DNA of 64,000 bases from Candidatus Altimarinota bacterium (lineage in GTDB: Bacteria; Patescibacteriota; Gracilibacteria; JBDHUY01). Where the stretch lies: assembly GCA_039809385.1 (NCBI GenBank), contig JBDHUY010000002.1, positions 32,001-96,000 of the forward strand, read 5' to 3'. The first letter of the stretch is position 1. Each line of letters starts with the position of its first letter. The translations under genes and the position numbers were made by a program. The notes beneath the pieces were generated by a model. That model worked only from the letters and a program-made list of their open reading frames with translations. It was not told where the DNA came from and made no database searches. Below are positions 1 to 64,000 of this stretch, piece by piece.

Positions 1-2
1 AT

Positions 3-158
3 TATGTAGAGCTTGCAAACCTGAATTTTAAAGAATTATTACTTCGCTGGAATCTATTGCAGGAGAATTCGGAGCAGATCAGGAACGCTCTTATGATGAA
101 AAGAGACGCATTTCGGGAGAAAAATAGGGAATTGGAAAATATCCTGGCTTCTTTATAA
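3..158 (+). CDS. 3' end of a gene running in from the left edge (…YVELANLNFKELLLRWNLLQENSEQIRNALMMKRDAFREKNRELENILASL*)
   Basis: Open frame from nt 3 to TAA at 156-158, amphipathic helical C-terminus; product not identifiable. Confidence 0.55.
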   Translation, partial: YVELANLNFKELLLRWNLLQENSEQIRNALMMKRDAFREKNRELENILASL

Positions 159-499
159 GTTTAAACCAATTCCATTACTAATTCCAAATCTGCATGATAG
201 CAAAATCCATTGTTACAATGATGGAAAGCCCAAATCACAACAAATGACAAAATAATACCAATATTGTCAAAAATCCCCTCTGGCTTGCCTGTCTGTTTGT
301 TGTATTGAATCTGTGTGTCGAGTATCATTGCTCGCAATAAAAATGTCCCGAACGTTTACAGATTCCGGGCGAGTTTGAACAACTTTCATCATTGCTATCT
401 GCTCTCGTAACAGTTTGATTGGGGATGTGAACTTTGTGATTTGAACGTACTTGTTCTTCACATGCCGAGCTGGAGGCTTGGAAATCGGTAGAAATTACC

Positions 500-1186
500 C
501 TATTTTTTCTTGATTTTGGCGAGTGCTTTCTGGGCGGCGGCTTCTTCGGCTTTGCGTTTGGAAGATCCTGTGCCCTTGCCTATCAAATCGTCTTTAACAT
601 AGACTCCGACGATGAAAACTTTATCGTGATCGGGGCCCTGATCCATGATGACCTTATAAGCAGGAGTGCATTTCAGATATTCCTGGGTATATTCCTGCAA
701 GGCCGATTTGGCATCGATATAGAGTTTCTTCTTGATGATAGTCTTGAGAGTAGGGAACAGGTGAGTCTGAATGAACGACTGGGCGGTTACCAGTCCCTGA
801 TCCAAAAAGATTCCGCCGATCAAGGCTTCGAATGTGTTGGCCAGAATATAATCTTTTTCCCGTCCGCCTGATTTTTCTTCACCGCGGCTGAGCTTCAGGT
901 GTGCTCCCAGATCAAGTTTTCTGGCGACTAAAGCCAGATTCTCTTTTCGTACCAGCGCCGAGCGGATACTGGTAAGTTCGCCTTCTTCGGCTTTGGGATA
1001 GGTATGAAATAAATACTCGGTTACCATTAGTTCCAGTACTGCGTCTCCCAAAAATTCTAGCCGCTCGTTATTTTGCAGATCTTTATTCCCGGCTTCGTTC
1101 AACAAAGACCGATGCGTAAAAATCTGCTCCAGGATCGCAGCCTGCTTAAAGGTGAATCCGATAGTTTTTTCAACGTCTTTTAACAT
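500..1186 (-). CDS. rnc: Ribonuclease III
   Basis: NERLEFLGDAVL signature; C-terminal dsRBD (DAKSALQEYTQ…GSSKRKAEEAAA). Confidence 0.98.
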   Translation of the reverse strand: MLKDVEKTIGFTFKQAAILEQIFTHRSLLNEAGNKDLQNNERLEFLGDAVLELMVTEYLFHTYPKAEEGELTSIRSALVRKENLALVARKLDLGAHLKLSRGEEKSGGREKDYILANTFEALIGGIFLDQGLVTAQSFIQTHLFPTLKTIIKKKLYIDAKSALQEYTQEYLKCTPAYKVIMDQGPDHDKVFIVGVYVKDDLIGKGTGSSKRKAEEAAAQKALAKIKKK

Positions 1187-1196
1187 GGGATCGTCT

Positions 1197-1634
1197 TTAC
1201 TTATTCAGAATAGTCTCTTTATGTTGCATAACCGTGTTCAATACCCCATTTACAAACTTGCCGCTGTTTTCGTTGCCGAATTTTTTGCCTAACTCGATCG
1301 CTTCGTCGATAGCTACCACGCCGGGGACCTGTGTGGCAAAGATAATCTCGTAAATACCGATCAACAAAATGACCCGGTCTACCGGATTTACTTTTTCCAG
1401 AGGCCACTCGGGCGCGTATGTAACCAGAATCTCCCGGATATGCGGCGTGTAATTCAGTATCCCGTACAGGATCTCTTCCAAAAAAGAGGGAATTGATGGT
1501 TCTTTATACAATTCACTGATATAGCTTTCGGTTTCTTGCACGACAAAATCGAGATCCTCGCTTTTGTTTTGAGCTTCGGCGGCAAACAGAATCTGAAATG
1601 CCACTTCCCGGCACAGGTGACGTGACAGGGCCAT
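1197..1634 (-). CDS. nusB: Transcription antitermination factor NusB
   Basis: SRHLCREVAFQILF, DRVIL, VAIDEAIELGKKFG…FVNGVL motifs. Confidence 0.96.
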   Translation of the reverse strand: MALSRHLCREVAFQILFAAEAQNKSEDLDFVVQETESYISELYKEPSIPSFLEEILYGILNYTPHIREILVTYAPEWPLEKVNPVDRVILLIGIYEIIFATQVPGVVAIDEAIELGKKFGNENSGKFVNGVLNTVMQHKETILNK

Positions 1635-1641
1635 ACTAAAA

Positions 1642-1881
1642 TTATGCTTTTACGGTTCGTACGGTTCGGCGCTTCGGTTGATCCATTTTGATAACTTGTC
1701 TGCCGTTGTATGTACCGCAGGTAGGGCAGGCATGATGCTGCAACTTCATCTCGCGGCACTGCGGGCAGGCGGTCAGATTGGTCATTCCGGCCAGTTGGGT
1801 TTTTACCCGGCGGGCAAAAGCTCCGTATTGCTGTTTACTGCGAATGACCGATTTTTTTTGCTTGGGTACGGGATGTTTCAT
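1642..1881 (-). CDS. rpmF: 50S ribosomal protein L32
   Basis: PVPKQKKS start, CPQC…HHACPTCGTYNGRQV zinc motif; upstream of nusB-rnc. Confidence 0.95.
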   Translation of the reverse strand: MKHPVPKQKKSVIRSKQQYGAFARRVKTQLAGMTNLTACPQCREMKLQHHACPTCGTYNGRQVIKMDQPKRRTVRTVKA

Positions 1882-1919
1882 GAAAAAACGAAGAATGAAG
1901 CGATTAAAGAAACGTTCTT

Positions 1920-1947
1920 ATTGTAGCGAGTTGTGCCAGAAAGTCAA
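1920..1947 (-). promoter_or_regulatory. Sigma70-type promoter of rpmF-nusB-rnc
   Basis: Minus strand TTGACT-16 nt-TACAAT about 40 nt upstream of rpmF. Confidence 0.65.
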
Positions 1948-2026
1948 AGAAACCGGGAAATAGTTCTATATAGCACACAAAATGAGGCGCCAAATCTTAC
2001 ATTGGACAGTGTTACAAAGCGCATAA

Positions 2027-3988
2027 TTATTTTTTCAGTTCCTCGATCTGATCCCGGATGATCGCGGCTTTTTCGAACTCCAGATTGATGGCGTACATAT
2101 CCATCTCGAGTTCCAGTTTGGCAATCATGTCGCGCTTGTCGTTGCTGGAAAGTTTCTTCTTGCTCTTGGACCGACGTTCGCTGTCTGGAACATCGCTTTT
2201 GGTCATGCCGATATCTTTGATTTTGGACACGATCGTTTTGGGCACGATGCCATGCTCTTCGTTATATTGTTCCTGAATCTTCCGGCGCCGACGGGTCTCC
2301 TGAATAGCCCGTTTCATACTGTCGGTCTCTTTGTCGGCGTAGAGCACGACCATGCCGTTGGCATTGCGCGCCGCCCGCCCGATCGTTTGGATCAGCGCCG
2401 TTTCGGAGCGCAAAAAACCTTCTTTGTCAGCATCCAGGATGAGAATGAGAGAGACTTCGGGAATATCCAGACCTTCGCGCAGCAGATTGATGCCGACCAG
2501 CACGTCGAACTTGCCCAGACGGAGGTCTTTGATAATGTCGATCCGTTCTAGCGTATCGATATCCGAATGCAGGTAGCGTACCAAGATACCCTGGTCGTTA
2601 AGATAGTCGGTCAGATCTTCGGCCGATTTTTTGGTCAGCGTCGTGATCAGTACACGTTCCTTGTTTTTCACGCGCTGCTGGATTTCGTAGAGAATATCGT
2701 CGATCTGATGCTGGGTGGGACGTACTTCAACGATCGGATCGAGCAATCCGGTCGGACGGATAATCTGCTCAGCGCGATGCTCCTGACTATGTTCGAGCTC
2801 GAATTTGGCCGGAGTAGCCGATACAAAAATGACCTGGTTCAGTTTTTTTTCGAATTCGTTAAACTGTAACGGCCGGTTGTCCAGAGCTGAGGGAAGCCGG
2901 AAGCCGTGCTCGATCAGCATGGTTTTGCGGGCCCGGTCGCCGTTATACATGCCGCCGATCTGCGGTACGGTCATGTGCGACTCGTCGATCATCATCAGAT
3001 AATCCTTGGGGAAATAATCGATCAGGGTGGTCGGTGGCTCTCCGGCTTTGCGACCATCGAAATACCGCGAATAATTTTCGATCCCGTTGACCGTTCCGGT
3101 CTCCTGCAGCAATTCCATGTCGTACTCCGTGCGCTGTTTTAGGCGGTAGGCTTCTACGATCTTTCCCATTTCGTTTAGCTGGGTGAGTCTTTCTTCCAGG
3201 TCTTTTTCAATAATGGGGACGACCGCCTTGATCTTTTCCATGGGCGTTACATAGTGTTTTGCCGGGGTCAGAATATACTCGCTTCGTTCTTCGAAAACCT
3301 CGCCCGTGATCGGATCAGCCAGAGAGATTTTTTCAATCTCGTCGTCAAACATTTCCAAGCGGACTACGAAATTTTCGGAGGCCGGATAGATTTCGATCAC
3401 GTCTCCCAGCACTTCGAACATGCCGTGTTTGAAATCCATGGTACTGCGCACATATTGCATCTCAACCAGCTTCTTAAACAGCTCCTCGCGGGGAATTTTG
3501 TTGCCGGCTTTCAGATATACGAAAAAACTTTGGTAGTCTTCGATCGGTCCCAAACCATAGATACATGACACTGAAGCCACTATAATAACATCCCGGCGGG
3601 TGAGAAGCGAAGAGGTGGCGGCGAGGCGATATTTGTCGATCTCTTCGTTGATCATGGTCTGCTTTTCGATGAAAGTATCGGTTTTTGGAATATAGGCTTC
3701 GGGCTGGTAGTAGTCGTAGTAGCTCACGAAATAGTGGACTGCATTTTTAGGAAAAAACTCTTTGAGCTCGGCAGCCAGCTGCGCGGCCAGCGTTTTGTTG
3801 TGTGAAATGACCAGAGTGGGACGCTGGATGGTCTGGATGACATTGGCCATGGTAAACGTTTTACCGCTGCCGGTAATCCCCATCAGTGTCTGGTAGGCGA
3901 CCCCGTCGGTAATTCCGCGTACCAGCTTGTCGATCGCCTGTGGCTGGTCGCCCATGGGCTTAAAAGGGGAGGTGAGTTGAAAATGCAT
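2027..3988 (-). CDS. uvrB: Excinuclease ABC subunit B
   Basis: [36 protein letters not shown]-terminal UVR domain. Confidence 0.99.
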
Positions 3989-4441
3989 AGCTTAAAAAAA
4001 AGCGTATAACTAAACGATTATAAACTCTTTGAATGAGAAAGCAAAAAGAAGACAGCTTACTAGCAGCTGACAGGGAAAAACCTAACAAATTGAATGAGGA
4101 TATCGGGTAATGTTTTCTACCGGGTAACGTTGGGTTTGTATCTGGAAAATGGATAAAATTATCCTGTAGCAGCGTATTCTATAGATCTGCTTGTCTGCTC
4201 ATCTAAAACTCTGTACAATGAAATCAGGAAAAGCGCTACGATTCTTGCAATCACAAGAACATTCGTTCCAGTCGGAACGAAGCGCCGGGAAAAGAAAGCT
4301 TGCCTATTGTAAGCAATTAGACTTCCCCGGAAGAACAACCTCCCGTGACGAAAAAGGGCATGAAGCGGTCCGACGAAATGTCGGACAATCAAGGTGGTAC
4401 CTTCCGCCGGATGGCGGAACCTTGAGCACAAAATATTTTTT

Positions 4442-4711
4442 ATGCTCTTTTTTGTGAAGAATAAAGTCTTTGAGATTGTTGGCTGGTGCGGATTCATAAC
4501 CGCATTGTCGGGGTTGTATTTTTTAGAATCTGACTATTGGGACGCTGTCAGTCTGGATTTTGAATATACTCTCTTGTTTCTGGGTAGCTTTGCGATGTCT
4601 ATTCCGACATTCAGACGCAAAGCATATCCCGCTGGATTATTTATGGCGGTTCTTGGGATTTATTTTCTATGGCGTGTATATATTCTATTTCTTGAGAGAG
4701 ATTTTGTGTAG
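4442..4711 (+). CDS. Small membrane protein (about 3 TM), hypothetical
   Basis: Hydrophobic segments; ATG at 4442 preferred over the GTG at 4394; stop 5 nt before acylphosphatase start. Confidence 0.6.
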   Translation: MLFFVKNKVFEIVGWCGFITALSGLYFLESDYWDAVSLDFEYTLLFLGSFAMSIPTFRRKAYPAGLFMAVLGIYFLWRVYILFLERDFV

Positions 4712-4716
4712 ATATT

Positions 4717-5004
4717 ATGAAAAACTCTTTATCTCAACTGCGTCTTTTCTTCTCGGGCTATGTGCAGGGAGTGGGTTTCCGTTCCTTCATTGCCAAGACG
4801 GTACGAAACCATCCGAATGTCTGCGGATTTACCCGGAACCTCGATGACGGCCGAGTTGAAACTGTGTTGGAAGGAGAGAAAGAGATATTGAATAAAATAT
4901 TTGAACAAATAGAAAAAGGCTGTCCCGGCTCTACCGTGGAAAACATCAAAACACTATGGGGGAAGAAGGAGCAACGGGAATTCTTTCAGTTTACAGTGTA
5001 CTGA
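4717..5004 (+). CDS. acyP: Acylphosphatase
   Basis: GYVQGVGFR and GFTRNLDDGRVE motifs. Confidence 0.93.
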   Translation: MKNSLSQLRLFFSGYVQGVGFRSFIAKTVRNHPNVCGFTRNLDDGRVETVLEGEKEILNKIFEQIEKGCPGSTVENIKTLWGKKEQREFFQFTVY

Positions 5005-5011
5005 AGGGCAA

Positions 5012-5124
5012 TTGTATCTAGTATTAAGTATCAGGTATCTTGCAATTGATTTTTCTCTGGTTTCTTGTATTTCTACCCGCTGCCCATTCATTTCTTTATA
5101 GACTTTAGGAACTTTATGGACTTT
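5012..5124. repeat. Intergenic tandem arrays: period-7 GTATCTA/GTATTAA/GTATCAG (5012-5040) and period-10 ACTTTA(T/G)(A/G)GA (5094-5124)
   Basis: ttgtatctagtattaagtatcaggtatct; ctttatagactttaggaactttatggacttt. Confidence 0.75.
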
Positions 5125-5136
5125 CACCTGTTTCCC

Positions 5137-5163
5137 GGGCAGACATATGGGTCTGCAGCTACA
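5137..5163 (-). repeat. GTAG-type REP-like palindrome
   Basis: Minus strand tGTAGctgcagac-ccatat-gtctgccc: GTAG tetranucleotide followed by a 6-bp GCAGAC/GTCTGC stem. Confidence 0.6.
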
Positions 5164-5248
5164 TTTGTCGATGCCTGAAGGATAAATGACGACCTACCCC
5201 CCTCCGCTTTACAAACTTTACGGACTTTATCATTTTATAGACTCTCCT

Positions 5249-8200
5249 ATGTTCAAACCCGTTAATCCCAAGGTCAGTTTTTCCGAAATCGAGAAAGAGA
5301 TTCTCTCATATTGGAAAAATAACCGGATTTTTGAACGTTCAATAAAACAGCGCACTCAGAAAGAGTTTACTTTTTACGACGGGCCGCCGTTTGCCACGGG
5401 ACTTCCTCACTATGGCCATTTGCTGGCCGGAACATTAAAGGATGTCATTCCGCGTTACTGGACGATGAAAGGGTATCGCGTCGAGCGTCGTTTCGGCTGG
5501 GACTGTCACGGCCTCCCGGTAGAAAACGAAAAGGAAAAAGAACTCGGGATAACCGGTAAAAAAGATATCGAAGCGATGGGGGTCGGCGCTTTTAACGAAG
5601 CCTGCCGCTCGATCGTGCAGCGCTATGCAGGTGAGTGGCGCCAGACCGTGGAACGCACGGGCCGCTGGGTCGATATGGATAACGACTACAAGACCATGGA
5701 TACCAGCTATATGGAATCGATCTGGTGGGTCTTTAAACAGTTGTGGGATAAAGGATATGTGTATGAGGGAAAGAAAGCGATGCAGATCTGTCCGCGCTGC
5801 GTGACCCCCCTATCGAACTTTGAAGTGACGCAAGGGTATAAAGATATTACCGACTGGTCAGTGATTGCTAAATTTCCTATTACAGATCCAGATTTCTTGA
5901 AAAAGTACGGGAACGGAATAAAGACCAGCTTTATCGCCTGGACCACCACACCGTGGAGTATTCCAACCACGATGGGACTGGCGATTGGTCCAGACTTTGA
6001 CTATGTGTTGGTGCGTACCGGCGAGGAACAGATTATTGTTGCCAAAAATCGTCTTGAATATGCGGTAAAATCCCTAGAAGAGGGGAGTTGGGAGGTCGTG
6101 GAAGAATTGAAAGGCAAGGAACTGACCGGTCTTGCGTACGAACATCCATATGCATTTATTTATGGACAGAACGAAGAGGTGAAGAATAATGCCAACGTTT
6201 ACAAAACCTACGCTACAGATTATGTCAGTATCGAAGACGGTACCGGTATTGTTACTATCAATGGTGCTTTCGGTGAAATCGATATGGAGGCGGCCAACCG
6301 TTTGGAATTACCGATCGTGATTAACGTCAAAATGGACGGAACGTATACTGACGACATGGGTGAACTGGCCGGGCATCACGTCAAACCCAAAGAGGATCCG
6401 ACCAAGATGGATCAGAAAATCGCCGAAGATCTTGAAAGCCGCGGGTTTCTGTTTCGCCGCGAAAAGTATTTGCACAGTTATCCGCACTGCTGGCGCTGTG
6501 ATACTCCTCTTTTAAATTACGCTACCACCAGCTGGTTTGTATCAGTGACCAAATTAAAGGAGAAGTTGTTGAAAAATAACGATAAAACATCCTGGGTGCC
6601 GGATAATATCAAGTACGGCCGTTTCGGAAAATGGCTTGAGAATGCGCGCGACTGGGCTATTTCGCGCAACCGTTACTGGGGATCGGTTATGCCGGTATGG
6701 AAATGCGATAGTTGTGAAAAAGTCGAGGTTCTCGGCAGTCTGGAGGATCTGCGTGCTAAAGTTCCGGAACGAATGACCAAGCTTATTCTGATGCGTCACG
6801 GCGAAAGCGAAACCAATGTCAAAACCGAAGTCTGGTCAAAAGACGATCGCTATCCTCTCACTGAAAATGGACAAAAAGAGATTCATACGCTTGCCGCCGA
6901 CCTGGAACACTATGATGTCATGCTTGTTTCGCCCGTACTGCGAGCCCGTCAGAGTGCCGATATTCTCAAACAAAAGTATGGTACTGATTATGCGGTCGTT
7001 GAGCAGTTACGCGAAAATAATATGGGTACGTGGGAGGGACTACCTGCGGCAGAACATCTGGAACAGCTCAAAAAATATCATGAACTGCCTTTGCAAGAAC
7101 GCTATCAAGCCCGGATGGGTGGCGGAGAGAATTGGGTCGACATTGAAGCGCGGGTCTCCGAATTTCTCAAAAACACACTCTCGCAGTATCGCGGCAAAAC
7201 CGTAGCGATCGTGACACACAAATCGATCATCGTTACGCTACACAAACAGTTAAGCGACTGGACGCTGAATCGTTTCTTTGCGATCGACGAGGGCGCCGAG
7301 TGGCTCAATAAAAGCGTTATCTATGTCGATAACGAGACCGGCAAAGAATTCGATCTGCATAAGCATGTGGTTGATGAAATCACGTTTAAATGCTCTCCCC
7401 CTGATAAGGGGGAGTTGGAGGGGGGTTCTCACTGTTCAGGTACTATGAGACGCATTCCCGAAGTGCTCGACTGCTGGTTCGAATCGGGCAGTATGCCCTA
7501 TGCTCAGGTGCATTATCCGTTTGAAAATAAAGAAAAGTTTGAACAAAACTTCCCGGCCGATTTTATCGCCGAAGGGCAGGATCAGACCCGCGGCTGGTTC
7601 TATACGCTGATGGTGCTTTCGACCGCCTTGTTTGACCAGCCGGCATTTAAAAACGTGATCGTCAATGGCGTGATCCTCGCCGAGGACGGCAAAAAGATGA
7701 GCAAGCGTCTGAAAAACTATCCCGATCCGGCCTATATGCTGGATACGTATGGTGCCGACGCGATGCGTTTTTATCTTATGAATTCTCCGGCAGTGCAGGC
7801 CCAGGATCTGCGCTTCTCCGAAAAGGGAGTGGATGAAGTTGTTAAGTCGATTCTCCTGCCGTTCTGGAATGCGTACAGCTTTTTCGTGACGTATGCGAAT
7901 ATTGACGGGTGGGATTCAAACGGTCAGCGGTCAGTAATCAGCAAGCAGCAAGGAAAGGCCGACAGCCGACAGCTGACAGCTGACAGCTATGACCCCCAAC
8001 TTTTTTCCAACAAACTTGACCAGTGGATTCTGTCCGAACTTCAGGCCACGGTGGAGCTGGTGACCCAGCGACTGGACAAGTACGATCTTTCCGGTGCGAC
8101 CGAGCCCCTGGCAGCCTTTATCGATGGACTTACCAACTGGTATATCCGTCGTTCGCGTCGGCGTTTCTGGAAATCGGAAAACGATACAGATAAAAACGAA

Positions 8201-9202
8201 GCATATACGGCACTCTACACAGTGCTGGTGACTTTTTCCCAATTATTAGCGCCATTTGTGCCGTTTATTTCCGAGGAAATCTATCGCAGTCTGACGGGCG
8301 AGGATTCGGTACATCTCACCGATTGGCCGCAAGTAAATCGAAATCTGCTGAATGTCTCTCTCAATACCGAGATCGATCTGGTGCGGACGGTGGTGACACT
8401 GGGATTGTCGTTACGGGCCAAAAACAAGGCCAAGGTGCGCCAGCCTTTGAGCAAACTACAGGTTGTGGTACCTGAACATCTTCGTGGTGTTGTAACAGCC
8501 TATCATGATGTGATTGCCGAAGAGTTGAATGTGAAAGTGGTCGACTTGTTGCACGATTCGAGCGAGATCTCGGTCAAAATGATTAAGCCGATCGGGGCGC
8601 TGGTGGGACCGAAGTTTGGCAAAGACGCTCAAGCAGTGATTACCAATGCTAAGACTGGCAACTTCCGGGAAGCAAGCGGCCAGCGGTCAGCGATCAGTGA
8701 TCAGGAGGGGCCAGAAAAATCCCCTCTTGAGAGGGGTGGCCCGGAGGGCCGGGGTGTGAGCCTCGAAGGCACGAATGATTCTTCACAAGATACTTCTCGA
8801 AATCCCGGTTTGATCGTCTTTGACGGCCAAGGCAAGGAATGGGAGCTACTATCGAATGAATATGAAGTGGTCTACTCGGGTAAGGAGGGCTTTGACGCGG
8901 CCTCGAATCAAGGCGTGGTGGTCTCTCTGGATCTGCATGTTACCGAAGAACTGCGGCTGGAAGGGCTTGCCCGCGATCTGGTGCGCGCGATTCAGGATAT
9001 GCGCAAAGAGACCAACTATCAGGTTTCCGACCGTATTCGGATTTCTTTGCAAGGAGTTGATCCGCAGGTTTTGGCTCAATTTCAGGAGTATATTGTGAGT
9101 GAGACGCTGTGTTCGAAGTTGGAAGAAAAGTTGGAGAATCCGGATCTGGAAAGGGAGATTGAGCTGGAAGGGGAGAAGGTACTGGTAGGTATAAAGCGCT
9201 AG
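5249..9202 (+). CDS. ileS: Isoleucine--tRNA ligase (type 2, eukaryote-like) with inserted histidine-phosphatase domain and three repeat-derived peptide inserts
   Basis: DGPPFATGLPHYGH, GWDCHGLP, WTTTPW, KMSKR; start at 5249 (MFKPVNPK) preferred; RHGE domain about 6773-7335. Confidence 0.97.
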   Translation: MFKPVNPKVSFSEIEKEILSYWKNNRIFERSIKQRTQKEFTFYDGPPFATGLPHYGHLLAGTLKDVIPRYWTMKGYRVERRFGWDCHGLPVENEKEKELGITGKKDIEAMGVGAFNEACRSIVQRYAGEWRQTVERTGRWVDMDNDYKTMDTSYMESIWWVFKQLWDKGYVYEGKKAMQICPRCVTPLSNFEVTQGYKDITDWSVIAKFPITDPDFLKKYGNGIKTSFIAWTTTPWSIPTTMGLAIGPDFDYVLVRTGEEQIIVAKNRLEYAVKSLEEGSWEVVEELKGKELTGLAYEHPYAFIYGQNEEVKNNANVYKTYATDYVSIEDGTGIVTINGAFGEIDMEAANRLELPIVINVKMDGTYTDDMGELAGHHVKPKEDPTKMDQKIAEDLESRGFLFRREKYLHSYPHCWRCDTPLLNYATTSWFVSVTKLKEKLLKNNDKTSWVPDNIKYGRFGKWLENARDWAISRNRYWGSVMPVWKCDSCEKVEVLGSLEDLRAKVPERMTKLILMRHGESETNVKTEVWSKDDRYPLTENGQKEIHTLAADLEHYDVMLVSPVLRARQSADILKQKYGTDYAVVEQLRENNMGTWEGLPAAEHLEQLKKYHELPLQERYQARMGGGENWVDIEARVSEFLKNTLSQYRGKTVAIVTHKSIIVTLHKQLSDWTLNRFFAIDEGAEWLNKSVIYVDNETGKEFDLHKHVVDEITFKCSPPDKGELEGGSHCSGTMRRIPEVLDCWFESGSMPYAQVHYPFENKEKFEQNFPADFIAEGQDQTRGWFYTLMVLSTALFDQPAFKNVIVNGVILAEDGKKMSKRLKNYPDPAYMLDTYGADAMRFYLMNSPAVQAQDLRFSEKGVDEVVKSILLPFWNAYSFFVTYANIDGWDSNGQRSVISKQQGKADSRQLTADSYDPQLFSNKLDQWILSELQATVELVTQRLDKYDLSGATEPLAAFIDGLTNWYIRRSRRRFWKSENDTDKNEAYTALYTVLVTFSQLLAPFVPFISEEIYRSLTGEDSVHLTDWPQVNRNLLNVSLNTEIDLVRTVVTLGLSLRAKNKAKVRQPLSKLQVVVPEHLRGVVTAYHDVIAEELNVKVVDLLHDSSEISVKMIKPIGALVGPKFGKDAQAVITNAKTGNFREASGQRSAISDQEGPEKSPLERGGPEGRGVSLEGTNDSSQDTSRNPGLIVFDGQGKEWELLSNEYEVVYSGKEGFDAASNQGVVVSLDLHVTEELRLEGLARDLVRAIQDMRKETNYQVSDRIRISLQGVDPQVLAQFQEYIVSETLCSKLEEKLENPDLEREIELEGEKVLVGIKR
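7394..7428 (+). repeat. In-frame CCCCTGATAAGGGG hairpin element in ileS (encodes SPPDKGELEGGS)
   Basis: tctccccctgataagggggagttggaggggggtt; related copies at 13451-13482 (inverted) and 24174-24223. Confidence 0.85.
7921..7990 (+). repeat. In-frame inverted pair of period-7 arrays in ileS (encodes GQRSVISKQQGKADSRQLTADSY)
   Basis: cggtcag-cggtcag-taatcag … gccgaca-gccgaca-gctgaca-gctgaca-gct; same units intergenic at 20175-20211. Confidence 0.85.
8674..8775 (+). repeat. In-frame composite element in ileS: heptamer array plus SPLERG hairpin module
   Basis: agcggccagcggtcagcgatcagtgatcag then tcccctcttgagaggggtg-gcccggagggc-cggggtgtg…ctcgaaggcacgaa; homolog in clpC at 30262-30326. Confidence 0.88.
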
Positions 9203-9443
9203 ATGGAGAATGCAGTCGTCCCGCCACGGCGGGGCGATTTGCACGAAAAAAACTTTAACTTTTTTCTGCATTGTCGGAAGTATGTTTTCAAAATACGGTT
9301 CTCCGGTTTCCTAAATTGGTATGGTCTGTCTTTTTTGCTTCGTTCTAAGAAAGAGATTTTCCATCATTCAAAAAACGCATCATTCTGATTCTCAAAAGCT
9401 AAATCCGCAAGAGATCGAGTCGGACTATACATAATTATCCCAT

Positions 9444-9842
9444 ATGTTTTTCAAACTCTATGCCATAGCGTTTCCCATTTTCCTGGCTGTTGATATGATT
9501 TGGTTGGGATTTCTTGCCAAAGACTTGTATCGTCAACAGATCGGTTTCTTGATGAAAGGTGATATCAATTGGTTGGCGGTCATAATTTTTTACTTTTTGT
9601 TTATAGCGGGACTGGTGTTGTTTGTCATTCTGCCCGCATTTGAAAAACAATCATGGATCAACGCGCTGCTCTTTGGAGCGCTCTTTGGACTGGTAACCTA
9701 TGCTACCTATGATCTGACAAACCTCGCTGTGCTCAAAGACTGGCCCCTGCTGGTGACAATCGTTGACCTGGCGTGGGGAACGATACTCGCAGCTATTGTC
9801 TCAACTGCAACGTATTTTATTGCCGTAACTATCAGGTTATAA
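9444..9842 (+). CDS. DUF2177-family membrane protein
   Basis: DMIWLG…GLVTYATYDLTNLA…DLAWG pattern, 4 TM. Confidence 0.88.
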   Translation: MFFKLYAIAFPIFLAVDMIWLGFLAKDLYRQQIGFLMKGDINWLAVIIFYFLFIAGLVLFVILPAFEKQSWINALLFGALFGLVTYATYDLTNLAVLKDWPLLVTIVDLAWGTILAAIVSTATYFIAVTIRL

Positions 9843-9900
9843 AATCATACAACTATTGCTTCGGTTCTTCAAAACCAAAACCGATGCTGGTATAGGTATA

Positions 9901-10605
9901 CTAATTCATTTTGTATTCTTCCAACCACTTCCGTATAACTCGCGTATCAGGTATTCCACTTCGTACATTATAATATCGCAGCACCGGAACCCCTTCCTCA
10001 GCATTTGGCGGTTCATATTCTGTCATTGAGCGCACCAGGAGTGCTTCATTTCCCTCCCAGGTAATCATCAAAGGATTCGAGTGATCCCGTTGACGCAATC
10101 TCAGTCGTTGAAGAAGCATTGATTTCTTTGTATGTATTTCCAGAATCCGGATATCCGCCTCGTCTGAAAACTGTGCAATAATTTCACGACGGTAGATTTT
10201 TTTACCGTAAATCCCTTCCAAGATAACGCAGTATCCTTGTTCTAAAAGATCTTGAATGCGCAAATACATCAAATAATAGGTCGTATGGGTTTGTTGTGTA
10301 TCGAAGAGAATTACATTTTTGAAAAGTGCTTTGCGGATATTGTCAACTGATACATAGACAGCTGGAATATCCCCGATCAGTGCGCGGCTTACAGTGGATT
10401 TTCCAGAACCGGGAAGTCCGCAAACGATTAAAAAAAGAGGATTCTTACTCCTGCCGACGTCATCTGTAGGCGTAACTGCGCAGACTTTTTTCCACTCGGA
10501 TCTAGCCGGTTTTTTGTGCGAAAAGACACACCCGCAGAGCGATTTATGAATGTACACCATAGCATCCGGTACAATATGAAAATAAATAAACAACGTTTTT
10601 TGCAA
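9901..10605 (-). CDS. P-loop kinase (AAA_33/predicted nucleotide kinase family); true start probably downstream of 10605
   Basis: LIVCGLPGSGKST Walker A, SVDNIRK, VILEG, RLRLR lid. Confidence 0.8.
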   Translation of the reverse strand: MQKTLFIYFHIVPDAMVYIHKSLCGCVFSHKKPARSEWKKVCAVTPTDDVGRSKNPLFLIVCGLPGSGKSTVSRALIGDIPAVYVSVDNIRKALFKNVILFDTQQTHTTYYLMYLRIQDLLEQGYCVILEGIYGKKIYRREIIAQFSDEADIRILEIHTKKSMLLQRLRLRQRDHSNPLMITWEGNEALLVRSMTEYEPPNAEEGVPVLRYYNVRSGIPDTRVIRKWLEEYKMN

Positions 10606-10847
10606 ACGTTCTTACAAATACGTATGAAAAGAAAAAACTCGATAGACAATATCAGGATAAATCACGACATTATTTCACAGTTACCAGTCCTATGCAATCA
10701 AATTTATCTCTTCGGCTGTTCCGTAGTAGCATACTTCAAGCTCGATCTTCAGATAACTTTCTGCTTAAAAAGCACGTCGGATATCTTGATAAAATCCACG
10801 GTTTCGGTATAACCGGAAATATCGAATAGTCTTTTTTCCGATATCCT

Positions 10848-11708
10848 ATGTCCGAACCGATTTCAAAATTTATTTTTACCACGTTTCGCGAACTCTTTGG
10901 ATTTATCAATCCTTTTTTATCGAACTATCATGATTTTTCAAAAAATCTTTCCCGCGAGATACGTGTCAAAGCACACAATAATATCCAGTATCAATTCGAC
11001 GTCGTTCTGGATAACATGATCAAAAAAAAATTAGACGACTTCGGTATAACGGGAAAAATATTCTCGGAAGAAAGCGGTTTTTTTCAAACCGGAAACCCTC
11101 TGTATCGCGTCGTGTTTGATCCTTTCTGCAACAGTTCACTGGCTTCCAGAACATTTCATGAAGCAGCCGTAGGTATAACTATCTTCAGCTATCAATACGA
11201 CTATATAACTTCTGCGATCATGGATTACCAGACCGGACTCGTGGCGTTGGTCGAAGACTCGGAAACCAACTTCTACCAGATCCAGACGGGTGAAAGGATT
11301 ACTCCGTCTCGGGAAGTGCCGCCCGCGGCGCTGAAAGATGCCTGGGTGGTCTTTACACTGGAAAACAGCGAAGAGCGCAAACATCTTTCGAAAGTTATTC
11401 CGCTTGTTCAATCTCCCAAAAGAATCATACTGAGCAGCGGACACATTTACTGGCTTAAACTGGCTCTGGGGGCGGTCGATGCCTACTTGGATCCTTTCGG
11501 CGGCGAACGTCTGTACGAGATGTTTGCCGCGACCGTGGCCCAGGCTGCGGGGTGTGTCGTCACCTCTATCTTCGGAGAACCATTTGATCCGGTTGTTTAT
11601 CTGAAGATTTTTGAGGCAAATCCGGATTTTATTTTTTATCCCGTAGCGGCAAGAAATAGACACCTGCACCGGCGTATATCTGACGGTCTTTTCTTGTCTA
11701 AAACATAA
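10848..11708 (+). CDS. Inositol monophosphatase/FBPase-like protein with divergent active site
   Basis: FDVVLD, IFSEESG, VVFDPFCNS (canonical DP(I/L)DGT), LALGAVDAYLD, AQAAGCVVT. Confidence 0.75.
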   Translation: MSEPISKFIFTTFRELFGFINPFLSNYHDFSKNLSREIRVKAHNNIQYQFDVVLDNMIKKKLDDFGITGKIFSEESGFFQTGNPLYRVVFDPFCNSSLASRTFHEAAVGITIFSYQYDYITSAIMDYQTGLVALVEDSETNFYQIQTGERITPSREVPPAALKDAWVVFTLENSEERKHLSKVIPLVQSPKRIILSSGHIYWLKLALGAVDAYLDPFGGERLYEMFAATVAQAAGCVVTSIFGEPFDPVVYLKIFEANPDFIFYPVAARNRHLHRRISDGLFLSKT

Positions 11709-11724
11709 TCTTACTTCAAGTAGT

Positions 11725-12234
11725 ATGCAACTCTTCTCAAATATCTCTTCCCACGCAGAAGTGGAAGGAAAGAAGGTAATCACCGTTTGCGAGTCCAAAG
11801 TCACTGCCTTTCTATCCTACCTGGCCGGTTTCCTGGTATTTGCGGCTGTTGGGGCGATTACTATTCTGGTCTTGGTCGGAATGTTCCCGCCGCCAACGCT
11901 TTTTTCGGCTCTTCCTCCCCTTCTGCTCGGATTCATTCTGATCCGCTCGGCTAAAAAGCGCACTGCGCAGGGCGGGCATTTCGTGATCGACGGAGACCGT
12001 AAAAAGATTATCCAGAAACAAAAAAAGATCACCCGTGAGTGGGACTTCGACGACGTCGTTACTATAGACAAAGTGCTTAATATCTCCGACGGCATGCGGC
12101 CGCCGCACTTCGTTTTTTGGCTCAGGGCTACTATGTCCAACCATACCACATTGAATTTGGCCAAAGGCATAGAGAGCGAAGTAGTATCATTGCAGGAAGT
12201 ATTAGAAAAGATTGGCGTACATGAGAAAAAATAA
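11725..12234 (+). CDS. Hypothetical 2-TM membrane protein
   Basis: Two hydrophobic helices followed by a beta-rich soluble domain; 16 nt downstream of previous gene. Confidence 0.7.
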   Translation: MQLFSNISSHAEVEGKKVITVCESKVTAFLSYLAGFLVFAAVGAITILVLVGMFPPPTLFSALPPLLLGFILIRSAKKRTAQGGHFVIDGDRKKIIQKQKKITREWDFDDVVTIDKVLNISDGMRPPHFVFWLRATMSNHTTLNLAKGIESEVVSLQEVLEKIGVHEKK

Positions 12235-12308
12235 TCCAAACCGATTCCCGTCTAATGTAAACGGCAAATAGAGCAAAGTATCTATTCGGTCAAGCCTATA
12301 AATATCTC

Positions 12309-12734
12309 ATGCCTTTCACCGAATCCCGTTTGCGTTCCATTCTCAAAGCTGTTTCGTGGCGTGTCATTGCTACGCTTATCACGTTTTCCTATGCCTATCT
12401 GTTCACCGGACAATTCCCGGCAGCCGGTCTTATTACCGTTTTGGCTACACTCTTGAGTATGGTGCTTCATTATTATTTTGAACGGATCTGGAATGGCTTT
12501 TATTGGGATAAAGTCAATTTGCAGGAAACACGCAAACGTACGTTTTTAAAGAGTATTCTCTGGCAGCTGGTGGCTATCGGTATCAATTTGGGAACCTCTT
12601 GGTTTTTTACCGCCAGTTTGAATCAGTCGGTCTTCTTTGCCCTAGTCTCCGGTGCCACCGGCTTTGTCCTGTTTTACGTACACGAAAGACTCTGGAACGT
12701 TTTTTTGTGGCACAAAAAGTCGCTGTTTCGGTAA
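12309..12734 (+). CDS. Tandem-duplicated DUF2061-like membrane protein
   Basis: ESRLRSILKAVSWR…YYFERIWN repeated as ETRKRTFLKSILWQ…YVHERLWN. Confidence 0.8.
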   Translation: MPFTESRLRSILKAVSWRVIATLITFSYAYLFTGQFPAAGLITVLATLLSMVLHYYFERIWNGFYWDKVNLQETRKRTFLKSILWQLVAIGINLGTSWFFTASLNQSVFFALVSGATGFVLFYVHERLWNVFLWHKKSLFR

Positions 12735-12815
12735 GTTGTATAATCTTTTCTTTGTCGCTATACTTTCCTGACAAGACTCCCTTTATTATAATTTCCAATC
12801 CTTTCTTACGATTCC

Positions 12816-14198
12816 ATGCCTCTCAAAATTGAAAAAATAGTATACCCCGGCATTTCGCTCGCCCGCGACAACGGGCTTACCACGTTCCTCAATGGCGGTC
12901 TACCCGGTGAAGAAGTCGAGGTAGAGATCGTCAAAAAGAAAAAGAGTTTTCAGGAAGGGCGCGTATTGCGAGTTGTAGAGCCTTCCCCAGAACGTATCAC
13001 GCCCCGTTGTCCCTCCTTCGGTCGTTGCGGTGGTTGTTCGTTTCAGCATACCGCTTATGAAAATCAGCTTCGTATCAAGGACGAGTATGTCAGAGAATTG
13101 TTGCAAAACTTTTCTATACCCCAATTTTTACCAATTCTGCCGAGTCCCGAAATATGGAATTACCGCAATAAAATGGAGTTCAGTTTCTTCGAAACACCCT
13201 CCGGTCCCGCTGAAGCCAAAGGAGAGGTGACGATCGGGCTGCACGAAAAGGGAGCGTATAACCGCTACTTTCCGGTTCCCCCGTGTTTTATTGCCGATCA
13301 GGATTTTTTGAAGATCGTCGAAGAGATTCAGGCTTTTGCGCGGCGGTCGGGCTTGCAAGTTTACAATCCTACCACGCATCAAGGCTTTTATCGTCATTTG
13401 GTTTTGCGCAAAAGCAAACGGACCGGGCAAGTCCTGGTAAATCTGGTGACAACCCCCCTACACCCCCCTTATCAGGGGGGACAATCCAATACATCTTTTT
13501 TCGATGGTCTGGTTCAGGTTTTGAAAGACCATGTCTCTAGTTTTCACTGGACTGTTAACAATTCGGTGTCGGATGCGGTCAAGGCAGAAGAGGTACATCT
13601 GTTATCAGGTGAACCCATGATTCAAGAACAGATGCAGATAGGGGAACGTTTATACCGCTTTTTTGTTTCGCCTTTCTCTTTTTTTCAGACTAACACGTTT
13701 GGTGCTGAAAAATTATACGAAACAACCTTGAATTTTCTTGATCCAAAAGCGGACGACAAGGTGCTTGATCTCTATTGTGGAACAGGCACAATTGGTTTAA
13801 CGCTTGCTCCCTACGTAAAACAGGTTTTAGGGGTAGAGCAGGTTCCGGATGCGATTCTAGATGCCAAACGAAACAAGGAGATCAATGCGATTTCCAATAT
13901 CGATTTTGAAGTTGGCTCAGTCGAGAAGTGGATCAAGCATGGTACGATTCCCGAATTTAACGCGCTCGTGATTGATCCGCCCCGCGGCGGGGTTTCAAAT
14001 AAGGTTATTGATTTTATCCTCAGAACCAAACCTACTAAAATCGTTTATGTCTCCTGTAATCCTTCCACACTGGCCCGCGACTTGGCTCTTATACTTCGAG
14101 ACACTGATTATAAGATTGATCTGGTGCAGGCGGTGGATATGTTTCCCCAGACGTATCATGTGGAGGTGGTGGTGCGGTTGACAAGAATAAAAAAATAG
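12816..14198 (+). CDS. rlmD: 23S rRNA (uracil-C5)-methyltransferase RlmD/RumA family
   Basis: TRAM domain, CPSFGRCGGCSFQH Fe-S motif, SFFQTN, DLYCGTG, DPPRGG, YVSCNPSTLARD, DMFPQTYHVE. Confidence 0.95.
   Translation: MPLKIEKIVYPGISLARDNGLTTFLNGGLPGEEVEVEIVKKKKSFQEGRVLRVVEPSPERITPRCPSFGRCGGCSFQHTAYENQLRIKDEYVRELLQNFSIPQFLPILPSPEIWNYRNKMEFSFFETPSGPAEAKGEVTIGLHEKGAYNRYFPVPPCFIADQDFLKIVEEIQAFARRSGLQVYNPTTHQGFYRHLVLRKSKRTGQVLVNLVTTPLHPPYQGGQSNTSFFDGLVQVLKDHVSSFHWTVNNSVSDAVKAEEVHLLSGEPMIQEQMQIGERLYRFFVSPFSFFQTNTFGAEKLYETTLNFLDPKADDKVLDLYCGTGTIGLTLAPYVKQVLGVEQVPDAILDAKRNKEINAISNIDFEVGSVEKWIKHGTIPEFNALVIDPPRGGVSNKVIDFILRTKPTKIVYVSCNPSTLARDLALILRDTDYKIDLVQAVDMFPQTYHVEVVVRLTRIKK
13451..13482 (-). repeat. 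In-frame CCCCTGATAAGGGG hairpin element in rlmD, inverted (encodes TPLHPPYQGG)
   Basis: Reverse complement gtcccccctgataaggggggtgtaggggggtt matches the ileS 7394-7428 copy. Confidence 0.85.
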
Positions 14199-14319
14199 CT
14201 AGTATACAAATACTTTTTTGAGTGAATTACTCATGTAAATAAATCAAATTTGTCCCATACTTTGAAGAACTTTTTGCTCCAGATATGTATATTGTCTGAC
14301 TTTTAAATTCTGTTTGTCT

Positions 14320-15981
14320 ATGTCATTCATTCGTCTAGATGCTGGCTTGGCAATGAAATCAGAGATCCAACAAAAACTCACTGTCTCTGAAAGCGAAGTC
14401 TATCGTTCAGCTCTAAATTATTGGGAAAATAAACCGCATCAATCGTTATCGATATCGCTCCAACAACTTAGCGCTATTCTGGGTGGTGGGAAAAAAAGTC
14501 CGGGAAGTCAGGAAGGTGCTGATTCCTCACGGCCAATCAATCGAGTCAATAGCACACAGTATGCCGAAAGATGGGTTACCGGAGACCATATGACTCAGGG
14601 GGTGGCGTACGAAAATCCTGACCGTATGGTTCACACCGAAGCTGAGGCTGAGGAACCAGAAACTCATTTTCTCGAAGAAGATTTTGTGTTGCTTACTCCT
14701 GAAGAACTGAAAAGTCTGGATCCGGCAGAACAAGTGGGTATTGTCATGGGACCCTGCCTATTTATTGCCAGTGACACACCGCGCGAATGTATTCCGCTCG
14801 TGGTTACTAATTTGGCTATGTTGCGACGTATGTCTGAGGATTCCCAGATGGTCAGTTTTTTTAACAAACTTGGTATCACTGTTGAAGTTTCACAGCATTG
14901 GACCGCTAACATTATTGATCTGATTCTGGCTGAAGCACAGTTTGGCAAGGATCATCAAAAGTTTCTGCAGTATTTACAGTGGCGGAAAAAACTGGAACGA
15001 ACCGACTTTTTTCACAATGAAGCAGTTTCAGAAGTTCTTCAAAATAAAATCAGAACTCTTACATATCGTCGTACTACTCACCCTCTACACCGCGGAAGGT
15101 ATACAAGGGATTCATGGCAAATCAGTGGAACATTACAAAGTTTAGGGAGAGATAGTTTTATAAAAATGCGTGGGATGGTCAATGTCAGCAGGGTAGATAG
15201 TATTTTTCGTCAGATTAGCGGGCGCTCTGATTTCCACCCCGAATTCATGATGTGTCTGATGCGTCTTATTTGTGAAAGATGTCAGAATGAGAAAAATATG
15301 GAGAAAGTTGATGTCTATCAAGACAGTATTACTGGAATAGCCGAAAAGAGACGCGTGAATCGGTATGTTTTACGATTGGATGACTGGAGTCTGATCCAGC
15401 AGGCAGATCTTTTGACCAAGCAGGTACTTTTGGACCAGGATTTTTTGCTTACTCAGACTAAGGACAACGGAGCATATATTATCTCGAACCACGCCTTAAA
15501 AACAGCCGAAGCTTTTATTGATCGGTTGGCTTATTTTGCGAGAGCATGGTTTGACCGCTTAAATACTACTACTGATGCGACCGGTATGGGAAGCACACTC
15601 TTAAAACTTATGAAAACAAGTTGTCAGGTGGTTATTCCCATAGCTGAGAAGTTTACCGTTAATATCACCGTATCGGAAGAGACTGCATATAGGCAGGAGA
15701 TGGATCGAATCTCTTTAAAAATCAAGGAACTTGAGCGTGCTATTGCTCAAATCGATGAGCTTTATGGTAATTTGCGAAAAAGTCAGAATGAGCTTTCGGC
15801 TATGGTTAACATTGAGTATTTGCCCGGGAGTCTGGAATCCGATATGAAAGTTTTAGGTGAAAGGCGATTAGAGCTTTCTGCTTTACTGGATGAACTTTGT
15901 AAGGCCGCATCCGTTATCGAACAGCTGAAGAACGCTCGCGATAAATCCCGGCATCTTTTGGCGAGTATCGTTGAACTATAG
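14320..15981 (+). CDS. Hypothetical protein with C-terminal coiled coil
   Basis: Long ORF (about 553 aa from ATG 14320); heptad-rich C-terminus; no recognised motif. Confidence 0.75.
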   Translation: MSFIRLDAGLAMKSEIQQKLTVSESEVYRSALNYWENKPHQSLSISLQQLSAILGGGKKSPGSQEGADSSRPINRVNSTQYAERWVTGDHMTQGVAYENPDRMVHTEAEAEEPETHFLEEDFVLLTPEELKSLDPAEQVGIVMGPCLFIASDTPRECIPLVVTNLAMLRRMSEDSQMVSFFNKLGITVEVSQHWTANIIDLILAEAQFGKDHQKFLQYLQWRKKLERTDFFHNEAVSEVLQNKIRTLTYRRTTHPLHRGRYTRDSWQISGTLQSLGRDSFIKMRGMVNVSRVDSIFRQISGRSDFHPEFMMCLMRLICERCQNEKNMEKVDVYQDSITGIAEKRRVNRYVLRLDDWSLIQQADLLTKQVLLDQDFLLTQTKDNGAYIISNHALKTAEAFIDRLAYFARAWFDRLNTTTDATGMGSTLLKLMKTSCQVVIPIAEKFTVNITVSEETAYRQEMDRISLKIKELERAIAQIDELYGNLRKSQNELSAMVNIEYLPGSLESDMKVLGERRLELSALLDELCKAASVIEQLKNARDKSRHLLASIVEL

Positions 15982-16152
15982 CCCATGTACCAAACACATA
16001 AAAGCCCTATGCGGGATCATGTTTTCGAAACATGATCCTTTTATTTTCTTGATTGCTCCGATACCTCTTTTCTCAAGTTATTTCTCTCAAAACACATATT
16101 CTTCTCAGTCGCGAAATGGAATGGTTCCGTTTTTTTGGAAACCCGCAAAAAA

Positions 16153-16413
16153 TCAGTATAACTGATTATGACTTCCGACTGCCAGCATAATGATCAACGC
16201 ATACCCGTCCTGTTCTTCAAAAATAATTCTGAGATCGAATCCGGCCGATATACTTCTTTTCCCTTTTAAAATTCCTTTCAGAGCATGATTTCTGAGTTGA
16301 GGATCAAACGGATCTTTTTCAAACAACTCGATCGTTTTCTCGATCTTTTTTTGCGATTGTATATCCAGTTTCCCGTATTGCCGAACAAACGTTTTCTTGA
16401 AAACGATCTTCAT
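16153..16413 (-). CDS. Type II toxin, RelE/YafQ family mRNA interferase
   Basis: FVRQY…LRNHALKG…RSISAGFDLRIIF…VGSHNQLY; ATGA overlap with antitoxin. Confidence 0.9.
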   Translation of the reverse strand: MKIVFKKTFVRQYGKLDIQSQKKIEKTIELFEKDPFDPQLRNHALKGILKGKRSISAGFDLRIIFEEQDGYALIIMLAVGSHNQLY

Positions 16414-16700
16414 TGTTTTATACTTTTGCGAAGTGCTTTCACGCCTTCTTTTGCCGATTTGAACGGACCCATAAAATCCTTCTCTTTGGCCGCTTGCAAT
16501 ATCTCCTCTTCAAACTCTCGGGTAAAACCATTTTCTGTTACAATCGGACTTTTGAGTTCGAACGGAATACCACGAGACGAGGCGACTTTTGTCAAAAAAA
16601 TACGGACCGCGGTAGGCGTATCGATGCCGATATCTTCAAATACTTTTTCAACTTTTCGTTTGAGTTTTGCATCTAAGCGTACTTGGATAGTAGATGTCAT
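16410..16700 (-). CDS. Type II antitoxin, RelB/DinJ family
   Basis: IQVRLDAKLK…GIDTPTAVRIFL…GIPFEL. Confidence 0.92.
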   Translation of the reverse strand: MTSTIQVRLDAKLKRKVEKVFEDIGIDTPTAVRIFLTKVASSRGIPFELKSPIVTENGFTREFEEEILQAAKEKDFMGPFKSAKEGVKALRKSIKQ

Positions 16701-16755
16701 GGTACTATATGTAAAGTTACTTTTATTGTAATGATTCTGCTATAGCTTTGCAAAC

Positions 16756-17526
16756 TTACCACGAAAACTCGACTTCCAGCGGCAGATGGTCCGATACTTC
16801 TTCCGGTAATGCCCGGCAGTTTATGACCCGAATCTCCGGCGAAGCAAAGATATAGTCGACCGGATAGGATCCGTGTTTCGTATCCAGATTGCTCCAGGTT
16901 GTTCGAATCGCATAATCCTTTACCAGATTTCTGAATCCATCCTCGATGAGCCCTATACTTTTGGTATCGGGACGGAGATTGAAGTCTCCGCATAGAATTT
17001 TCGGTCCCGCAATGCCGGCCGTAAAATTCAGTATTTTCTCGCATTGAACCAGTCGTTTATCGCTATCTTCTTTGTGCGCCGGGTGGGGGAGTCCGTGGAA
17101 GTTGAAGACTGTCAGATTTTTTTCTGCGCAGGATACTTGTGCAAACTGTAGGATACGCGCTTTGTTTTTGGGATCGGTAGCATCGAACTCATTTCTGTTC
17201 TGATAGATAAATCTGTCCCCGCACCCGAGGAGCTGCAGGTCTTTTTTGACAAACATGGCCAGGCCATAGGAAAGCGGGAAATCCACTTCTCCGCTTGGCA
17301 GTTTGTTATCGTACAATGCATGAAAGAAACCCCGGTGCTCAGGAAGCCGACGCGCAATTTCTGTAAAAAGATTCACCCGGCAGCCATCTTGGCTTGTCCG
17401 ATCAGCCGGTGTGTTTAGTATTTCCTGCAGACAAAATATATCCGCACTGTCTCTGTTGCGAACAAAGAAATCCATGAGCGGATCGAATGCTTTGCCTTTC
17501 CAGGTATTGAGAGTAATTAGTTTCAT
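16756..17526 (-). CDS. Endonuclease/exonuclease/phosphatase (EEP) family protein
   Basis: MKLITLNTW, DIFCLQE, ILCGDFN, VDYIF, SDHLPL; start at 17526. Confidence 0.92.
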   Translation of the reverse strand: MKLITLNTWKGKAFDPLMDFFVRNRDSADIFCLQEILNTPADRTSQDGCRVNLFTEIARRLPEHRGFFHALYDNKLPSGEVDFPLSYGLAMFVKKDLQLLGCGDRFIYQNRNEFDATDPKNKARILQFAQVSCAEKNLTVFNFHGLPHPAHKEDSDKRLVQCEKILNFTAGIAGPKILCGDFNLRPDTKSIGLIEDGFRNLVKDYAIRTTWSNLDTKHGSYPVDYIFASPEIRVINCRALPEEVSDHLPLEVEFSW

Positions 17527-17565
17527 TTCTAGTTTTAAAAGATTGAATGCGAATCTTTCCAAGCC

Positions 17566-17949
17566 TTATCTTTGTTTAATGGACTTTTCCAATTTTTTAT
17601 CAAATGTTAGTACTGTATAGCTTTTTGACAAGTACAAAAGGGCCGTATCTACAAACGAAAAGTTATTCCGGGGTTTCGTCTTTGTAAAAAGATCACTTGT
17701 TTCATATAATAGTTCTTTACTGGAGACAAGCAGATGAATATCGGTATTATTGGCCGTGCTTTGAATAAAATACTGGGCTACCGATTTTTTGGCCCGTATC
17801 ATGAGAACGTTTGCTGTTTCGATCAAGACATATTCCGGTAAAAGGATATGCTCTTTTTCTATTTGTGAAAAGAGATCTAATGCTTTTTTGTGCAGAGAAT
17901 CGGTACTGTGGAAAGCCGCGATCCAGATATTGGAGTCAAGAACAATCAT
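17566..17949 (-). CDS. PIN-domain toxin (VapC family)
   Basis: IVLDSNIWIA, E in VLIET, SFVD, LTFD acidic quartet. Confidence 0.9.
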   Translation of the reverse strand: MIVLDSNIWIAAFHSTDSLHKKALDLFSQIEKEHILLPEYVLIETANVLMIRAKKSVAQYFIQSTANNTDIHLLVSSKELLYETSDLFTKTKPRNNFSFVDTALLYLSKSYTVLTFDKKLEKSIKQR

Positions 17950-18185
17950 ATATCGTAAACAATTTTATCTATATTTTTACTGAGATTCTTGTCTTTCGAA
18001 CGGAATCGGATTTTCAATACATCTTTAAGTGTATATTTTTTGCCCGGCACCCTTTCCAGCGGTACAATTTGAAATACCGCTTTCGAATTTTTTACGACGG
18101 TGAAGGACTGCCCGCGACGGGTAGCTTCGGTTACCTTTCTCATATTACGATGAAGTTCTTTAATACCGATAATTTGCGGATTCAT
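17946..18185 (-). CDS. Phd/YefM-like antitoxin
   Basis: IIGIKELHRN…GQSFTVVKNSKAVFQIVP; ATGA overlap with PIN gene; start at 18185. Confidence 0.85.
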   Translation of the reverse strand: MNPQIIGIKELHRNMRKVTEATRRGQSFTVVKNSKAVFQIVPLERVPGKKYTLKDVLKIRFRSKDKNLSKNIDKIVYDI

Positions 18186-18259
18186 AGGAAAAATGATAAA
18201 AAGGTACAACAAAAGTTTAACTTTCGTTGTACCTTTAGTCAATCCGATCTGATTGCTGA

Positions 18260-18634
18260 TCAGACGGAAGGCTTTCTTTTGGAAAAGAAATATCTGGCAT
18301 CTTCGATATCTTTTTCAATTGCTTCCACCAGTTTTTCCACACGCTCAAACTTTTTGTTATTTCGTAATTTTTCTACAATCTCGACTTCCAGTTTTTGGTC
18401 ATAGAGATTTTGATCAAAATCGAGAATATGGACCTCGCACGTCCAGCCCACATCGTCGAACGTGTCGGCGACCCCGTTGAAAATAAGGGCGGGCAGTTTA
18501 CGATCACCCACAAAGGCGTATCCCAAAAACGTGCCGTTTTCGGTCCATGGCGTTTCAAGCGCCAGGTTGGCGGTGGCAAAGCCCAGTCCTTTGCCGCGCC
18601 CCTTGCCATGAATGACAGTACCGGAGAGATACAT
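18260..18634 (-). CDS. Stand-alone riboflavin kinase domain
   Basis: GTVIHGKGRGKGLGFATANL, EVHILDF, LYDQ, LRNNKKF, IEKD. Confidence 0.9.
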   Translation of the reverse strand: MYLSGTVIHGKGRGKGLGFATANLALETPWTENGTFLGYAFVGDRKLPALIFNGVADTFDDVGWTCEVHILDFDQNLYDQKLEVEIVEKLRNNKKFERVEKLVEAIEKDIEDARYFFSKRKPSV

Positions 18635-18639
18635 GGGAG

Positions 18640-18674
18640 TTTATAAAGTTTGTAAAGTTATAAAGTTCATAAAG
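18640..18674. repeat. Period-9/10 TAAAGTT tandem array
   Basis: ttataaagtttgtaaagttataaagttcataaag; reverse complement of the arrays at 5094-5124 and 5207-5235. Confidence 0.75.
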
Positions 18675-18755
18675 CGTAATCGACCTCGGGTTCTCATGAA
18701 GACGGGAGGATAGAAGACAGCAGTCCAATACTAGATACTAAATACTCTTCCAAAG

Positions 18756-18784
18756 TTGTTTTTCTTCAACATTACCGTTATACT
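18756..18784 (+). promoter_or_regulatory. Sigma70-type promoter for the putative 6S RNA
   Basis: TTGTTT-17 nt-TATACT immediately before the RNA 5' end. Confidence 0.65.
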
Positions 18785-18787
18785 GTA

Positions 18788-18947
18788 CCCTGTCTGAGAT
18801 ACTCGTTATCTTTGAATACATTTTCCTCTACATTCTGTTCTTACGGGATCCTCATATCTGTTTAGACCGTGGTCTAGGCGTGCGGGAACCCACCTGGTTT
18901 CTTTCCGGGGAATATTATTCAATCTCGTAACGGTATTTTGGACGTGG
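18788..18947 (+). ncRNA. ssrS: Probable 6S RNA
   Basis: About 160-nt rod: gtctgagatactcgtta pairs with taacggtattttggac, ttgaata with tattcaa; central unpaired region; gggatcctcat/gtgcgggaaccc arm; apical tttagacc/ggtctagg; GGGAACCCACC motif as in Firmicute 6S; U-tract follows. Confidence 0.75.
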
Positions 18948-18952
18948 TTTTT

Positions 18953-19417
18953 TTATACGTCGAAGCTGGCTTCCAGGAGTGTTTTTACCAAATTGCCGTC
19001 GGCTTTTCCGCGCAGTTCGTTCATGAGGAGTCCCATAAGTTTTCCCATGTCATTTTTGGCAGTCATACCGCTTTGCGTTTTTTTCTCGGCGATGATTCTG
19101 GTAATCTCCTCTGCGCTGAGCAGTGTGGGCAGGTAAGAGCTCAGGATATTCAATTCCCGTTCTTCTTTGGTGACCAAATCGCTCCGGTTCCCGAGTAGGT
19201 ACTCTCGTATGGAATCCTGATGCTGTTTTACCTGCTTTTGCAGGATCTTCAGGACTTCTCCGTCTTCTAGTGTATCTTTGCGCAGATTGATCTTTTCGTT
19301 TTTGAGCGCCGAGATCAAAAAACGCAGCGTATCTGTCCGTACCGGATCTTTCTCCTTCATAGCCGCGACCAGATCTTTTTGCAGTGTATCAAAGAGCATA
19401 CAGTGAGAGAAATACAT
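18953..19417 (-). CDS. GatB/YqeY domain protein (start may be 19399)
   Basis: DLVAAMKEKD…LRFLISALKN…KQHQDSI…YLP…DMGKLMG…GKADG. Confidence 0.93.
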   Translation of the reverse strand: MYFSHCMLFDTLQKDLVAAMKEKDPVRTDTLRFLISALKNEKINLRKDTLEDGEVLKILQKQVKQHQDSIREYLLGNRSDLVTKEERELNILSSYLPTLLSAEEITRIIAEKKTQSGMTAKNDMGKLMGLLMNELRGKADGNLVKTLLEASFDV

Positions 19418-19668
19418 CTAAATCGGTTTATATTCTATGTCATATGGTATGGAAGCACAAGAAAGGCAGGATTTGATGTATAAATGATGAATGATTAATT
19501 ATGAATGGGGAAAAGGGACATCTTTGAAATCGGGAATATTACCCATGAATTTCTATTAATGCCCCTTACTTTCTACAAATTTCTTTGCTTCCATATTCTT
19601 CGTGCATGCAGTTGCTGTTTTTTGCCCTACGCTGTAAGCTGTAGGCTGTTAACTTCTTACTTTCCCTC

Positions 19669-20178
19669 ATGTTGTCTCGTCGTGAAGAGAAGATCAAGGC
19701 GGTTGTTGATAAGCGCGATCCCGCGCTGACGCTGGTATTTGAGAATATTCACGATCCCCATAACCTCAGTGCCATCTTACGGACCTGCGATGCGGTTGGC
19801 ATAGGGGATGTGCATTTGTTGTATACGATTGAGAAATTTCCACGACTTGGTATAAAAAGTTCCAGTAGTGCTAAAAAATGGGTTGCAACGCATAAATGGC
19901 AAAAAGAAGACGAGTGTTTTGGTTCGTTAAAAAAAGCCGGTTTCACGATTGTGGCGACACACCTTGCGGCTGAATCTCAATCTCTTTACCAAAGTGACCT
20001 TCGCGGTAGGATCGCGCTTGTGGTAGGGAATGAGCACCGCGGTATTTCCGAAAAGACTCTCTCGTTGTGCGATCAAAATATTTTTATTCCCATGGTCGGC
20101 ATGGTCCAAAGTCTCAACGTGTCGGTGGCAACGGCGGTCATTCTGTATGAAGCATTCCGGCAGAGAAGGGAGACGTAG
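19669..20178 (+). CDS. trmH: tRNA (guanosine-2'-O)-methyltransferase, SpoU/TrmH family
   Basis: ENIHDPHNLSAILRTCDAVG, VGNEHRGIS, IPMVGMVQSLNVSVA. Confidence 0.92.
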   Translation: MLSRREEKIKAVVDKRDPALTLVFENIHDPHNLSAILRTCDAVGIGDVHLLYTIEKFPRLGIKSSSSAKKWVATHKWQKEDECFGSLKKAGFTIVATHLAAESQSLYQSDLRGRIALVVGNEHRGISEKTLSLCDQNIFIPMVGMVQSLNVSVATAVILYEAFRQRRET

Positions 20179-20290
20179 CTGACAGCCGACAGCGGTCAGC
20201 TATCAGCAGTCTACAATTATTAATTATAAATGATGAATTATTAATCATGAATTTCGGAATACGAAAGACTTAATACATAATACTTCATAC
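20175..20290 (+). repeat. Composite intergenic element of three heptamer arrays (CAGCTGA-type, AATTATG-type, AATACTT-type)
   Basis: gctgacagccgacagcggtcagctatcagcagtc / aattattaattataaatgatgaattattaatcatgaatt / taatacataatacttcatac; same order at 40286-40384. Confidence 0.85.
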
Positions 20291-20305
20291 CTCCCTCCTG
20301 TCCCC

Positions 20306-21946
20306 ATGGAAACTCTCCGCTTTGTCTTTAAAAATCTGGATCAGTTTCGCCTCCGCTTCGGTGTAGTCTTTGTGATTGCGGTCGCGGATGCCTGCGTGGT
20401 ATTCGGGATACCGTTTCTGTTATCCGAATTCACCAAGGAGAGTTTTTCTTTCTCGGCGTTCGGCTATCTGATGGGACTTGTGGGATTGCTCTACGGGACA
20501 TCACTTATTCTGCAATGGATCATCCGGCGTTTTGGCGAATCACTGGGTGCTCAGCTTGAGCATCATATTCGTTTAAAGTACTTTTATCGGCTGGAGCATA
20601 TTTCGCTCGATCGGATGGTCGAGCATCATTCCGGGTATGTTTTATCGCTTTTGAATCGGATCTGTCAGGGTGTGCCGGCACTGATATTTAATTCTTTTTG
20701 GGATATCGCACGCGGATTCACCACGCTTCTGCTTTTTTTTCTGGTGACGGCGCGCGAGTCGGTTCTTCTGGCATTGGGAAATACTCTCATCCTTTTATTT
20801 TTTGTGACACTGAGTATCTATCTTTCCGGAAAAATGGTACCGATCATCGATGCGGTGAATAAAAAACGGGCCGGAATGCTTTCGTCCTATGCCGACTTTA
20901 TGAGTAATTTGCCGACAGTACAAAAGCTGGGAATTTATGATTTTGTAGAACAACGTTTAGATGGACATAACCGTGATAATTTCGTTCAGATTCAACGTTT
21001 GCAAAACTTTCATGCCAATCGCTGGTTTATGCTTCATACGCTGCTGGGAGCGTTTTTGCTGGGTACGATCGCTTTTTTGCTATTTCAGATAAGTCAGGGA
21101 GCTGTATCCGTAGCTATTTTAATTTTGTTTATTACGAGCCTCCAAGTGGTGCGGGGAAATGTGGAACGCCTATCGGAGATGATCAAAATGATGCTGGAGT
21201 TGAAAACCTATGTGAAAAATCTGGAGGAGATCTTGGAGCAGCCGGTGCTTTATGGAAACGTCACTCCGAAAACTTGGAAAACGATTCGTTTGTCGAATAT
21301 CGTTTTTCAGTACCCGAAGACCGAAAAGCAGATTCTGCTGCCTGAGTTTGTGCTGGAACGCGGGACAAAAGTGTTGTTGACCGGAAAATCGGGGAGCGGC
21401 AAAACGACCTTGCTCCATCTGCTGAGCCGCTACCTGGTTCCGCAGGCGGGAGATCGGTTCGTTGATAAGCATTCGTTCAATACGCTTTCGCGAAACTTTT
21501 TTGATGCGAACTTTGCGTTTGTGTCGCAGGAGGTTGAACTGTTTAATCTTTCGTTGCGGGATAATATTACGTTTGATCGTGATCTGACCGAAGCGCAGAT
21601 TCTGAAGTTGCTGAAAGATCTTGATCTGGACGAATGGGTGAAGGGCTTGGAAAATGGTTTGGAAACCGTGGTGGGGGAGAAGGGATTGCGTCTTTCATCG
21701 GGGCAGAAGCAGCGGATTAATCTCTTGCGGGCTGTGCTGCTTGACCGGGAAATCTATTTGCTCGACGAACCGACGTCGCATCTGGATAGCAAGACCGAAG
21801 AAAAAGTGATCGCATTCTTAAAAAAGCGGCTGGCCAAAAAGACGGTCGTGATCGTGTCGCATCGAGAAAAATTGAAAGCACTTTGTAACAAAGCTTATAC
21901 TTTTCGTCAATCCGAACTCTTTAGCAGTATGATTGAAGCAGGCTGA
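20306..21946 (+). CDS. ABC exporter, fused TMD-NBD
   Basis: 6 TM N-terminus; GKSGSGKT, LSSGQKQR, LLDEPTSHLD, SH. Confidence 0.95.
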   Translation: METLRFVFKNLDQFRLRFGVVFVIAVADACVVFGIPFLLSEFTKESFSFSAFGYLMGLVGLLYGTSLILQWIIRRFGESLGAQLEHHIRLKYFYRLEHISLDRMVEHHSGYVLSLLNRICQGVPALIFNSFWDIARGFTTLLLFFLVTARESVLLALGNTLILLFFVTLSIYLSGKMVPIIDAVNKKRAGMLSSYADFMSNLPTVQKLGIYDFVEQRLDGHNRDNFVQIQRLQNFHANRWFMLHTLLGAFLLGTIAFLLFQISQGAVSVAILILFITSLQVVRGNVERLSEMIKMMLELKTYVKNLEEILEQPVLYGNVTPKTWKTIRLSNIVFQYPKTEKQILLPEFVLERGTKVLLTGKSGSGKTTLLHLLSRYLVPQAGDRFVDKHSFNTLSRNFFDANFAFVSQEVELFNLSLRDNITFDRDLTEAQILKLLKDLDLDEWVKGLENGLETVVGEKGLRLSSGQKQRINLLRAVLLDREIYLLDEPTSHLDSKTEEKVIAFLKKRLAKKTVVIVSHREKLKALCNKAYTFRQSELFSSMIEAG

Positions 21947-22787
21947 TTAGTTCAGACAAATTGGCAAACACATTCAGAATATTTCCTAATAGTGGTAATC
22001 CTTTTTTTATTTCCAACTTTCCAGATTTTATACCGTTTATAACAGTAAACATAGATTGGCGAATCTGGGGAATGTCTGCAAGGACTTCTAAATGCTGCGA
22101 TATATTTATTCCCCTGCTTTGTTGGATAATCTCATTAATACTGTTAGCCATTAGGGTAAGATCTTCAGGCAACTGCTTTATTAATTTTTCTAACGGTTCC
22201 AACGAATTCTGATTAATAGTATCAGCTATGGATTTTAATCCTTCGACATAGCATACTATCTGTTGGCGTAGTTCATTTAATTGGTTCAGCTCGTTGAGAT
22301 ATGTTCCAAGATTCTCAATTTCTATTTCTTGAGTTATCTTTAATTTTATATCTGAAAGCTTTCCGGTTGTGGTTCCCCCTAATACATTTTCCCGAAGATT
22401 CACATAGTTAAGTGTATTCATATACCCATCAGGAAGTGTATCACCCTTGGGCCAATTCAGTTGTACCTCTCTCTTAATAAACTCTTCGACATTGCCAAGT
22501 CGCGGATCATTGAAGTTATCTCGAAATTGGACGAATTCTTCTGTTTGGGGTATTTCTTCAGCCCAATGAGGATATTTGAGGAGCAGTTCTCGAACCCCTT
22601 TCCGCGATGAATCATATTGGGTTATATCAAATTTTATTCCGGTCGGAGAAATGTGTTCTCTCCCAAGCTGCCGTAAACGAAAAAGGTATAGTTGCAATAC
22701 ATATTCTGCGGCATCTGTCCTGTATTCTGGCGGGAGTTCCCTGACTCGTTCCGGTGATCTATCGGTTTTTCCAAATTCAGTACTCAT
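21921..22787 (-). CDS. Hypothetical helical protein, AT-rich
   Basis: 288-aa ORF with no recognised motif; converges on and overlaps the ABC gene end by 26 nt. Confidence 0.7.
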   Translation of the reverse strand: MSTEFGKTDRSPERVRELPPEYRTDAAEYVLQLYLFRLRQLGREHISPTGIKFDITQYDSSRKGVRELLLKYPHWAEEIPQTEEFVQFRDNFNDPRLGNVEEFIKREVQLNWPKGDTLPDGYMNTLNYVNLRENVLGGTTTGKLSDIKLKITQEIEIENLGTYLNELNQLNELRQQIVCYVEGLKSIADTINQNSLEPLEKLIKQLPEDLTLMANSINEIIQQSRGINISQHLEVLADIPQIRQSMFTVINGIKSGKLEIKKGLPLLGNILNVFANLSELISLLQSYC

Positions 22788-22889
22788 ACAACATTAAAAA
22801 TATATAAGAAATTTAGCTAAAAAGCGCCAGTATTTTACTGATACCTATTTATTTGTCAAAGATAAATTGTTGGCTTTTTTCTATTTTTT

Positions 22890-24026
22890 TCACGAAACCA
22901 TTCGGTAGATCCAGCGCGAAATGAGTCGTCGCGTAACCGGGAGGTTGGGATCGAATTTGGAGCTATGATCGATGATATTTCGTTCGTAGGCCGTATTGAT
23001 AAACGGCGTATACCAGGCATCCACCGCCACATCGCTGAAATAGCTGTTCGTTACGCTGGTTGGTACCGCAATCTTTTTGGTATTGAGCAACACTTTGAGC
23101 GCTTCAGCTTTGGTAATATTATTCCCGGGTTTAAACGTGCCATCTCCGTAGCCGCGGATAATCCCATCCTGAAACGCCGTTTCGGTGTAGCCGAAAAACC
23201 AGTCGTTGGTCTTCACGTCCGAAAATGACGAGGCGTTGAAGGTTCGAACCGGATAAGCAAAAGCTACAAACGCCATTTTGAGCAGCTCGGCCCGGTTGAT
23301 CGGATTTTCGGGTTTGAACGAACCGTCCGGATACCCCTGGATCACATTGTGCTCTTTGAGATATTTGATCGCCGCATAGTCGGCATCGTCGTTGGCGATA
23401 TCGGTAAACAGCGTCCCACCGGCAGTACCGAGATAGGTTTGAATGTACGTCATGGGCGAAATAGTGTACTGGCGAGCCCGGTCGATATTGAGGCTTCCGT
23501 TAACCGCGTCGGTGTACGAAGAATACCCGGCGGCTACCATTTCGGCGTTACTGAACGGCCAGTAGGGATGAAACGGCGCATCGTGGGTATCGATTTGAAA
23601 ATGCAGGTGCGCCGCGGTCGAGTTGCCGGTCGAACCGCTTACTCCGATCTTCGCTCCTGTGGTGACGGTTTGTCCCTGCGCCACGGCAAGACTACTGAGG
23701 TGCAGGTAACAGGAATAGTAGGTAACCAGCGTGTTGGGATTTTGAAATGATGGACAGTTCTCATGTTTAAGCACCAAATAATTTCCGTAGGACGGATCGT
23801 TGGTTTTGGCGATGAAGACCGACCCGTCTATCACGGCAAACACATCCGTTTGCCCATTGGGATATTTCGTAGCATCTATGTCAACGCCGCAATGCGAACC
23901 TACGTTTTCGCGATAATCGTTCTCGATGTAATTCCCTAAATTCACGGTGGTGTAATAGAGTACCTGGACATTTGCAGGGTCATAGCGGGGAATACCGGCG
24001 ATCGGCAGGGAAGTCTTCATAGGCAT
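22890..24026 (-). CDS. M23 peptidase with three C-terminal SLH domains
   Basis: HCGVD, YGNY, YLHL, GSTGNSTAAHLHF; FTD…GYPDGSFKPENPINRAE SLH repeats. Confidence 0.93.
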   Translation of the reverse strand: MPMKTSLPIAGIPRYDPANVQVLYYTTVNLGNYIENDYRENVGSHCGVDIDATKYPNGQTDVFAVIDGSVFIAKTNDPSYGNYLVLKHENCPSFQNPNTLVTYYSCYLHLSSLAVAQGQTVTTGAKIGVSGSTGNSTAAHLHFQIDTHDAPFHPYWPFSNAEMVAAGYSSYTDAVNGSLNIDRARQYTISPMTYIQTYLGTAGGTLFTDIANDDADYAAIKYLKEHNVIQGYPDGSFKPENPINRAELLKMAFVAFAYPVRTFNASSFSDVKTNDWFFGYTETAFQDGIIRGYGDGTFKPGNNITKAEALKVLLNTKKIAVPTSVTNSYFSDVAVDAWYTPFINTAYERNIIDHSSKFDPNLPVTRRLISRWIYRMVS

Positions 24027-24060
24027 GTATTTTTAAGATACTGGTTTTAGTATAGCACAA

Positions 24061-24223
24061 GAGTTGGGAGAGGGGAGATCGGAGTTAGGAGAAAGAGCAG
24101 GCGTACAGCTGACAGCGTACAGCTATCAGCAGCCTGTGGTCAGGTAAGACAAAATGAAATTACTTGTCCCCGTTCCCCCTGATAAGGCTTGCACTGAACG
24201 GAGTGAAGTGGGGCTAGGGGGTT
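24061..24223 (+). repeat. Intergenic stack: GGAG-type heptamers, CAGCTGA-type heptamers and an interrupted CCCCTGATAAGG hairpin element
   Basis: gagttgggagaggggagatcggagttaggag; cagctgacagcgtacagctatcagcagc; tccccctgataagg[cttgcactgaacggagtgaagtg]gggctagggggtt. Confidence 0.8.
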
Positions 24224-24291
24224 CAGGATTGCTCGTAATATTGCTTTGCTTCTAAACAAAAATCCCAAACCTAAATTCTTCTAAAAAAATA

Positions 24292-24319
24292 TTGACATTC
24301 CAGAAAAACGAAATAAAAT
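24292..24319 (+). promoter_or_regulatory. Sigma70-type promoter
   Basis: TTGACA-16 nt-TAAAAT. Confidence 0.7.
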
Positions 24320-24515
24320 GCTCATAACCGTTTTTGGCCTCGACGCTCGCAGCAATGCGATGCACCTGCCACGGTAATAAGGTGATCTTTGAAAGATGAG
24401 AGTGAGAGAAATATATTTTTGTACGAGAGTACGGTTGTGGAAATTTATCTAAGTTTCCAGAGCCCTGCTCTCGTATGAGGCAGGATAAATACAATCTTCG
24501 AAAGGATCCAAAAAT

Positions 24516-24659
24516 ATGACTTCTACCGCTACACAAAAAGCGAAACAATCAACCTCTGCACAACCAGTAAATCAACAGATCAATCAAAAAACAGAACTAG
24601 CAAAGAAGCAACCTAAACCGCGGTATAGAAACCGTCAATCCTACAATCGAAGGAAATAA
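24516..24659 (+). CDS. Small basic protein, 47 aa (MTSTATQKAKQSTSAQPVNQQINQKTELAKKQPKPRYRNRQSYNRRK)
   Basis: AAAGGA 9 nt before ATG; promoter at 24292; strong hairpin at 24719-24754 downstream; below the ORF-track cutoff. Confidence 0.55.
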   Translation: MTSTATQKAKQSTSAQPVNQQINQKTELAKKQPKPRYRNRQSYNRRK

Positions 24660-25033
24660 AATAACCTTCATTCTCTTTCTCTCACCTCCACATCTCCCCA
24701 CAAAATCACCTCCAATCCGCTTCGGCCGGCCGTAACATACACGCCGGTCGAAGCACTCCACTCGTCTCCCATTTGCCAAAAATAATCGGATTGGTATTAT
24801 TCCCTATGGTTGTTTCTTTTTGATGTGGTATGACCAGCCAAGAATCATATGAGGCGGTTCTCTGTACTGACACGACGAAAGTTCCCATTCAACCGACTCC
24901 ATCGTCATTTTTTACTGTGAGCGATGGACTCGGGACAGTTTTTGGCACGGCTACGAGGAGGAAGGACTTGGAGAGACTTTTACAATCTTGTCAGAGTAAA
25001 ACAGGCGTTATTTTTATCGACTGAGTTATTTGC

Positions 25034-26185
25034 ATGAAAGAACAACAATCAGAACCTTTACGCGTTATCATTATTCAAATCATTGACCCCGCCGAGAACC
25101 GTTTTCAAGCTGAGCAGGAAGGAGCCGAACTGGTACGTCTGATAGACACCCTGCGCGGGATGGTCGTGGTCAAAATTTTACAAAAAAGAGGACGACCTTC
25201 CGCCAATATGTACTTAGGCAGCGGGAAAGCGCACGAAGTCGCCGGGCTCGCCAAACACCTGCGCGCCGATGTGGTCATCGCCAACGCGATGCTCAAACCA
25301 ACCCAGTTACACAATTTGAGACGCATTATTCCCGTACCAGTCTGGGATCGTGTCGACGTGATCCTGAAAATATTCGAACACCACGCCCAAACCCAGGAAG
25401 CCAAATGGCAGGTCGAACTGGCCCGTCTGAGGCACGAGTTTCCCCGACTGTACGGAAAAGGCATTGATCTGTCCCAGATCGTCGGCGGGAAAAAAGGGTA
25501 TACCCGCGGTCCGGGTGAAAAACTGCTGGAATTGCAAAAACGACACCTGCGGCGACGCATCGATACGCTGGAGAAAAAACTGGAGAATCTCAAAAAGGTC
25601 CGCGCAACCCAGCGCGAAGCGCGTACCCGCCAGAACTTTTTCAATGTGGCCATCGTCGGCTATACCAATGCCGGCAAAAGCTCCCTACTGGTAGCGCTCA
25701 CCAAAAAGAGAAACGTCTACGTCGCCGACGAACTGTTTGCGACGCTCGATACGCGTATCGGAACGTTGTATCTGGGCGACTGGCGCCAGAAGGTCATAGT
25801 GTCGGATACGATCGGTTTTTTACGTGCTCTCCCTCCGCACTTGATCTCTTCCTTTCTGGCAACGCTCGAAGAAGCCGTACAGGCTGACTTACTAGTACAT
25901 GTAGTGGATGCCAGCGATCCTGAAGCAATCGAAAAAGCCGAAGTGGTCGGACAAATTCTGGCGACCCTCGGGATAGGGGAGAAGCCGACGCTCTATGTGT
26001 TGAACAAAATCGATGTAGCTCATCCGGATCATCTGCAGTCGCTGCGAAACTTTTTTGTCGAACACAAATTATTTGCCGTCTCGACCCGTACGGGTGAAGG
26101 GCTGGAACCTTTGAAAGAAGAAATTCGCAAGATGGTTGAAAAACGGGATCAAAAGACTTTTTTGCTCAAGCCGGCTGTTTCATAA
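25034..26185 (+). CDS. hflX: Ribosome-associated GTPase HflX
   Basis: GSGK, DRVDVILKIF, GPGE, VGYTNAGKSS, LFATLDT, DTIGF, NKID. Confidence 0.97.
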   Translation: MKEQQSEPLRVIIIQIIDPAENRFQAEQEGAELVRLIDTLRGMVVVKILQKRGRPSANMYLGSGKAHEVAGLAKHLRADVVIANAMLKPTQLHNLRRIIPVPVWDRVDVILKIFEHHAQTQEAKWQVELARLRHEFPRLYGKGIDLSQIVGGKKGYTRGPGEKLLELQKRHLRRRIDTLEKKLENLKKVRATQREARTRQNFFNVAIVGYTNAGKSSLLVALTKKRNVYVADELFATLDTRIGTLYLGDWRQKVIVSDTIGFLRALPPHLISSFLATLEEAVQADLLVHVVDASDPEAIEKAEVVGQILATLGIGEKPTLYVLNKIDVAHPDHLQSLRNFFVEHKLFAVSTRTGEGLEPLKEEIRKMVEKRDQKTFLLKPAVS

Positions 26186-26330
26186 CAATATTCTTATACC
26201 ATTTCTAAATCGAACTGTTACAAAATTTGAGATATCAGTTTGAAATGGAATTGGTATTACTTGATCCTCTCACGAAGGTAGTTCGTTTTCTATTCGCGTA
26301 AACAGTGTGTGAATATCGTTACCTCATATT

Positions 26331-26374
26331 CTCCCTGATATTTCACTGAGTGAAATCGAAGTGGGACTAGGGGC
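26331..26374 (+). repeat. Second copy of the interrupted CCCTGATA…CACTGA…GAAGTG…CTAGGGG element
   Basis: ctccctgatatttcactgagtgaaatcgaagtgggactaggggc aligns with 24176-24220. Confidence 0.7.
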
Positions 26375-26451
26375 AAGACGCTTTCATATATCTTGTTTAT
26401 ATATTGCAACGCTGTATCCCGTCGTGGCAGGGAGAGATTTGTACTATTGAT

Positions 26452-27294
26452 TTAAAACAGGCCGACTACCAGATTCGTGATCAGATAGGCAGAGAGGGAT
26501 AGTACCAGACCGATCACGGCGTATAGCATACTTTTGCGGGCTTTCAGGATTTTTTCCTCGTCTCCGGCTGCCATAGCATAACTGACTCCGCCGTATACGA
26601 GGTAGATGCCGGTTAATCCGGCTACAAAAGAAAACAGACCTTTGGCGATATTACCGCTAATATCGCTGATCGACGTTTCGGTTTTTACCACACCGCCGGG
26701 AGCGTTATAGTCGTAGCGGTCTCCTTTTTCCAGAAAAGCGAAACTGCCCGGCGCTGGGCTGTTTTCAACGGCGAGACGTATAAATTCGGCTGCCGGGAGA
26801 GGATAGGTTTTATACGATTGCCCGGAATCGTCCAGCTCGTCGGTCCCGGATATTTCGCTTACTTTCAACGAACCGCTTTCATAGATGGTATTGATACTGG
26901 TAGCTTTGGGCTGATCTTTTACAATAAAATTCAACCGGGCCAAGTCCTGATCTTTGGGAACATCCATGCCATACAGCAATATGACCGTCGTACCTTCGGA
27001 TTGCCTGATTTGAGCGCTGTTTACCCCTGTTAATGGATGTATAGTAGGACTTTCCAGAAACTCAGGCCAGTTGGAAAGCGTCAGCTTGACTCCCTGGAGC
27101 GGACTTGTTTGACTAGCTCCTACGCTTTTGATAATGACGGTGACTGTATCGCCTGTTTTTATTGAATAAAAGGATTTGTCGGTTTCGATGCGTACTGGAT
27201 AACCAGAAGCAGTAAGCGTCCCCGCCAAAATCAGAGTAATATTTACCTGAAAAAACGTAATTCCTATAATGGCGAAGAGAATCAAACGTTTCAT
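26452..27294 (-). CDS. Secreted beta-sandwich (cohesin-like) domain fused to C-terminal TrbC/VirB2-type pilin
   Basis: Signal peptide; GIYLVYGGVSYAMAAGDEEKILKARKSMLYAVIGL pilin motif. Confidence 0.85.
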   Translation of the reverse strand: MKRLILFAIIGITFFQVNITLILAGTLTASGYPVRIETDKSFYSIKTGDTVTVIIKSVGASQTSPLQGVKLTLSNWPEFLESPTIHPLTGVNSAQIRQSEGTTVILLYGMDVPKDQDLARLNFIVKDQPKATSINTIYESGSLKVSEISGTDELDDSGQSYKTYPLPAAEFIRLAVENSPAPGSFAFLEKGDRYDYNAPGGVVKTETSISDISGNIAKGLFSFVAGLTGIYLVYGGVSYAMAAGDEEKILKARKSMLYAVIGLVLSLSAYLITNLVVGLF

Positions 27295-27297
27295 AGA

Positions 27298-28704
27298 TTA
27301 TTGCAACAGGCTGGTAATCGCTTGGACAATCAAGGTAGCGATAAGCGCCACCGAGAACCCGATGATCGTAAAAAGAAGTGTTTTTTTTGCTCGGGCGATT
27401 TTTATTTCGTCTCCCATGGCCAGCGCGAATTGCAACCCATCGACAATCACTGCCGGAATCAAGAGAAAACCGATCCAGGTCAGCAATGACCCGGCTAAAT
27501 TGTTACTGATTGCGGGAATGGACGTATCGGCATTGATTGGGGCTGCGCTGTGGTATTGGAAATTATCGCTGCTGTCGGGTAGTACCGTCAAGGGAAGGGG
27601 AGCGGAAGTCCCCTTCGAACTGTTCCTATTGGTATTGGCACTGGCAATCACATTGCTGTTCGTATTCTGTACGGGATTACTGTTATTTTGATTATCGGCA
27701 CAACTGCCGACCGCAGCGCTTACGGTCTTCGTTGTTTCTTTACCCGAGGCACTGTCTTTGACGGTCACCGTCGCAGTATAACTGCCAGGTGCGGAGTAGG
27801 TATGATTGGCCGTCTGACCAGTACCGTTTGTGCCGTCGCCAAAGTTCCAAGTATAGATCAGATTACAACTGCCGCTTATTTCAGCTATAGCCGAGAATGT
27901 ACGGGGAGTGGCGCGGCAGTCGTTGATCGATTGAACCTCGGCGGTCAGGCTGTCAAGCGAACACTCGACTCCTTTTACCAGCAAAGTCGTATAGCACGCG
28001 CTGACCGAAATACGATTATTTTTCCAGCAGTCCAGCACATAGGTATACGATCTGGCCGGCGTAAAAGGACCGAGCGTTTCGCTGCCATTGGCAGGTTTTG
28101 GATTCCCGTTGGGCCAAAACGGGGCACCGGTGCTGTCTGGAATTTCGCAACGGTCGGCATCCGAAATCCAGGAAATGGTACTGCCGCCTTTGTCCTCAAT
28201 TTGCCACGGTTCGAACGACATCGCGCACGTAACTCGCTCGGGGTTTGGCGAATCTGCCGCGAGATCTGCCGGAGAAAAATGAACATTCAGGAAATTTGCC
28301 AATGAGGCACTCTGATCAAAAGCCCCGAACGGCTTTATTTTACGAAGTTCGCGTAATGCAGCTTTGATTAGATCGTTGCTTTTGGCGTTTAACAAAATTC
28401 GATTACGTTCAAATGACGGACAATTATTCTGTGCGCATGAGATCAGATCCTGCAAAATACTGCGAGCGGCGCTATCGTTTAAAACCGCTTCGAGAGCCGT
28501 TTTAAATGCCTGGTTGGACGGTGCGGCCGGATCGAGACCCAAGCGTTGAAATATAATCTCAAGATATTGCTCATTACTTTGTCCGTATACATACGGAACC
28601 GCTTGCAGATTTTCAAAAGCAAACGAATGCAAAAGACCTATCCCGGGCAAAAGCAGACCGAGTAGTACGATGCGAACGAGGAGCTTTTTGCAAGATGCGG
28701 CCAT
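27298..28704 (-). CDS. Secreted PKD-domain protein with C-terminal TrbC/VirB2-type pilin
   Basis: YTWNFGDG…HTYSAPGSYTATVTVKD PKD; GLQFALAMGDEIKIARAKKTLLFTIIG pilin motif. Confidence 0.87.
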   Translation of the reverse strand: MAASCKKLLVRIVLLGLLLPGIGLLHSFAFENLQAVPYVYGQSNEQYLEIIFQRLGLDPAAPSNQAFKTALEAVLNDSAARSILQDLISCAQNNCPSFERNRILLNAKSNDLIKAALRELRKIKPFGAFDQSASLANFLNVHFSPADLAADSPNPERVTCAMSFEPWQIEDKGGSTISWISDADRCEIPDSTGAPFWPNGNPKPANGSETLGPFTPARSYTYVLDCWKNNRISVSACYTTLLVKGVECSLDSLTAEVQSINDCRATPRTFSAIAEISGSCNLIYTWNFGDGTNGTGQTANHTYSAPGSYTATVTVKDSASGKETTKTVSAAVGSCADNQNNSNPVQNTNSNVIASANTNRNSSKGTSAPLPLTVLPDSSDNFQYHSAAPINADTSIPAISNNLAGSLLTWIGFLLIPAVIVDGLQFALAMGDEIKIARAKKTLLFTIIGFSVALIATLIVQAITSLLQ

Positions 28705-28729
28705 ATTGAGAGTGTGTAAAAATCGTGAG

Positions 28730-29308
28730 TTATCCTTGAAAGAATCCGATAAACGTATTCATGATGACAAAAGCTCCGACCGAAACTCCCAGCCCCAGAA
28801 TAGAGTAGGTGAGTCCTTTTTTGGCTTTGTCGATCTTATCGCTGTCTCCGCGCGCGATCACATACTGATACGACGACATGATCAGCATGATCACTGCAAA
28901 ACCGCCAGCCATCGCCAGCAGAATATTGGTTGCATTCTTGATCGCATCCGGGAGCTGGGTAATCTTGACGACCTCGTTCTCTTTATCCAGATTTTCGGTT
29001 GTTTGCGAAATGAGACGCTGCAAGACTCCCGAAAACAAGACGATGGCGGTTGAAATGAGTGAACCGTTGACGATCTGTTTGGCCAGATCGACCCGGTCGT
29101 CGCTTCCGCCCGAAGCCATGTACATAAATCCTCCTACGACGATCATCATCACCGACAGCGCCAGAATCACGACGAAACCGAATCCCCATATTTTGGAGAT
29201 GAGTTCGCCAAAATCCTCAACCTGTCCCAGCTCGGTAGTTTCCTGAGCAAAGGCGAGGGAGGGGAAGCAGGCCAGAATCGCGATCATCGGAAGAAGCGCT
29301 TTTCGCAT
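28730..29308 (-). CDS. Tandem double TrbC/VirB2-type pilin
   Basis: Signal peptide (AFA-Q); GGFMYMASGGSDDRVDLAK and YQYVIARGDSDKIDKAKKGLTYSILG. Confidence 0.88.
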   Translation of the reverse strand: MRKALLPMIAILACFPSLAFAQETTELGQVEDFGELISKIWGFGFVVILALSVMMIVVGGFMYMASGGSDDRVDLAKQIVNGSLISTAIVLFSGVLQRLISQTTENLDKENEVVKITQLPDAIKNATNILLAMAGGFAVIMLIMSSYQYVIARGDSDKIDKAKKGLTYSILGLGVSVGAFVIMNTFIGFFQG

Positions 29309-29351
29309 GGAGGAGAGATTGAAGAATCAAGAATTGAGAATAAAGTTTCTT

Positions 29352-32300
29352 TTATTGCGAAGTATTTTCGACTGTTACTTGGCTGTTTTTACGCGCATTC
29401 GTCATTTTATCCGCAGGAGCCGTTGTCCCGGTATCGGGAGCGGGGACAGATTCATCGGTTAGTCGAGTATCGGGTGCTTTTTCGGCTGGGGATGGCGTGG
29501 TTGTTCCTGCTAAACGATCATCAGCGGGAGTCTCCTCTTGAGAAGGCATAGCATTCTCGGGAGAATTGTTATTGGTTTGAGCCACAGCCTCTATTTCTTG
29601 CGGTGTTCCGAAACTCTCAACTTTTGTAAACGTAAACTTTTCTTTGATTACATCGCAAAATACTTTGTCGTTGTTCACAAATCTGCTGCCTAAGATCAGA
29701 TCGGAGAGCGGCGTATCGATCATCTGCTGAATCACGCGTTTAAGAGGTCTCGCTCCGAATTGCGGATCATAGCCCAGGTCGGCCAATTTGGCCTTGGCAG
29801 CGTCGCTTAGCTGAAGCAGTATCTCGTTTTCTTTCAAATTTTGAACCGTTTCGCGCATCATCACGTCGACGATGCTCATGATGTCTTTTTTCTGCAGCGG
29901 TTCGAACACGATCAGCTCATCAAACCGATTGATCATTTCAGGCCGCAGAAACTGTTTCAGATCTTCGATCAAGTCTTTCTTAAGCGATTCTATGAAAGCT
30001 TTTTTACGCAAATCTTCTGCCGGTTCCGTAGCAGTACCTTGTTGCGCTTCCGTCGTTGAAGCACTTTGTTCGGAAGAGCTATTTTCAGCCGAAGCAAAGA
30101 GCATAAGATCGGTCTCTTTTTCTTCAATAACCGCAGGGAGGTTCAGGTTGCGAGTGAGAAGAGGGGAGTCTGGAGAGAATGTATCTGGTATCTGGTATTT
30201 AGTATCTGGGATATTCTGGTCAGAACCCGGAGTTGAGAGTTGGTTGCTGGCTGGTTGATTCTTCGTGCCTTCAAGTTCCACACCCCGCTCCGACGCTGCG
30301 GTCGGAGCACCCCTCTCGAGAGGGGATGCTTCAGGCTGTGAGCTGTTGGCTTCCTGCTGACCGCTGTTTGAAGCATAGAATTCCATCATTTTCTCCTGAA
30401 TCTTGGTAGACCCCACGTTGCTGGTACAAATGATGATCGTATTTTTGAAACTGGCGACCCGGCCTTTGCTGTCGGTCAGTCGACCGTCGTCGAACATTTG
30501 TAAAAACAGATTGAAGATGTCTTTGTGGGCTTTTTCGATCTCGTCGAACAGTACGACCGAAAAAGGGTGTTTGCGCACCGCTTCGGTAAGTTGTCCTCCC
30601 TCTTCGTAACCGACATATCCGGGCGGTGCTCCGACAAGCCGAAAGTAAGAGTGTTTCTCCATATATTCGCTCATGTCAAAACGGATCATGGCGTCCTCGG
30701 TTCCGAAAAGATATTCGGCCAGCGTCTTGGCTAGTTCGGTTTTTCCGACGCCGGTAGGGCCCATGAACAGAAACGTTCCGATCGGTTTGTTAGCCTTTTT
30801 CAAACCTGCTCGGCCACGCCGAATCGCCTGTGAAACCAGTTTTACTGCTTCATCTTGTCCGATCAAGCGCTTATGCAAGTAATCTTCCATCTTGAGCAAC
30901 CGCTCACTTTCGGATTCGCGGATATGCCGTAACGGAATTCCTGTCCATTTCGAGATAATTTCGCGTAACGTATCTTTTTGGATGGTATCGTGCTGTTTGG
31001 CCTTTTCTTGTTCGACTTCTTCTTTGGTCTCGTCCAGAACTTTTTGCTGCTGCTCTATCTGTCCGCTCAGTTTTTCGATCTCTTCGGTCAAGTTGTTGCG
31101 CTTGGCCGATTCCAGCTGTTTGTTGAGTAGTTCGATTTTTGCTTCCAGCGCTTGAATTTTACGCGGAGCCGAAAAAGAGGGGAGACGGGTGGCCGCGCCC
31201 GCTTCGTCGATCAGATCGATCGTTTTGTCGGGCTGAAAGCGGTCAGCGATATAACGACTGCTGAGTTTGATAGCTTCGACCAACACGTCGTCGGGAATCA
31301 TGACCCGATGATACGCTTCGTATTTGTCGCGCAGACCTTTGACGATCTCCAGCGTTTCGTCGAATCCTGGTTCGGGCACGACTACCGGCTGAAAACGACG
31401 TTCCAGGGCAGCGTCTTTTTCGATATATTTATGATATTCGTTTGTCGTGGTGGCTCCGATACACTGAATTTCGCCGCGTGCCAGCACGGGTTTTAAAATA
31501 TTGGCGGTATCGTTATTGCTATCTGATGAGATCAGTGTGTGAATTTCGTCGATAAATAGTATTACTTCGCCGTTGGTAGCTTTGGTCTCTTTGAGAATAT
31601 TTTGCAACCGTTCTTCGAATTCGCCGCGCTTACTCGCTCCGGCTAGCAAGGAATTAAACGACAATCCGACGATGCGTTTTCCTTTCAGAATATCGGGAAT
31701 ATCGCCGGTAACCATGCGATAGGCGAGACCTTCGACAATGGCGGTTTTTCCGACTCCGGCTTCGCCGACCAGTACGGGGTTGTTTTTGCGCCGGCGCGAC
31801 AGAATCTGTAAAACGCGTTCGATCTCGTCGCCGCGGCCGATTACGGGATCGAGCTTGCCTTCGCGGGCCCGGTTACTGAGGTCTTCGCCGAATTTGTCGA
31901 GCAGGGGGGTGGAAACCTGGATTGTGCCGACCTCCTCTTTGCCTTTCCCGACGATTTCCAGCACCGCGTTCACGGCATTTTCATACAAAACACCGAAGCG
32001 TTTGAGGATTTGAAAACCCATGCCTTCGCCTTCTTTGATGACTCCCAGCAGCAGATGTTCTCCTTCCAAGTAGTGATGCCGGAAGGTGAGTTGTTCTTCC
32101 TGGGCCAGATCGAATACCCGTTTGGTGCGAGGCGAAAGGTTTGGCTCCGTCTTGAGGATTTTTCCGGTATTAGTGAGATTGTATTTCAAATACTCTTTGA
32201 TCCCTTCCAAATTTGTACCAAGACGTTCGAAGATTTTGGACAGAACTTCGTCTTTCAGATCAAGCAATCCGAGCAGAATATACTCGGTGCCGACGATATC

Positions 32301-32402
32301 AGTGCCGCGCTTTTTTGCTTCGGATTTGGCATAGGCCAGGATCTTTTGGGTATGTTCGGAAAAGTTTTCCGGCAAAGCGGTATTTGTATTGGTTTCCGGC
32401 AT
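29352..32402 (-). CDS. clpC: ATP-dependent Clp/Hsp100 ATPase (ClpC/ClpB type) with repeat-derived insert in AAA-2
   Basis: Two Clp-N repeats, [49 protein letters not shown]; start at 32402 preferred. Confidence 0.92.
30145..30370 (-). repeat. In-frame concatenation of at least four repeat families inside clpC
   Basis: Encodes [12 protein letters not shown] (CAGC heptamers), [21 protein letters not shown] (hairpin), [11 protein letters not shown] (CAGATAC heptamers), [10 protein letters not shown] (CTCC heptamers). Confidence 0.85.
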
Positions 32403-32598
32403 CGTTTTTGTTTTGAGAAAATAAGACTTCAAATAAGTATACTACAAACCTCTCCCAAAAGGAAGCATCTTCATGTAAATGATATGGCTGTTTTTTTATG
32501 AATAACTCTCACAATTTATCATTCAATGATATTTCCTTATTGGTTAGGGTAAAATGACAATTTTTCAATTTCAAAACACATTATACAACTATTTTTAG

Positions 32599-32695
32599 TT
32601 GACATTTTTTATTTCACACCTATAATTTTTTCTCATCTTTAAAAGCATGCTCAAGCAAGATTGATGCAGACTTTTAAGATGGGCGATCTTTGACA
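32599..32695 (+). promoter_or_regulatory. Consensus sigma70 promoter followed by leader hairpin and boxA-like motif
   Basis: TTGACA-16 nt-TATAAT; hairpin 32634-32681 (catctt/aagatg, aaaag/ctttt, tcaa/ttga); GATCTTTGACA 32685-32695. Confidence 0.75.
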
Positions 32696-32747
32696 TCACA
32701 TTACATGTAAATGAACCAGAACCCTACACTATACAGGAGAAAAAATC

Positions 32748-33974
32748 ATGTCCAACCTCAACCTGAATTTACACAACATACTAATCGGCTTCGAGACCTT
32801 TATGAGCGAGGAAACGGATAGCGTTATCTTTCCTCAATCAAGAAGAATTCGAAACTCGAAAAACGAAATCGTTTTTCAGACAGCCCAGAGCATCGTTGGG
32901 AAAATGTTTGAATATCTCTCAGTAACAGAAGATAAACATTTTCTCCTGAATGCTATCGGTAAAAGTGGGGTTATCATGCCACCGAAACTCATTGGTGCCA
33001 TACTCCAAGAAATTGTGTCTGCACTACGCTTACCCGTATTAATGGTAAAAACACCAAAGAGCAAAACGTCCGATATTAGCATTGAAGGCAACGTTACTGT
33101 GGTTGTCTCAGGAGACCATAGCTCTTACATCAAGCCCAAGATCAATAAATTCAAGAAAAGAAATAAACAGGGAGTCATCATCTTGGATCAAAGTATTGAG
33201 TATCTATCTGAAGAGATGGCAAGGTGGTTGAATGCATTTGATCAATATTGGATCTTTGCATTGAATTACCGAGATTTTACCAGAGCACTTGAGCTTTTCA
33301 GTGGGGATTGGACTCCAAACGATTTCTTCACTGGATTACCTCCAGCGCAAAAGCTGATCCAGAACAGATACTCTCAGTCCCTCTTCCTCTGTCCATTGAG
33401 AGAAATAATAATTCAGGAAGAATGGAAAAACGCTCGCCAGATTCAGGAGCCTTGGGATGTGGTCTGTCTCTGCATGCAAAGATTGGAGCTTCCGTTAATT
33501 AACACGGAGACAAAAGTTGGTATAAACAGACAGGGACAAAACTTTCGTCTTACTCCCTACTGTTCGCCAATTGCCCAAGGATGGTTAGAAGAAGAAATCC
33601 AAAAATTCCAAGAAGAATTTCGCCAATGGAAATCACTCAAAGATTGTATGGAAAAATACAACGTGAGTAAAATGACCATTGATATGCTGATAATAAAGCA
33701 TCGCAAAAAAGAGTTCGATCTAATCAGTATCAATGATCAGTGGTTCCTGTCTCCAGAAATTCACTCTCTAATCGAAGAAGAGGTCTTCAATAACTGTTTG
33801 TTGCTAAATGAATCAGGTTGGATTCCATATCATACGAGATTCAACGATACGTTCTGGGAGACCGACCTAGAAGAGTACGTCAGAGAGACTCCCCAGAACA
33901 TTCGAGTTGGAAAGGCAACATCTCAACAATACAGCTACATACTGTATATCAAAGAAGAAAACATGGTAATGTGA
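32748..33974 (+). CDS. Hypothetical protein, 408 aa
   Basis: Own promoter, AGGAGA RBS and terminator; no confident family. Confidence 0.8.
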   Translation: MSNLNLNLHNILIGFETFMSEETDSVIFPQSRRIRNSKNEIVFQTAQSIVGKMFEYLSVTEDKHFLLNAIGKSGVIMPPKLIGAILQEIVSALRLPVLMVKTPKSKTSDISIEGNVTVVVSGDHSSYIKPKINKFKKRNKQGVIILDQSIEYLSEEMARWLNAFDQYWIFALNYRDFTRALELFSGDWTPNDFFTGLPPAQKLIQNRYSQSLFLCPLREIIIQEEWKNARQIQEPWDVVCLCMQRLELPLINTETKVGINRQGQNFRLTPYCSPIAQGWLEEEIQKFQEEFRQWKSLKDCMEKYNVSKMTIDMLIIKHRKKEFDLISINDQWFLSPEIHSLIEEEVFNNCLLLNESGWIPYHTRFNDTFWETDLEEYVRETPQNIRVGKATSQQYSYILYIKEENMVM

Positions 33975-33991
33975 GTCAACGGTATTAACGA

Positions 33992-34028
33992 AGAGGTGTA
34001 GCTGCAAGTTAGCTATACCTCTCTTTTC
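33992..34028 (+). terminator. Intrinsic terminator
   Basis: agaggtgtagct/agctatacctct stem followed by cttttc. Confidence 0.75.
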
Positions 34029-34063
34029 ATACGCATAAAAGTTATCAATATGCTCTTTTCTGA

Positions 34064-34137
34064 TTCCAGGCTGCACCTGTAATATCAATGTTTTCAGCAT
34101 AAACATAAGATATCAATGTTCCACATGCAGCCTGGAA
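34064..34137. repeat. 74-bp element with perfect 12-bp terminal inverted repeats
   Basis: ttccaggctgca…tgcagcctggaa; internal direct repeat atatcaatgtt at 34082 and 34110. Confidence 0.7.
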
Positions 34138-34208
34138 CAAGATAGGTATATTAACTTTCCACCTGAAAACTGTAACGAGATACTAAATTACCTCTTCCCC
34201 CGGGTTTC

Positions 34209-34892
34209 TTATTTCTTACACGAGGCAATAAATCCCTCGAACAGCCTTTTTGAAAGCGGCATATCGAAGATACACTCCGGGTGCCACTGCACACCCAGGA
34301 AAAAATGGTCCGATGACTCGATCGGCTCAATCATTTCTACGATACCATCGAGGGCCTGCGCAGTCGCGTGGAGCCCTGTGCCGAGTTTGTCGACCGCCTG
34401 ATGGTGAATACTGTTTACTCGATAGACTCCACCCTCCACATAGAAACTGCGCTCTACCGTAATTTCATGAGCGGGCTCGTTTTGGTGAGGATAATCGGCA
34501 TGATTGATAGCAGTCTGGATATGCTGAATGAGCGTTCCGCCCAGAGCAACATTCATGATCTGCATTCCGCGGCAAATCCCGAAAAAAGGTTTTTTGGTCT
34601 CGAGGCATTTATGTACATACTCGATCTCCAATCGATCTTTGGTAGTGTTGGTATCTTTTGAAGCGGTGTTTTCCTGGCCATAGAGGCTCGGATCGATATC
34701 ACTCACTCCGCCGATCAGCAGCACCCCGTCGAGCAGATCGAAATAGTCCGATATCTCAGTGTTGGGTAAAATGATCGGTACTCCACCCGCCGCGGCCACC
34801 GCATCGGTATAGCTGGTGGCAACTTTATCTATAATATCTAAACCTTCCTGATTTTGAGCTGCCAGTAGCCCAATATATGGTTCGTTTCTCAT
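34209..34892 (-). CDS. Peptidase C26 / gamma-glutamyl-gamma-aminobutyrate hydrolase family (class I glutamine amidotransferase fold)
   Basis: AGGVPIILP, DIDPSLYG, FGICRGMQ, VNSIHHQAV, GVQWHPE; start at 34892. Confidence 0.93.
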   Translation of the reverse strand: MRNEPYIGLLAAQNQEGLDIIDKVATSYTDAVAAAGGVPIILPNTEISDYFDLLDGVLLIGGVSDIDPSLYGQENTASKDTNTTKDRLEIEYVHKCLETKKPFFGICRGMQIMNVALGGTLIQHIQTAINHADYPHQNEPAHEITVERSFYVEGGVYRVNSIHHQAVDKLGTGLHATAQALDGIVEMIEPIESSDHFFLGVQWHPECIFDMPLSKRLFEGFIASCKK

Positions 34893-34926
34893 AGTTATTG
34901 GATAAAAGAGATATGCTCTGCTTATG

Positions 34927-36735
34927 TTATATATAAGCCGTAATGTTACGTTTAATAAGCATGGTTGTATCTCCTGGATCAAGAGTGATGGTGAACTGAG
35001 TATTATTCCCCAAGCAAACAAGTTTCCACTTTTTTTTGACCCGTTTCTCGACTAAACGATTAAATGGAATGATCACTTTTCCGATCATTTCATTTTTATT
35101 TAAGGTATAACTACTTGCTGGCAATGTACTATTGTCCACTGTTAAATGTGGTACTTCAAATAATTTCATCAATAATGTCATAGTAAAACGCTGTGAATGT
35201 AATTCTTTACTCGTTACCGCAGTTCCAGCTATGAAGATTCTCTCTTGTTGAAAATCCAAAATGATATCAGGTAGTGCCTGTGTTTGAATTGTCCCTGATG
35301 GACCGTAGAAACTACTGATAGTTCCTTTTTCTTTTAAATAAAGCGATATGATTTTATTTTTGAGGTCTTGGTCAATTGTTACTCCTCCTGATTCGAAGCC
35401 ATCTTTCCAACTGGTATATTCTACGCAACTTTGAGAGTATTCTGCTTGCAAATTACCTAGCCGTTTTCTCAGCATATTCCCTGCGATTTCTTTTTTACAA
35501 ATAAATCCCATACATCCGCCTAAAGATATGTCATCAAGCGTGAATACAGCATAATCTTCATACTTGCATATAGATCCGAAACTATTTTTCAATGCTTCGA
35601 CCATCCTCATCATATAGGGCGTCATGGGATTTGCTAAAAAAGTTCCCAAAAGCCTTTGTTTCATGAGTTCGATAAATTGTTGAGTTTCTTTTTCATCATA
35701 ATTATTGAGAAATATGCGATAAAGCTGAATCATTGTTTGCATAGACAAAATATTCTGCGTATCCATAAAACGCTCAAACATGGACTCTTTCGAATCAATA
35801 AATCTTGTATAAAAAGCTGGAAGTCTTTTTACGTTTTTCAGGCGCTTGCCGAATTTACTTCGTAAAATAGTTCTGATTTCTTCGGTAGCGCCGTCATACT
35901 CATGAACTTTCTGTAGTTCCTGTTCTGTAATCACCGGTTTTCCAGAAAATAGAACGCCGAACTCTATTGGCCAGGTAGGCTTGTCCGGTAGATTTGGGAA
36001 GAGATCTTTGAGATCGAATCCCCAAAAATCAATTGCCGGGATATTGGAAAAGTTAAGTGTGCCCGATTTTTTATATTCTAGTGATTCTACCGACTCCGCA
36101 CAGAATGTTACGATAGGATATGACGATGAGACCATTGCCGAAAAAGGGACGACTCCCCACGAATTACCATGTTTAATAATATAATCGATCTGCCGTGATA
36201 ATTTGAAAGTTTCAAGGAAGGCTGATTGCCTCGATTGATAGAGTATCTCGGGAGAATAGAGTTTCCAGTTTTGTGTTTCCTCTGGGCTAATTTGCCCGAA
36301 ATGTAGGTTGCATATGAGACTAAGACATGCAGCAAAGCAACCACGTTGATTCATGCAGTGAGGAAAAGGGACTTCGGTCAGACAATGGATTTTACATCCT
36401 CGTTTTTGCCCCAGTTGATCCCGGTACTTTGTTTCCAGAAAGCACTTCAGGGTATCGAGCTGTCGGATTTCATCTTGTATATTTCCTTCGAAAAACGTTT
36501 CTTGATCGGAAAAGAAACTGATAAGCTTACAAAATTCTATATGAGTATCGTTAGATGGTTCAATGCCCAGATAAATTCTCAATGGAACCTTTTGCTTTAT
36601 GACAATACCTCGAAATCGAAAACTATTAGCCGTCATCCAATCAAACATGAGTGGGGTTGAAACAACCAGACTGCATCTCTCAAAAAAAGAACGGTATGTG
36701 TCAGGGAATGAGCTTTGAAGCTGCGGTGAATTCAT
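34927..36735 (-). CDS. Hypothetical 602-aa protein; possible degenerate GHMP-kinase fold plus C-terminal winged-helix domain
   Basis: N-terminal VVSTP…IKQKVPLRIYLG resembles the GHMP first motif; C-terminal IILDFQQERIFIAG…LLMKL resembles OmpR-like wHTH; inference only. Confidence 0.6.
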   Translation of the reverse strand: MNSPQLQSSFPDTYRSFFERCSLVVSTPLMFDWMTANSFRFRGIVIKQKVPLRIYLGIEPSNDTHIEFCKLISFFSDQETFFEGNIQDEIRQLDTLKCFLETKYRDQLGQKRGCKIHCLTEVPFPHCMNQRGCFAACLSLICNLHFGQISPEETQNWKLYSPEILYQSRQSAFLETFKLSRQIDYIIKHGNSWGVVPFSAMVSSSYPIVTFCAESVESLEYKKSGTLNFSNIPAIDFWGFDLKDLFPNLPDKPTWPIEFGVLFSGKPVITEQELQKVHEYDGATEEIRTILRSKFGKRLKNVKRLPAFYTRFIDSKESMFERFMDTQNILSMQTMIQLYRIFLNNYDEKETQQFIELMKQRLLGTFLANPMTPYMMRMVEALKNSFGSICKYEDYAVFTLDDISLGGCMGFICKKEIAGNMLRKRLGNLQAEYSQSCVEYTSWKDGFESGGVTIDQDLKNKIISLYLKEKGTISSFYGPSGTIQTQALPDIILDFQQERIFIAGTAVTSKELHSQRFTMTLLMKLFEVPHLTVDNSTLPASSYTLNKNEMIGKVIIPFNRLVEKRVKKKWKLVCLGNNTQFTITLDPGDTTMLIKRNITAYI

Positions 36736-36768
36736 AAATATCCAAAAAATTTTTCACAACTTGCCAAA

Positions 36769-37773
36769 TTATAACACAGCTTTCGGAGAAATCTCCTCAA
36801 TTTTGTCCCTGGTAAACACCATGTCGTTTCTAGACAGATTCTTGGCAACACCACTCATAGTTAAGTGATCCCTCAGGTCACGTCGTACGGTGATCTGCCC
36901 TCCAATCGTAAGGATATTGACTTGTTTATAATGGTGAAATTCTTTTTGTCGAAAAATTGTTGCCGCCGTCATGGTACTGCCGGTTCCGCAAGAGGCGGTA
37001 ACATAGTAGATGCCTCGTTCGAAGGTGCAGAGATTGATATCCACGCATTTGTTTGCAGAATCAATGTTGCTGATGGCATACAGATTTAGGTTTACTTCCC
37101 GGGGAAAGAGCAATCGTTCTCGTATGAGCCTGGCTCCTAGGCTGCCGGCAAGGAATTGTAATCGTTCCAAAGATGTTCCGGCACTGATCGCTTGAACCAG
37201 ATGAGGTTCGCCGTCTTTCTCTACGATATCCGGGTTGCAAGTGAATCCCAGAGTCCATCGCCCCAATTCTGCATATCCGGTCAAAAGAATGTCTGTCAGG
37301 GTTGAAGAGCTTTGGGCAAATAACTCTTCTGAAATATATCTGCGTAAATCTTCTTTACGGAATGTGGCCTTGCCCATATGAATCGAAAAATATCCCGGTC
37401 TTTCTTTTTTCAAGGCAAGCAGACCCGAACGGGTGTGTATTTCCAATGTATTGTCGCGAGAAAAAAGCTGAAAATGCTCGTCGAGAAACTGTCCTATGGC
37501 CCGTATCCCATTCCCGCACATAGTCGACCAGGTTCCCGTTTGTCCGTCCGGCGAGACTCCGCGCGGCTCGAATACGTCCATATGAATATTTTTTGAGCTT
37601 GGGTGGCCCGATAAAACTAACATGGAGTCGACCAGGTCTTTCCCGGGCAGTTGTAACAAAAAAAGTGATACTATTTGATAGTCTATCGGTTGGCGATTTT
37701 GATAAAGATCAAGCTCCCATAAAGGAACAATCATAAATCTATTGCCGGTCGCTTCGTAAAAGTAGCTGTTCAT
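36769..37773 (-). CDS. Diaminopimelate epimerase (DapF)-fold racemase/epimerase, divergent
   Basis: ATGNRF, MCGNGIRA, GEPHLV, FPREVN, TFERG…TASCGTG; both catalytic Cys present. Confidence 0.85.
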   Translation of the reverse strand: MNSYFYEATGNRFMIVPLWELDLYQNRQPIDYQIVSLFLLQLPGKDLVDSMLVLSGHPSSKNIHMDVFEPRGVSPDGQTGTWSTMCGNGIRAIGQFLDEHFQLFSRDNTLEIHTRSGLLALKKERPGYFSIHMGKATFRKEDLRRYISEELFAQSSSTLTDILLTGYAELGRWTLGFTCNPDIVEKDGEPHLVQAISAGTSLERLQFLAGSLGARLIRERLLFPREVNLNLYAISNIDSANKCVDINLCTFERGIYYVTASCGTGSTMTAATIFRQKEFHHYKQVNILTIGGQITVRRDLRDHLTMSGVAKNLSRNDMVFTRDKIEEISPKAVL

Positions 37774-37805
37774 AGTTGTATTGGGAATAAAAAATAAAGG
37801 TAGTT

Positions 37806-38942
37806 TTATGCAGAGAATACGTCTCTATATTTTCCGTTTTCTTCCAGCAACACCGCTTTTACGATCGAGCATTTTTCTGAGTCGAAAAAGATATTTAAAA
37901 TTCTGAACGGTAAGCGGTAAGTCTGAAATTGTTCTGTGAGTTTTTTCAAGGCTTCAGCCAACCCTTTGAAGCGTCCTTGTGCATTTTCTTGTTGAATAAA
38001 ATAATGGAATGCTTGCCTGATGTTTTGACAGAGCTGGGCAGGAGCGGTTTCCTGATTTATTTTTTCCAAGGCAACTTTTTTTGCATTGTTTATTTTTGCC
38101 CTAAGTGATTGCTGCGTTGTGATCAATGTTTCCTGCGGTTTATTTTCTTGTACAAGTTGGGGCAAAATGATCTCGTTTATAAGATCGGTTGAGAATCTCG
38201 CCGCATTTTCAACATGGTTGACCCGCAGCGCCGTAAGCATGACTTGCTGGGTATTCTGTTGTTCCTGAATGAACTCGCTGGGGTGAACGATTACATGAGT
38301 ACCGCTTCCTTTGGAAAGCTGAAATACGCTGTCCAATAACGGGCAGTTGAGCATTCCCGAAGCTTTGCGTAAAAGCGGTTGTTTTCCGCCCCGCAAAACC
38401 AGCTCGCCATTTTCTTTTTGGCGAATCAGACCGCTTTGCTCAAATAATTGCAGCAGGTATCTTCCTCCTTGCAGCATATCCGATTCATTGCGAGTCCGGT
38501 CAAAAGGGAAGGGCATTTGCGATTGAAATTCATGGAACGGTATCCTCTGTTCACTGACGGTGTATTCGTCGTATAGTCCGTGATGCTCAATCTTTGTGCC
38601 TCCTTGTATGAGCATGTTATAGATGCGTAGCAATATGGAATGAATGCCAATTTCATGATCAATATCCCAGTCCCGGTCGGCATATAAAGGTGTTCCTTCC
38701 AGTGTTATTTTCTGTTCTTTGAGCTCGCCGAGATAGCTATGGATTTGCTCCAGGGCTTGTTCATTAGCGGGATTGGCGAGAAATGCCGATTCAACCCTGT
38801 CCCGCAATTCCTGGTTCAAGGATAAAAGATTACTAATAGCTGCACCTACTGATTCTCCTAGGTCTGTGGTGAGAACTGAGGCTGCTTCAGTATGAGTTGT
38901 AAGAGTACGTTCGATTGGTTCGATTGCAGTTTCCATGATCAA
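37806..38942 (-). CDS. Hypothetical 378-aa protein, first gene of the DapF-like operon
   Basis: Long ORF co-oriented with and 32 nt from the DapF-like gene; alpha/beta pattern (ITLEGTPLYAD, GLYDEY, NESDM, CPLLDSVFQ). Confidence 0.75.
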   Translation of the reverse strand: MIMETAIEPIERTLTTHTEAASVLTTDLGESVGAAISNLLSLNQELRDRVESAFLANPANEQALEQIHSYLGELKEQKITLEGTPLYADRDWDIDHEIGIHSILLRIYNMLIQGGTKIEHHGLYDEYTVSEQRIPFHEFQSQMPFPFDRTRNESDMLQGGRYLLQLFEQSGLIRQKENGELVLRGGKQPLLRKASGMLNCPLLDSVFQLSKGSGTHVIVHPSEFIQEQQNTQQVMLTALRVNHVENAARFSTDLINEIILPQLVQENKPQETLITTQQSLRAKINNAKKVALEKINQETAPAQLCQNIRQAFHYFIQQENAQGRFKGLAEALKKLTEQFQTYRLPFRILNIFFDSEKCSIVKAVLLEENGKYRDVFSA

Positions 38943-39050
38943 ATAATCAAATAAAAAATAAGGCGTTCCCGTAATAGTCTTTTTCCAATTCGCTGTACAT
39001 TTTTGATAAAGCTTTATATATTTATATCGATATATGTTACATTTATAACA

Positions 39051-39722
39051 ATGTTAAAAATATCTGCCGAAGTAGCGGAGGTCGTGCGGAACAATACTTT
39101 TCTGGAATACGGGTTGCATCACAAACTGCTTAATTTGTCCCAGGTAGCCAGCTTTATCCGACCGTTGGTCGAAGCGCGCGTCAAAAAAGAGGTCAGCAAC
39201 AGCGCGGTACTCATGAGTCTATCTCGTTTGCAACAACTTTTTCAAAAGCAGCAACCGCAGAACGAAGGCTTTTATGTCGATCATATCACGATCCGCGGCA
39301 ATCTCTGTTCGTTTGCCTACGAACGTACTAAAAAGGTCCACCGCACCATCGACCGGGTCTATAACCAGATCCAGCAGCGCGGAGGCTCGATGGTCGTGAA
39401 CGAAGGAATGAGCACGATCAATATTATCGTAGATGCCGATTCGGTCCCCGTTGTCGCAGAAGGAATTCCCGAAAAGCCCAAAAACGTCAAAACGAACCTG
39501 GCCTCTTTGGGAGTACAGTTCGATGAAAAATTCGAGTACTTGCCCGGGTGCTTGGACGGTCTGATGCAGCAAATGAGTTTGCAGCATATCGATGTCTGCG
39601 AGATTTCGTCGACGTATACCGAGTTTGTTTTCTATCTGAACGAAAAAGATATCCCGCTGGCTTTCGATACGATCAGTGGTAGATTTTTGAAGAAACAAGC
39701 CTTTGCCCAAGCAGTAACGTGA
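39051..39722 (+). CDS. Putative regulator: N-terminal helical domain plus tandem ACT-like domains (aspartokinase regulatory type)
   Basis: LLNLSQVASFIRP…VLMSLSR N-terminus; NLASLGV…PG…IDVCEISSTYTEFVFYL ACT-like; start at 39051. Confidence 0.75.
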   Translation: MLKISAEVAEVVRNNTFLEYGLHHKLLNLSQVASFIRPLVEARVKKEVSNSAVLMSLSRLQQLFQKQQPQNEGFYVDHITIRGNLCSFAYERTKKVHRTIDRVYNQIQQRGGSMVVNEGMSTINIIVDADSVPVVAEGIPEKPKNVKTNLASLGVQFDEKFEYLPGCLDGLMQQMSLQHIDVCEISSTYTEFVFYLNEKDIPLAFDTISGRFLKKQAFAQAVT

Positions 39723-39795
39723 GGCCAATAACCACATTCTTATTTCTCCCGTAGAATGAAAAACCGTTTATTCTGGTCTGTTTTTAGCAAAAATA

Positions 39796-39824
39796 TTGAC
39801 TTTCATGGCTGATTTTCATAGAAT
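39796..39824 (+). promoter_or_regulatory. Sigma70-type promoter of rpsL-rpsG
   Basis: TTGACT-17 nt-TAGAAT. Confidence 0.75.
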
Positions 39825-39863
39825 AAGACCCGTATTTTTACTGTTTTATTTTCCATTTTTCCA

Positions 39864-40283
39864 GTGCCAACGATCAACCAACTCATCAAGAAACCCCGTA
39901 AGTCCTTAGGCCGTAAAAGTAAATCGCCGGCTCTCCAGACTACTTTTAACAGCCTGAAAAACCGGGTCGTACAATTGCGTAAAGGCAACCCGTTTAAACG
40001 CGGTGTGTGTACTCAGGTGCGTACCATGACTCCCAAAAAACCGAACTCGGCTTTGCGTAAGATCGCCAAAGTACGTCTGACCAACCAGATGGAAGTCAAC
40101 GCGTACATTCCCGGCATCGGTCATAACTTGCAGGAGCACTCGGTGGTCGTTATTCGCGGCGGACGCGTCAAGGATCTTCCGGGTATTCGTTATCATATTG
40201 TGCGCGGTATGCTCGACTGCCAGGGCGTCGCCAACCGCAAACAGGGCCGCAGCCGTTATGGCGCGAAAGTAGGAAAGAAGTAA
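39864..40283 (+). CDS. rpsL: 30S ribosomal protein S12
   Basis: [40 protein letters not shown] start. Confidence 0.99.
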
Positions 40284-40285
40284 AA

Positions 40286-40384
40286 TGGCTGTCAGCAACC
40301 AGCTATCAGCAGTCAGAAGTTCACAATGAGCAATTATAAATGTTTGTCCCCATACTTCATACATAATACTTTATACTTAATACT
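40286..40384 (+). repeat. Composite heptamer element between rpsL and rpsG
   Basis: gctgtcagcaaccagctatcagcagtcag / caattataaatg / catacttcatacataatactttatacttaatact; same order as 20175-20290. Confidence 0.85.
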
Positions 40385-40395
40385 TGTTTCCCCTC

Positions 40396-40848
40396 ATGGC
40401 TAAGAAAGCATCCATTATCCCGAGCTACAGCACTCCGCTACAGGAAAAATTCATCCGCTATATCATGCGCGAAGGCAAGATGGTCGTAGCACGCCGTATT
40501 TTTGAAGAAGCACTTCAGATCATTGCCGAAAAAGGAAAAAAAGATGCCTATCACGTCTTTGAAAAAGCTATTGAAAATGCCAGTCCGCTCATCGAAGTAC
40601 GACCCAAGCGCGTCGGAGGAGCCGTCTATCAGGTACCGGTCGAGGTACCGGCGGATAGGCAGCTGTTTATGGCTTGCCGCTGGTTGTTGTCAGGAGCCCG
40701 GAACGGCAAAGGTCAGGATATGGCTCATAAACTGGCGAACGAGATCTTACAGGCTTCGGAAGGAGCAGGAAATGCGGTAAAAAAACGCGACGACGTACAC
40801 AAGATGGCCGAAGCCAATCGTGCTTTCGCTTTCATGGCCCGGTACTAG
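40396..40848 (+). CDS. rpsG: 30S ribosomal protein S7
   Basis: KFIRYIMREGK, RVGGAVYQVPVEV, HKMAEANRAFA; ATG at 40396. Confidence 0.98.
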   Translation: MAKKASIIPSYSTPLQEKFIRYIMREGKMVVARRIFEEALQIIAEKGKKDAYHVFEKAIENASPLIEVRPKRVGGAVYQVPVEVPADRQLFMACRWLLSGARNGKGQDMAHKLANEILQASEGAGNAVKKRDDVHKMAEANRAFAFMARY

Positions 40849-40871
40849 GAAATCTTTTTTTCTTATGTAAA

Positions 40872-40907
40872 AAAAAGAGATATTGGTCAAGACCAGTATC
40901 TCTTTTT
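40872..40907 (+). terminator. Intrinsic terminator after rpsG
   Basis: aaaaagagatattggtc-aa-gaccagtatctcttttt. Confidence 0.85.
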
Positions 40908-41098
40908 GTATATTCGCTTTGCGGTAGGGTATAATTTTTGTTTTGAATGTGCGAAATACCGTGCTACTGGGATGGGAGATCCCACCAACGCTAACCAGTA
41001 ACGTCTTTGCAAGACAGAAAAGATTGCCACGGTATACCCCGAATTGATATTAGTCGGCTTTGCAGTATAGTAGAAGCATGTATATTTTTATCCACAGG

Positions 41099-42946
41099 AT
41101 GATTGTTTCCTTGTCGTTTCTACATCGGTTGATTCGAGGTATTCTGCTGTTTTTGATCTTTTTTCTGCCGCTCTTTTTCGGACATTTTTTTGATCTGTTC
41201 GGGTTGCCGGGCGACTGGTTTCATACCAATCTGATTTTTACGCTTCCCAAAGAAGTTCTTTTCGTCATCATTGTGGATATAACTGCCATCCTCTTTATCA
41301 TTTCCTGCTGGCTGTATCCTTCGCAAAAAATGATTCTTCCGGGAAGATCTCTTGCGATCCTTCTGTTGAGCTATATCGGAATCGCGGTGATTGCCACCCT
41401 TGTAAGCGATGTGCCGTTCATCAGCTTCGTGGGATCGTATGAGAAAGGGCAGGGACTGGCTATGCTCCTGCACTACGTTCTGTTTTTCGGCCTACTTCTC
41501 AATCTTTTTACCAAAACCGATCGACAACGATTATTCGGTACTGTTACTATTAGCGCGTTGCTGGTCTCTCTCTATGCGGTTTTACAAGGGCTGGGATTCG
41601 ACCCGCTGAATACAGTCTGGAATAGCTCTACTTTAAACGGCCGGGTTTTTTCGACTCTCGGACATCCCAACTATCTGGCATTATGGCTCGTTATTACATT
41701 GCCCCTCTCTTGTGCCTATTTTTTCCAGGTATTCGTTGCCAAAAAAGTTTTCGGTACTCTGGTGGCTTCGTTATCGGTACTGTTCCAAGTACTCGCGCTC
41801 TTGCTGTCTCTTTCCCGGGCGGCAGTCATTGCCCTGCTGCTAGCTGTAGTACTCGTAGCAGCGATCTACTTGTGGTTTCATGCCCGAAAACGCTGGGTGA
41901 TGATCGCTCTTGCTTTGGGAGCACTTCTTACCATAACAGTCTTCTGGAGCGGGGGAGGCGAGGCATTGCGTTTTAACGAAGCCAACAGCAGTTCTATCAA
42001 TAGCCGGCTGATATTGTGGCAGGATACCTGGCGTATGATTTCGGAACGGCCGTGGCTGGGCTATGGTTTGGACACCTATAGCGTTTTTTTCCCGCGTTTC
42101 AAATCCCGGGAATTGTTATATCTGGAAGACTGGTCGCAAAATGCCGACCGGGCCCATAATTTTATTCTCGATACCGCTCAAAGCATCGGGATAGTGGGGC
42201 TTGTAGCTTTTCTCTCCTTGCTCATCTATCTCAGTTTTCTGGGAATACGAGGACTTAAAGACCGCCAATCCAATTCCGGAGCGGCGTTCATTCTGCTCGT
42301 GACCTTCTGGGCATATCTGGGCGCGAATCTGTTTGGATTTTCGCTTCCTGTGCATGATATGTATTTTTGGCTTCTAGTAGGTTTTTTTGTCCTATTAAAC
42401 GATACCTGGAAACAAAAAAGCGTATGGAGATCGGCTCGATATCTCAGTATTCCTCTTATCGTATTGTTGCTAACCTCACTTTGGTTTTATAGCAATGTAC
42501 TGATCGCGGATCAGGCTTTTTTCCGGGCCATCGCCCGAAATGAAAAAGAGCAGCTGGCGGTGGCGGTAGAACATAATCCTTACTTTCCCGTCTATCTACT
42601 CTCCGCAGGCAAAACCGCTGGATCATATCCCCAGAGCATCTTGGATCAGTTAGCATTTATGACCCGTGGAAAAGACTATCGCTCTTTCCTCTTGGAAGCT
42701 GTGTGGTCGGAACGTAACGGAAAGGCAGAAGAAACTCGAAGTATTTTTGAACAACTTACCCGCGATTTTCCCAATGTGCCTGCTATATGGATCGAATGGG
42801 CTGCTTTCGAGAAACGGCAGAATAACTTTATCCTGTGCGCCGATGTCTTGGATCGTTTAATCGAGATTGTCGATCTTCCGTACGTATCTTCGTTTCGTCA
42901 GGTCTATCGCGAACGGGACGCGTGCAAAATAGAATATAGAAGTTAG
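41099..42946 (+). CDS. O-antigen ligase/O-oligosaccharyltransferase-like membrane protein with C-terminal TPR-like region
   Basis: About 12 TM; RVFSTLGHPNYLA, SRAA, RLILW…RPWLGYG, RAHN; start uncertain (41078 or 41099). Confidence 0.88.
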   Translation: MIVSLSFLHRLIRGILLFLIFFLPLFFGHFFDLFGLPGDWFHTNLIFTLPKEVLFVIIVDITAILFIISCWLYPSQKMILPGRSLAILLLSYIGIAVIATLVSDVPFISFVGSYEKGQGLAMLLHYVLFFGLLLNLFTKTDRQRLFGTVTISALLVSLYAVLQGLGFDPLNTVWNSSTLNGRVFSTLGHPNYLALWLVITLPLSCAYFFQVFVAKKVFGTLVASLSVLFQVLALLLSLSRAAVIALLLAVVLVAAIYLWFHARKRWVMIALALGALLTITVFWSGGGEALRFNEANSSSINSRLILWQDTWRMISERPWLGYGLDTYSVFFPRFKSRELLYLEDWSQNADRAHNFILDTAQSIGIVGLVAFLSLLIYLSFLGIRGLKDRQSNSGAAFILLVTFWAYLGANLFGFSLPVHDMYFWLLVGFFVLLNDTWKQKSVWRSARYLSIPLIVLLLTSLWFYSNVLIADQAFFRAIARNEKEQLAVAVEHNPYFPVYLLSAGKTAGSYPQSILDQLAFMTRGKDYRSFLLEAVWSERNGKAEETRSIFEQLTRDFPNVPAIWIEWAAFEKRQNNFILCADVLDRLIEIVDLPYVSSFRQVYRERDACKIEYRS

Positions 42947-42956
42947 GAGCTAGAAT

Positions 42957-43862
42957 CTAGGATCTTTCGACTTCTTCTAAAAAGTTTCCCAATGTTACCA
43001 TATACTGTTCTGCTTCCTCCACATGGGCCATATGACCGCTGTTTTCAAAAATAACCGCCCGGGAGTTCTCAATTCCGTTCGTAATCGTTTCGATGATCAA
43101 CGGGGTCGCTTCGTCAAAAGCTCCGGCTGTGAGCAAAGCAGGGAGGCGAACTTCGGAAAGCCGGGCTGTAATATCCCAATCCCGCAGCGTGCCGGTGGCA
43201 AAGAACTCGCTAGGACCCCACATGGTATAGTACACCTCGGGATTTTGCATCAATTTTTCAAACGTACGTGTCAGCGATTCCGGCCAGGGATTCATACGAC
43301 AAATGTGTTTCGTATAAAAGACCATCATGGCTTCCTGGTACTCGGGACTCTCGGTGGTTCCGGCGGCCTCGTGGTTGATCAACACAGCTTGTACCTCGGC
43401 CGGCAATTCGGATCTCAAGCGGGTGGCTTCCCGTATCCATAAGGGGATACTGGAGACCGAGCTGGCAAGCGTCAGGCTCTTTATGCCCGTTTTTTTGCTC
43501 AAAAGGTATTCGAGAGCCAGCATCCCACCCCACGAGTGTCCAAAGAGGTGGACATTTTCCATATGGAGCTGTTTCAACAGATTGGAGAGCTCGTCGACAA
43601 ACAGGGAGATCGTCCAGAGCGCGGGATCGTGCGGCTGATCCGAGTTCCCGCAGCCCAGTTGATCGTAAAAAATAACCTGACGGCCTGTGGCCGCAATGGC
43701 TTCGAGCGGTTCCAAATAATCGTGCGGACATCCCGGTCCCCCGTGGAGGCAGACCAAGGGTAATTTTCGTTCGTCGCTTTGTTCGCCGACGATCCGGTAC
43801 CAGGTTTTGTATTCGCGAAAAGAGACAAATCCCTCAGTTGCGGGAAAATCCGGATCGGTCAT
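42957..43862 (-). CDS. Proline iminopeptidase family (alpha/beta hydrolase)
   Basis: LHGGPG, YDQLGCGNS, GHSWGG, SGHMAH. Confidence 0.95.
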   Translation of the reverse strand: MTDPDFPATEGFVSFREYKTWYRIVGEQSDERKLPLVCLHGGPGCPHDYLEPLEAIAATGRQVIFYDQLGCGNSDQPHDPALWTISLFVDELSNLLKQLHMENVHLFGHSWGGMLALEYLLSKKTGIKSLTLASSVSSIPLWIREATRLRSELPAEVQAVLINHEAAGTTESPEYQEAMMVFYTKHICRMNPWPESLTRTFEKLMQNPEVYYTMWGPSEFFATGTLRDWDITARLSEVRLPALLTAGAFDEATPLIIETITNGIENSRAVIFENSGHMAHVEEAEQYMVTLGNFLEEVERS

Positions 43863-44104
43863 AGAAAAAGGTGTTAGAAAACAACCAGGATTATACGCGC
43901 CTCACGGGGCTACTGCAATGTGGCCGTTTGTGTTTAAAAGCCTTCTAGCAGAGATCAAGATTTCATTATATTGATAGACGTTACGATATATTTTTTGTGT
44001 AGGATATAGAAAACCTGAATACACCGGGGATAAACAGTTTTCCGGTTGAAGTTCATACTTTCCGAGCCTACAATAGAAGACGGGTATTTTTTTCTCGTTC
44101 TTTC

Positions 44105-44818
44105 ATGAAAACTGTTCTCCACCCGGCCGCCGGTCGCGGACACGCCGTATACGACTGGCTGGATACCTACCACACCTTCAGTTTTGCCGGCTACTACGAT
44201 CCCGAGCGTGTCAACTTCGGCCTTTTGAGGGTACTGAACGACGACTTGATCCGCGGCGGTACCGGCTTTGACACCCACACACACGACAATATGGAGATAG
44301 TCACTATCCCGCTGACAGGTGGACTGCGACACAAGGACAGTACAGGGAGCGAAGGGGAGACCAAAAGCGGAGAAATACAAGCCATGAGCGCGGGAATCGG
44401 GGTGACGCATTCGGAAATGAATGCTTCCGGAACCGAGGATTGTAATTTTTTGCAAATCTGGATTTTGCCGCAGGAAAAGGATATTTTGCCGCGCTACCAG
44501 CAAAAGTCATTTGACGCTGCCAAACGACAGAATCGCTTCCAGGAAGTGGTTTCTCCCAAGCATGAAAACCCCGATACCCTGTGGATCAACCAGCAGGCTT
44601 ATTTTTCGCTCGCAGATCTGGAAATCGATACCGAGATCTCCTATCATCTGCACATTCCGACTCACGGAGTATATCTGTTTGTCATCGAAGGATCACTGCG
44701 GATCGGTGATAAAGCTCTTACTCGAGGTGACGGAATGGGAATATGGGATATTTCCGACATTACAATCCGGGCGCTTGAGAAAACCAACCTCTTGCTGATG
44801 GAAGTTCCTATGGAATAA
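44105..44818 (+). CDS. Pirin family protein (YhhW-like)
   Basis: HTFSFAGYYDP, LRVLNDD, HTHDNMEI, MSAGIGVTHSE, LQIWI. Confidence 0.96.
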   Translation: MKTVLHPAAGRGHAVYDWLDTYHTFSFAGYYDPERVNFGLLRVLNDDLIRGGTGFDTHTHDNMEIVTIPLTGGLRHKDSTGSEGETKSGEIQAMSAGIGVTHSEMNASGTEDCNFLQIWILPQEKDILPRYQQKSFDAAKRQNRFQEVVSPKHENPDTLWINQQAYFSLADLEIDTEISYHLHIPTHGVYLFVIEGSLRIGDKALTRGDGMGIWDISDITIRALEKTNLLLMEVPME

Positions 44819-45153
44819 GCGGACACCTTCAGTTAATTCTACAGACTGGTCTTAATGATGATAGAAACATTAAATTCCAAAGAATCGAAATACGAAGGAA
44901 TCCACTGTGGCAGGCGAATATCGAATGGTGCAGGTTACTGATTAAATATTCCTCCACCCTTTTCATAAAACGCAGCATATACGCGTTCCAAACTCTAAAA
45001 AATATCTTAAAAATTTGGACAAAATCCCGCGTTGCAAAGAAGTGTCTTCCTTGTATTCTTTCTTTTTTTATTGTAAAATAATATTGACGCAAATTCTGAC
45101 TTTCGACAAAACGACAGAAATAGCAAACATATACCAAAAATACACAACCAAAC

Positions 45154-48100
45154 ATGAGCGAGATTTTCCGGTTCAAGCGTAAGAGTACTACAACTCTGGT
45201 TTTCGTTCTGTACACGCTAAGTGTTCTTTTGGCCGGACCGGCCGCTGTGAGAGCGCAAGCAAACCCAGCCTTGCCGGAAGTCAAACCGCACGTGCCAGCT
45301 GTGGCAGAACCTGCCCAAGATTCTATCGAAAACTTGAACGACAATATTGACAAAAAAGATCTCCCGGTGGAGAAAACCCAAGATGGCCTGGTGATCAAAT
45401 CCCCGGACACGACCGACTCGCTTTTACTGCTACCCAGTCAATCGGAGCGCGATACCGGTGCGAGTGCGCCACTCCCTCTGCATACCAAAGACGAGGCTAT
45501 TGAACGTGCCTATATGTTTTTGCAGCAGCAAAATACATTTGAGACGTTTCCCAAGGACCTTCCGATTTTTTCCACTCAGGACGGAAAAGACTTTTTTGCA
45601 TTTCTGGAGCAAGCCCGCGAAGCGGGTATCCAGCTAGTAACTAGCGAAGTCATCGAGACCCCCGACCGCTACCGGGTCCGTTTCGGTTTGCGCTGGGACG
45701 GTATACGTATCCTGGGGGAAGAACTTGAAGTTATACTCGATAAACCGACCGGTCAGGTAACGGCTGTTTCGGGAAATCTGCACCGTCTGGTGAAAGACGA
45801 TACTCAAAATTTTGTCAATCCGGTAAGGCAGGCCAAATACGATCTGATCATTACGCTCTTGGATGAACACGCGACAACCACAGGCACCTGGGACGATGCG
45901 ATATCGTTAGCCGAGAAGGTATATTATGTTGTTCCGGACAAGGAGGGAGAGATCCGGCAGGGATACCTGTTTGAAGCAGAACTGCTCTATCCTTTTGGGG
46001 TATGGCAGTATTTGCGTGATGCTACTACCGGACGATCGATATGGAAAAAAAATACCACATTACTCCTGAATGAAAATGAAAACAGTTCGGAACAGGTAAC
46101 CGGATCCGGCACGACGATCCCCGAGAACGAGGTGATCACGATCGTTCCGGCTGCTCCGGAAGTGAATTCGGAAACTTCCGATCTTCCCACAAGCGAAAAG
46201 CCCGAAGACTCTTCCCCCGCAAGTGCCATTTCCGATTTCTCGGGACTCGAAGTACAAACGCTCCTTTCGGGTTTTGCGGTATCCGATAAAGATTTGCTTA
46301 ATACGCTCTTGCTGCCTTTGCCGTTCGTTCAGGTTTTTCTAAAAGACAAGTCCGAACCGCTTCAGGCAGGAGCAGATGGTTCCATAGCAGCTCCAGCTTC
46401 GCGTATTCAAACAGTAAAGCTCGATTCCAAGCAAGTACAAATTATTAACGGAATCGATAACAAAATCCCTCAAATTGACTATACGGCTCTGTCAACCGGC
46501 AGCGGTTCTAATCTTCCCGAAAGGATGGATAGTCCGGTTCTGTCGGCTACCAGTTTTGCTCTTGCCGATACAAACGCCTATTACTATGCGCAGCATTATC
46601 TCGACGAGATTTCCCGTATGACGGGAATAACATCCGCAAAGCAGATCCAGCTTTTCGTTAATTCGCGACTTGCCCGTGAAAACGGTCAACATTGTACCGC
46701 TTTCTCTCTGCCCACCCGTTACCAGATACACTTTGGTTCGTCTGAAGGGTGTCCGGGGCTGAGTTCAGATTTAGCTCTTTCTCCCGACGTCATTTATCAT
46801 GAAATGACGCATATTCTGGTCGAAGGATTACATCCTTTCAGCGAAACGACGCCCGAAGTCGATTGGATGCGGGAAGGCATTTCCGACGGAGTAGCGGCTA
46901 TTCTCAACCAGGATCCGCTCATCGGCGAAACGGTTTTTAAAGATCCGTTGCAGATAGATCGTTTTACATCTCAACCTTGTACCGGCTCGTCGGATATTGA
47001 ATGTCCTGACGGGAAGACTACCGATACGCATACGAACAGCCGGTTGATTAGTTCGGCATTGTGGGAGTTGTATCAAAAAATAGGAAGGAGCGAAACCCTG
47101 GCACTGTTGTTCTCAGCTTTGCAGTACGAAACTAACACGCTTGATGCCCTGGTGATTCATTTGTTATTGGAAGATGACAGCCGCAGTCGGGGAGGTGATA
47201 ACGATATGTTAAACGGAACCCCCCATGCTCAACTGATTCTCGAGACTTTCCACGACCGGGGAATAGGGCCGGGATATCTGAAGTGGCGTCAGATTTTGAC
47301 TACGCAACCGGCTATGGCATTGGATGAAAAATGGTGGAAAACCGAATCCGTGTATAGCGAACGATTACATACTATTCTCGACGGACAGCACCCTGAGACG
47401 GCGTTGGTGAAACAGGAAGAAAACTGGGTATTTTCCTCGGCCAAGGATGCCGATCCGGCTTCAGCTGAGGAATCGACGGATGCCGAACCGACCACAACAA
47501 CGGAACCTGCGTCGGAAAATCTCCCGGCAGCAGAACCCGGAAAAACAGCCCTTGAACAGAATCCTGAGGCTATTGCCAGTTTGACCCGCGAACTGGAAGA
47601 ACGTCAAAAAATTCAAACTATCTTTGGCGATACCATGCAGGAGGGGTTTGTATACCAGATAAAAAACGAGCAAATACATTTTATACCCCAGTTCCTTCAA
47701 AACGAAGTAACCGCGGGACAAAAGACAGAAGAGGGCAATCTGGTTTTTGCCGACAATGATCTGGATGTCTTGTATCAATACGATAGTACCAGCCGGCGTT
47801 TGAAAGAAGTACTGGCCATAGAAAAACTTCCGCAGCAAACAGCTGACAGCACACAGCTCACTGTCGCTGGCACAGAGTCAACGATGACCGGGTCTGGAAG
47901 TCTGATCGAAAGTGATCAACTTACCAGTCAGCAAACATCCGGATCGGGGAGTATATTACCAGATTTTGTAGAGAAAAGAGACGACGGGAGCAGAAATTTA
48001 CGCTTTTCCTGGACGGTAGAACGTGATAAGTCTCATTTGATAAAAAGTGGCTCGGAGGTCTTTGTACGGGATGAATTCGGGAACGATCTGCTCAAAATCG

Positions 48101-51100
48101 AAGCCCCCTTTTATCTGGACAAAGACGGACAGCGCCACGATGAGAATATCAGGTGGAATATAGGCGGAGACGAAACGGAAGTCTCAGACCGTCATACACT
48201 GACGCTGGAAATTCTGAATCCCGACCCGGATAGTTTTCCGATTCTGGTCGACCCGACCGTGATCAACGACTGGAGTTTCGTCGATCAGAATGCTTCGAGC
48301 GGTTTGAATTACGATGCTACAAAAGAAGCCCAGTTTCCACAGCTGGTAGATTTCCAGGGAGCTCTATATGCGATTTGGCGCGAGACTAATTCGGCAGGAG
48401 ATTCTCATATCCGTGCGAAACGTTTTAATGGCAACAGCTGGGTATTTGTCGATGGAGGAGGGGGAAACGGGCTGAACTTTGACGTGATCCGTGATGCGCT
48501 TAGCCCTCATGCTGTTGTATTTGGCAATGCTCTTTATGTTACCTGGTGGGAGCAAACTGCCAGTGTATATCAGATCCGGGTAAAAAAATATGACGGAACT
48601 ACTTGGAGTTTTGTCGATGGAGGAGGAGCTACCGGTATTAATCAGAATACGGCACGGAATGCCTACCGTCCCTCTCTGACAGTGTACAACGGCCTTTTAT
48701 ACAATACCTGGTCAGAAGAAAATGCTTCCGCCGTTCTTCAAATCCGCGTCAAAAAATATGATGGTGTCTCTTGGACGACAGCCGATGGTGGCGGCGCTAA
48801 TGGGATCAACCAGGATACGACCAAATCTGCCGAACGCTCTAGTCTAACCGTTTATGGTACGATGCTTTATAATATCTGGATTGAGCCGAATGGTTCGGGA
48901 GTAGATCAGATCCGCGTCAAAAAATATGATGGTGTCTCTTGGACGACAGCCGATGGTGGCGGCGCCAATGGGATCAATCAAGATACCGGACGTAATGTTA
49001 CCTTCGAAAATCCGTTTATGGTTCCGTCCGGGATATATCTTTATGCGACATGGGCTGAACAAAACCCTTCAGGAATATCGCAAATCCGTGTAAAGCAGTA
49101 TGATGGTACATCCTGGATTTCCGTAGATGGAGGAGGCGTAAACGGATTGAATTATGATACGGCCAGAAATGCCGATGGTACAAACCTGCAGCATTTTAAC
49201 AATACCTTGTTTCTAGGATGGAAAGAAACGGATGCCGGGGGGATTGATCATGTTCATGTAAAGCGGTATAGCAGTGGTAGCTGGATATTCGTAGACGGAG
49301 GTGACAGTACAGGTCTCAATATCAGCTCAATCACAAATGCCCGCGAACCAAGAATGGCACTTTTTGGCAACGCGCTCTATTTGGGAGTTGAAGAAGAATC
49401 TTCCTCTTTAGTATATCAGATCCGTGTCAGAAAATATGACGGCAATACCTGGTATCTGGTCGATTCTCCCATATCTTCAGGGACCCAAAATACCGGCTGG
49501 CTCAATCTGACAACATGCAGCAATAATACTGGAACCGGTACTGCCGCCTGGGGAACCACGGCCAATGCTCTTGCCTCGGACAATGCATATAGCAGTGCAA
49601 CGTTGGGAGCAAGCGTTACGTCGAATTATCTGGTATGCACTACGCCGTCGGGAGTTTCCATTCCTTCGGGGGCCGGAATCACGGGGATTGAGGTTAATGT
49701 CGAACGATCGAGTAGTAGCGGCGCAGTCGGGGTCAATATTCTGGACAATGCGGTATATCTCGTCAAAAATAATGTAATTCTCGACAACTTAAACAAAGCG
49801 CAGGCTACAGTCTGGACAACAGGTGATACCGTGATTACTTACGGCAACAGCGCGGATCTTTGGCAAAACACTTGGAAAGTTTCTGATTTTTCAGGCGCTT
49901 TCGGAGTAGCGTTTTCCGCTAAAAATACCGGAACCGTTTCGGCCAACGGCAGAGTTGACCACATTCAGATTCGTATCCACTATACCCAAGATTTTGACAA
50001 AGGGTTAAACAAGGATGCGACCAAAGACGCGTACAATCCCGAATTTGCTACGTATAATAGCGATCTGTACGCAACCTGGTACGAGCACAATGCTTCGAGT
50101 ATCGGGCAGATCCGTCTGGCCCGCTATGATGGCATCCAGTGGACATTTGTTGACGGGAATGGCACAAACGGCTTGAATATTGACGTCAGCAAAGATGCCC
50201 AGTCGCCGCATCTGGCTGTGTATAACGGATTGCTTTATGTAACCTGGAGTGAGGCGGATAGTGTAAGCTCTATCCAACAAATACGTGTCGGAGCTTTTGA
50301 CGGGAGCGGGTGGGAGATCCTGGACGGGGGAGGTGTCACCGGGCTTAATGTTGATGTAAGTTCTCCGGCATATACACCGCGTTTTCAAGTGTACAATGAT
50401 CAAATATTTCTGTTATGGTCGGAACATTTTACCGACACCATAGACGGTCCCGTATATCATATTCGGGCCAAAGCTTCCGACGGTATCGATAACTGGTATC
50501 AGGTCGAGCCGGGAAACGGTATTAATCAGGATAATTTTTATAGCGGTGAATTTCCCCATATGGCAGTGTATAATGACACGCTGTATGCCATATGGACGGA
50601 AAGCAACTTAACGGATAGTATCAAATTGATAGCTAAACAGTATAATAATGATGAAACATGGAGTTTAACCAATGATATAGCCGGATTACAGCAGTCTGGC
50701 GGATATACCTATCCATCCAATCCCGACCTGGCCAGCTATGACGGATACCTCTATGCTATCTGGTCGCAAACGAACGCATCGCTTTCGGCGCAACATATTC
50801 GGGTGAAACGGTATGACGGAACAACCTGGTCGAGTTTTGATACCAGTAACACGTCGGTGGTATATATCGCCGATACTTCAAATAATCGTATACAACGCTG
50901 CCGTCCGAATACGACGTGTACCGTTTACGCTTCAGCCGGTGCCTCTCTGGGGCAGGTCAATGCCCCGCAGGGCGTTGCCGTCTACAATTATGATACCGTG
51001 TATATCGCCGATACCACGAATAATCGTATACAAAAGTGTACCGGATCTACGCCTACCTGTGCCCTTTATGCGGGTGCTGGAACTGCTTTGGGACAAGTAA

Positions 51101-53688
51101 ACGGGCCGGAAGCAATAGCCGTTGATAGTTCAGGAGCTGTGTATATCGCCGATCGGAGTAATAATCGGGTACAACGTTGCACGGGAGCCACCCCAACTTG
51201 TACATTATATGCGGGCAGTGGTACCGCTCTGGGACAGGTAAATCTGCCGGAAGGAATTGCTGTCGATCAAAACGGTGTGGTATACATAGCCGATACCGGA
51301 AATAACCGGGTTCAGCGCTGTACCGCCGCTGCGACGTGTACCCAATATCTGGCAGCCGGTACTTCGTTGGGACAAACCAGCTCCCCAAAAGGAATTGCGA
51401 CAGATAGTAGCGGCAATGTATATGTTTCTGATACAAATATCGCCAATCGTGTTCAGTATTGTACCGCGGCATCGACTTGTACTCTGTATGCCGCTTCCGG
51501 AACAGCGCTGGGAACAGTGAATGCCTCGCAAGGATTAATGGCTGATAATGTAGGTGGTTTGTATATCGCTGATACCGGAAATAACCGGGTTCAATATTGT
51601 ACCGCAGCATCGACTTGTACGCAGTTTGCGGGAGCCGGTACGAGTCCGGGACAGGTGAATAGTCCCCGCGATGTTGACTTTGCGTCCAGCGGGATCAACT
51701 ATGATGTCACCCGCTCCGGGGCAAAACCGCGTTTGGTGGTCTTTGGCGATAAACTGGTGGCTGCCTGGACCGAGCACAACGGCAGTTTTTTCCAGATGCG
51801 TATGAAATACTTTGACGGTACCGCTTGGTACACCGCGGATGACAATACATCCCAAAATTACAGCACCTTGAGGGGCTCAGACAGCCCGGCTCTCGTCGTC
51901 TACAAAAGCTTTGTCTATGCCGGCTGGTATGAAGGTAACGGCACCGCCAATCAGATTCGCGTCAAAAAATATGATGGCAAATCCTGGCTGTCCAGCGATG
52001 GAAACGGTACTACCGGGTTAAATTTCAATACTTCCAATACCCCGGTATCGCCCCAGTTTACCGAGTACAATAATAAACTGTATGCCACCTGGGTAGAAGA
52101 CTCGGGAGGATCGGTTTATCAGGTACGCGTTAAACGCTATGACGGTAACGGAATCTGGACCTTCGTCGATGGAGGAGGCTCGACCGGACTGAATTACAAC
52201 ACTGCCCAATCTGCCTTGGGGGCTAACGGAACAGCCTCCCAGCTGGCAGTATTTAACAATCAGCTTTTTTTGATCTGGAGCGAATTCAATACGACCGGCA
52301 GTGTCAACCAGATCCGTGTCAAAAAATACGACGGTACTTCCTGGACAAATGCCGATAGCGGCACGGTCGGTATCAATCAAAATACCTCGCGGTATGCCTA
52401 TTATCCCCATCTGGCGGTCTATGGGAACGAACTGTATGCCGCATGGTCGGAAGCCGTTACCGCCGGCCCGGCCCAGTATAATATCCGGGTCAAAAAGACC
52501 AGTAACGGTTCGACTTGGACATCGGTAGATGGTGGTGCAGCTACCGGACTCAACAAGGATACGACCAAAGAGGCATTCTATCCGCAGCTAATCGTATTCG
52601 GAGACAAATTGTATTCTATCTGGCAGGAACAAAACGGGACCGGAGTTTGGCAAAGTCGGGTACGTCGCTACGACTCGGGTTCGAGCTGGACATTTGTGGA
52701 CGGGAATGGAGCCAATGGAATCAATACTAATACGGCCTCCGACGCTATCTTCCCGCAACTTGTAGTGTATCAGAATCAAATGTATGCAGCCTGGTCCGAG
52801 TTTAACGCTTCTATCTATCAAGTTCGGGTTAGAAAATACGGTCCCACTGCCAATACGTGGACCACGGTGGATGGCGGAACCACCACGACCGGCTTGAACT
52901 TTGATACCACCAAGAACGCGAATGCTCCACGTATGGCCGTGTTTGACAATCGGCTCTTCATTACTTGGCATGAATCGGCCGGATCGTTTGATCTGGTCCG
53001 TCTCAAATATTTCAACGGTTCGACCTGGTACAACGCCGAAAACGGCTCGACCGGTATTAACTATGATACAACCAGAGATGCCCAACGTCCCAAACTCACC
53101 ATCTTTGGACGGAAACTATACGCTATTTGGCGCGAACACAACGGTACGAATTATCAGGTTAGAGTCAAAGAGCTGACTAACGAAAGTTATATCAATGTTT
53201 CTCTGCCCAGTGATACTATCAATTTCGGGACGCTGACATACAACACACTTTATAACTCGTATAGTACGACACTTCAGGTTGAAACAAATGCTGCTAACGG
53301 TTTTCAAGTCTATGTTTCCGATAACCAAAGCGGAAGCAATTCGGCACTGCAGCGCGGCATGCTCTCGAGTTATATACCCGATTACCCGTCTGCAATTGCT
53401 TCGCCGACCCAGTATAACTCCTGCGCCTCTCCGCCTTGTTACGGACTGGGAATTTGCGTAGTTTCGGCAACCGGAAAAAATACGTCCACCTGGGGCAGCG
53501 GAATTTCTGCATCCGACAGTAACAACAAATACGCTGCCGTACCGCAGGCAGACAGTCTCATCCATAGTGCTCCGGCTGGAACTATCAGCGACGAGGTCGT
53601 GATTGGATACGGGCTAAAACATGCTTTCTCTCAAACACCGGGAGTATACAGCGGTATTATCACATATACGGTCGTAGCGGTTCCGTAA
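45154..53688 (+). CDS. Giant secreted protein: propeptide plus M4/M36-like zinc metalloprotease, multiple beta-propeller repeats, jelly-roll insert and NHL propeller
   Basis: Signal peptide; DVIYHEMTH (46798-46812) and downstream EGISD; many ~56-aa (I/V)RVKKYDG.SW repeats; YIADT.NNRVQ NHL repeats about 50860-51690; C-terminal GVYSGIITYT strand. Confidence 0.88.
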   Translation: MSEIFRFKRKSTTTLVFVLYTLSVLLAGPAAVRAQANPALPEVKPHVPAVAEPAQDSIENLNDNIDKKDLPVEKTQDGLVIKSPDTTDSLLLLPSQSERDTGASAPLPLHTKDEAIERAYMFLQQQNTFETFPKDLPIFSTQDGKDFFAFLEQAREAGIQLVTSEVIETPDRYRVRFGLRWDGIRILGEELEVILDKPTGQVTAVSGNLHRLVKDDTQNFVNPVRQAKYDLIITLLDEHATTTGTWDDAISLAEKVYYVVPDKEGEIRQGYLFEAELLYPFGVWQYLRDATTGRSIWKKNTTLLLNENENSSEQVTGSGTTIPENEVITIVPAAPEVNSETSDLPTSEKPEDSSPASAISDFSGLEVQTLLSGFAVSDKDLLNTLLLPLPFVQVFLKDKSEPLQAGADGSIAAPASRIQTVKLDSKQVQIINGIDNKIPQIDYTALSTGSGSNLPERMDSPVLSATSFALADTNAYYYAQHYLDEISRMTGITSAKQIQLFVNSRLARENGQHCTAFSLPTRYQIHFGSSEGCPGLSSDLALSPDVIYHEMTHILVEGLHPFSETTPEVDWMREGISDGVAAILNQDPLIGETVFKDPLQIDRFTSQPCTGSSDIECPDGKTTDTHTNSRLISSALWELYQKIGRSETLALLFSALQYETNTLDALVIHLLLEDDSRSRGGDNDMLNGTPHAQLILETFHDRGIGPGYLKWRQILTTQPAMALDEKWWKTESVYSERLHTILDGQHPETALVKQEENWVFSSAKDADPASAEESTDAEPTTTTEPASENLPAAEPGKTALEQNPEAIASLTRELEERQKIQTIFGDTMQEGFVYQIKNEQIHFIPQFLQNEVTAGQKTEEGNLVFADNDLDVLYQYDSTSRRLKEVLAIEKLPQQTADSTQLTVAGTESTMTGSGSLIESDQLTSQQTSGSGSILPDFVEKRDDGSRNLRFSWTVERDKSHLIKSGSEVFVRDEFGNDLLKIEAPFYLDKDGQRHDENIRWNIGGDETEVSDRHTLTLEILNPDPDSFPILVDPTVINDWSFVDQNASSGLNYDATKEAQFPQLVDFQGALYAIWRETNSAGDSHIRAKRFNGNSWVFVDGGGGNGLNFDVIRDALSPHAVVFGNALYVTWWEQTASVYQIRVKKYDGTTWSFVDGGGATGINQNTARNAYRPSLTVYNGLLYNTWSEENASAVLQIRVKKYDGVSWTTADGGGANGINQDTTKSAERSSLTVYGTMLYNIWIEPNGSGVDQIRVKKYDGVSWTTADGGGANGINQDTGRNVTFENPFMVPSGIYLYATWAEQNPSGISQIRVKQYDGTSWISVDGGGVNGLNYDTARNADGTNLQHFNNTLFLGWKETDAGGIDHVHVKRYSSGSWIFVDGGDSTGLNISSITNAREPRMALFGNALYLGVEEESSSLVYQIRVRKYDGNTWYLVDSPISSGTQNTGWLNLTTCSNNTGTGTAAWGTTANALASDNAYSSATLGASVTSNYLVCTTPSGVSIPSGAGITGIEVNVERSSSSGAVGVNILDNAVYLVKNNVILDNLNKAQATVWTTGDTVITYGNSADLWQNTWKVSDFSGAFGVAFSAKNTGTVSANGRVDHIQIRIHYTQDFDKGLNKDATKDAYNPEFATYNSDLYATWYEHNASSIGQIRLARYDGIQWTFVDGNGTNGLNIDVSKDAQSPHLAVYNGLLYVTWSEADSVSSIQQIRVGAFDGSGWEILDGGGVTGLNVDVSSPAYTPRFQVYNDQIFLLWSEHFTDTIDGPVYHIRAKASDGIDNWYQVEPGNGINQDNFYSGEFPHMAVYNDTLYAIWTESNLTDSIKLIAKQYNNDETWSLTNDIAGLQQSGGYTYPSNPDLASYDGYLYAIWSQTNASLSAQHIRVKRYDGTTWSSFDTSNTSVVYIADTSNNRIQRCRPNTTCTVYASAGASLGQVNAPQGVAVYNYDTVYIADTTNNRIQKCTGSTPTCALYAGAGTALGQVNGPEAIAVDSSGAVYIADRSNNRVQRCTGATPTCTLYAGSGTALGQVNLPEGIAVDQNGVVYIADTGNNRVQRCTAAATCTQYLAAGTSLGQTSSPKGIATDSSGNVYVSDTNIANRVQYCTAASTCTLYAASGTALGTVNASQGLMADNVGGLYIADTGNNRVQYCTAASTCTQFAGAGTSPGQVNSPRDVDFASSGINYDVTRSGAKPRLVVFGDKLVAAWTEHNGSFFQMRMKYFDGTAWYTADDNTSQNYSTLRGSDSPALVVYKSFVYAGWYEGNGTANQIRVKKYDGKSWLSSDGNGTTGLNFNTSNTPVSPQFTEYNNKLYATWVEDSGGSVYQVRVKRYDGNGIWTFVDGGGSTGLNYNTAQSALGANGTASQLAVFNNQLFLIWSEFNTTGSVNQIRVKKYDGTSWTNADSGTVGINQNTSRYAYYPHLAVYGNELYAAWSEAVTAGPAQYNIRVKKTSNGSTWTSVDGGAATGLNKDTTKEAFYPQLIVFGDKLYSIWQEQNGTGVWQSRVRRYDSGSSWTFVDGNGANGINTNTASDAIFPQLVVYQNQMYAAWSEFNASIYQVRVRKYGPTANTWTTVDGGTTTTGLNFDTTKNANAPRMAVFDNRLFITWHESAGSFDLVRLKYFNGSTWYNAENGSTGINYDTTRDAQRPKLTIFGRKLYAIWREHNGTNYQVRVKELTNESYINVSLPSDTINFGTLTYNTLYNSYSTTLQVETNAANGFQVYVSDNQSGSNSALQRGMLSSYIPDYPSAIASPTQYNSCASPPCYGLGICVVSATGKNTSTWGSGISASDSNNKYAAVPQADSLIHSAPAGTISDEVVIGYGLKHAFSQTPGVYSGIITYTVVAVP
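47833..47869 (+). repeat. In-frame CAGCTGA-type heptamer array in the giant protein (encodes QQTADSTQLTVA)
   Basis: cagcaaacagctgacagcacacagctcactgtcgctg; matches 24106-24133 units. Confidence 0.65.
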
Positions 53689-53779
53689 GTCGGAAAGAAG
53701 ATTTGGAAAATACCCGAATAGAGGAGATGATATATTCCTGAAGCTAGGTTGTTGGGCATATTTTAAAAGCGTCAAGCCT

Positions 53780-53809
53780 TTGACCGGAAGAGGTTTTTTA
53801 TTGTATAAT
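53780..53809 (+). promoter_or_regulatory. Sigma70-type promoter of the pilB cluster
   Basis: TTGACC-18 nt-TATAAT. Confidence 0.65.
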
Positions 53810-53832
53810 GATCAGACCACAAATAAAAACAC

Positions 53833-55104
53833 ATGACTGAAAATACTAGCGCACCGACCGCTACGGCACAAGCCACTACAGGCGGATCGGCCCAAAATTC
53901 GGCTTTGGGGCGTTTGCAAGCCTCGAATATCAATATTATCGAAGTCATCGACGATATGTTTCGGACAGCTGTGGAGATGAATGCTTCCGATATTCATATC
54001 GAACCGTGGGAAACCAGTATCGTGATCCGTTTTCGGGTCGACGGGAAATTCGCCCAATATAAAAAGCTTGATGGGAGTGTCAAACAACAATTTGTCACAC
54101 GTATAAAAATACTTTCCGGTCTCAAAATCGACGAAAATCGTCTTCCTCAGGACGGCAAAGCTTCATTTCCGGCCAAAGATCAGACCGTAGATCTGCGCGT
54201 CTCAATTTTACCGGTAGTATTCGGCGAGAAGATCGTTATCCGTATTTTGAAAAAATCACAAAAAAAATTGAGTATCAAAGATCTGGGAATCATGGGGACG
54301 TCTTTAGAAAAAGTAGAGCGGGCTCTACACAAAACCTACGGTATTATTCTGGCAACCGGACCGACCGGTAGCGGAAAAAGTACGACACTTTATACCCTCC
54401 TGGGAACCTATGACGTTGCCCAGCACAACATCTCGACGCTGGAAGATCCGGTCGAATATTCGATGCAGGGAGTCAATCAAAGCCAGATACATGCTGATAT
54501 CGGGTTCGACTTCTCGGACGGACTGCGTTCGCTTGTACGTCAGGATCCGGACATCATTATGGTAGGAGAAGTTCGCGACAAAAAAACCGCCCAATTGGCG
54601 ATCGAATCGGCCCTGACTGGACATCTGGTATTTTCTACACTGCATACGAACGATGCCGCTACCACAGTACAACGTCTGGTCGATATGGGAGTTGAACCGT
54701 TTTTGATTACATCATCGATTCAATTGGTAATCGCACAGCGTTTAGTACGTAAAGTATGTCCCTTCTGTCGAGTACCCATCCGTCTGGACGGCTCGATAAA
54801 AACCCAGGTCACGCTCCAAATCGGTAATATGGTTGATAAAGATGTCGATCAGATTGCTTTTTTCAAGGCGAAAGGCTGTCCGCAGTGTAACAATCTCGGT
54901 TTTAAAGGACGTATCGGTATTTACGAGGTACTCGAAATAACCCCACCGATTCAGACGCTGGTGCTTAAGGAAGGCGTAGACAGCAATACGATCAAAGAAG
55001 AAGCACTCAAAGAAGGAATGACTACCTTGCTGCAGGATGGACTGGTAAAGGCTGCTTTGGGACTTACTACCGTCGAAGAGGTCTTCCGAGTAGTTGGAGT
55101 ATAG
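53833..55104 (+). CDS. pilB: Type IV pilus assembly ATPase (PilB/GspE), lacking the N-terminal N1 domain
   Basis: ASDIHIEP, RLPQDG, GPTGSGKSTT, LEDPVEY, RQDPDIIMVGEVRD, HTND, CPFC…CPQC, GRIGIYE. Confidence 0.93.
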   Translation: MTENTSAPTATAQATTGGSAQNSALGRLQASNINIIEVIDDMFRTAVEMNASDIHIEPWETSIVIRFRVDGKFAQYKKLDGSVKQQFVTRIKILSGLKIDENRLPQDGKASFPAKDQTVDLRVSILPVVFGEKIVIRILKKSQKKLSIKDLGIMGTSLEKVERALHKTYGIILATGPTGSGKSTTLYTLLGTYDVAQHNISTLEDPVEYSMQGVNQSQIHADIGFDFSDGLRSLVRQDPDIIMVGEVRDKKTAQLAIESALTGHLVFSTLHTNDAATTVQRLVDMGVEPFLITSSIQLVIAQRLVRKVCPFCRVPIRLDGSIKTQVTLQIGNMVDKDVDQIAFFKAKGCPQCNNLGFKGRIGIYEVLEITPPIQTLVLKEGVDSNTIKEEALKEGMTTLLQDGLVKAALGLTTVEEVFRVVGV

Positions 55105-55138
55105 ATAGAATTTTCATCCATGTTTATCCGTAACGTTT

Positions 55139-55220
55139 GAGATTCTTCGCTTCGCTATCGCTCAGCTCAAAATGACTTGTCCCTAATACTCGATACCCCA
55201 TACTTTATACTAGATACTCA
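55139..55220 (+). repeat. REP-like remnant (gagattcttcgcttcgct…aatgac) followed by AATACT-type heptamer array
   Basis: gagattcttcgcttcgctatcgctcagctcaaaatgac; taatactcgataccccatactttatactagatact. Confidence 0.7.
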
Positions 55221-55227
55221 TCTCACA

Positions 55228-64000: not shown

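Follow-up and report, generated by a model that had tools for sequence, protein, structure and literature searches.

A hairpin-plus-G-box module found inside housekeeping genes and at both ends of DUF559 genes in a Candidatus Altimarinota bacterium

Modules in ileS and a Clp ATPase gene

We analysed a stretch of 64,000 nucleotides from Candidatus Altimarinota bacterium (contig JBDHUY010000002.1, positions 32,001 to 96,000), here called the window, whose own numbering is used throughout (Table 1). Two genes of the window carry the same short repeat. One is ileS, whose product is recognised as IleRS by the Pfam domains tRNA-synt_1 (E 1.2e-141) and Anticodon_1 (E 1.8e-34). The other codes for a Clp/Hsp100 ATPase with the Pfam domains Clp_N, AAA, AAA_2 (aa 549-690) and ClpB_D2-small (aa 846-924), and its insert falls between the last two of these. 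A reading made earlier from the letters of the window alone (the sequence-only reading) had named the hosts ileS and clpC. The first name holds, as does the assignment to the Clp ATPases, although the second protein could be either a ClpB or a ClpC. The same reading had proposed that the two genes share a repeat, and both copies are present letter for letter as it quoted them.

The repeat, which we call the family A module, is composed of four parts: a hairpin (TCCCCTCTNGAGAGGGG), a variable inner hairpin, a G-box (CGGGGTGTG) and a 14-nt tail. Each of two search patterns has two matches in the window, one in ileS and one in the Clp gene, where 0.00 are expected from 100 dinucleotide-preserving shuffles. 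The predicted single-stranded DNA fold of the ileS module has an energy of -15.1 kcal/mol (z -3.39). The tail had been described as non-palindromic, which does not apply to the ileS copy, whose tail contains a small 4-bp hairpin (GCCT-CGA-AGGC). The inner hairpin had been called swappable. Its sequence does turn over rapidly at a fixed position, including one flip of the loop, but no exchange of cassettes was seen. The inner hairpin of the Clp copy is the reverse complement, with one mismatch in 20, of that in the right-end module at the second of the DUF559 genes described below. A heptamer array had also been noted ahead of both copies. The array in ileS is clear and is called by TRF, whereas that of the Clp copy is weak, consisting of a single CAGCGGT unit and a decayed 7-nt periodicity that TRF does not call.

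Table 1. Features of the window that bear on the modules
Feature	Position	Strand	Remarks
ileS ORF, 1338 aa	5186..9202	+	Pfam; hosts one family A and one family B module
Family B module, solo, in ileS	7397..7428	+	CCCCCTGATAAGGGGG + G-box; reads SPPDKGELEGG
Lineage-specific insert in ileS, ~44 aa (approximate)	8671..8805	+	missing in 9 aligned orthologues
Tandem heptamer array in ileS	8675..8704	+	CAGCGGT/CAGCGAT/CAGTGAT, ~3.4 units; TRF
Family A module, solo, in ileS	8720..8775	+	reads as SPLERGGPEGRGVSLEGT
Parts of this module	8720-8775	+	hairpin 8720-8736; TG; inner hairpin GCCCGGAGGGC 8739-8749; G-box CGGGGTGTG 8750-8758; AGC; tail 8762-8775
tRNA/rRNA U5-methyltransferase-like ORF	12816..14195	+	orientation opposite to its family B module
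Family B module, solo, in this ORF	13445..13480	-	reads HPPYQGG
Clp/Hsp100 ATPase ORF, 1026 aa	29352..32432	-	Pfam; hosts family A module
Lineage-specific insert in the Clp gene, ~120 aa (approximate)	30005..30389	-	relatives' matches skip region
Family A module, solo, in the Clp gene	30262..30326	-	21-aa reading
Parts of this module	30326-30262	-	hairpin 30326-30310; TG; inner hairpin 30307-30288; G-box CGGGGTGTG 30287-30279; GAA; tail 30275-30262

Both copies translate in a common frame as SPLERG..RGV.LEGT, as the sequence-only reading had it, and all four family A copies that lie in genes of this genome have the same orientation and frame. Frame 0 is the sole forward frame that is open in all four; the remaining two are each interrupted by a stop in two or three of the copies. 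The inner hairpins of these genic copies (11, 11, 20 and 17 nt) differ by multiples of three, a rule that is broken by the 15-nt inner hairpin of the intergenic copy. The suggestion that the shared frame reflects selection is borne out in part. The open frame and the hairpin lengths look like a filter for translatable copies, but stops alone are not enough to account for the shared orientation, because all three reverse frames are open in three of the four genic copies.

Orthologues of ileS and the Clp gene in relatives, which overall are only ~40-70% identical, lack the insert regions. The ileS insert includes the heptamer array, a 15-nt spacer, the module and ~30 nt more, and it is absent from all nine aligned orthologues among 11 relatives' loci; L008 and L011 were omitted from the alignment, and the translation of L002 is frameshifted past the region of interest. 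The ends of this insert are approximate because these relatives are only ~40-50% identical. The Clp insert consists of the module and other low-complexity sequence. Here the matches of 19 out of 20 relatives cover residues 1 to ~80-98 and ~195-223 to 300 of the query, and in several of them the two matched blocks are contiguous. By eye, no target-site duplication is visible in the flanks of the copies that stand alone (solos), given the approximate insert ends, and the data showed no transposition event, no read from an excision and no polymorphism in presence or absence.

Module families and DUF559 genes across the genome

The sequence-only reading took the repeat for a defined mobile cassette rather than slippage. 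Further copies do exist, since the hairpin pattern finds nine family A loci in the 1.87-Mb genome. Together with the relatives that lack the inserts and the metagenome copies with varied inner hairpins (see below), they argue for a defined, dispersed and presumably mobile cassette. Five of the nine are solos and four flank DUF559 genes as two inverted pairs. When aligned, the solos and flanking copies have in common the hairpin, linker, position of the inner hairpin, G-box and tail, and one flanking copy is without an inner hairpin. A second type, family B, has 11 copies, which form an inverted pair at a third DUF559 gene and nine solos, two of the latter inside the window. The family B peptide of ileS is placed between two Cys pairs. 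All solos of both families in this genome are singlets; seven lie within long housekeeping ORFs and one more just upstream of zwf. Half of the solos (7 of 14) are within 100 nt of a period-7 array, where 0.52 are expected at random. A general link between modules and heptamer arrays was considered and dropped, as 3 of 97 metagenome copies have such an array against 2.2 expected.

Assembled contigs from several runs cover the ileS modules and the family B module at 13445-13480. Contig record 3 of run X1 (8436-10308) spans the ileS family A module with no differences, and record 10 of run X2 (7662-8794) likewise has none over this module and ends 19 nt past its 3' end. One of these two runs may come from the source sample, which limits their independence at this site, and runs of a second study have no cover over 8404-9339 that could check it independently. 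Contigs from runs X2 and X6 cover the ileS family B module and agree with it at every position, as does contig record 24 of run X5 for the module at 13445-13480. Contigs of the second study cover both of these family B modules. In one X6 contig (depth 2, matched side 32 nt, likeness set to 88), positions 7384-7450, which hold the ileS family B module, are replaced by 34 other letters, leaving the sequence 33 nt shorter and in frame. This contig is probably from another organism and gives a weak hint of an empty site.

The four flanking copies of family A bracket two paralogous genes coding for 126 aa each, and both genes sit at Rrf2-sufC-sufB junctions of the suf operon (contig C6). The left module stops just ahead of the start codon and the right module overlaps the stop codon. 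Both ORFs match DUF559 (PF04480) with E values of 1e-33 and 1.8e-32 (115.9 and 111.9 bits; gathering cut-off 20.6) and PDB 3hrl with an E value of 1.3e-18. The third gene, bracketed by family B, is also above the cut-off (E 1.1e-29), and its product is 41% identical. Thus, the flanked proteins are DUF559 members and, judged from their sequences, predicted Vsr-fold PD-(D/E)XK endonucleases. Their scores against NCBIfam PRK09767 (72-80 bits versus a cut-off of 218) indicate family members rather than YcjD orthologues. DUF559 is a very common bacterial family whose fold has been solved, and we know of no role for it. The literature that was searched gave no tested biochemical activity of DUF559, which counts against the reading that we favour below.

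At the sufC loci of ten relatives, no DUF559 gene lies within 1.5 kb; four of them have sufC next to sufB, and one has Rrf2 next to sufC. The inverted-repeat scores of the two family A units of this genome are 14.5 and 13, below the threshold of 18 used for other genomes, because their inner hairpins differ. As an internal control, the sole Y1_Tnp-like ORF of the genome (21.1 bits, under the cut-off of 23) is flanked by a different palindrome family with 14 copies. A search of Rfam with five module-bearing loci at E up to 1 gave no relevant family, only chance-level matches to mir-3938 and anti-hemB. A consensus scan finds eight terminator-like sites versus 3.2 in shuffles, four of the eight in left-end modules. 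Such scores come from the hairpin when it is read on the reverse strand with a T-run after it, and also from the inner hairpin with TGTTTTCTT after it.

Modules in other genomes and in metagenomes

Among candidate stretches in named genomes, 594 of 600 encode relatives of this DUF559 protein. An inverted repeat between the flanks with a score of at least 18 is present at 40 of 81 scored DUF559 loci, where controls have medians of 9 and 9.5 and maxima of 18 and 15. A regex search finds the hairpin and G-box at 63 of 78 DUF559 loci. Genes of this family in other phyla are bracketed in the same way, and many loci have left and right copies that match perfectly over 27-35 nt. The related genomes G001, G014 and G178 have DUF559 genes with the same kind of flanks. 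In G178 a DUF559 gene lies directly after sufC, and back-to-back module doublets occur.

Module and gene also keep company in their variants. Out of 301 genomes in the class, the family A pattern is present in this one and in one other, where it adjoins a DUF559 gene. A search of five genomes for four module variants gave 10, 2, 2, 6 and 2 copies, and every variant was confined to those genomes whose own DUF559 gene bears it. Three of five other genomes have the two flanking copies only and no solos; proliferation of the modules is the exception. Modules of one type group together on the DUF559 tree (21 changes versus a shuffled mean of 45), this being a quick tree on which relatives share labels. 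Two further observations are among those that speak against the reading that we favour below. A few loci, L087 and L101 among them, have modules that face outward, and in several Mucilaginibacter species the DUF559 gene appears, by eye, beside the same downstream sequence, which looks like vertical inheritance.

The exact outer parts of the module, with different inner hairpins, are found in at least 120 metagenome contigs, and there are 69 distinct inner hairpins among 97 of these modules. The contigs range from 35 to 70% G+C and include back-to-back doublets and tandem arrays. By eye, the 14-nt tail is not seen after the G-box in these copies. In other organisms the module occurs in other frames and orientations. 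A DUF559 gene is nearby in 2 of 80 fetched loci by tblastn and HMM, many of these contigs being short, with the rest of each genome out of view, and so the module may spread or persist without a neighbouring DUF559 gene. Classing metagenome copies as genic from open frames was abandoned as unreliable in high-G+C contigs. Phage were set aside as a vector, with only four viral contigs holding the pattern.

Origin of the modules and comparison with known systems

The best explanation, which we hold with moderate confidence, is that the 56-65-nt sequences are solo, non-autonomous ends of a DUF559 element and not products of local slippage. A DUF559 gene and its two modules would form a small selfish unit, whose endonuclease might recognise the hairpin/G-box structure. 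Solos would be non-autonomous or decayed single ends spread by the DUF559 machinery, in a relation like that of REP sequences to RAYT transposases, and we infer that DUF559 mobilises them. In a small, gene-dense genome, the only solos to persist would be those between genes or in tolerant surface loops where the frame stays open, the genic ones being translated as an 18-21-aa peptide. The essential proteins IleRS, the Clp ATPase, LepA, a UvrD-type helicase and a phosphoketolase would then carry translated selfish DNA in loops. The inner hairpin may be a fast-evolving structural stem-loop at the hairpin/G-box junction that varies in sequence, length and even loop orientation but keeps its shape.

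It is unlikely, though far from negligible, that the module is instead an independent REP-like or terminator-like palindrome spread by other means (an unknown enzyme, template switching during replication, gene conversion). DUF559 genes, themselves selfish, would then home into the modules or would just be insulated by them, and the link would reflect target preference rather than mobilisation. This would suit the 78 of 80 exact-module metagenome loci without a DUF559 gene nearby, the wide G+C range, doublets and tandem arrays of the contigs, and the terminator-like scores of the hairpin and the inner hairpin; the position of the DUF559 gene directly after sufC in G178 too could mean site preference. 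An independent palindrome is harder to reconcile with the tail that the solos have in common with the ends of this genome's own DUF559 units, and which was not seen in the metagenome copies. The presence of two DUF559 lineages in one genome, each with its own matching solo family, the restriction of variants to genomes whose DUF559 gene carries them, and the identity of left and right copies in many loci likewise argue for the DUF559 element.

Three further explanations bear on the genic copies. The segment might be kept for a function of the peptide SPLERG..RGV.LEGT as a linker or binding motif, spread by coding duplication or conversion, which would fit the uniform orientation and frame of the four genic family A copies even where reverse frames are open. 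However, the same DNA is also intergenic, and around DUF559 genes it occurs in both orientations, with a stop in that frame in one copy. Its conservation tracks the DNA hairpin structure, the inner part being wholly different between copies, while the methyltransferase gene reads its family B copy on the opposite strand and other organisms use other frames and orientations. We consider this reading very improbable and close to refuted. Removal of the insert before the mature protein, by an intron- or intein-like process that leaves the host enzymes unaffected, is similarly hard to credit. Genic copies keep the frame open and follow the multiple-of-three rule that the intergenic copy breaks, constraints that splicing does not need; the module has no matching Rfam family at E up to 1 and is far too short to encode an intein. 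Least probable is that one or both sites are assembly chimeras made by a repeat, a concern that the sequence-only reading had raised. Other module copies do give loose ends at 8712-8743 in assembled contigs, but the X1 and X2 contigs cross the ileS family A module without differences, the second study covers both family B modules, and the ORFs are uninterrupted across every genic copy.

Several known repeat systems resemble parts of the DUF559 element that we favour. The SDR repeats of heterocystous cyanobacteria, said to have been described by Elhai et al. in 2008, are reportedly very small hairpin repeats that often lie in tandem heptamer arrays and are sometimes nested. They are also said to be 21-27 nt long and confined to a cyanobacterial subgroup, and we know of no endonuclease gene associated with them. 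The likeness lies in the solos near period-7 arrays in this genome, a link that fails for the metagenome copies. The RPEs of Rickettsia, as the available part of PMC10969869 presents them, are palindromic repeats that sit in frame in housekeeping genes unrelated to each other, where they leave the ORF open and contribute a conserved peptide. They are ~150 bp long, whereas the module here has 56-65 nt and comes from another bacterial group, and that part of the paper describes no enzyme gene bracketed by RPEs. The resemblance, by description, lies in the mode of action and says nothing on sequence membership. MITEs, by the same part of PMC10969869, are likewise small, non-coding, repeated and presumably non-autonomous, and can form in-frame fusions with host ORFs. 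In contrast, a solo here is a single end with no pair of terminal inverted repeats, and the full two-ended unit encodes a protein.

The flanked proteins belong to the Vsr / DUF559 / DUF2726 clade of PD-(D/E)XK nucleases. Among the members listed for it is a homing endonuclease of a group I intron (Steczkiewicz et al. 2012, PMC3424549, available part). A selfish-DNA role thus has precedent in the fold, although the DUF559 genes here are free-standing and not intronic. The available part of that paper makes no mention of flanking repeats for the clade. Repeats flanking DUF559 genes were also not described in the literature on DUF559, PF04480, YcjD and Vsr-like proteins that was covered, including available parts of PMC3424549 and PMC1189080; with subscription journals and supplements outside the search, a description may exist in print.

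The closest likeness in overall plan is to REP/REPIN-RAYT systems as set out in the available part of Bertels & Rainey 2011 (PMC3116915). Both have short palindromic repeats dispersed in the genome, a repeat family that adjoins one specific small nuclease or transposase gene whose flanks hold the family sequence, and predicted single-stranded DNA hairpins. Doublets of the module are seen in metagenome contigs and in G178. The mobile unit proposed for REPIN systems is the doublet (PMC3116915, available part), and the singlet solos of this genome, many of them inside genes, count against the reading that we favour. The flanked gene here is a DUF559 gene (PD-(D/E)XK, Vsr fold) and not a Y1/HUH RAYT, the Y1_Tnp-like ORF of this genome having its own palindrome family, and the module consists of a hairpin and G-box with an optional second hairpin.

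We tentatively propose that DUF559 endonucleases might act as partners to a class of palindromic hairpin-plus-G-box repeats that is widespread and has so far gone undescribed, a PD-(D/E)XK counterpart of REPIN-RAYT. If so, this repeat class would span candidate-phyla bacteria to Bacteroidota, and repeats in small, dense genomes would be translated inside essential enzymes, with a bearing on annotation, alignment-based phylogeny of such lineages and the acquisition of protein inserts. A large family would also gain a concrete substrate, since the cognate DNA structure at both gene ends offers a directly testable substrate hypothesis for DUF559. Systems that pair repeats with a domesticated nuclease, to our knowledge known so far from RAYTs, would then comprise a second class of enzyme.

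Module copies in ileS, the Clp gene and other sites

The two composite modules described in the sequence-only reading are present in the window DNA, letter for letter and where it had placed them. Pfam confirms the host genes as ileS and a Clp/Hsp100 ATPase, and translation confirms one common reading frame, SPLERG..RGV.LEGT. Both the hairpin pattern and the G-box plus tail pattern match the window twice, only in these genes, and 0.00 matches are expected by chance (100 shuffles). The prediction of further copies is also borne out. In the assembly (1,872,140 bases, 26 contigs), of which the window forms C2:32001-96000, the hairpin of this module, family A, stands at nine loci, and the module thus belongs to a dispersed repeat family. 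Five are solo copies (see table) and four flank genes of the DUF559 (PF04480) endonuclease family.

Aligned, all nine copies are built alike. An A-rich lead comes first and the hairpin next; a TG or GT(A) linker joins this to the inner hairpin, after which follow the G-box and a tail with CACGRA at its end. The inner hairpin is identical in the ileS and lepA copies. The tail had been called non-palindromic, which fails for the ileS copy, whose tail contains a small hairpin.

Orthologues without the insert regions exist for both genes, as anticipated. The ileS region (~44 amino acids) is absent in all nine aligned orthologues, and the Clp matches of 19 relatives out of 20 lack the Clp region (~120 amino acids). 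An assembly chimera at the ileS module is contradicted by a contig from sequencing run X1 that spans it without differences. A contig from run X2 also covers it with zero differences, extending just 19 nucleotides beyond its 3′ end. The stretch is present in runs from activated sludge and wastewater that stem from two studies, the second of which provides contigs across both of the window's family B modules (see below). In ileS, the IleRS catalytic domain also houses an entire histidine-phosphatase domain (His_Phos_1, E = 4.6e-34), which breaks the tRNA-synt_1 match into two.

Orientation and frame are identical in all four genic solos. Of the forward frames, frame 0 alone is open in every one of these copies, with stops in two or three of the four in forward frames 1 and 2; in reverse orientation, all three frames are open in three of the four. 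Inner hairpins measure 11, 11, 20 and 17 nucleotides in genic copies (15 in the intergenic copy), and therefore both module halves stay in frame. Because frame 0 stays open and these lengths keep the frame, the sequences argue that the genic inserts are translated rather than removed.

Features of the modules and their surroundings (window, nucleotide positions in the window; C1, C2, C3 and C10, contigs of the assembly)
Feature	Host or site	Position	Strand	Remarks
Family A solo	ileS	window 8720-8775	+	inside ORF 5186..9202 (+, 1338 aa); host by Pfam
Family A solo	Clp/Hsp100 ATPase gene	window 30326-30262	-	inside ORF 29352..32432 (-, 1026 aa); host by Pfam
Family A solo	lepA	C2:137109		host by Pfam
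Family A solo	UvrD-type helicase with PDDEXK_1 nuclease domain	C10:26914		host by Pfam
Family A solo	intergenic	C1:91670		immediately 3′ of an ORF
Family B solo	ileS	window 7397		read as SPPDKGELEGG
Family B solo	U5-methyltransferase-like gene	window 13480		orientation opposite to gene
Family B solo	UvrD-type helicase			same gene as hosts a family A copy
Family B solo	phosphoketolase
Family B solo	upstream of zwf
Family B solos	four other sites
Third DUF559 gene		C3:113520-113173
Y1_Tnp-like ORF, 216 aa		C2:139583-140688		fetched locus L255, 583-1690; outside window
His_Phos_1 domain	ileS, aa 533-700	window 6782-7285
Low-complexity insert, ~120 aa	Clp gene	window 30005-30389		besides module; between AAA_2 and D2-small domains
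Pro/Thr/Ala-rich C-terminal extension, ~100 aa	Clp gene	window 29352-29700
Period-7 array (example)		window 7961-7988
Period-7 array (example)	5′ of ileS family A copy	window 8675-8704
Period-7 array (example)		window 30181-30209
Hexamer runs coding PEPEPE, TETETE, GAGAGA	3′ end of 151-aa ORF	C1, ~91700-91830	-	fetched locus L016, 2700-2830; directly upstream of intergenic family A copy

DUF559 genes bracketed by modules

Contig C6 carries two paralogous 126-amino-acid ORFs (87% identical) in the junctions between genes for an Rrf2-type regulator, sufC and sufB. Both are DUF559 genes (E = 1e-33 and 1.8e-32) and resemble a solved "endonuclease-like protein", 3hrl (E = 1.3e-18). To the left of each lies a forward module that ends right before the ATG, and to the right a reverse-complemented module whose tail overlaps the stop codon. 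One of these four modules lacks the inner hairpin. Both units are insertions, because none of ten relatives' sufC loci has a DUF559 gene within 1.5 kb and the junctions are contiguous in some (sufC-sufB adjacent in four, Rrf2-sufC in one). In genome G178, from another family of the class, a DUF559 gene lies immediately 3′ of sufC (locus C45:1163-4489), as it does here. This shared adjacency could mean that the site is preferred, or that the insertion is old and was later lost elsewhere.

The genome's third DUF559 gene (41% identical) lies between the two members of a separate inverted pair, which read CCCCCTGAyAAGGGGG, then CTA, then a G-box. This pair has nine solo matches in the genome, termed family B. 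Two DUF559 lineages of a single genome are thus each matched by a solo family. One contig from run X6 has window positions 7384-7450, which include the ileS family B module, exchanged for 34 other letters. The replacement is 33 nucleotides shorter and keeps the frame; the contig has a depth of 2 and probably stems from a related organism.

This combination of gene and modules is general. Of 600 candidate stretches from a scan of named genomes, 594 encode relatives of the DUF559 protein, and the best 80 of these are mostly from Bacteroidota, with others from Ignavibacteriota, Fidelibacterota, Patescibacteria and further groups. Typical flanks consist of a hairpin, yTA and a G-box right before the start codon, with the reverse complement right after the stop. 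Inverted-repeat scores between flanks reach at least 18 in 40 of 81 loci scored (one locus with Ns left out; the two C6 units fall below this threshold), versus control medians of 9 and 9.5 and maxima of 18 and 15. A regular expression finds hairpin plus G-box in 63 of 78 loci. On a quick DUF559 tree the types of module group together (21 changes versus a shuffled mean of 45), a descriptive result only, as relatives share labels.

Among relatives of the same class, G001, G014 and G178 have one, two and three DUF559 genes, respectively, and those examined have the same kind of flanks; none was found in G017. Among 301 genomes of the class, two contain the family A pattern, and in the second, G178, it lies directly upstream of a DUF559 gene. 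A search of five genomes for four module variants located each variant solely where the resident DUF559 gene carries it. Copies number 10, 2, 2, 6 and 2, two of which flank the gene in each case. Three genomes thus have the flanking pair alone and the others have 10 and 6 copies; therefore proliferation into solos is occasional. Separately, in-frame TGA codons inside conserved genes of six relatives (G012, G017, G020, G022, G029 and G030) suggest that TGA is recoded in part of the class. The present genome's own genes are open under table 11.

Inner hairpins, metagenome copies and heptamer arrays

A metagenome scan for exact outer module parts around any 4-30-nucleotide filler matched at least 120 contigs, from which 80 loci were fetched. 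These hold 97 modules, among which 69 different inner sequences occur. A stem of at least 3 base pairs is possible in 90 of the 97, and the paired fraction is 0.62 versus 0.375 in shuffles. Most loops consist of three bases, G-N-A (GAA 24, GCA 7, GGA 6, GTA 4). The Clp inner hairpin and the right-end one of the second DUF559 unit are reverse complements with 1 mismatch in 20, versus 6 differing positions when compared directly; this is a loop flip. The structure of the inner hairpin is thus retained at a fixed position as its sequence turns over, and it is in this form that the swappable hairpin proposed earlier is observed. G-N-A triloops make DNA hairpins unusually stable, as would suit a stage of single-stranded DNA.

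Only 2 of the 80 fetched loci have a DUF559 gene nearby, which is evidence against a simple story. Module-bearing contigs range from 35% to 70% G+C and include back-to-back doublets and tandem arrays. Viral contigs rarely carry the pattern (four found). The 14-nucleotide tail is, by eye, not conserved in metagenome copies. It is common to this genome's solos and its own DUF559 ends, and therefore the solos are tied to resident units.

The heptamer array noted 5′ of both window copies is clear for ileS and a mere decayed trace for Clp. Period-7 arrays of at least three units number 264 in the genome versus 7 in a shuffled copy, and period-6 arrays 71 versus 9. The heptanucleotide arrays often lie in coding sequence, with peptides such as ADSRQLTADS and SGQRSAISGQ recurring in ileS, lepA and the helicase. 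Seven of 14 solos lie within 100 nucleotides of a period-7 array, versus 0.52 on average and at most 4 under random placement (1000 trials). Moreover, five of approximately 12 CAGCGRT-type arrays are within ~150 nucleotides of a module. A mechanistic link between arrays and modules is possible. None of the six DUF559-flanking modules is within 100 nucleotides of a period-7 array, and the association is absent among the metagenome copies examined. In our reading, arrays and modules lie close because both build up in the same few sites that so dense a genome tolerates.

Comparison with known systems

The only Y1_Tnp-like ORF in the genome served as an internal control. Its Pfam score (21.1 bits) is under the cut-off of 23, and the inverted copies of GGTTCCARGTnnnACYTGGAACC around it belong to a third palindrome family, distinct from A and B, with 14 copies in the genome. 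This looks like the classical REP-RAYT arrangement.

In the openly searchable article literature we found no account of repeats that flank DUF559 genes. Support is good for the repeat family and for its link to the ends of DUF559 genes, and we infer an enzymatic role for DUF559 in the module system. The system works much as REP/REPIN-RAYT systems do (PMC3116915), but it lacks the defining feature of RAYTs and therefore falls outside that family. The in-frame inserts act like the Rickettsia palindromic elements (PMC10969869).
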